Assembly: GCF_000012805.1 (NCBI RefSeq)
Contig: NC_007484.1
Span: forward strand, 570,001-602,000
Length of the DNA: 32,000 bases
Reading direction: 5' to 3'
Source of the DNA: Nitrosococcus oceani ATCC 19707
GTDB lineage: Bacteria; Pseudomonadota; Gammaproteobacteria; Nitrosococcales; Nitrosococcaceae
Every line of letters starts with the position of its first letter. Within the stretch, counting starts at the first letter, position 1. The notes below the pieces were generated by a model. It had not been told where the DNA came from and ran no database searches. It was given only the letters and a program-made list of their open reading frames with translations. This document shows positions 1 through 32,000 of the stretch, in pieces. A program made the position numbers and the translations under genes.

Positions 1-339
1 AAACTATGCGATAGACTGGCTCCTGATTATGAAGCAATTCACGTCCGTAATATTGGTACGGGTTCAGCGAGTGATGTCGAAATATGGAATTATGCGGCGA
101 AAAATAACTACTCTATAGTTGCTAAGAATGAAGTTTTTAACGGCTTGTCACAAGTAAAGGGATTTCCTCCGCATGTTATATGGGTGCGATTGGATAATTT
201 TTCTACAAATAATGTCTTGAATATGTTAAAGAATAATCATTCGGCTATAGTTCAGATAATTGAGAGTGCTGAAGCCAGTATAATAAGGCAAGCGACGGCT
301 GCCGGGAACAGCCAAGCGAGACTTAGCCGTAAACTCTAA
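1..339 (+). CDS. DUF5615-like PIN-fold protein (putative toxin-type), 5' end outside the window
   Basis: Frame 1 is open from base 1 to the stop at 339. The translation KLCDRLAPDYEAIHVRNIGTGSASDVEIWNYAAKNNYSIVAKNEVF...PPHVIWVRLDNFSTNNV follows the pattern I associate with DUF5615/Mut7-C-like proteins. The listed TTG at 145 is an internal codon. Confidence 0.55.
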   Translation, partial: KLCDRLAPDYEAIHVRNIGTGSASDVEIWNYAAKNNYSIVAKNEVFNGLSQVKGFPPHVIWVRLDNFSTNNVLNMLKNNHSAIVQIIESAEASIIRQATAAGNSQARLSRKL

Positions 340-370
340 AATGTTTATCTAAAGGAGCCATCTACTCTAT

Positions 371-940
371 ATGCCACAATTCCTGCTAGGTCTCGCGTTA
401 TTCTTCGGCATGCATTCTATATCCATCGTAGCCTTGCCGCTACGTGATCAATTGGCGGCAAAAAGCGAAATCGGATGGAAAATACTGTATGGCAGTGTCT
501 CTCTCATTGGGATTATTCTCATATCAAGGGGTTACGTGGACCTAAGACAGGCACCCACTTTACTTTACGTATCACCTATTTGGTTGCATCATGTAGTTAC
601 CATTCTTTTGCTGCCAACATTCATTCTTTTTCTTGCGCCATACTTTCCTGGGCGAATTAATAACACTGTAAAACATCCGCAGCTTGTCGCTGTGATGATT
701 TGGGCCGTGGCGCACTTATTGGTAAACGGCACGTTAGCCGACCTATTGTTGTTCGGGTCGTTCTTGCTGTGGGCCATCGTAGATCGTATCTCGATGATGA
801 ATCGAGCTACCCGCTCAGTACCCAGTGTGCCTCAATCGAAAGCAAACGACATTATCGTGGTTGTGGTTGGCTTGGCTGTATATGCGGCAATCGTTTTCTG
901 GCTTCATGAAACGCTGCTAGGCGTGAAGCCGCTCATCTAG
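371..940 (+). CDS. NnrU family integral membrane protein
   Basis: ATG at 371 with AGGAG about 13 nt upstream. Multi-TM protein with HPQLVAVMIWAVAHLLVNGTLADLLLFGSFLLWAIVD, typical of NnrU-family proteins. Confidence 0.75.
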   Translation: MPQFLLGLALFFGMHSISIVALPLRDQLAAKSEIGWKILYGSVSLIGIILISRGYVDLRQAPTLLYVSPIWLHHVVTILLLPTFILFLAPYFPGRINNTVKHPQLVAVMIWAVAHLLVNGTLADLLLFGSFLLWAIVDRISMMNRATRSVPSVPQSKANDIIVVVVGLAVYAAIVFWLHETLLGVKPLI

Positions 941-1040
941 GTACTTTGCCAAATTGGAACCATTCCGGTCCGGGGTACTACCCAATTTCGACCCGACAGG
1001 CGCGAAAATAGGTTTAGCATTTTTTCTTAAGGAGAAAACA

Positions 1041-1487
1041 ATGTCAGAAACTGTAAGTAATATTCTCATAGAAGCCATTAACGATGAGTACAAGGCACGT
1101 GCAACATATCGCCATGTCATTCGTAAGTTCGGTGAAATACGCCCCTTCATTAATATCGTAGAAGCGGAAAGCCGACATATCGAAGCATTGTTACCTTTGT
1201 TTCATAAATATGGTGTTGCTGTTCCAGGAGATAATTGGGCTTCACGAATTGAAGCGCCTTTATCTGTTCTGGAAGCCTGTCAGATAGGAGTCGAAGCGGA
1301 AATCGAAAACGCAAACATGTACGATAGGTTGCTTGAATCGACAGCAGATTATCCAGACGTTCGGAGGGTGCTCGTCCAATTACAAAGAGCATCAATTGAT
1401 AATCACCTTCCTGCTTTTCGCCGATGCGTTGAAAGAGGCGGAAGTCCGGGGCAAGGTTGGCAACACGGCCATCGCCACGATGCCTGA
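1041..1487 (+). CDS. DUF2202 / ferritin-like domain protein
   Basis: ATG at 1041 preceded by AAGGAGAAAACA. AINDEYKARATYRHVIRKFGEIRPFINIVEAESRHIEALLPLFHKYGVAVP matches the DUF2202 ferritin-like pattern. The ORF-track start at 954 has no RBS and looks like an extension. Confidence 0.7.
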   Translation: MSETVSNILIEAINDEYKARATYRHVIRKFGEIRPFINIVEAESRHIEALLPLFHKYGVAVPGDNWASRIEAPLSVLEACQIGVEAEIENANMYDRLLESTADYPDVRRVLVQLQRASIDNHLPAFRRCVERGGSPGQGWQHGHRHDA

Positions 1488-1696
1488 GGACAACTAAAAA
1501 ATCATCGGCGGTGATGACATGGCATGATAGCTCGGTCCAGTGTCAGTTTATGGCAACCGGCTGCTACTCGCGTCGGAATTTGTCAAAGCAACGCCTATGT
1601 TAGCATTCGATCAACCGAACAGTTCTTTTAACTGGAGGGGTCTTACCTTTGCGATGACAGGCTGGTGGGAGGCTGGGAAGTAATAAGGCGCGCGGA

Positions 1697-1808
1697 GGTT
1701 GCTACCCAGGTGAGAGTCTTGCGTGCTAAGTCGTGGCTAGCCCGAAGCACTTGTCGGGGGGGAATGGCCGAGGCAATGGCTAGCCTGGAAACGTGGTAGC
1801 AAGCAACC
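1697..1808 (+). promoter_or_regulatory. Candidate structured 5' leader (nested long-range helices) upstream of the HMA-like gene
   Basis: The 357-nt spacer (1488-1844) has no ORF in the supplied six-frame track. TTGCTACC (1699-1706) pairs with GGTAGCAA (1795-1802). Nested inside, GGCTAGCC (1735-1742) pairs with GGCTAGCC (1778-1785). GCAACCGG and CGGTCCA are each repeated at about 1533-1560 and 1803-1814, which allows alternative pairings. Confidence 0.25.
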
Positions 1809-1844
1809 GGTCCAATACTACATTGAAATCAAAAGGAGCTGATC

Positions 1845-2315
1845 ATGTCGTCACATTCCGGGGTTCAGGTAAAGTTAGCGGACGTTCATCTCTGTTGCCA
1901 AGGCTGCGTGGATGCGGTTAATACCGCGCTCATGAGCGTGGATGGCGTAGATTCTGGTTGCGACAGGGAGAAGGGGACCGTGACGTTCACAGCCAACGAC
2001 GCCACCACGGCTCGGATGGCGCTTGATGCGCTTGCTGCTGCTGGCTTTTATGGCAAATCCGACAATACTCAACTGACGATGCGGGCCGTGGGCGACCTTC
2101 CCGAGGGCAAGGTTAATAGTCTGAAGGTCTCAGGTATCCATAATTGTTGTGCGCCGTGCTGCGAGGCGATTAAAGGAGCAATCGCGACTGTGGACGGCGT
2201 ATCGGGTGACACGGCTAAACCGAGGGCGACGACCTTTGAGGTCACTGGCAATTTCTCTGCCGCCGCTCTCATAAAGGCATTCAACGCCGCCGGCTTCAGC
2301 GCGCGGGTCGAATAA
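1845..2315 (+). CDS. Tandem heavy-metal-associated (HMA)-like domain protein with CCxxC / CCxxCC motifs
   Basis: ATG at 1845 with AAGGAG 7 nt upstream. Two ferredoxin-like repeats: VHLCCQGCVDAVNTALMSVDGV... and SGIHNCCAPCCEAIKGAIATVDGV..., each ending in an AAGF motif. Confidence 0.7.
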   Translation: MSSHSGVQVKLADVHLCCQGCVDAVNTALMSVDGVDSGCDREKGTVTFTANDATTARMALDALAAAGFYGKSDNTQLTMRAVGDLPEGKVNSLKVSGIHNCCAPCCEAIKGAIATVDGVSGDTAKPRATTFEVTGNFSAAALIKAFNAAGFSARVE

Positions 2316-2557
2316 TGAATAGCTGCATGCGCGGGTAGAGGTGTCTCGCTGCTTACTGTCGGAGCAAGTGCGGCCAACCAGATCTCACCACGGATCACCA
2401 CACCAGATGCTTATCATTTTCATTGACAAATTCGGACCAAACTAAGTCATCGCCTCCCACGCCAGCTAATTTTAGACTGGCTTCTGCCATATGATCGGGA
2501 AAGTGCCAGGTAGCCGTATAATGGCTGATATAGAGTTGTTAGGGTTAGGAAAAGACA

Positions 2558-3148
2558 ATGGCATACACGCTTCTCAAGTTCGTCCATTTACTTGGAGCTA
2601 TCCTCATCGGAGCGGGTTTGATCGGCGTGTGGATGTCCGATCTGAGATCACGACAGCTTCGTGAGCTTAATGTGTTTGCAGAGGCTGTTCGAAATATAGC
2701 GGTGTTCTACGATGGGGTGGTGGTACCGGGAGCCTTGCTTCTTTTGATCTCTGGTAGCTGGATGATCGTTAAATTTTACGGCGGTTGGGATTTTGTGAAG
2801 ATTTCCTGGCTGCTCGGGATGGTAGTACTTTTCGCCTTCGAATTTATTGAAGAAAATACGGTGACCCGTCTCTATTTCATGCGGCTGCGGTGGGTCACCA
2901 GAGATGCACTACAGAGGGGTGCGATTACGTCGGAACTCGAGAAGGTTCGAGGCGAAGGTATTCCTACATTTACGCATTTTCTTGATTTGCCCATTCTCTT
3001 TCTGATAGTGGCGCTCGGCGTTATCAGACCCGCAAGCTGGACACTATTCATTGTCGGCGGTATTTTTGCTATTGCTATCGCAACGGCACTGACGTTGTAT
3101 ATCCCGAAATTATACCCATGGGGTGAAGAAGCAAAAGAAGCGCCCTAA
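2558..3148 (+). CDS. Integral membrane protein, DUF2269-like
   Basis: ATG at 2558 with AGGAAAAG upstream. Four predicted TM helices. The N-terminus MAYTLLKFVHLLGAILIGAGL resembles DUF2269 proteins; the family name comes from memory only. Confidence 0.5.
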   Translation: MAYTLLKFVHLLGAILIGAGLIGVWMSDLRSRQLRELNVFAEAVRNIAVFYDGVVVPGALLLLISGSWMIVKFYGGWDFVKISWLLGMVVLFAFEFIEENTVTRLYFMRLRWVTRDALQRGAITSELEKVRGEGIPTFTHFLDLPILFLIVALGVIRPASWTLFIVGGIFAIAIATALTLYIPKLYPWGEEAKEAP

Positions 3149-3312
3149 TAAATTTATCAAGACTGAAGCGGAAAGGCGCACTGACGCTTTTACGTATGGT
3201 GGGTGTGGGGCGAGGAGTTTTACTGACCCCCGTCCTATCTTCAGATTTATAGATGAGAAGAAAGAAGGTAAGAGGCGGCAGTCCATTGCCACTAAATAAT
3301 ATCCATTTAAAT

Positions 3313-3801
3313 TTAATAATTTTGGTAGGCGTTGAACGGTTTTGACTGGCCTGCTTCATTAAATTGAAGAACATGGAAAGGATCTTTTCTTGCCCCCATT
3401 TCCATGCCTGGCGTGCCTACTGGCATGGCGGGAACCGTCAGGCCCGTTATTTTAGATTTCTCCATGAGGAGGCGTTTGATATCGTCGGCGGGAACATGGC
3501 CTTCAATGACATAACCATCGATAATGGCCGTATGGCAGGAAGCCAGCTCCCGGGGAACACCATATTGTTGCTTTAGGGTTTGCATATTGTCGGTGGTAAT
3601 ATCTTTAACAGTGAAGTGGTGTTGTTCCAGATGTTCGACCCATTTCTTACAGCAGCCGCAGGTAGGACTGCGATAGACCGTGATATTGGAGGGGCCGAAG
3701 TAGGAGACCTGGGCCTTGTCCCATACGCTTTCCTCAGCATGGGAAGAGATGACCGGTAAAACTAATAGCAGACCTAGGCTAAGCTGATAGATTAATCGCA
3801 T
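3313..3801 (-). CDS. Periplasmic metal-binding protein, DUF411 (CopG-like)
   Basis: Signal peptide MRLIYQLSLGLLLVLPVISSHA. CGCCKKWVEHL...ASCHTAIIDGYVIEGHVPADDIKRLL is the characteristic DUF411 signature. Confidence 0.8.
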   Translation of the reverse strand: MRLIYQLSLGLLLVLPVISSHAEESVWDKAQVSYFGPSNITVYRSPTCGCCKKWVEHLEQHHFTVKDITTDNMQTLKQQYGVPRELASCHTAIIDGYVIEGHVPADDIKRLLMEKSKITGLTVPAMPVGTPGMEMGARKDPFHVLQFNEAGQSKPFNAYQNY

Positions 3802-4025
3802 TTATTTGCTCCAAAAGATAGTTTATCGGAATTCGAACCCGCAATCCCCATTGCACAAAGCGAAGAAGGGGGTGACATAGTCCGTCCAGTAGTAGGTTTC
3901 ATGGATTTTCAGAAGGAAGTATGCGGAATAACCGCATTTTCTAACCCATAGACTCACCAATAAGACAACCCAAGATACGGGAAATTCCCCCTTGCCCTAT
4001 AGAAAATCTCCACTGGGAACTGGGA

Positions 4026-5231
4026 TTATGCTCCCGCCAAGCGATCGATGATTTTGAAACCGGCCACATAAGTCCCTACGGCGCTGCCGAGGGTGCTGAG
4101 TAAAAATACCAGCAGAATCCGAGTAACGCGGTTGCGCCACCAACCTTTGATATGGACGGTTTCCTGCCGGAGGCGGCTGAAATCTCCCACGGTAGGCCGG
4201 CGGAGAAATGTTTCAATCGCGGCGGTGACCATACCTGCCCCGATGGTGGGGTTTAGAGAAGTCAAAGGCGCGGCGGCGAATGCGCCTACGATGGTTAGAG
4301 GGTGAGCGCCAGCGATGAGGGCTCCCAAGGCAGCCAGGCCACCGTTGATTAAAATCCAGTCTATAATCAACTGCCAGCCCAGTTCGGGACTACGGTAAAA
4401 ACCAAAGATGAAGCCAACCAACACCAGAACCACGATCAACCAGGGGATAATTTTAGGCCAACGGCTCGGGGGGGGGATCTGATCCAGTTCGGTGATAGTT
4501 TTTTTCGCGGGTGTAGCGTCGTCTTGCTCTAGGTAACGGGTCACACCCCGGAGATGTCCCGCCCCGATAACCCCTAAGAGATGACGGTATTCATTCTGAT
4601 TGATTTCTTCCCGGAGGCGGGCTGCCATGTAGCGGTCCCGCTCGTCGATGAGAGGTAAGTAGAGATTTTCCGCTTCCATTGCAAACTGGGAGAAGGTCGT
4701 TTCCAGGACGTCTCCCTCCTTAAGGCGTTCTACTTCTTCTTCGCTGACTGTATCCCGGGATATTAGGCTGGCAAACAGACCGCCGATCAAATTAAAGCGT
4801 TGCCACCAAGGAACATTGCGGTAGATGCGCTTGAGGGTGGTGCCGACTTCTCGGTCGATCAACAATACGGGAAGTTTAGCACTATGGGCTGAATCGACGG
4901 CCGCGCGCATCTCCGCGCCGGGTTCGATACCAAACTGCTCGGCTATCCGTTGCTGATAAGCGCCCAAGGCCAGACTGGCTGTCACCATGGCAGCCTTGCC
5001 TTTGCGGAGTACTTCGAGCAGATCCATGCGGGAGAGGGCATTAGGGTTGATGAGGGCCTGGTAACGGCTCGGGCAGAGTTCAACCGCCACTGCATCGTAG
5101 TCCCCCGTTGCCAGCAGTGCCTTGACGTGCTCGGCACTAGCTCGCGAGACATGGGCGGTGCCCAGAAGGGTAATCTGACGATCAGCGAATTTAATGATAC
5201 TCAGAGGCTGTTGCTGTTCGGTGCTATTCAT
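4026..5231 (-). CDS. TraB/GumN family protein with C-terminal membrane domain
   Basis: N-terminal ITLLGTAHVSRASAEHVKALL and VIGAGHLRGV motifs typical of the TraB family. Hydrophobic C-terminal third. Confidence 0.8.
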   Translation of the reverse strand: MNSTEQQQPLSIIKFADRQITLLGTAHVSRASAEHVKALLATGDYDAVAVELCPSRYQALINPNALSRMDLLEVLRKGKAAMVTASLALGAYQQRIAEQFGIEPGAEMRAAVDSAHSAKLPVLLIDREVGTTLKRIYRNVPWWQRFNLIGGLFASLISRDTVSEEEVERLKEGDVLETTFSQFAMEAENLYLPLIDERDRYMAARLREEINQNEYRHLLGVIGAGHLRGVTRYLEQDDATPAKKTITELDQIPPPSRWPKIIPWLIVVLVLVGFIFGFYRSPELGWQLIIDWILINGGLAALGALIAGAHPLTIVGAFAAAPLTSLNPTIGAGMVTAAIETFLRRPTVGDFSRLRQETVHIKGWWRNRVTRILLVFLLSTLGSAVGTYVAGFKIIDRLAGA

Positions 5232-5343
5232 CTACATAAAATAAGAATGCCAACTAGCAGGTTCGGCATAATTGCAGGTGCGCTAAAAGGGCAGGTCCGT
5301 CCGTATGGCACCATGTTGACCATACCCTTGGCGTTGTTTTGTT

Positions 5344-6315
5344 TTAATTGGTTTGAAGGGTGTATTTCTGCAGCCGGTAACAGAGCGTATCGCGGCTAAT
5401 ACCCAACAGCCGCGCGGCTTTAGCGCGATTACCCTTAGTTTTGGCGATGGCTTGGTGAATGAGCTCCATCTCTACCCGATCGAGTTCTAGACCGCTTTCT
5501 GGCAAGGTGATCAGTGGTTTTTCCCCCTTTTCTGGCGGCAGGTTTAAGTCGCCGCGGATGTTAAAGGGCAGATTCTGGGGGGTAATGATTTGGCCAGGTA
5601 ACAGCACCATCATGCGCTCGCAAAAATTACGCAATTCCCGCACATTGCCGGGCCAGGAATAGAGGTTGAGAGCCCGTAAGGCAGCGGCATTAAAGCCCGC
5701 GGGCGTAAGGCCGTGGTGTTGCTGGGCAAAGACGGCGCAAAAGTGCTTTAAAAGCTTATGGATATCTCCTTCCCGTGCCCGCAAGGGCGGTATTTCCAGG
5801 GGCACCACATGGAGACGATAGTAGAGATCCTGGCGAAACCGTCCTTCCTGGATTCGTTGGTTTAGATTGCAATTGGTGGCGGCGATAACCCGCACATCGC
5901 AGTGCTGGACCCGCGTATCGCCAATGGCCTGGCATTCGCCAGATTCCAGGAAGCGGAGCAGCTTGGCCTGAACCGCGGGGGAGAGCTCGTTGACTTCATC
6001 CAGGAATACAGTGCCCCCTTCAGCAGCCCGGAAACGTCCCAAATGATCATGGACGGCGCCAGAGAAAGCGCCGCGGCGATGGCCAAAAAGTTCCGATTCG
6101 GCTAGCCCTTCCGGCAGTGCCGCACAGTTAATGGCTGCAAATGCTTTGTTTGCCCGCTGGCTCTCGGCATGAATGGCCTGTGCCAATAGCTCTTTACCTG
6201 TACCCGTCTCTCCTATAATGAGTGCGGTCACCTCTGTGGCCGCCACCATGCGCGCACTGCGCAAAAGGGCCTCGAAAGCCGGCGCTTTACCAATCAGTGA
6301 ATCAAACCCATCCAT
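5344..6315 (-). CDS. Sigma-54-dependent transcriptional activator (AAA+ plus Fis-type HTH only, no N-terminal sensor domain)
   Basis: Walker A GETGTGKELLAQAIH, GAFSGA (GAFTGA-type sigma-54 contact loop), Walker B VFLDEV, VRVIAATN, and C-terminal HTH KAARLLGISRDTLCYRLQKY. At 323 aa it starts directly with the AAA+ domain. Confidence 0.9.
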   Translation of the reverse strand: MDGFDSLIGKAPAFEALLRSARMVAATEVTALIIGETGTGKELLAQAIHAESQRANKAFAAINCAALPEGLAESELFGHRRGAFSGAVHDHLGRFRAAEGGTVFLDEVNELSPAVQAKLLRFLESGECQAIGDTRVQHCDVRVIAATNCNLNQRIQEGRFRQDLYYRLHVVPLEIPPLRAREGDIHKLLKHFCAVFAQQHHGLTPAGFNAAALRALNLYSWPGNVRELRNFCERMMVLLPGQIITPQNLPFNIRGDLNLPPEKGEKPLITLPESGLELDRVEMELIHQAIAKTKGNRAKAARLLGISRDTLCYRLQKYTLQTN

Positions 6316-6385
6316 CCCGTCACCTATTTATCCATTTAATTATTGATGATTCAAACGGTATATTACCCTATTTTCCGTGGCTGTA

Positions 6386-7114
6386 TTAGCCCCTATAGAA
6401 GCCAACGGCCAGCAAGTTAACCAGGGCCATGGCGATAATGACTAAACCGGCTACGAGGCGCAGGCGATTGAGGCTAGCGAGGTGAGCCATCCAAGCGGTA
6501 AAAATGCCCGTGCTCATCACTGTTGGCAAAGTGCCCATACCAAAGGCAAGCATGGTCAAGGCACTTTGGGTTCCACTACCGGTAGTGGCGGCTACCGCAA
6601 CGGCATTGTAAACCAGGCCACAGGGAAGCCAGCCCCAAATAGTACCAAAGACAAAGGCTTGCGTCCGGGTGCGAACGGGTATCAGCCGCCGCCCCAGGGG
6701 CTCTAGCCGGCGCCATAGAGGAACACCTATTCGCTCTACCACAGCAAAGCGGGGGAACCAATTAGCAAGATACAATCCCGTGCCCAACATGATAAGGGAT
6801 GAAACCGCCTGCAATATATCGTGTCCTGAGACCCCGAAGACTAGAGGATGGCTGAGGGAACCCAGTAACCCCACCAGCAACCCCATTATGAATCCCATGG
6901 TAATGTAACTTGCGACTCGGCCTAAATTATAGGCAAAGACAAAAGTGAGTAATCGCTTTTTGTCGCTGCGGATTTCCCGTGGCAAGCTCAAGGTTAGCGT
7001 GCCGATGATCGCCCCGCACATGGCAACACAATGCAGTCCACTCAGCAAACCCAGCAAAAGGGCGAAGGTGAAAGAGGTGGTAAAAAGAGGATCTAAAAGT
7101 GTCACAAATAACAA
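6386..7114 (-). CDS. DsbD_2 / TauE-SafE-like membrane protein with HCxxMCG motif
   Basis: Polytopic membrane protein with LSGLHCVAMCGAIIG in the first TM helix. The start is uncertain (TTG at 7114 or GTG at 7105; no nearby ATG). Confidence 0.65.
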   Translation of the reverse strand: MLFVTLLDPLFTTSFTFALLLGLLSGLHCVAMCGAIIGTLTLSLPREIRSDKKRLLTFVFAYNLGRVASYITMGFIMGLLVGLLGSLSHPLVFGVSGHDILQAVSSLIMLGTGLYLANWFPRFAVVERIGVPLWRRLEPLGRRLIPVRTRTQAFVFGTIWGWLPCGLVYNAVAVAATTGSGTQSALTMLAFGMGTLPTVMSTGIFTAWMAHLASLNRLRLVAGLVIIAMALVNLLAVGFYRG

Positions 7115-7183
7115 AATAAATAGAAAAGTAGGGAACTTTAGGCCATATCAAAGGCCAAGCATTTATATAACCGACTCTATAAT

Positions 7184-7199
7184 AGCAAAGCGTAGGCCA
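7184..7199 (-). promoter_or_regulatory. Candidate sigma-54 (-24/-12) promoter upstream of the DsbD_2-like gene
   Basis: The minus strand reads TGGCCTACGCTTTGCT. GG and GC are separated by exactly 10 nt, and the TGGC and TTGC cores match TGGCAC-N5-TTGC. It lies about 70 nt upstream of the 7114 start, and a sigma-54 activator is encoded just downstream on the same strand. Confidence 0.3.
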
Positions 7200-7501
7200 A
7201 ATTATCCGTCTGGTATTCATCGTTTTTAATTTAAGGTTACATCTAACTAATTCGGTATTTAAGCGATAATACGCACCTCGTTAAATCCAGTGAAATTCGT
7301 ATTTATTTGAAGTAAATAGCTTCTGGTAGATGGATTCGGAATTATCAAAAGAAGACTCGCAAGGAGCCGTTTCTAGAGGATATGGAAACCATTATTCTCT
7401 GGCGGGGACTTGTTGAGGGTTATTGATCCTGCTCCTTGACATTATTCTGTATAGGCTCAGAATTTTAACATTCGGCTCCCCCCATTCCAGAGTACAAGGG
7501 C

Positions 7502-8257
7502 ATGCTAGAACTGGAAGCAGTTTCTAAACGCTACGGTAGTACCATCGCTTTACATACTACGGATCTGTCTATTGTCCAAGGTTGGACCACCGTTCTAATC
7601 GGCCCTAGCGGTTGCGGTAAATCTACACTGCTGCGATTAATGATAGGGCTCATTCAGCCAGATACGGGCATAATCCGTTTCGAGGGCGCCTCCCTAACCA
7701 CCACTAGCATTTTAGCACAGCGCCGGGAGATGGGGTACGTGATTCAAGAGGGGGGATTGTTTCCCCATTTCACGGCGCGGGGCAATATTGTTTTGATGGC
7801 CGAGCATCTAGGATGGGATAAAGCGCGGATACACCGGCGGCTTGAGGCGCTGGTGACGCTCACCCGTTTTCCCAGCGAGGCTTTGGACCGATACCCCATC
7901 CAGCTTTCTGGCGGGCAACGTCAGCGAGTCGCTTTGATGCGTGCATTGATGCTTGATCCAAGCTTGCTATTGCTGGATGAGCCCTTAGGCGCCCTAGATC
8001 CTTTGAACCGCTATGAACTGCAAGCCGAACTGAAAGAAGTTTTTAGGTCGTTAGGTAAAACCGTGGTGATGGTGACCCACGATATGGGAGAGGCAGCTCA
8101 TTTTGGTGATCACATCGTATTGCTGCAGGAAGGAAGAATCGTGCAGCAAGGGAGCATTCGAGATTTAGTGGAAAACCCTGGTGCGCCTTTCGTAGAACGC
8201 TTTATTCGTGCCCAACGTTCGCCCTTGGAGGCTTATGGAAGGCCGCACAGTGAATAA
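7502..8257 (+). CDS. ABC transporter ATP-binding protein (osmoprotectant/glycine-betaine-type uptake system)
   Basis: Walker A GPSGCGKST, signature LSGGQRQRVAL, Walker B LLLLDEP, H-loop VTHD. Followed by an OpuC-type binding-protein/permease gene. Confidence 0.9.
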   Translation: MLELEAVSKRYGSTIALHTTDLSIVQGWTTVLIGPSGCGKSTLLRLMIGLIQPDTGIIRFEGASLTTTSILAQRREMGYVIQEGGLFPHFTARGNIVLMAEHLGWDKARIHRRLEALVTLTRFPSEALDRYPIQLSGGQRQRVALMRALMLDPSLLLLDEPLGALDPLNRYELQAELKEVFRSLGKTVVMVTHDMGEAAHFGDHIVLLQEGRIVQQGSIRDLVENPGAPFVERFIRAQRSPLEAYGRPHSE

Positions 8258-9740
8258 AGCAAGCCTTGCTTTGGCTTTGTGGCTGCTATTCTCGGGATGC
8301 TTGGCCGATTCCGCGGTGATCGTTGGCTCCAAGAAGTTTACGGAATCCATTCTTTTGGGTGAGCTGGTAGTTCAGCAGATACGGAGTGCGGGCGTGAACG
8401 CGATCCATCGCCGGGAACTGGGGGGATCGCGGGTTCTTTGGAACGCCTTGCTGACCGGTGAAATCGATATTTATCCTGAATATACTGGCACGCTCTATTA
8501 CGAAATTTTTTCCCGGCAGGTGACCGAAGAAGCCGAACTGCGCCGCCTTTTAGTGGCCCAGGGAATTGAGATGAGCCGTCCCTTGGGATTCAATAATACG
8601 TATGCTTTGGGAATGAAAGAAGCGGTTGCCGAGCGGCTCAATATTCGTAAGATTTCAGATCTGGTTAGACATCCAGAGCTAGTGCTGGGATTTAGTAATG
8701 AGTTTATGGCCCGGGCTGACGGATGGCCGGGTCTGCGTACTCGCTATGGGTTGCCCCAACGCCAGGTCAGCGGATTGGATCATGATCTCGCTTACCGGGG
8801 ACTAGCGCAGGGTTCCTTGCAGGTGATTGATCTCTACTCGACCGATGCTGAAATTGATTATTATGGATTGCGCGTACTAGAAGATGATCGTCATTACTTT
8901 CCCGACTATAAAGCCCTATTGCTTTACCGGCGTGACTTGCTGAAACAGGCGCCAGAGGCAGTGACTGCCTTACATTCTTTGGAGGGGCGCCTTGATTCGG
9001 CAAGCATGGCCGCCATGAATGCCCAGGTTAAGCTGGAGCGCGTCCCCGATTTCCAGGTAGCCGGAAATTTTCTGGAACAAACTTTTGGCCATCGCCCGCA
9101 AGCCTCTCCGGTAACCGCCTGGCAGCGTTTTTACCGCCATACCAAGGAGCACTTGGTTTTGGTCGGCATTTCCCTGACAAGCGCCATTGTTGTCGCCATC
9201 CCGCTCGGAGTTATCGCAGCCTACCGGCCCCGGCTAGGGTCGATTATCTTGAGTATAGCGGGGATTATTCAAACTATTCCCGCGCTGGCCTTGCTGGTTT
9301 TCATGATTCCTCTCCTTGGCATTGGCGGTCCGCCGGCGGTTGTGGCCTTATTCCTGTACAGTCTTTTACCCATCCTGCGCAATACCCATACCGGGTTGCA
9401 TGATATTTCCCCTCAGCTTCGAGAATCGGCAGTAGCGCTGGGTCTTTCAACGGGGGCCAGGCTGCGTTTAGTGGAACTGCCCATGGCCTCCCGCGCTATT
9501 TTGGCGGGTATTAAAACCTCAGCGGTGATCAATGTGGGCACGGCTACCCTGGGTGCTTTAATCGGCGCCGGGGGATATGGGCAACCTATATTGACTGGAA
9601 TTCGCTTGGATGACGTGAGTCTTATTTTGGAAGGAGCCATTCCTGCCGCCGGACTGGCCATGCTGGTGCAAGGGCTGTTTGAGTGGGCGGATCGAGCCAT
9701 AGTCCCTAAAGGGCTGCGGTTGGCAGAGCGGAAAAGATAA
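8235..9740 (+). CDS. Fused substrate-binding protein / permease of the osmoprotectant (OpuC/OsmX-type) ABC transporter
   Basis: The N-terminal half has a lipoprotein-like LFSGC and VIVGSKKFTESILLGE...IDIYPEYTGT (OpuAC-type SBP). The C-terminal half is a BPD-type permease (several TM helices and an EAA-like loop). The start could be ATG 8235 or GTG 8250; both overlap the upstream stop. Confidence 0.85.
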   Translation: MEGRTVNKASLALALWLLFSGCLADSAVIVGSKKFTESILLGELVVQQIRSAGVNAIHRRELGGSRVLWNALLTGEIDIYPEYTGTLYYEIFSRQVTEEAELRRLLVAQGIEMSRPLGFNNTYALGMKEAVAERLNIRKISDLVRHPELVLGFSNEFMARADGWPGLRTRYGLPQRQVSGLDHDLAYRGLAQGSLQVIDLYSTDAEIDYYGLRVLEDDRHYFPDYKALLLYRRDLLKQAPEAVTALHSLEGRLDSASMAAMNAQVKLERVPDFQVAGNFLEQTFGHRPQASPVTAWQRFYRHTKEHLVLVGISLTSAIVVAIPLGVIAAYRPRLGSIILSIAGIIQTIPALALLVFMIPLLGIGGPPAVVALFLYSLLPILRNTHTGLHDISPQLRESAVALGLSTGARLRLVELPMASRAILAGIKTSAVINVGTATLGALIGAGGYGQPILTGIRLDDVSLILEGAIPAAGLAMLVQGLFEWADRAIVPKGLRLAERKR

Positions 9741-9760
9741 GTATTTTAGCAAAAATTTTG

Positions 9761-10035
9761 AGAAAAGCACGGTTGGTTTCGCGCTGCCCTGCTCACCCGC
9801 AGGCGGGGGCAGCCGTCCCTGCAAGACGGACGGCCATTGGCGCTGTGCCCATGAAAAACACCATTATTTTGCGGGTGGGTTAGAAAAAGCCTCAAGCGGT
9901 GGGTGCCGTGCATCCGTAGAGAAGGCTGAAGTACGGCATTTCCCGTATTTCTGAGGAAAAATACGGGAAATGCCGTACTTTTATCCCTGATTCTGGGGGC
10001 TTCGTAGGTAAGTTCCTGCTTGTTTTGATAAAAAA
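9761..10035. repeat. Palindrome-rich GC-rich insertion-like segment bounded by imperfect direct repeats of about 19 bp
   Basis: Flanks TATTTTAGCAAAAATTTTG (9742-9760) and TATTTAGCATAAATTTTG (10036-10053) differ by one indel and one mismatch. The interior holds at least three palindromes: CCCGC/GCGGG near 9796, GCCGTCC..GGACGGC at 9813-9836, and a 20-bp stem at 9931-9978. Confidence 0.4.
9931..9982 (+). terminator. Perfect 20-bp-stem hairpin followed by TTTT (candidate intrinsic terminator of the ABC operon)
   Basis: GTACGGCATTTCCCGTATTT (9931-9950), 8-nt loop, AAATACGGGAAATGCCGTAC (9959-9978), then TTTTAT. There is no U-run on the opposite strand. Confidence 0.45.
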
Positions 10036-10105
10036 TATTTAGCATAAATTTTGCTATTTATTAAGTTTGACTGCTCAGCTTAATAAATCTATCAGGGGAA
10101 AAATA

Positions 10106-12262
10106 ATGCTTAAAAGAACGCCCATTTTCGTCCTCGTAGCTACCGCCTGCGCTGCCTCCCCGTTGCTTGCCCAGGATGAAGAGGTGACCTTGCCGGAGCT
10201 TGAGGTGGTGGGACAACCGGTTGAGCGTGCGGGGGTAGAAGCAGAAAATAAGCCTTTCGCCACGCCTGATACGGCCGATTTGCTGAGGCGGGTCCCTGGC
10301 GCTAATGTCAATGCGAATGGACCGATAGCAGGTATGGTGCAATACCGGGGGATGTTTGGGCCGCGAATGAACGTGCGGATAAATGGTACGCCTATTGAAT
10401 CAGGAGGACCTAATTGGATGGACCCGCCACTGAGCTACGCGCCTCGCAGCCTGGTAGAGTCAATAGAGGTTACCCGGGGGGTTGGGTCGGTCAGTACGGG
10501 TTCTGGAATCGGCGGCTATGTTGAAGCCAAAACCAAGTCCAGCCATTTTACCGGCAGCGAGCAATTTGAATTTCACAGCGATGTTGATATAGCAGGCCAT
10601 TCCGTCGATGGTGGTTATAATTTGGGGGGTATTTTGTCTTTGTCCAATGATCGTCATCGGTTACATTTTCTTGGTAGCCGGGATGATGGTGGCGATACTG
10701 AATTTGGCGACGGCACTATCAAGGCCACCGAGTACGAACGGAATACTTATGGCGCTGGGTACGGTTTTAAAACAGGCGATCATGAATTTAGCGCTGACTA
10801 TCAACGTCTGGATACCGAGAATAGTGGCACCCCAAGCCTGCCTATGGATATTAGCTTCATCAGGACCAATCGGGCAGGAGGTAAATATACGGGGTTTTGG
10901 AACGATATCCAGCTAGAAACCCGGTTCGGCTATTCTGATGTGGATCATCAAATGAATAATTTTAGGTTGCGGCAAGCCGCTAATTTTTGCGCTCTACCGG
11001 CCCCCTTTTGCCAGGGCGATGATAAACGTTTGGTGAATGCTGGCAGTGAAGATTTCAACTACGGCCTTAAGGCCACCTTCGCCCTCTGGGGTGGCGATCT
11101 AGCCATAGGCGCCGATGGCCATGCCGCGCAGCACAACGCGACTGTCTTGGATCCTGATTTTGCGCCCTTTTTCGTGACTAATTTTAACAATGCGCAAATA
11201 AATAAGTATGGCTTCTTTAGTGAATGGACCAAGGAGATTTATTCTAACTGGGAACTCCAGCTTGGAGCCCGTTATGATCGGGTAGAGATGGATGCGGATG
11301 GGGTCAACGCCTTTCCCGCTCAGCTTGCCGACAGGGGCATGGGGGGGATGCCGGCGCAGATGATACAAATGCTCAGGAATCGATTCAATGGCGCCGATCG
11401 TGGGCAAAACAACAACAATGTGGACTGGGTCGCCGAGCTCAGCTACCAAATGAATTCCGCTCTTCGCTGGACTTTCGGCGCGGCGCGGAAGATGCGCTCG
11501 CCAACTTACATTCAACGTTATCTCTGGATTCCCCTGGAAGTCAATGCGGGTCTTGGGGACGGGAATGCCTATGTGGGTAATGTAGCGCTTGATCCGGAGA
11601 CTTCCCATGAATTGGGATTTGGCTTTGATTGGCAGACTCAGGCTGCCTACTTTTCGCCGCAAGCCTACTACCGCCGGGTCGATGATTATATTCAAGGGAC
11701 TCCAGCCGCCGATCCCGTGGTGATTGCAGTCAGCACCAATGCTGCTGGGGACGCCACCCCCCTTCAATTTAGCAATGTGGATGCTGAAATTTACGGCCTT
11801 GATGCTGATTTTGGCTACCGCTTCCATCCCCGATGGCGGCTGGATGGGGTGGCGAGTTATGTCCGAGGTAAACGGCGGGATATTAATGATAACCTGTATC
11901 GTATTGCTCCGCCCAATTTGCGTCTTTCCCTGACTCATGAGCGGATTCATTGGTTTACCACCGTTGAAAGCGTGCTAGTTTATCGGCAGGAAAATATTTC
12001 AGATACTAATACTTTGGACCCGGGAAACGCCAACAATACAAATGAAGCGACTCCAGGCTATGTCCTGGTTAATCTTTATGGACAATACCGGTTGCTTAAT
12101 CAAGGCATTACCTTCACCGCGGGAATCAATAACTTGCTCGACAAAACGTATACTAACCACCTAACGGGCTTTAACCGGGTGCTCAATAGCGATGTCTCCC
12201 AAGGACGGCGTTTACCTGGACCTGGACGCAACTTCTATGCTGCTTTGCGTTATGAGTTTTAG
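10106..12262 (+). CDS. TonB-dependent outer-membrane receptor (substrate unknown)
   Basis: ATG at 10106 and signal peptide MLKRTPIFVLVATACAASPLLAQ. Plug-domain motifs (VRINGTP, IEVTRG), a long beta-barrel, and a C-terminal ...GRNFYAALRYEF ending in an aromatic residue. Confidence 0.9.
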   Translation: MLKRTPIFVLVATACAASPLLAQDEEVTLPELEVVGQPVERAGVEAENKPFATPDTADLLRRVPGANVNANGPIAGMVQYRGMFGPRMNVRINGTPIESGGPNWMDPPLSYAPRSLVESIEVTRGVGSVSTGSGIGGYVEAKTKSSHFTGSEQFEFHSDVDIAGHSVDGGYNLGGILSLSNDRHRLHFLGSRDDGGDTEFGDGTIKATEYERNTYGAGYGFKTGDHEFSADYQRLDTENSGTPSLPMDISFIRTNRAGGKYTGFWNDIQLETRFGYSDVDHQMNNFRLRQAANFCALPAPFCQGDDKRLVNAGSEDFNYGLKATFALWGGDLAIGADGHAAQHNATVLDPDFAPFFVTNFNNAQINKYGFFSEWTKEIYSNWELQLGARYDRVEMDADGVNAFPAQLADRGMGGMPAQMIQMLRNRFNGADRGQNNNNVDWVAELSYQMNSALRWTFGAARKMRSPTYIQRYLWIPLEVNAGLGDGNAYVGNVALDPETSHELGFGFDWQTQAAYFSPQAYYRRVDDYIQGTPAADPVVIAVSTNAAGDATPLQFSNVDAEIYGLDADFGYRFHPRWRLDGVASYVRGKRRDINDNLYRIAPPNLRLSLTHERIHWFTTVESVLVYRQENISDTNTLDPGNANNTNEATPGYVLVNLYGQYRLLNQGITFTAGINNLLDKTYTNHLTGFNRVLNSDVSQGRRLPGPGRNFYAALRYEF

Positions 12263-12317
12263 TTTGATGAGTCGATACGGGGGAGAGGATTCTGGCCGTG
12301 AACGGCAGATCCACGTA

Positions 12318-13299
12318 TTAATTTCTAGGCAGAAAGCGTAAAAGGTTTTGATAGGTGGTAAAACCCCAGAGAAGAAGCGATATACCCCATAAAAAAATTG
12401 CAACCCCATTAAGGAAGGAAAACAGGGGGTTTTGGGCAGTTAAAAATATCGCAATCCCAAAAGCAGCAATAGGAAAAACGAAGGCCCAAAACCCGAGGGT
12501 AAAAGGAATATTTTTCTCTTTTACATAACGGACCATGATAAGGGCCGCTAGTATTGCCCAAAAACAACCATAGCCGATGACAAAAGGGACATACACATGA
12601 ATAAAAGGAGAAAGATTATTTTGCAAACTATCTAGTTGCGGAAAATGGTCTAAGGCTTTTTCCAGGCTTAATAAGGCAATTACGGAAACGCCTGGCGGCG
12701 CCAATGGTACCGCTAAAGCGGGGGCCATTTCCCGAAGGGGAGGAGGACAACAATATAGCTGGTGAAAAAGTAAAGAGAGCATTAAAAAATAGGAAAAAAA
12801 AGCTATACCTAGCGCGAAGACATGGAATATTAGCAGGGAGTGGCCGATAAAGTCTGGAAAATGGGCAATCAAGAAATTGCCGGCAAAAATATTTACGAAA
12901 AGACCCGCGGGCGGTAAAAGCCAAGCACCATTTGCCTGGGTTATTTCGATTGTTTGTGAAACGGAGAAACTATAAGAAATCAAAGCTAACAAGTGTCCTA
13001 AGTGAGGATCGAAACTAAAGAGTCCAAGCGGAAACATCACGTTGGATATAGCGGTGCTTAGTAAAAAAATAGGAGACGAAGTAGAAAAAAGACGAAACAA
13101 AGGATGAATATAAAAAAAGCCAGCAAAATGAATTCCACGGCAAGATAGTCGAGGAAAATAAACTGGAGATGCCGCCCGATAAGGTAGGAGAAAATACCCG
13201 TTGCGCCTGTCGCCATGGAAGCCATAAACCAGTGGATGTCAAAGCGGCCGAGAAATTCAATCTTTGCATGATGGAGGCAAATTGATGAGGTTGATCCAT
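12318..13299 (-). pseudogene. TDT/SLAC1 (TehA/Mae1-like) anion transporter gene split by a frameshift
   Basis: The C-terminal 260 aa (12318-13100) include FTLGFWAFVFPIAAFG. The N-terminal segment FLGRFDIHWFMASMATGATGI is in another frame that stops at 13058-13060. Adding one base to the A7 run at 13063-13069 (T7 on the coding strand) joins the frames (...LLFFLLSTAISNVMFP...). The start is ambiguous (ATG 13299 in a third frame, ATG 13330 inside a REP). Confidence 0.6.
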
Positions 13300-13318
13300 C
13301 TTTTTGAGGACAGAACCA

Positions 13319-13344
13319 GGGCGGACACATAGGTCCGCCCCTAC
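13319..13344. repeat. REP-type palindrome with CTAC/GTAG tail, just downstream of the RAYT stop
   Basis: GGGCGGAC-acatag-GTCCGCCC followed by CTAC. An 8-bp perfect stem, and a near-identical copy of the unit inside the RAYT gene. Confidence 0.7.
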
Positions 13345-13365
13345 AAATGATTTGGCAGATTCCCG

Positions 13366-14031
13366 TTAGGCCGGGTTTACGAATAATTTGTCGGATTCCC
13401 ATTGGACTGGATTGTTGCGGATATAGTCGCGGATACGGTCCAATTCTGTTTCATTACGGACGATGCGTTCCCAATAATTACGCTGCCACAATTTGCCGGG
13501 AAATGATGGCCATCCATTTTGTTTGACGCCACGAATATATTCGTTGGTCGTCATGGTCTTGAACCATTGCACCACGCCATGTAGGGGCGAACCTACGTGT
13601 TCGCCCTTGTTGATTGTGGGTACGGCATCCGGGCGGACACACAGGTCAGGGCGGACACACAGGTCAGGGCGGACACACAGGTCAGGGCGGACACACAGGT
13701 CAGGGCGGACACACAGGTCAGGGCGGACACACAGGTCAGGGCGGACACACAGGTCCGCCCCTACGGCGTTTACCACAATGAAATGCACGTGGTTGGGCAT
13801 GCAAATGAATTCATCACATGCAATAGCCGGAAATTTGTTGGGTAATTCGGCGTACCATCGCAGGATCGTCAAACCAGCATCATTCAATTGCATTTCGCCG
13901 GCCACGATGTTGCCGAACAGGCACGCGCGGTTTTGGGTACAGACGGTCACGAAATACGCGCCTGCCTGATCGTAGTCGTATCCCTGTAACCGTATGGATC
14001 GGCGATGATGGATTTCCGGATTGTAGGTCAT
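13366..14031 (-). CDS. REP-associated tyrosine transposase (RAYT, IS200/IS605-like Y1 HUH family)
   Basis: MTYNPEIHHRRSIRLQGYDYDQAGAYFVTVCT, the HUH motif MPNHVHFIVV, and C-terminal WQRNYWERIVRNETELDRIRDYIRNNP. Start taken at ATG 14031; the track's longer ORF (to 14139) overlaps the helicase stop and looks like an extension. Confidence 0.8.
   Translation of the reverse strand: MTYNPEIHHRRSIRLQGYDYDQAGAYFVTVCTQNRACLFGNIVAGEMQLNDAGLTILRWYAELPNKFPAIACDEFICMPNHVHFIVVNAVGADLCVRPDLCVRPDLCVRPDLCVRPDLCVRPDLCVRPDLCVRPDAVPTINKGEHVGSPLHGVVQWFKTMTTNEYIRGVKQNGWPSFPGKLWQRNYWERIVRNETELDRIRDYIRNNPVQWESDKLFVNPA
13581..13606. repeat. Inverted-orientation REP-like palindrome inside the RAYT CDS
   Basis: GTAG-GGGCGAAC-ctacgt-GTTCGCCC. 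It encodes the GEHVGSPLH segment on the minus strand and forms a head-to-head pair with the palindrome at 13739-13764. Confidence 0.6.
13631..13764. repeat. Seven tandem 18-bp units (GGGCGGACACACAGGTCA); the last unit closes into a REP palindrome plus CTAC
   Basis: Units start at 13631, 13649, 13667, 13685, 13703, 13721 and 13739. Six are identical, and the seventh ends GTCC-GCCC-CTAC, completing GGGCGGAC/GTCCGCCC. They are in frame and translate as (DLCVRP)x7 within the RAYT. Confidence 0.95.
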
Positions 14032-14132
14032 CCCTTTGTCCCGTGTGGCAGATTGCCGGCAATGCCCCCAATGAAATTCCTGAACAGCCAGAAGAAATAC
14101 GCCCCCCCTGCCTGTAAGCCCCCGGCTTTTAT

Positions 14133-16865
14133 TTACCACCCTTGCCCCATGAGATTAACCAAATCCCGGCGGGCAAAAACCTTCGCGCAGTTGCGCCAGC
14201 TATCCTCGCCCGGCTCCAGGGTAGCATTGTAACGGAGGTCGAAACCAGTCGCCTGCCGGCGCGCCTCGATATAGCGATCCATTTCCTCCCCCAGCCGGGT
14301 GATATCCTCGATCCATTCGTCTTTAAGGGTATCAGGCAACGCGCCAAAGAGATCGTAGCGGTCGCGCATGCGCTCGGAAAGCCGTTCGTAAATCGTCTCA
14401 TCCACGGTGCCTTGATAAACCAGGTTCAGCATATCCACGTTCTCCCGGAGTTGGCCTAGCCGCTTGATACGACCGAGGCGCTGTTCCAATCGGGTGGGAT
14501 TCCACGGTAAATCCACATTGATAAGGGTGCCGAGCATCTGGAGATTGAGCCCTTCGCAGGCCGCATCGGTGGCTACCATCAGGCGGACTTCCCGCTCCGC
14601 CACCAGGCGTTTAAGGGGCTCGCGTTCCATCTGAACGGTCTCCCCCCCATGGTAGAGACGGCTTTTGCCCGCGCCGGCGTAAAGCCCGATCCGCTCCTGG
14701 GGGAAGAGATCCGCTAGCTTCCCGGCCACCCAGGCGGCCGTGTCGTAGTATTGGCTGAAAATGATGCAGCCATGATTCAGCCAGCCTTCGACGGTAAGAT
14801 AATGGCGGATGGCCTTGAGCTTGGGGTCCTCGGCCAGGGCACGCAGCGGTGCCGCCAGCACCTGGAGTTCATTGCGCTCGGCTTGGGTTTGCATTGTTAG
14901 ATCGCCTTCTTGCTCGTCCTGGGTTTCCTGTTCGGTCCGCCCGGCGAGCATACGCTCTGCGGTCGCCAGCCCCGCCACGCAACTGGAGCAAACACGCTGG
15001 CGCAGGAGGTTTTTCATAAACCCCATCCCCTGGCCCCGCTGCCCCAATACCCTGGAGAAAGCCTCCGCTCCTTTATAGGCCCTATCAAATGCCTCACCGG
15101 TGCGTAGGGCACGGTCCGCGAATAAAACCGAGAAGGCCGAAGGATCACGGCTCAGGCGCCGCTCGGGATGAACATTGACCCCAATCCGCGGCAGCAACGC
15201 CTTCGCCTCCAGGGTGCGGCGCTGGCGCAGGACCGTATGCCGGACGATGGGGTTATGGCGTTGGAAAAAATAAGTTCCTTCTCTTTCCTCGTGGAGGACA
15301 TCCTCCAAGTCTTCCCGGATATCCTTGGGCAGATTCACCACCGGTACGCGGGCCTCGTAGCGCTGGTCTGGCATGGCCAGTTCCAGGCGGATATCCCGGA
15401 GTAGCCGACGCAACGACCCTTCCGCCGAGGAGGAAACCGGTGGCAACGGCGAGCGCAGCAGCGCCCAGCCTTGCTCTTCATCGGTGACCCGCTCCTGCCC
15501 GGTGAGTACCGGCAGCACCCGATCTGGGTGGTGCCAGGGGCCCAGATCCTCCCCCAACACAAACCGGCCTTCCCCCTGATGAAGAATGCCCATGAGATCC
15601 CACAGATCCTCTGGCCGGGTTTGAATCGGGGTGGCGGTCCCCAGCAAGACATGCCGGGCCCGCCCGGCGGCGGCCCGCATAAATTTGAGCAGTTCATTGG
15701 GCGCGCCGGCGTTCTTGCCCAGCCCCTGCCGGGTCCGGGCCTTATGGGCTTCATCCAGCACCAGAAGTTCAAACGTCAGGTTGCCGAGGAATTCCCGCTC
15801 CTGGGTAGGTTGGGTTAACAGGCCGGTAGAAATAATGCCCATCCGAAAGGGGCAGCGCCCAATCTGCGCCGCCCCCTTGGGAGAAACGGGTCGAGCTTCC
15901 GGGTCCAGCCAGATCTTGCCCTGGGAGTCCCAGCGGCCACAGGGTAGGCCGAGTTTATCCATCACTTCCGTTTGCCACTGCTCAATCAGGGTGGCCGGGG
16001 CAAAAATTGCTACTAGTTTGCGCCCCTTGCCCGCCTGCTCGGCTAGCAAGCACAAGGCGACCGCCGCCGTTCCCAGGGACAGGGTTTTTCCCAGGCCCAC
16101 CTCATCCGCCAGCAGCAGGCGTACAGCGGGATAGGCCCGGTAGTGATTCAAGCACTCGGCGATAAACCCTTGCTGCCAGGGTTGCAGGGAAAATCCCTCC
16201 CGGTAGAGGGGCGACTCGGCCAGGGCCGCCGGGGCCATCTCTTCCGGGGTAACCCTATCGTCCAAGGGAATCTCAACCCGGCGGGCGTGCCGTCCCACCT
16301 CTTGAATCACCGCCTCCGGCAGGGGCTTGGCCGCTTGCCAGAGGTGGGCGAACTCCGCCTCGATCCAGGCAACGCCCTCCGGTGAATCGTCTTCCCAAAG
16401 GATTTCATAATGGGTTTGCCAGCCCTGGCGGGTCTCGTTCATGGAGCCGATAAAGCCCACCTTGCGGCCATCGGCCCGCTCGATTACCCCGGCCTTGCCG
16501 TGGAGGAACCCGCAGACGGTATTAGGCGCTACCCAGATCATCGGGCCACGGGCGGTCAGGAAAGCATGGAGCTGGCGGTAGCGATCCCGATTAAGCAGGG
16601 CGTCGGCCTCGACCGCCTGCTCGTGCCAGCGCCCCAGCAGCCGGATTTCCCGGACTTTCGCTACCCGCAGGTCCTCGGGGGAGAGATCCCCATTGCAAAC
16701 GATGCGAACCTCGGGAATCTCCCTCAGCCATTCCCCGGCGACCTCAAACAGTGAGCTGGTGAAATAGCCGGCAATGCGCCGGTAGGCCCGCGCTCCTTGT
16801 AAGTGCTCGGCCAGAAAACTCTGGTCCAGGCGGGTAGTCCGGGAAGAGAAGCGCCAGAGGGTCAC
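14133..16865 (-). CDS. PLD-family nuclease domain fused to an SNF2-family helicase
   Basis: N-terminal HKD-type motif FLHGKAGVIE...GFIGSMNET. SNF2 motifs: I LLADEVGLGKT, II LVLDEAHKAR, III LLGTATPIQTRPEDLW, V-VI MVATDAACEGLNLQ...WNPTRLEQRLGRIKRLGQ. The GTG start overlaps the methylase stop (GTGA, 16862-16865). Confidence 0.9.
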   Translation of the reverse strand: MTLWRFSSRTTRLDQSFLAEHLQGARAYRRIAGYFTSSLFEVAGEWLREIPEVRIVCNGDLSPEDLRVAKVREIRLLGRWHEQAVEADALLNRDRYRQLHAFLTARGPMIWVAPNTVCGFLHGKAGVIERADGRKVGFIGSMNETRQGWQTHYEILWEDDSPEGVAWIEAEFAHLWQAAKPLPEAVIQEVGRHARRVEIPLDDRVTPEEMAPAALAESPLYREGFSLQPWQQGFIAECLNHYRAYPAVRLLLADEVGLGKTLSLGTAAVALCLLAEQAGKGRKLVAIFAPATLIEQWQTEVMDKLGLPCGRWDSQGKIWLDPEARPVSPKGAAQIGRCPFRMGIISTGLLTQPTQEREFLGNLTFELLVLDEAHKARTRQGLGKNAGAPNELLKFMRAAAGRARHVLLGTATPIQTRPEDLWDLMGILHQGEGRFVLGEDLGPWHHPDRVLPVLTGQERVTDEEQGWALLRSPLPPVSSSAEGSLRRLLRDIRLELAMPDQRYEARVPVVNLPKDIREDLEDVLHEEREGTYFFQRHNPIVRHTVLRQRRTLEAKALLPRIGVNVHPERRLSRDPSAFSVLFADRALRTGEAFDRAYKGAEAFSRVLGQRGQGMGFMKNLLRQRVCSSCVAGLATAERMLAGRTEQETQDEQEGDLTMQTQAERNELQVLAAPLRALAEDPKLKAIRHYLTVEGWLNHGCIIFSQYYDTAAWVAGKLADLFPQERIGLYAGAGKSRLYHGGETVQMEREPLKRLVAEREVRLMVATDAACEGLNLQMLGTLINVDLPWNPTRLEQRLGRIKRLGQLRENVDMLNLVYQGTVDETIYERLSERMRDRYDLFGALPDTLKDEWIEDITRLGEEMDRYIEARRQATGFDLRYNATLEPGEDSWRNCAKVFARRDLVNLMGQGW

Positions 16866-19800
16866 AGGCGCTCGTTGCGCACCCGACTGGCGATGATCTC
16901 GGCGGCTCGTGCTTCCTGGGGACGCCGCTGGGCGAGCTGGTCACCGAGAAATTGCGCCATGGCCTGGAGGTGGGGGCGTTGCTGAAAATAATCCGGCAGG
17001 GCCTCCCGGAGATTGTCCATGACGATCGGTGGTTCCTTCTCCCCCAAAAGTTCCTGGAGCGCCACCAGCACCTGCCCCAGGAGAGTCTCGCCGATTTCGG
17101 TTCCGGCCAGCTCCCGGGGCTTGAAATCCTGGGCTCCTTTCAGCCGGGCTCTGTTGGGTTTTAGGCTTGCCATCACCGCTTGGTAGTTGTCCACCCGGAA
17201 GGTTTTGGCGAAGTTTTGATAATTATCCAGCTTGCTGGCTCCGGTGGTTTCCAGGGCCACCATCCGCAGGTAGAAGCGCTGGATGCCACTAATCACCTCC
17301 CAAGTCGCTTTGGGCAGGCCCTCAGGGACGAGGAGGCTGTTGGCGGTTGCCGCCGCTTGCTGAACCATCTCACTCACCACCGTTTTCTCCCCCTTCCGCC
17401 GGGGACGCAGCGCCAGGCGGGTGACTTCCTCGCCGTTGATTTCCGTGTAGCCGGTGAGGACCTTCAGGGCCGCCGCGTAGCCCGCCATCTGGAGATCGGA
17501 GTCGGTGAATACGGGCGCCCCCATCTGTTCCTGAGTCCGCGCGTTAAGATGCATCATGTCCTGGATTTGGGCGTTGACTTCCTTGCGCACCTGGGGCAGA
17601 AGACGGGGGGTAAAGCCCGCCCGCTGGCCGGGCGGCCGTTTCCCCAGGAGCAGAATCACGGTGCCCTGGACATAACCGCCCTTTTTCAACTCGGAGCTGG
17701 TTTCGGTGGCAATGTACCAGGCGTTGATGACCTGGAGACCCGCCGCCCAGAAGATAGCGGCCATATCGGACCACACCCGGCTGTCCTGATGGGTAAACAT
17801 GACGCATTGACGGCCGTTATCCGGCATGTGTTCGGTCATGGCTTGGTAAGCTTCCACCATATCGCGGCGGAACTTGTCGCTAGCGCCTTGAATGGCCAGC
17901 GCCCGGCGGGAGTCCCAGATCCATTCATTGAAGGGGGCGGGCGGGTTTTTCCGCAGCCAGGCAATAAAGAACTCAGTGATTTCGTGGTAGTGAACCGCAT
18001 CCCCGTAGGGCGGATCGGTGATCCACAGATCTGCCACCGCAGTAATTGAGCGGCAATCCAACATCTCAACATAATTGGATACGTCTAATGTTTGAGATCG
18101 CCTCATAGGCAAATCGTACGCCTGCATGTGCATGTCATACGCCCGAGTCCCATAATTATAAAAGGTATTTAATGCTTGATTGTAAAAGACTTGTTGTGAC
18201 TTAGCCCAATAAGGCTCCCACCGGCATAGCCGATTATTCCAGTCAGCCGCCTTTAAAAGACAAATCGCAGATACGGGGTGTCGATGCTTGCAGAAAAGCG
18301 AAGAAATAAGTAGCTGCCGTGCATTAAACAATTGATGCCAATACCGCCAGCCGCGCTCCCGTTGAAGCCTCGTGGTCTCTTTACCCGGTTCAATGGCCAT
18401 ATCGGGCACGAGTCCTTGCTCTTGCCAGGAGGCCAGATTTTCCGCCACGATCTGCTCCACTTGTCGCTCCCGCGCCCGATCTTCTTCGGTGACCGGGGCG
18501 AAATAGGTCTGCTGCCGGGATTTCCCCAGCGTTTCCTGGGTGATCCACTGAATGGAGTAAAGGCGCTCCTGAAAGACATCCTCCGGCTGGGGCCTGAAAT
18601 CGTGCTTCTCCCACTGCCGCAGGCGGTTGCGGTTAACGCCCTGGGCGTCTCGATAGTCGCCCCGCAGGGTTTTGATGGAGGTGCGGTAGGTTTTCCCTTC
18701 CAGCGTATACACCATCTGCCCCTGCTGGACCGTGCCTTGCTCAGCGGCTGCCATCTCCTCTGGGGAAGCGCCGCTGACAATGTCAATTTCAAAGCGTTTT
18801 TCCCGCGGATTTGGAATCAGCTTGGCATAAACCTGGCGGGTTTTAGAAATCACCCAACTGGGCGCTAGAGGCACCTGCCAGCCGGTTTCCGGGCAGCGAG
18901 TCTCCAGACAATACAAATAGGCTTTCGCTCGATCGCCTTGGCTGTTGTGCTCAATGCCGAGGGCGGTGATTTCCTGGTTCACCGCTGCGGCCACCGCTTG
19001 CTGGGCCTGGGCGATCTCATCTCGCCGCTCAGGGGAAGCGCCAATAATATTGAGCGCTCCCCAGGTGAGCATGCAGGCAATGGGGTTAAGATCCGAGGCA
19101 TACACCTCGCAGCCCAGGCGGGCGGCCTCGAAGGGAATGGAACCGCTGCCGCAGAAGGTGTCTCCCACCCGGGGCCGGTGCCCAAAGCGAAGCATACCCA
19201 ACTGGGCTACCAGCTCTTCGTGGCTATGGGCCTGGACGCCAAAGCGCCCCAGATGTTGATTGACGGAGTCCCAGATGGGGCCGTAGAGGGTTGCCGGATC
19301 GCACTCCTCCGGTCGCTTGCAAAGGGCCACTTTGTCCGGGTAGGGCAGCTCCTTTAGGGCCGCCGCCAGCAGTGTTTGCTTGTCCGCCAGGGGAATAGCC
19401 CGCTTCCAGCGCAGGGACAGCCCGGGGATGTCCCCGGCCCGGAGGGGAAAGGTCAGCTCCTCTATTTTCGTAGGCTCAACCGTCGCGTCCTTGAAACTAT
19501 AATCGAAATAATCCCAGGGACGGGGCAGCGTGATTCTTGCCGCCACCTGGGCCGCGCTTAGTTTTGGTTCCCGCCGCCCGAAGGACGCCTCATCCAGGGC
19601 CATCAATTGCTCGAAGATCGCTAAATCCGTTTCTGGATCATCCGTGGCGGGAAGTAACGAACCCAGAATAAGAGCCCGCACCAGGATGAGGGGCTTGCGG
19701 CCTTTCCAGTAGGAGCCCAGGGCGGTGAGGGTTTTCCCCGAACCGGCCTTTCTTTCCTTCTGGGCTTCGGCGGAAATCTTCTGGGCCGGGAAGACCCGCT

Positions 19801-19873
19801 CCAGGAGGGCGGGGGTATTCTTGAGCGGCGGTGCCTCAAGGCATAGCGTCTGCTCCTGTTGGGGGGCTAACAT
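16862..19873 (-). CDS. DUF1156-type DNA methyltransferase (amino-methyltransferase with DPPY motif)
   Basis: The N-terminus FPAQKISAEAQKERKAG...YWKGRKPLILVRALILGSLLP resembles the DUF1156 region. SAM-binding motif I DTFCGSGSIPFEAARLGCEVYASDLNP. Catalytic motif IV WITDPPYGDAV. 1003 aa, ATG at 19873 with GGAGA RBS. Confidence 0.9.
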   Translation of the reverse strand: MLAPQQEQTLCLEAPPLKNTPALLERVFPAQKISAEAQKERKAGSGKTLTALGSYWKGRKPLILVRALILGSLLPATDDPETDLAIFEQLMALDEASFGRREPKLSAAQVAARITLPRPWDYFDYSFKDATVEPTKIEELTFPLRAGDIPGLSLRWKRAIPLADKQTLLAAALKELPYPDKVALCKRPEECDPATLYGPIWDSVNQHLGRFGVQAHSHEELVAQLGMLRFGHRPRVGDTFCGSGSIPFEAARLGCEVYASDLNPIACMLTWGALNIIGASPERRDEIAQAQQAVAAAVNQEITALGIEHNSQGDRAKAYLYCLETRCPETGWQVPLAPSWVISKTRQVYAKLIPNPREKRFEIDIVSGASPEEMAAAEQGTVQQGQMVYTLEGKTYRTSIKTLRGDYRDAQGVNRNRLRQWEKHDFRPQPEDVFQERLYSIQWITQETLGKSRQQTYFAPVTEEDRARERQVEQIVAENLASWQEQGLVPDMAIEPGKETTRLQRERGWRYWHQLFNARQLLISSLFCKHRHPVSAICLLKAADWNNRLCRWEPYWAKSQQVFYNQALNTFYNYGTRAYDMHMQAYDLPMRRSQTLDVSNYVEMLDCRSITAVADLWITDPPYGDAVHYHEITEFFIAWLRKNPPAPFNEWIWDSRRALAIQGASDKFRRDMVEAYQAMTEHMPDNGRQCVMFTHQDSRVWSDMAAIFWAAGLQVINAWYIATETSSELKKGGYVQGTVILLLGKRPPGQRAGFTPRLLPQVRKEVNAQIQDMMHLNARTQEQMGAPVFTDSDLQMAGYAAALKVLTGYTEINGEEVTRLALRPRRKGEKTVVSEMVQQAAATANSLLVPEGLPKATWEVISGIQRFYLRMVALETTGASKLDNYQNFAKTFRVDNYQAVMASLKPNRARLKGAQDFKPRELAGTEIGETLLGQVLVALQELLGEKEPPIVMDNLREALPDYFQQRPHLQAMAQFLGDQLAQRRPQEARAAEIIASRVRNERL

Positions 19874-19896
19874 AGCTATCGTTTCTCCAAAAAAAT

Positions 19897-20511
19897 TTAG
19901 TCAAACAAATCGGGGGTTTTCGTGTTCTTGTCCGCGGCTTTGGGTGTGCCGGTGGGGAGCAAAGTGGCCTGGGGAAGGTCGGCAAGGGCGTAGCGCAAGG
20001 CCCGACGCCAGCCTCTCCTGCTATCCTGGAGGCCGCCCGTGGCTATGGCGGTCATCCCGAACAGCCACCAGCGTTCCTCGGGCCGGAGCGCCAGCCAGTT
20101 GCGAACAGCCAGACCGGTTTGCTCGGGACTTGCCTCCTCGATGGCCCAGGCCAGTACGCACAGCTCCTTGCCAAGCAAGCGATCCACCGGATTCTCGCCC
20201 ATCTTCCACCGACCGGGTGCGAGCTTTTGCCGCCTTAGCCGGTGGTTGAAGGCACGCTTGACCTCGTTGGCGATGGCCGTCCAGCGGCGGCGTTCCAGGC
20301 ACACCCGATCAAGTACGGCGCTGTCTTCTCGCCCGGCTTGTATGCCCAGGCACTCGCGGATGAGCACCGGCTGTTTGGTGCCCCGGGGGATGGTGACCTG
20401 ATAATGATGGGGGTCCAGGGTGGTGGGCACCCCGAATCCCAGGGTCCGGTGGGCATAACGGCGAGGGGATTGGCGGCTCATGGGCGGGATCTTTTGGGCA
20501 GTAGTTTTCAT
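19897..20511 (-). CDS. Small conserved-position protein (DUF3780-like by gene context; function unknown)
   Basis: ATG at 20511 overlaps the upstream stop (ATGA, 20508-20511). About 204 aa with no catalytic motif I can recognise. It occupies the slot where DUF3780 proteins sit in DUF1156/DUF499 clusters as I remember them. Confidence 0.5.
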   Translation of the reverse strand: MKTTAQKIPPMSRQSPRRYAHRTLGFGVPTTLDPHHYQVTIPRGTKQPVLIRECLGIQAGREDSAVLDRVCLERRRWTAIANEVKRAFNHRLRRQKLAPGRWKMGENPVDRLLGKELCVLAWAIEEASPEQTGLAVRNWLALRPEERWWLFGMTAIATGGLQDSRRGWRRALRYALADLPQATLLPTGTPKAADKNTKTPDLFD

Positions 20512-21963
20512 TGGAGCACCACCTCCGGGCTTAGCTTCAATTGGCAAAGCTCGGCAAAGCGCTTGAGCTCGTAACCGTTGCGGAAGTGGCCTCCTTCCCG
20601 GATGGTGATCTGCACCGATGCCTGGTCATCGCCAATGGCCTGGCGCAGGGCGCGGACGGACTGTTCGATGACCGCCGCGGTCACCGGGCGGGCGTTGAAT
20701 TTTAGGATCACGGCTTCCTCGTTCTCGCCGATAATAACCTGGACCCCCTTGAACTGGGTAGTGTCATCCTCCCGGAAAGCTTGGATGAGGTTAAAAGTCT
20801 TTTCAGTGGTATCGATGGTGAGCCGCGGAATGCGAAGATAGGCAGGCTGCCCATCATTAATCTGCGGCTGGTTATTACCTAGCGCCGAAAGTTTAATAGT
20901 TTCCTGGGCTTCGGCCTCACCGGCGCGGGCATAAACTTGCAATATCGCCCCTTCCGGCGGCGCCGGGAAAAGCCCTTCGTAAAGCTGGCCTTTCTTGGGG
21001 TTGGCCCCATTGAGGGTAAAGCGGAGGATGGCGGCCGTGGGAACCACTCGCAGTTCTACCTTGCAGCCTTCGGCGGTGGTTCGAACTTGGTGCCGAATCA
21101 CCAGCCGGTTGTTCCAGCGTACGGGCTCGCCGGTTGAGTGCTCGCCTGCGGGGTCCACCGCCAGAAAGTAAAGGGTGGCTTCCTGGGTGCGGAAGTTATC
21201 CAAATCAGAGACCACCGGGTCCTCCATGGAGATCTGGGCCTGGGGGCTGTAGTGAACCTGGGGATTAGATCCCGCATGGCGGGGTGTGAGGGTCAAAGTG
21301 GCCTCGCCTGTGTCTCGATCCGTGCCCTGTACCGTGATGTTGACTGTGGTTTTTTCCTTGGGGAAGGGGCCTTTCTCCAGGTAGCCGTCCGTCCCTTCCC
21401 GCCAGCGGCCTTGCTCCAGGGCCAGGGATTTAAGGGTATCGAGTCCCTTGAGGCCCGGCATCCAGGGCCAAGCGGGATTGGTTTTGGCCCGCAGCAACAC
21501 ATCCGCCAGGGTGCCGCCGCCCACCGGCACAGTGTGGGCCATATGCAGATAAGGGGGCAGTTCATCTAGCATGATGAGGGTGGGATCATCGCCAATGAGG
21601 GATTTCCAGTCGGATTCGGCTACCGCTTTGGGACCATTGATCCAGAATTTCTTCTTCCGGCACAATCTCCTGGCGCCGCGCCGGATGTTTAGCTAGCAGT
21701 CCGAGGGCGATCATCAGGTGGGTTTTACCCCCGCCCATGGCCTGGGCCAGCTCGAAGACCGCTTAATCGGATTTTCCCCCCAACCGCAGCAGTCCCTCTC
21801 GAAAGAGGCCATTCATGCCCCGGGTGATATGGTTTTTTTCAAAGAAGGCGGCCCCATCGCCTTCATCGCCGATAAGATCGGCCAAATTCTCAATGGCGTC
21901 GGTCATGGTGTAGTCGAGTGCCAAGGGGTGAAGCTGGCAGGCGTCGCGGATGGTTTTTAGCAT
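20508..21963 (-). pseudogene. DUF499-type P-loop ATPase gene, disrupted (in-frame TAA plus frameshift; shorter than expected)
   Basis: ATG 21963 gives MLKTIRDACQLHP...FFEKNHITRGMNGLFREGLLRLGGKSD, then TAA (21763-21765). The same frame continues AVFELAQAMGGGKTHLMIALGLL (Walker A) and stops at 21587-21589. The Walker-B-like TLIMLDELPPYL and the remaining 385 aa are in another frame that is open only from 21692 downward. Confidence 0.6.
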
Positions 21964-22100
21964 GGGTTTTCCCTGATAAGCACTTTTCTGCAAATTGATA
22001 CACTGTGTGCTATATCGGCGGGAGGCGGGCGGCTATGAGCGTGCGGTGAACTGAGCCTATAGTGGTTTCCCTTTAGCTAGCATCTGAACAAGGCCATGGC

Positions 22101-24401
22101 TCACCACTTATTATTTTTCCGATAAGCACCGCTTTCAATCCAGTCTGCAAGGATTTTAAGCTGCGCGGCGTTAAGGCAGGCTTGCTTGGGTGCTACGGTG
22201 CCGTAGTCGATATCGTCGGTGCGGCTGGCATCGGTGCGTCCATCCAAACGTTCTCCAGCGCTGCGCCAGTACAGGAGACTCTCGCGGGCAAACAACCAGT
22301 TGATAAAGTAGCTCCGCCACGGTGGCTTTGCGGCCCCTTTGGCGTAATGGGTAAAGTTATTAAAAGCTTTTTCCTCGGTGGAGGCTGAAAGGTTAAACTC
22401 GGGAAAGTTTTCATCGCAATTGTCACGCAACAGGGGCCAGACATCCGTGGTCCAATTCAACAGCGTTCCGCTTGCGGGGACTGGGGTGGGGGCCACTTTG
22501 GCCGCCTCTGAGTCCTTGAACTGAGGGGGGTTGTCGTCGTCGTGGTTGTGGCACCCCGAGCAGGTACGGGTTTCACCGGGCCGCAGAGACATGGCGATCT
22601 TGTCTCTGGCGAGCGTTCTGCCTTCGCTATCGACTCCAGCCATATAGAACGGGGTATCGCAAGGCACTTCAGCGGTAAATGAACCATCAGACCGTAATGG
22701 AACCGTGCCGAGCACTTCCATCCTGAATGGACCAAATCCATCAAAATCCTGATGCAAAACCCGTGAATTGAACGGAACGGGCCGCCAGAACTTGATGCTT
22801 GTCATGAGCGCTTGCTTATCCACGCCCGCCATGGAACAGCCTTGTTCATAACACGGATTAGCGTTGCCGGGGCCGCGATAGCCCTGTTCATTGTCTACTT
22901 GCATCCGCTTGCTAGCCGAGCGCAGGATGCATTTGCCGTCCGGGTTGGGATGGTCCATCTTTACCACTGGCGGCTTCTTAATGCCGTAAATATCCTCGTA
23001 GGGCATCACGGGCTGAGGTTGGAACTCGTGCCAGTCGGGGCTATTGACGATAAGGATACGGCTTTCCAGGCTTTTCTCTGGCACGGTGCCTTGTACATAG
23101 ATACCGAAATCACAGCCGCTATCATTGAGCGGTAGCTGGGCAATTTTATGGAAGAAATGGCACACGCCTTTTGGGCTGGCGGAAAACACCAGCCCCCCTT
23201 TAGGCATCCCCATGGGATCGCGGGTGCGCCCCAGCCCATCGGTTTTGAACTGATCGCCGGAATGCCCCCACAACCCTAAATATCTTCCCTCTTTGGCCTT
23301 GAAAGGGAATTTGCCCTCGGGATGATTCGGGGTGGGATAGGTAAAGCACTGAATGTTACCGCCGCCTTTATTATTTTGGCGATAATAGTTCGTCGTACAC
23401 ACGTCCCCATTGCTACGCACGCCCGTAAAATGAAGGGCTTTAATGGTGATATTGTCTGGGTTAGGGAGAAACCGCGCATGGGCGCCCCAGATAGCATTAT
23501 GCTCCGAACCATCTTGCCGGGTTTCGGCGATATACCACAGATTATCCAGGGTTTTGTTCTGAACGCTTTCCAAGTCCCGCTTCCAGCTTGAAAAAAGCAC
23601 CTTACCAGAAGGATGAAGGATGGGATGGAGCGCATCGGCGAGAATGTCCGGACTGACGTTACGGGCGTGGCTGCCATTTCTGTCCGCCACCCACAACTGC
23701 AAGACTTCCCCTTCCGGGCTAAAGCCGCTGATGCTTCCTGCTTTGATATGGTCCCGGTTGGAGGTAAACATCAGGGTGCCATCGGGCAACCATTGTGGGG
23801 CCATATCAAATACCCCTTGCACGGCTGCCCATTGGGTCTTTTCCATCGTTTCGAGATTGACGAAATGAAGGGAGGACTTCTGCGCATCAATCCCATGCTG
23901 CATTTTCACATCAGGGTTGGTCCCATACCGACCCTCCAGCACCGTATAGGCCACTTGCTTGCCGTCGAAGCTCACTCGCGGGTCAATCACAATACATGTG
24001 TTCTCACCTAGCGCGACTTCCGGGCAATGGTGGAGGATAACTTCCGTGCCATCGCCCTTCCGCCAGACCAAATCGCCGGGGCCGGTCAAAAAGTCCCCGG
24101 TTGTGCCTTGAAAGGTGACATCAATCAGCCGGTCGGTAGCAGAAATAGAGTGATAGGTTTTCCCCTTGACGACAAAATTCCCCGTCGTGCGCTTCACTCT
24201 CGCGTACACAAAGCCGTCAATGGCGGCGGCGAGGTGCTCCTCGGCTTCCAGTGCGCTTGAGCGCGCCTTGAGGTCCAGGCTTTTGGACTCTTGCGCCGAA
24301 ATTTGGCTTTCAATGGATGTCAATTTCGTCGGTTCAGTCACGGTGACTTCGGCCATGGCGGGAAACGCAACAATGGCAAGTAAACAGAATGTTTTTTTCA
24401 T
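22101..24401 (-). CDS. Secreted TolB/PD40-like beta-propeller protein with a single c-type haem motif (CSGCH)
   Basis: Signal peptide MKKTFCLLAIVAFPAMA. PD40-like repeats (PRVSFDGKQVAYTV, PQWLPDGTLMFTSNRD, LHPSGKVLFSSW). RPGETRTCSGCHNHDDD with the CXXCH codons at 22548-22562. About 145 aa of C-terminal tail of unknown fold. Confidence 0.75.
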   Translation of the reverse strand: MKKTFCLLAIVAFPAMAEVTVTEPTKLTSIESQISAQESKSLDLKARSSALEAEEHLAAAIDGFVYARVKRTTGNFVVKGKTYHSISATDRLIDVTFQGTTGDFLTGPGDLVWRKGDGTEVILHHCPEVALGENTCIVIDPRVSFDGKQVAYTVLEGRYGTNPDVKMQHGIDAQKSSLHFVNLETMEKTQWAAVQGVFDMAPQWLPDGTLMFTSNRDHIKAGSISGFSPEGEVLQLWVADRNGSHARNVSPDILADALHPILHPSGKVLFSSWKRDLESVQNKTLDNLWYIAETRQDGSEHNAIWGAHARFLPNPDNITIKALHFTGVRSNGDVCTTNYYRQNNKGGGNIQCFTYPTPNHPEGKFPFKAKEGRYLGLWGHSGDQFKTDGLGRTRDPMGMPKGGLVFSASPKGVCHFFHKIAQLPLNDSGCDFGIYVQGTVPEKSLESRILIVNSPDWHEFQPQPVMPYEDIYGIKKPPVVKMDHPNPDGKCILRSASKRMQVDNEQGYRGPGNANPCYEQGCSMAGVDKQALMTSIKFWRPVPFNSRVLHQDFDGFGPFRMEVLGTVPLRSDGSFTAEVPCDTPFYMAGVDSEGRTLARDKIAMSLRPGETRTCSGCHNHDDDNPPQFKDSEAAKVAPTPVPASGTLLNWTTDVWPLLRDNCDENFPEFNLSASTEEKAFNNFTHYAKGAAKPPWRSYFINWLFARESLLYWRSAGERLDGRTDASRTDDIDYGTVAPKQACLNAAQLKILADWIESGAYRKNNKW

Positions 24402-25003
24402 AGCTATTTAGGCCATTCGGGGGAGATTTCAGCTATTGGTTGTCCACTTGTGACCGGCCTGCCGCTTCTTTTCGTGTCGCTTTGAAGGGGAGCTTCTAAG
24501 GCTACGCAGTCATTCGTGCGTTGCTCCTATCCTCCGGCCACCGTCTATATATAGTACTTTTTCTTCCAGTTGGGGTTCAAAGACTGTTGTTCTCCCGGCG
24601 TTCGCCGCCTTTTAGTAGGAATGCTGAAAAAAAGTGCTAAACCGATGCCGATAATAGGGCGGGCGGACCGAGTGCGGGAAAAGTTGGGCTGTGGACACCG
24701 GGTTATCTCAATAGCGCATCGGGGAGAGGCCCAAAGGGGTGCACTGGTGCGCCCTTCGAGCGGCTGGCCGCACGGCATGATGCTTTCCGTGCTTATAAAT
24801 TTACTTGCTGAGATGGCAGTGCGATTCAACCTGCTTAGAAGCCGGTAGTTTGAGGAGTTCGGCGGGGGAGAATAACTGAGAGGGTATAGGGGAATAGATG
24901 GCTTTGCTTATTCAAAAGAATTGCGTATTTCGTGCGCTACAGTAAGACCCACTTAAACAACCCAATCTACTTGCAATTGAATCAATAGCTTATGGTTAAT
25001 TAA

Positions 25004-25095
25004 TGGCGGAGAGGGCGGGATTCGAACCCGCGTGGGCTGCAATAGCCCCGACCGATTTCGAGTCGGTGCCGTTATGACCGCTTCGGTACCTCTCC
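25004..25095 (-). tRNA. tRNA-Ser (anticodon CGA), class II with long variable arm, encoded CCA
   Basis: Minus strand: GGAGAGG-TA-CCG..CGG-C-ACCGA-CTCGAAA-TCGGT-(19-nt variable arm)-GCGGG-TTCGAAT-CCCGC-CCTCTCC-G-CCA. 7-bp acceptor stem, T-loop TTCGAAT, anticodon loop CU-CGA-AA, discriminator G. Confidence 0.9.
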
Positions 25096-25100
25096 TATTG

Positions 25101-25126
25101 CCCCTATAGGATACCTGCTATAGGGG
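25101..25126. other. Perfect 9-bp hairpin 5 nt upstream of the tRNA-Ser 5' end
   Basis: CCCCTATAG-gatacctg-CTATAGGGG. No U-run on either strand, so it is not a canonical terminator. It may be a processing or insulating element between dsbA and the tRNA. Confidence 0.3.
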
Positions 25127-25231
25127 ATCACGCCAAGAAATAGGCATAAAACAGCAGTAAGATGGTGTCTTCTTCTACTACTCCCAGGATTTATTGCTAG
25201 CTAGAGACAGCAGCGTAAGCAAAACAGAGAG

Positions 25232-25894
25232 CTATTCAGTAGTCGTGGCTGTCTGCTCTGAAGACGTCTTCCCCTGGTCGGTGAGATAGTCGGCGACTTC
25301 GAGCATTTGCTCAAAACCACCTGCCATATTCGCATCGGTGCGGTATTTACCATTGATGACGATGGCAGGAACTCCCGTAATACCAGAGGCCCGTGTGGTG
25401 GCTATTGCTTGCTGAACTTTACCCTGGACGGCAAAAGAGTCAAAAGTCGGCAGGAAGTCCTCTTTAGGAACGCCTAACGTAGCAAAGAAGTCTGCCAGTG
25501 CTTCCTTGGTTTTGAATTGGCGTCTCTCTAAATTCATGGCATCGAATAAAGGGCGATGAACTTTATCGAGCACACCCAGGGCTTCAGCGGTGTAAAAAGC
25601 CTGGGCATGGAGCTGCCATGAATCCCGGAATATCGCCGGGACGCGGATAAAGGCCACGTCCTCCGGTTTATTTTCCGCCCACTGCTCCAGAATCGGCTCA
25701 AAGCGGTAGCAGTGGGGGCATCCATACCAGAATATCTCGAGCACTTCGGCTTCACCCGGTTCCATGGCATGCAAGGGAGGAGATACTGCTTTATAGTGTA
25801 CCCCCTCGGTGAAGGCTGGCTCCGCTGCCGCTCCTAATGGGGAGATGAGCAGTAGAGAAAATGACAATAATAATCCAGAGACGAATCGCAACAT
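25232..25894 (-). CDS. dsbA: Thiol:disulfide interchange protein DsbA
   Basis: Signal peptide plus thioredoxin-fold active site FWYGCPHCYRFEP. Conserved GVPAIVINGKY near the C-terminus. Confidence 0.9.
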   Translation of the reverse strand: MLRFVSGLLLSFSLLLISPLGAAAEPAFTEGVHYKAVSPPLHAMEPGEAEVLEIFWYGCPHCYRFEPILEQWAENKPEDVAFIRVPAIFRDSWQLHAQAFYTAEALGVLDKVHRPLFDAMNLERRQFKTKEALADFFATLGVPKEDFLPTFDSFAVQGKVQQAIATTRASGITGVPAIVINGKYRTDANMAGGFEQMLEVADYLTDQGKTSSEQTATTTE

Positions 25895-25934
25895 ATTTAA
25901 ATAAGTCCCCTAACAGTGGAAAAAAATCCCAACA

Positions 25935-26564
25935 CTAATGGGCCGCCTGCAGGCCTGAAACATAGTGGGACACTGCGGTGATTTCTTCATCGGTCATTTT
26001 TTTTGCAACTCCTTGCATCATCTGATTGGGACCGTTGCTACGATCACCGTCGCGATAGCTTTTGAGCTGATTTTCCACATAGGCTGCATGTTGGTCTGAA
26101 AGACGAGGCCAACTGGCCGCGGGATTGCCTTGCCCCGCAGGACCATGGCAGGCTATACAAGCGGGAACACCGCTTTCTTTATTGCCTTGTCGGTAGACTT
26201 TTTGTCCTAGCTCAAGGTATTGCTCTGGCGTGTTGCCTTCGGTAATCGTCTGGTTGGAATAATAGACCGCAAGATTGGCGATATCTTTATCACTAAGATT
26301 GGCCGCCATTGATGACATAATCGCATTCATCCGGGCGCCGGATTTATAATCCTGCAATTGTTTTTTAAGATAGTTGACGTTTTGGCCCGCTAACTTAGGC
26401 CATTCGGCACTGGGGCTGTTACCGTCAGAGCCATGGCAGCTTTGGCAAGGGGTGCCCGTGGCTGTATCCGCGCCAGCTTCCGGATCGCCCGTTACCGTGG
26501 CGGCGCTGGAGGAAGAGGCAAACAGGAGACAGGCAACGGCGACTGCGAAACGTTTTGATGTCAT
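25935..26564 (-). CDS. Di-haem cytochrome c4
   Basis: Signal peptide and two CXXCH motifs (CQSCHG, CIACHG), each followed by a ...MM/MSS axial-Met region. Size and position (dsbA-cc4-engB-polA) are typical. Confidence 0.9.
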   Translation of the reverse strand: MTSKRFAVAVACLLFASSSSAATVTGDPEAGADTATGTPCQSCHGSDGNSPSAEWPKLAGQNVNYLKKQLQDYKSGARMNAIMSSMAANLSDKDIANLAVYYSNQTITEGNTPEQYLELGQKVYRQGNKESGVPACIACHGPAGQGNPAASWPRLSDQHAAYVENQLKSYRDGDRSNGPNQMMQGVAKKMTDEEITAVSHYVSGLQAAH

Positions 26565-26786
26565 TAACAGATCCTCAGTTCTTGGTAATATTTGTAATGA
26601 TGGTCACGCCAAGGCACCTTATAAAGTTGGATGTGCATGCTACACTGCTTAGAGACATTTTTCTAGCCTGCTCCAGTGCCTCCAAGGCGATGACTATGTG
26701 TTTTTAGAGTGCAGGCATTTTTTGAGGAATAAAAAGGCGGTAACTGTTCCGTCAGCTAACGGAGGCGGAGGAAGGCCGCAATTTTT

Positions 26787-27389
26787 ATGAATTCCCTCTA
26801 TCGTAAGGCCCATTATCAAGGGAGCGCTTATACTTTATCCCAATTACCTCCAGATGAAGGGATGGAGGTGGCGTTTGCGGGGCGCTCTAACGTAGGAAAA
26901 TCAAGCGCCATTAATGCTATTACCGGTATCGGAGGATTAGCGCGAACTAGCAAGACGCCGGGGCGCACCCAGATGATCAACTTTTTCCAGCTGGATGCTC
27001 GCCGCTATTTAGTAGACCTCCCCGGTTATGGGTATGCCAAGGTGCCAGAGGCGGTAAAACGGCAGTGGCAGCAGACTTTAAGCGCGTACTTGGAACAGCG
27101 CCGCGCCTTATGCGGGATCGTGCTGGTTGTGGATATTCGGCGTCTCTACCAGCCCTTCGATCTCCAGATGTTGGAATGGTGCCGCTCCAGGGGTTTGCCA
27201 GTCCGCATATTGTTGACTAAGAGTGATAAGTTAAAGAGGGGGGCTGCAAATCAAGCTCTCCAAAAAGCAACCACGCACTTGCAGGAAGTTTTTCCCATGG
27301 CGCGGGTGCAACTGTTTTCAGCTGTCAATCATACAGGGATTGAGGCTATACAAGCCCAGCTTGACGAATGGCTTGGGATTGGGGGATAA
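26787..27389 (+). CDS. engB: Ribosome-biogenesis GTPase EngB/YihA
   Basis: G1 GRSNVGKSS, G3 DLPGYG, G4 TKSDK. About 200 aa, divergent from cytochrome c4 and convergent with polA. Confidence 0.9.
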   Translation: MNSLYRKAHYQGSAYTLSQLPPDEGMEVAFAGRSNVGKSSAINAITGIGGLARTSKTPGRTQMINFFQLDARRYLVDLPGYGYAKVPEAVKRQWQQTLSAYLEQRRALCGIVLVVDIRRLYQPFDLQMLEWCRSRGLPVRILLTKSDKLKRGAANQALQKATTHLQEVFPMARVQLFSAVNHTGIEAIQAQLDEWLGIGG

Positions 27390-27399
27390 GCTGCGGCCA

Positions 27400-27525
27400 T
27401 AAAAAAGCCCCGGTTCAAGGGGATAACCGGGGCAATCCCTGGTCCGGCTTAGGGGGCTGCGGACCAGAGGACATCCCCGCCCAGGGAGGCGGGCGGGAGA
27501 GCGCAATAAGAAAGTTCGCGCTCAT
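27400..27525 (-). ncRNA. Candidate sRNA of about 125 nt in the polA-engB spacer (positional analogue of Spot 42 / ErsA)
   Basis: The minus strand carries four consecutive hairpins: GAGCGC..GCGCTC, CCCGCC..GGCGGG, CTGGTCCG..CGGACCAG, and GCCCCGGTT..AACCGGGGC followed by UUUUUU. A sigma-E-like promoter lies just upstream. The supplied track has only a 62-aa minus-strand ORF here (27318-27506), Arg/Pro/Gly-rich and running across the hairpins, which looks spurious. Confidence 0.4.
27401..27433 (-). terminator. Rho-independent terminator (9-bp GC-rich stem plus U6) on the minus strand
   Basis: Minus strand: GCCCCGGTT-atccccttg-AACCGGGGC-TTTTTT. About 150 nt downstream of the polA stop and 12 nt beyond the engB stop on the other strand. 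Confidence 0.65.
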
Positions 27526-27530
27526 ACAAA

Positions 27531-27558
27531 TAGTGACAATTCACTGAATAGAAAGTTC
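27531..27558 (-). promoter_or_regulatory. Sigma-E/AlgU-like promoter candidate (GAACTT-N16-TCACTA)
   Basis: Minus strand: GAACTT (27558-27553), a 16-nt spacer, then TCACTA (27536-27531), compared with the extracytoplasmic-stress sigma consensus GAACTT-N16/17-TCnnA. It starts 29 nt after the polA stop. Confidence 0.35.
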
Positions 27559-27586
27559 GATAAATTTTTCAATCCACGTTTTTTGC

Positions 27587-30298
27587 TCAGTGGGCTTCGT
27601 CCCAGTTAGTGCCACTGCCTATCTCCACGATTAACGGTACCTTGAGCTGGGCGGCTGCGGCCATGTTCTCCCGGATTGCCCTAATTGTAGCCTCCAGCTT
27701 ATCTTCTGCCACCTCAAACACCAGCTCATCGTGAACTTGCATGATCATTCGGGCGTTAGCTTTTTGTTCCTGCAACCAGCGGTCAGCGTGGATCATTGCC
27801 CGCTTGATGATATCCGCTGCGCTGCCCTGCATGGGGGCATTAATGGCAGTGCGTTCGGCCTGATTGCGGCGTTGGGTTTGCCGGGAGTGGATTTCAGGCA
27901 GATAAAGCCGTCGGCCAAAGAGAGTTTCCACATAACCTTTCTGGCGGGCTTGCTGGCAGATATTCTCCATATAGGCTTTAACGCCAGGGTAGCGTTGAAA
28001 GTAGCGTTCTATATAGTGCTGTGCGGCGGTACGGTTGATTCCCAGTTGCCGGCCAAGCCCATGGGCGGACATACCATAGATGAGGCCAAAATTGATGGCC
28101 TTAGCGCTGCGCCGTTGTTCAGGAGTCACATCCTCCAGGGGCGTGCGGAAAATTTCGGTGGCTGTTCGCTGGTGGATATCTTCTTCCGCTTCGAAAGCAG
28201 CCAGCAGTCCTTCATCTTCCGAGAGATGGGCCATGATGCGCAATTCGATCTGAGAGTAATCGGCGGCTACCAAACGGTAACCGGGTGGGGCGATAAATGC
28301 TTGGCGAATTCGCCGGCCCTCAGTACTGCGGATAGGAATGTTTTGCAAGTTAGGATCGGAAGAAGAAAGGCGTCCAGTGGCAGTAACGGCTTGATGATAG
28401 GAAGTATGGACTCGCCCAGTATGGGAGTTGACCTGCAACGGCAAGCGATCCGTATAGGTGGATTTGAGCTTGCTCAGGGTACGGTATTCGAGGAGCAATT
28501 GGGGGAGGGGGTAATCAAGTGCCAGTTCCTGCAGGACCGTTTCTGCTGTCGAGGGTTGGCCGGTAGGGGTTTTGCGGGTTACCGGCAGTTTTAACTTCTC
28601 GTAGAGAATGGCCTGAATCTGTTTGGGGGAAGCGAGATTAAAGGACTCTCCAGCCAGTTCAAAAGCTTCTTGTTCGAGTCTCTTCAAGCGCGCTGCCAAT
28701 TCATCGCTTTGGGCTTTAAGTTGCTCCGTATTCACCTGGACTCCATTGCGTTCCATACGGGAAAGCACGGGGATGAGGGGGATTTCCAGCTCTTGGTAGA
28801 GCTGGCGAAGACCCTCTTCTTGTTGCAGGCGGGGCCAGAAACAATGGTGAAGCTGGAGACTGATATCGGCATCTTCCGCCGCATAGGGGGCAGCCTTTTC
28901 AATGGTAACCTGGTTGAAGGGTAATTGCTTGGCCCCTTTGCCCGCTACCATCTCATAGGTAATAGTAGTTCGTTGGAGGTATTTTAGGGCTAAAGAATCC
29001 ATATTGTGCCGGGTAGCGGTACTGTCAAGCACATAAGATTCCAGCATGGAGTCGTGACGAATGCCTTGCAGTTCGATACCGTAATTGGCGAGCACATTAC
29101 AATCGAATTTAAGGTTTTGTCCTACTTTGCCGTGGCGAGGGTCTTCTAGCAGTGGCTTGAGCCGCGCTAAAACCTGTTCACGGGGTAGCTGGGGGGGGGC
29201 GGTGGCATCCTCGTGACCGAGGGGAATATACATAGCTTCATGGGGCTGGATGGCAAAAGAGAGACCGACGATTTCGGCTTCTATATAGTCCAAGTTATTG
29301 GTTTCCAGATCGAAGGCAAATAATTCAGCCTTTTCCAGGCGGGCAACCCAATTCTCAAAGCTTTCCTCGGAAAACACGGTCTCATAGGCGGGAGCAGAGT
29401 TCGTTGAGGAATTAGAAATTGAGGAGTGGGCGTTCTCATTGTCCAAGAGTTCACGGAGCCAGCTTTTGAATTCCAGGGCGGCGTACAATTCACGCAGGGC
29501 GGGAATATTGGGTGGCGCGCACCGCAAGTCTTTGGGGCCTAAATCTAGGAGCAGATCCTGGCGAACGGTGGCCAATTCCTTTGCCAAGGGAAGTTGTGTG
29601 AGATGGGATCGTAGACTTTCCCCCATCTTGCCTTTAATTTCAGAGGCATAAGCCATGATTTGATCCAGGCTGTGGTATTGGCAGAGCAGTTTGGCGGCTG
29701 TTTTGGGACCTATGCCAGGGATACCGGGGATATTGTCTACCGTATCGCCCACCAGTGCTAGGTAATCGACTATTTGTTCCGGGGAAACATTGAATTTGGC
29801 CTTTACGCCAGCGGGGTCCAATTTAGATAGATTCATGGTGTTGACCAGGCTCACATGGGGATTGACTAGCTGGGCTAAGTCCTTATCGCCGCTAGAAATG
29901 AGGGTCTCCAGCCGTTGCGCGGTTGCTTGCCGGGCCAAGGTGCCGATGACATCGTCAGCCTCAACCCCTTTAACACAGAGCAGCGGCAAGCCAAGGGCTC
30001 GGATGAGATCGTGGAGGGGCTGAATCTGACAGGCAAGTTCCTCTGGCATAGGAGGGCGATGGTCTTTGTACTGCTCAAAGAGTTCATGGCGAAATGTTTT
30101 GCCCTTGGCATCAAAAACTACCGCTATGTATTGGGGCTGATACTCATCAAGTAACTTGCGCAGCATATTGATGACCCCATAGATTGCCCCGGTAGGTTGA
30201 CCTTTAGAAGTCGTTAAAGAAGGCAGTGCATGGAAAGCACGAAAGAGATAGGAGGAGCCGTCGATTAGAATAAGCACCGGGTTTTCCGCCATGTTCAT
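27587..30298 (-). CDS. polA: DNA polymerase I
   Basis: 903 aa. N-terminal 5'-3' exonuclease (LILIDGSSYLFRAFHA), 3'-5' exonuclease domain, and polymerase motifs DYSQIELRIMAHLS, RRSAKAINFGLIYGMS and QVHDELVFE. Confidence 0.97.
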   Translation of the reverse strand: MNMAENPVLILIDGSSYLFRAFHALPSLTTSKGQPTGAIYGVINMLRKLLDEYQPQYIAVVFDAKGKTFRHELFEQYKDHRPPMPEELACQIQPLHDLIRALGLPLLCVKGVEADDVIGTLARQATAQRLETLISSGDKDLAQLVNPHVSLVNTMNLSKLDPAGVKAKFNVSPEQIVDYLALVGDTVDNIPGIPGIGPKTAAKLLCQYHSLDQIMAYASEIKGKMGESLRSHLTQLPLAKELATVRQDLLLDLGPKDLRCAPPNIPALRELYAALEFKSWLRELLDNENAHSSISNSSTNSAPAYETVFSEESFENWVARLEKAELFAFDLETNNLDYIEAEIVGLSFAIQPHEAMYIPLGHEDATAPPQLPREQVLARLKPLLEDPRHGKVGQNLKFDCNVLANYGIELQGIRHDSMLESYVLDSTATRHNMDSLALKYLQRTTITYEMVAGKGAKQLPFNQVTIEKAAPYAAEDADISLQLHHCFWPRLQQEEGLRQLYQELEIPLIPVLSRMERNGVQVNTEQLKAQSDELAARLKRLEQEAFELAGESFNLASPKQIQAILYEKLKLPVTRKTPTGQPSTAETVLQELALDYPLPQLLLEYRTLSKLKSTYTDRLPLQVNSHTGRVHTSYHQAVTATGRLSSSDPNLQNIPIRSTEGRRIRQAFIAPPGYRLVAADYSQIELRIMAHLSEDEGLLAAFEAEEDIHQRTATEIFRTPLEDVTPEQRRSAKAINFGLIYGMSAHGLGRQLGINRTAAQHYIERYFQRYPGVKAYMENICQQARQKGYVETLFGRRLYLPEIHSRQTQRRNQAERTAINAPMQGSAADIIKRAMIHADRWLQEQKANARMIMQVHDELVFEVAEDKLEATIRAIRENMAAAAQLKVPLIVEIGSGTNWDEAH

Positions 30299-30442
30299 AT
30301 AGACCTATCAAGATATAACAGTTTGTGGTTAGAACGCAGCCAAAGAGAATTATAAAGCCAGGGCGTAGTATGCTATTAGGCGTAAGGTATCTCACCTAAG
30401 CAGGAAATGCGATGGCAAAAATTAGTACCACTAGGATATGTT

Positions 30443-31168
30443 ATGAGCAAACAAAATAAACGCTCCTTCACCGAACGAAAGGCTATCAATGATTCTTTGC
30501 TTATTCGGGAGTCATGGAAAGTTTTCCAAATCATGGCGGAATTTGTGGAGGGATTTGAACGTTTAGCCACTATTCGCCCTTCGGTCAGTATTTTTGGCTC
30601 AGCCCGCATGGCGCCTGAACATCCCTACTACCAGCTTACTGAGAAGATTGCCCGGGCTCTGTCCGATGCTGGGTTTAGTGTCGTCAGTGGTGGTGGTCCT
30701 GGCCTGATGGAAGCCGCTAATAAGGGGGCTTTTACAGGCATCTCCCCCAGTGTAGGACTCAATATTAGCTTGCCCCGAGAGCCGGGCGCTAATGAATACC
30801 AGGATATTGCGGTTAACTTCCGCCATTTCTTCTCCCGTAAAGTGATGTTTGTCAAATATGCCTCTGCTTATGTGGTGTTACCCGGGGGGTTTGGAACGCT
30901 GGATGAGTTAGCGGAAATTTTAACGTTAGTGCAAACTGGTAAGTCGCGGCGAATTCCAATTATTCTTGTGCAGTCCTCTTTTTGGGCGGGGTTGATCGAT
31001 TGGTTTAAGGAATACTTGGTAGAGGAAGGAATGATAGATCGCCATGATCTAGATTTGTTTAAAATCCTGGACAAGCCTCAGGAGGTCGTGGATGCTATTT
31101 TTAGTTTTTACGAAAGCCGTAGCTTTGAACCTTCGGCGGAAGAGCGGGAGCGACTGCTCAACCTGTAA
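30443..31168 (+). CDS. LOG-family (TIGR00730-type) Rossmann-fold nucleotide-binding protein
   Basis: GGGPGLMEAANKGA and PGGFGTLDEL motifs. ATG 30443 is preferred over the upstream track start at 30407. Confidence 0.85.
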   Translation: MSKQNKRSFTERKAINDSLLIRESWKVFQIMAEFVEGFERLATIRPSVSIFGSARMAPEHPYYQLTEKIARALSDAGFSVVSGGGPGLMEAANKGAFTGISPSVGLNISLPREPGANEYQDIAVNFRHFFSRKVMFVKYASAYVVLPGGFGTLDELAEILTLVQTGKSRRIPIILVQSSFWAGLIDWFKEYLVEEGMIDRHDLDLFKILDKPQEVVDAIFSFYESRSFEPSAEERERLLNL

Positions 31169-31191
31169 GCAACTTTTCCGGGGAACAGCCC

Positions 31192-31545
31192 ATGTCTGTA
31201 CTTTATCTTAGGGTGCTAATATATCTAAACTTTTTATGGCTCTTGCTGACGTCTGCGCCGACTCTTTCGGAAGAGCCGGAGGATCTTATTCCTCTTCCCG
31301 ATCTTCCTTCCTTGCCCGGGCAGCCTGACACCATGGAGCCTGAAATCAAGATTATTCAGCAAGGAGATAAATTAATCGAAGAGTATCGCCTCAATGGAAA
31401 GCTTTATCAAATTAAGGTAACGCCTAGTATTGGTCCGCCCTATTTTCTTGTGGATGCAGATGGTAATGGCGACTTTGAGAGTCGTTTTGAAGGGCCGGTT
31501 AACTCAGATATGCTGATTCCTAGCTGGGTTATTTTTCGCTGGTAA
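31192..31545 (+). CDS. DUF2782 domain protein (secreted, small)
   Basis: Signal-like N-terminus. EPEIKIIQQGDKLIEEYRLNGKLYQIKVTPSIGPPYFLVDADGNG matches the DUF2782 pattern as I recall it. Confidence 0.65.
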   Translation: MSVLYLRVLIYLNFLWLLLTSAPTLSEEPEDLIPLPDLPSLPGQPDTMEPEIKIIQQGDKLIEEYRLNGKLYQIKVTPSIGPPYFLVDADGNGDFESRFEGPVNSDMLIPSWVIFRW

Positions 31546-31565
31546 CACGTGCTTGTAGTGGATAG

Positions 31566-32000
31566 CTAGTCTTCCAGGTAAGTGTATCCTTTCAATCCTG
31601 CTTCTAGCTCCTGAAGATAGAGGCGGCGTTGATGGTCATCAAGGGCTGCCTGACTGAGTTTGGCCTGTAAATGCTCCTTTATTTCGGCGGCATCAAAGCG
31701 CACTTGCTGCAGGACCGATTCCACTGTATCTCCTTTGTGGGCATGGCGCAGCCGAAACCCTTGTTGTCTATCGACTTCCACATGAACGGAATCGGTGGCG
31801 CCGAATAGGTTATGAATATCACCGAGGATTTCCTGATAGGCGCCCACCAGAAAAAAACCTAATAAATAGGATTCACCGGGAATGAGAGGGTGCAAAGGCA
31901 GGCTGGTTTCAATGCCTTCCCCATCGACGTAAAGATCGATGCGTCCATCGGAGTCGCAGGTCAGGTCCTCTATCCACACCCGTTCGGTTGGTGGCTGTTC
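31566..32000 (-). CDS. speA: Biosynthetic arginine decarboxylase, C-terminal part (5' end outside the window)
   Basis: YLLGFFLVGAYQEILGDIHNLFGATDSVHV... is the conserved SpeA C-terminal region. The frame is open to base 32000. Confidence 0.85.
   Translation of the reverse strand, partial: EQPPTERVWIEDLTCDSDGRIDLYVDGEGIETSLPLHPLIPGESYLLGFFLVGAYQEILGDIHNLFGATDSVHVEVDRQQGFRLRHAHKGDTVESVLQQVRFDAAEIKEHLQAKLSQAALDDHQRRLYLQELEAGLKGYTYLED

What the first reader, a model, noticed from the sequence alone, without database searches (positions are those of the whole stretch)
14133..21963. Four-gene ATPase / small protein / DUF1156 methylase / PLD-SNF2 helicase operon: a restriction-modification-like defence module with no established mechanism
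Seen in the sequence: four minus-strand genes are packed with 4-nt start/stop overlaps (ATGA at 20508-20511, GTGA at 16862-16865) and one 23-nt gap containing a GGAGA RBS, which implies translational coupling and fixed stoichiometry. The motifs define (1) a P-loop ATPase (GGGKTH, hhhhDEL), (2) a protein of about 204 aa with no recognisable motif, (3) a 1003-aa methyltransferase with FCGSGS and DPPY motifs and a DUF1156-like N-terminus, and (4) an HKD (PLD) nuclease domain fused to a complete SNF2 helicase. This pairs a modification enzyme with an ATP-driven translocase/nuclease. It does not match other classes: there is no HsdS/HsdR of type I, no Res of type III, no PglZ/BrxL of BREX, and no DUF1998 protein of DISARM. 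From memory, comparative surveys of defence islands have noted co-occurrence of DUF1156 methylases, DUF499 ATPases, DUF3780 proteins and helicases, and I believe PADLOC lists a helicase-methylase-ATPase type called Hma. I know of no biochemical mechanism or recognition motif for it. The block looks more GC-rich than its neighbours and sits next to a RAYT and near a tRNA gene, which is consistent with horizontal acquisition.
Basis: partly seen in the sequence, partly recalled or inferred. Interest (0 to 1): 0.8.

Follow-up and report, generated by a model that had tools for sequence, protein, structure and literature searches.

The report
Decayed BREX-related defence operon, swapped methylase
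This block of the Nitrosococcus oceani chromosome is a copy of an already catalogued four-gene anti-phage system, but its ATPase gene is a wreck, while its DNA methylase has exchanged a hypervariable, probably sequence-reading, segment between two strains of the species.

Summary
The gene block exists as described: the junctions, motifs and domains check out. It is not an unclassified system. All four products match dedicated NCBIfam equivalogs (NF042961-64, "anti-phage-associated"), and PADLOC has a model for each. A 2026 NAR survey calls this architecture the "Type-2 BREX-related (BR) system" and counts it in 1120 taxa. RefSeq already names the N. oceani proteins this way. No biochemistry or solved structure was found for the type.

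It has a TAA at codon 67, a 116-bp frameshifting deletion and a 1521-bp deletion removing residues 195-701. About 480 of 1032 codons remain, and Walker A and Walker B lie in different frames. The wreck is identical in independent assemblies. Strain AFC132 shares the stop and the large deletion but keeps the 116 bp, so decay was stepwise. N. wardiae has an intact operon. A Candidatus Nitrosoglobus genome shows a separate decay.

The two N. oceani strains differ by 0-0.4% around the locus but by 4-31% inside the methylase gene. Residues 523-618, just before DPPY, are about 19% identical. This segment is also the most variable part of the whole system in 55 complete operons. The kind is known. 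This copy is degenerate, and it offers a natural allele pair for mapping specificity.

The parts
20508..21963 (-). DUF499 AAA+ ATPase pseudogene (remnant of a ~1032-aa gene)
   Evidence: NCBIfam NF042962 matches profile positions 1-64 and 699-1025 only, at 426 bits against a cut-off of 1200. tblastn with the intact N. wardiae protein maps aa 1-103, 143-194 and 702-1032. The sequence is identical in GCA_000155655.1 and in Logan assemblies.
21763..21765 (-). Premature TAA at codon 67 of DUF499 (Gln in relatives)
   Evidence: Read directly. N. wardiae and Ca. Nitrosoglobus have Q here. The stop is shared by strain AFC132, where a 66-aa ORF is called.
21718..21735 (-). Walker A (GGGKTH) coding remnant, downstream of the stop codon
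21654..21655 (-). Site of the 116-bp frameshifting deletion (removes aa 104-142), specific to the ATCC 19707-type lineage
   Evidence: AFC132 (L086) keeps the 116 bp. The junction has GAA microhomology.
21558..21575 (-). Walker B (IMLDEL) coding remnant, in a different frame from Walker A
21498..21503 (-). Junction (GATGTG) of the in-frame 1521-bp deletion removing aa 195-701
   Evidence: The tblastn segments abut and overlap here. In N. wardiae the two sides carry TTGGCAGATGTG and TGGCGGGATGTG. The deletion is shared by AFC132.
19897..20511 (-). DUF3780 protein gene (204 aa), intact
   Evidence: Pfam PF12635 274 bits; NF042961 269 bits against a cut-off of 200. AF2 model pLDDT 75.8 with no PDB fold match. 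Identical between the two strains.
16862..19873 (-). DUF1156 N6-adenine-type DNA methyltransferase gene (1003 aa), intact
   Evidence: NF042963 1368 bits against a cut-off of 1000. FCGSG at aa 240-244 and DPPY at aa 620-623.
18020..18307 (-). Hypervariable cassette of the methylase (aa 523-618), the probable target-recognition determinant
   Evidence: About 19% identity between the two N. oceani alleles. It is the most variable segment across 80 homologues and across 55 complete operons. It is uncoupled from the backbone phylogeny.
19424..19525 (-). Second variable patch of the methylase (aa 117-150)
   Evidence: Entropy 2.5, mean pairwise identity 31%. It differs between the two strains.
16830..19538 (-). 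Recombination tract that distinguishes ATCC 19707-type strains from AFC132
   Evidence: 4-31% divergence per 500 bp inside the tract against 0-0.4% outside it over 13 kb. dS is 0.13-0.38 and dN/dS 0.11-0.30 in the alignable parts.
14133..16865 (-). HKD (PLD-type) nuclease fused to an SNF2 helicase, gene intact (910 aa)
   Evidence: NF042964 1166 bits against a cut-off of 1100, matched end to end. H122-x-K124 ... GSMN143, GLGKT 257-261 and DEAH 371-374 all sit at columns conserved in at least 90% of 66 homologues.
21964..22100 (-). Upstream intergenic region of the operon
   Evidence: One promoter-like site lies a little upstream, at 22138-22110 inside the end of the neighbouring gene (10 of 12 matches). 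The scan as a whole is not above chance.

Best explanation
This is a decaying copy of the known four-gene DUF499 / DUF3780 / DUF1156-methylase / HKD-SNF2 defence system in Nitrosococcus oceani. The system is the Type-2 BREX-related system, covered by NCBIfam NF042961-64.

Inferred mode of action of the intact system:
- The DUF1156 enzyme is an N6-adenine methyltransferase that marks host DNA at a motif. The motif is read by a hypervariable cassette lying between its AdoMet motif and its DPPY motif.
- The DUF499 STAND-type AAA+ ATPase, with DUF3780, assembles or licenses the complex on DNA.
- The SNF2 motor translocates. Its single HKD domain would have to pair with a second HKD domain to cut unmarked DNA.
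- The only hypervariable element in the whole system is in the methylase. The methylase is therefore probably the sole sequence reader for both modification and restriction, as PglX is in BREX.

In this genome (the lesions are shown; their consequence is inferred):
- The ATPase gene was destroyed stepwise. A stop at codon 67 and a 1521-bp deletion came first, and a 116-bp deletion followed in the ATCC 19707 lineage.
- The ATPase-dependent restriction arm is therefore most likely off.
- The methylase, DUF3780 and helicase-nuclease genes remain intact.
- After the ATPase had died, one strain lineage replaced most of its methylase gene, including the cassette, by recombination with a related allele. 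That exchange is tolerable when restriction no longer polices self-methylation.
- I expect the methylase to persist as a solitary methylase with different motifs in the two lineages.
For: Identity. Three proteins pass the curated equivalog cut-offs end to end, and PADLOC's dedicated models score 1257, 1354 and 236 bits. The order DUF499 -> DUF3780 -> MTase -> helicase is kept in every one of 80 genome loci with enough flank, and 54 of 58 evaluable loci have all four genes intact.

Pseudogene.. The same sequence appears in the independent assemblies L081-L085. AFC132 shares the stop and the large deletion but keeps the 116 bp.

The remaining genes look sound. Catalytic motifs sit on family-conserved columns. 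The helicase shows no excess of deviations at conserved columns compared with intact N. wardiae, 25 against 26.

Cassette.
- The two alleles are 95% identical in the core and 19% identical over aa 523-618.
- Divergence is 4-31% inside the tract against 0-0.4% outside it.
- dS is raised as well (0.13-0.38), so the tract was imported rather than selected in place.
- Family-wide, the four most variable 30-aa windows of all four proteins are in the methylase. No window of the other three proteins falls below 52% mean identity or co-varies with the cassette (partial r <= 0.06).
- 34 pairs of homologues have >= 85% core identity and <= 45% cassette identity.

Horizontal origin. The GC excess, and three different insertion sites in N. 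oceani, N. wardiae and Ca. Nitrosoglobus.
Against: - No experiment on any Type-2 BR system was found, so every mechanistic step is inferred from domains and from BREX and Hma analogies.
- The related HmaA helicase-nuclease protects E. coli from T4 on its own when expressed from a plasmid. Loss of the ATPase therefore need not abolish all activity.
- That the remaining 6.3 kb is intact says little. The two strains differ by only about 0.1-0.2% here, so at most about one disrupting mutation would be expected under neutrality (my estimate).
- That the cassette reads DNA sequence is inferred from its position and variability, not shown. It could instead be a surface under selection from phage inhibitors.
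- The N. oceani methylase has somewhat more lineage-specific changes at conserved columns than N. wardiae (12 against 5), which could mean its constraint is already relaxed.
Confidence: 0.62

Rival explanations
1. The ATPase-less trio (DUF3780 + methylase + HKD-SNF2) is still a working restriction-modification-like defence. The methylase swap between strains then reflects active switching of specificity.
For: All three ORFs are intact, with catalytic motifs on conserved columns. The helicase shows no excess of deviations against intact N. wardiae. HmaA of the sister system defends alone in E. coli. The recombination tract is nearly coextensive with the methylase gene.
Against: DUF499 is intact in 54 of the 58 evaluable loci and broken in only 3, and it is the defining core of all BR systems in the survey. 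If restriction were still live, changing methylase specificity alone should expose unmodified self sites. The time since the ATPase was inactivated is too short for ORF intactness to prove selection.
Confidence: 0.2
2. The whole locus is inert. After the ATPase was lost, none of the remaining genes does anything useful, and they are intact only because the inactivation is recent. The methylase tract is one of many neutral recombination imports in strain AFC132.
For: AFC132 has only 98.28% ANI to the other strains, so imported tracts are probably common in it. The methylase shows slightly more changes at conserved columns than its relatives. In Ca. Nitrosoglobus the methylase has also acquired a stop codon after DUF499 was lost, which shows where such loci end up.
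Against: Both methylase alleles are full-length, with all motifs. The tract boundaries bracket the methylase closely and include the one segment that is hypervariable family-wide.
Confidence: 0.15
3. An intact, translationally coupled four-gene operon with a functional P-loop ATPase.
For: GGGKTH and DEL motifs are present in the DNA.
Against: There is an in-frame TAA upstream of Walker A. Walker A and Walker B are in different frames. 546 of 1032 codons are missing. NF042962 scores 426 bits against a cut-off of 1200. The sequence is reproduced in independent assemblies.
Confidence: 0.01

Closest known systems
Type-2 BREX-related (BR) system of Rakesh & Krishnan, NAR 2026 (PMC12839542), equal to the NCBIfam 'anti-phage-associated' set NF042961-NF042964 and PADLOC models PDLC02189-02193
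   Same: The same four families in the same order: DUF499 ATPase, standalone DUF3780, DUF1156 N6-methylase, and an N-terminal HKD fused to a Swi2/Snf2 helicase.
   Different: In this copy the DUF499 gene is a pseudogene missing residues 104-142 and 195-701 and carrying a stop at codon 67. Many homologous loci have embedded cassettes between the genes, but this one has none.
Hma (HmaA helicase-nuclease, HmaB methylase, HmaC DUF499 ATPase; PADLOC 2021), called the Type-1 BR system in the 2026 survey
   Same: The same ATPase + methylase + SNF2 helicase-nuclease logic. HmaB is annotated as a DUF1156 protein and HmaC as a DUF499 ATPase. Defence genes are embedded between the core genes.
   Different: HmaA carries a C-terminal PD-(D/E)xK nuclease, not an N-terminal HKD. 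Hma has no DUF3780 gene. The Hma models match only partially here: 118, 73 and 156 bits.
BREX, especially type 3 (BrxC ATPase, PglXI methylase, BrxHII helicase, PglZ)
   Same: A large AAA+ ATPase, a large N6-adenine methylase with an internal recognition insert, and an SNF2 helicase. The specificity is apparently carried by the methylase alone (the BREX analogy is and general knowledge of PglX).
   Different: There is no PglZ, BrxA, BrxB or BrxL in the block. The effector is a canonical nuclease domain (HKD). The PglXI model hits weakly (21 bits), the BrxHI/HII models reach 84-101 bits, and no BrxC model matched the intact relative.
DISARM (DrmA/B/C/D/E + DrmMI/MII)
   Same: An SNF2 helicase related to DrmD (180 bits), a PLD-type nuclease domain, and an associated methylase.
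   Different: DrmD scores 180 bits against a cut-off of 610. There is no DrmA or DrmB (DUF1998) gene, and the PLD domain is fused to the helicase rather than being a separate DrmC.

Membership tests
Type-2 BR system / NCBIfam NF042961-64 four-gene anti-phage set | Full-length DUF499 AAA+ ATPase | tested here: not met
   NF042962 scores 426 bits against a cut-off of 1200. Only profile positions 1-64 and 699-1025 match, and the gene has a stop, a frameshift and a 1521-bp deletion. It qualifies as a remnant of a member, not as a working component.
Type-2 BR system / NCBIfam NF042961-64 four-gene anti-phage set | Standalone DUF3780 gene inside the locus | tested here: met
   NF042961 269 bits (cut-off 200); PF12635 274 bits.
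Type-2 BR system / NCBIfam NF042961-64 four-gene anti-phage set | DUF1156-type N6 methyltransferase | tested here: met
   NF042963 1368 bits (cut-off 1000), matching profile positions 1-960 of 960. FxGxG and DPPY are present.
Type-2 BR system / NCBIfam NF042961-64 four-gene anti-phage set | N-terminal HKD nuclease fused to a Swi2/Snf2 helicase | tested here: met
   NF042964 1166 bits (cut-off 1100), matching positions 1-895 of 895. PLDc_2, SNF2-rel_dom and Helicase_C are all found.
Type-2 BR system / NCBIfam NF042961-64 four-gene anti-phage set | Conserved co-linear gene order across genomes | tested here: met
   The same order is found in all 80 related loci wherever the contig reaches far enough, and 54 loci have all four genes intact.
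Type-2 BR system / NCBIfam NF042961-64 four-gene anti-phage set | Protection against phage or plasmids; a methylation motif | not testable with these tools
   No experimental paper on this type was found in the held library, and no N. oceani methylome paper.
Hma (PADLOC) / Type-1 BR | HmaA: SNF2 helicase with a C-terminal PD-(D/E)xK nuclease | tested here: not met
   The HmaA model scores 118 bits on the helicase C-lobe only, and the nuclease here is an N-terminal HKD.
Hma (PADLOC) / Type-1 BR | Three-gene core without DUF3780 | tested here: not met
   A DUF3780 gene is present between the ATPase remnant and the methylase.
BREX | PglZ phosphatase plus BrxA/BrxB/BrxL-type partners | tested here: not met
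   The block has only the four ORFs, and none hits a PglZ, BrxL or BrxA/B model.
DISARM | DrmA helicase and DrmB (DUF1998), with DrmD above threshold | tested here: not met
   DrmD scores 180 bits against a cut-off of 610, and no DUF1998 ORF is present.
Type I / Type III restriction-modification | HsdS/HsdR or Res subunit | tested here: not met
   No such ORF is present. Pfam ResIII scores 22.4 bits, just under its cut-off of 22.5, and that hit is explained by the SNF2 core.

The most novel reading that the evidence does not exclude
The methylase survives the death of its ATPase as an active enzyme, possibly together with the HKD-SNF2 protein and DUF3780 as a minimal ATPase-independent module. 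The cassette swap between ATCC 19707-type strains and AFC132 would then be a real change of DNA specificity. The two natural alleles are 95% identical outside a roughly 96-residue cassette. They would give the first direct handle on how DUF1156 methylases read their target. They would also show that the methylase is the only sequence reader of this defence type.
Probability: 0.2. Interest if true: 0.55.

Novelty: already known. Interest (0 to 1): 0.3.

Why it matters
The system type is catalogued but uncharacterised. No solved structure matches the methylase, DUF499 or DUF3780, and no recognition motif or tested mechanism was found. This window adds no new kind of system. It does offer three practical leads:

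- **A natural ATPase knockout.** An intact close relative exists in N. wardiae, so the question of whether DUF499 is needed for methylation, for restriction or for both can be tested.
- **A natural allele pair.** The two methylases differ almost only in one cassette, so methylome data from two existing culture-collection strains could assign the specificity determinant.
- **A single hypervariable element.** Across 55 operons it sits in the methylase, which argues for recognition centred on the methylase, as in BREX.

The window is also a warning for automated defence-system counts. Three of the four proteins pass their family thresholds here although the system is broken.

Tried and rejected
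- **DUF3780 fold.** The AlphaFold2 model built from 48 homologues has pLDDT 75.8. Foldseek against the PDB gave nothing (best E 0.53, TM 0.23), and the sequence search of the PDB gave nothing. No function can be proposed from the fold.
- **PDB sequence searches.** The methylase and an intact DUF499 gave no hits. The helicase hits only generic SNF2 proteins such as RapA and INO80.
- **Promoter and terminator scan of 13.2-22.3 kb.** Counts are no higher than in shuffles, so nothing can be said about expression.
- **Test for relaxed selection.** Deviations at columns conserved in at least 95% of homologues number 25 against 26 for the helicase (N. oceani against N. wardiae) and 26 against 18 for the methylase. 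This is inconclusive.
- **Co-variation of the methylase cassette with any window of DUF499, DUF3780 or the helicase.** None was found. This rejects the idea of a second, matched specificity module in the restriction components.
- **Assembly artefact as the cause of the broken ATPase.** Rejected. The sequence is 100% identical in the NCBI assembly and in three Logan assemblies, and a fourth (L084) differs at two positions.
- **In-place positive selection as the cause of methylase divergence.** Rejected, because synonymous divergence is raised as well.
- **Literature.** Makarova et al. 2011 (defence islands), which I recall as the origin of the association, is not held. No N. oceani methylome paper was found.
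- **Filing under Hma, BREX, DISARM or type I/III RM.** Rejected; see the membership tests.

Full report
**Observation**

The minus strand between 14133 and 21963 carries three long ORFs and a stretch with DUF499 similarity:
- 14133-16865, 910 aa.
- 16862-19873, 1003 aa.
- 19897-20511, 204 aa from the ATG.
- 20508-21963, the DUF499-like stretch.

The block has 59-64% G+C, against about 44-55% on either side and 50.3% for the genome. A RAYT-type transposase gene abuts the helicase stop. tRNA-Ser(cga) lies 3 kb beyond the other end, separated by a 766-aa gene.

**What the genes are**

- The 910-aa protein has a PLDc_2 (HKD) domain followed by an SNF2 helicase core and Helicase_C.
- The 1003-aa protein has a DUF1156 N-terminus, FCGSG at residue 240 and DPPY at residue 620.

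NCBIfam holds four consecutive equivalog models, NF042961 to NF042964. They are named anti-phage-associated DUF3780, DUF499 and DUF1156 proteins and phospholipase D-like anti-phage protein. Three of the window's proteins pass the curated cut-offs over the whole model length. PADLOC-DB likewise has a dedicated model for each protein (PDLC02189-02193).

The window is from Nitrosococcus oceani (Noc_0545 to Noc_0547), and RefSeq already uses these family names for the proteins. A 2026 comparative-genomics paper defines this architecture as the Type-2 BREX-related (BR) system and reports it in 1120 taxa. It treats PADLOC's Hma as the sister Type-1 (PMC12839542). The kind is therefore known.

**The ATPase gene is a wreck**

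- Reading from the ATG at 21963, the frame ends at a TAA at 21765-21763 (codon 67), ten codons before GGGKTH.
- Mapped against the intact 1032-aa protein of Nitrosococcus wardiae (84-96% identical to the surviving pieces), the window keeps residues 1-103, 143-194 and 702-1032.
- A 116-bp deletion removes residues 104-142 and shifts the frame, so Walker A and Walker B are in different frames.
- A 1521-bp in-frame deletion removes residues 195-701.
- The junction of the large deletion is GATGTG. In N. wardiae the two sides carry the near-repeats TTGGCAGATGTG and TGGCGGGATGTG. The small deletion has GAA microhomology.

This is not an assembly error. The NCBI assembly GCA_000155655.1 and three independent Logan assemblies are 100% identical over the region, and a fourth differs at two positions.

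Strain AFC132 (JPFN) has the same stop and the same large deletion but still has the 116 bp. The decay was therefore stepwise, and its first steps predate the split of the strains.

**How unusual the decay is**

Among 80 related loci from other species, the order DUF499, DUF3780, methylase, helicase is kept wherever the contig reaches. 54 of 58 fully evaluable loci have all four genes intact, 3 have a broken DUF499 and 1 has a broken methylase.

- N. wardiae carries an intact operon at a different site, among mobile-element genes.
- A Candidatus Nitrosoglobus genome carries a third insertion, next to prfC. There DUF499 is reduced to residues 1-96 plus the last 26, and the methylase has an in-frame stop.
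- A related metagenomic contig (JGI; organism not given) has an intact version, also next to prfC.

The system is therefore mobile in this clade and has decayed at least twice, and DUF499 was hit both times.

**The remaining genes**

In the helicase, the HKD signature (H122-x-K124 ... GSMN), GLGKT and DEAH all sit on columns conserved in at least 90% of 66 homologues. In the methylase, the FxGxG and DPPY motifs are likewise conserved among 80 homologues. A count of deviations at columns conserved in at least 95% of homologues gives 25 for the N. oceani helicase against 26 for N. wardiae, and 26 against 18 for the methylase. There is no clear sign of relaxed constraint. The two strains differ by only about 0.1-0.2% here, though, so intact ORFs prove little.

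**The methylase allele swap**

Window and AFC132 differ by 0-0.4% per 500 bp over 13 kb, except between 19538 and 16830. There, divergence is 4-31%. The tract runs from methylase codon 112 to helicase codon 12. In the alignable parts dS is 0.13-0.38 and dN/dS is 0.11-0.30, so the tract is an imported allele that had evolved under purifying selection, not change selected in place.

At the protein level the two alleles are 95% identical in the core. Over residues 523-618, directly upstream of DPPY, they are about 19% identical, and a second patch at residues 117-145 also differs.

The same segments are the most variable in the family. In 34 pairs of homologues with at least 85% core identity the cassette is at most 45% identical. 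Across 55 complete operons, the four most variable 30-residue windows of all four proteins lie in the methylase, with mean pairwise identities of 24, 31, 41 and 45%. No window of DUF499, DUF3780 or the helicase falls below 52%, and none co-varies with the cassette.

The cassette lies inside the insert that the 2026 survey calls the target-recognition domain. I read it as the specificity determinant. Because it is the only hypervariable element, I read the methylase as the only sequence reader of the system.

**Mechanism**

The domain content, gene order, pseudogene lesions, allele swap and variability pattern are shown. The rest is inferred:
- The intact system works like a restriction-modification system in which the methylase marks self DNA.
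- The DUF499 STAND-type ATPase, with DUF3780, assembles or licenses the complex.
- The SNF2 motor brings the HKD nuclease to unmarked DNA. An HKD active site needs two HKD domains, and the protein has one, so cutting should need dimerisation or the meeting of two complexes. This rests on general knowledge of PLD-family nucleases.

In N. oceani the ATPase is gone, so I consider restriction most likely off. The methylase swap came after the shared ATPase lesions. That order fits, because changing specificity is safe once self DNA is no longer policed.

The main rival is that the trio still defends. It is kept alive by the report that the related HmaA protects E. coli from T4 on its own (PMC11232893).

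**Dead ends**

DUF3780 gave a moderately confident model with no structural neighbour in the PDB. No solved structure matches the methylase or DUF499 by sequence. The promoter scan was uninformative. No methylome of N. oceani was found in the library.

**Verdict**

This copy is a degenerate member. The added value is the anatomy of the decay and a natural methylase allele pair that makes the specificity question testable with existing strains.

Noticed in passing
window 13366-14139 (-), array 13631-13755, hairpins 13319-13340 and 13739-13760: The RAYT (REP-associated tyrosine transposase) gene next to the operon has an in-frame 18-bp x 6.9 tandem array (DLCVRP repeated) between its HUH motif and its catalytic Tyr region. 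The unit is half of a perfect hairpin, GGGCGGAC-N6-GTCCGCCC, which also lies just downstream of the gene's stop. That placement suggests it is the gene's own REP element. The array breaks the AFC132 and Logan assemblies at this point.
   Followed up: partly
L041 8256-9983; L024 13047-16663; L032 5876-9944; L008 6536-8218; L016 7289-7903; L034 13411-16099: In homologous operons of other species, extra genes sit between DUF3780 and the methylase (46 loci) and between the methylase and the helicase (25 loci). Examples are DarT + macro-domain DarG, a Gabija-like AAA_15/TOPRIM + UvrD pair, Schlafen/AlbA_2 proteins, Uma2, and a ParA-like ATPase with an unknown partner. This matches the 'embedded defence' pattern described for Hma. 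The N. oceani copy has none.
   Followed up: partly
L089 9638-16381 (Candidatus Nitrosoglobus MAG JBRDZU010000026) and L090: This is an independent decay of the same system at a different chromosomal site, next to prfC. DUF499 is reduced to aa 1-96 plus the last 26 residues, and the methylase has an in-frame stop (DNGL*CVMF), while DUF3780 and the helicase are intact. A related metagenomic contig (JGI; organism not given) has the intact version, also next to prfC.
   Followed up: partly
window 22101-24401 (-): A 766-aa secreted-looking protein has a hydrazine-synthase alpha middle domain (PF18582, E 1.5e-12), a weak PD40 (beta-propeller) repeat hit and a CSGCH haem-binding-type motif, in an aerobic ammonia oxidiser. 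It separates the operon from tRNA-Ser.
   Followed up: no
window about 9931-9978: A perfect 20-bp inverted repeat (GTACGGCATTTCCCGTATTT ... AAATACGGGAAATGCCGTAC) lies upstream of the TonB-dependent receptor gene. The AFC27 assembly has a run of N exactly here.
   Followed up: no
L088 1-20639 (N. wardiae CP038033, 897-918 kb): The intact N. wardiae operon lies among AlpA-like, TrfA-like and DUF5681 genes and is followed by a NERD/UvrD-like gene. This looks like a mobile element or defence island unrelated to the N. oceani site.
   Followed up: no
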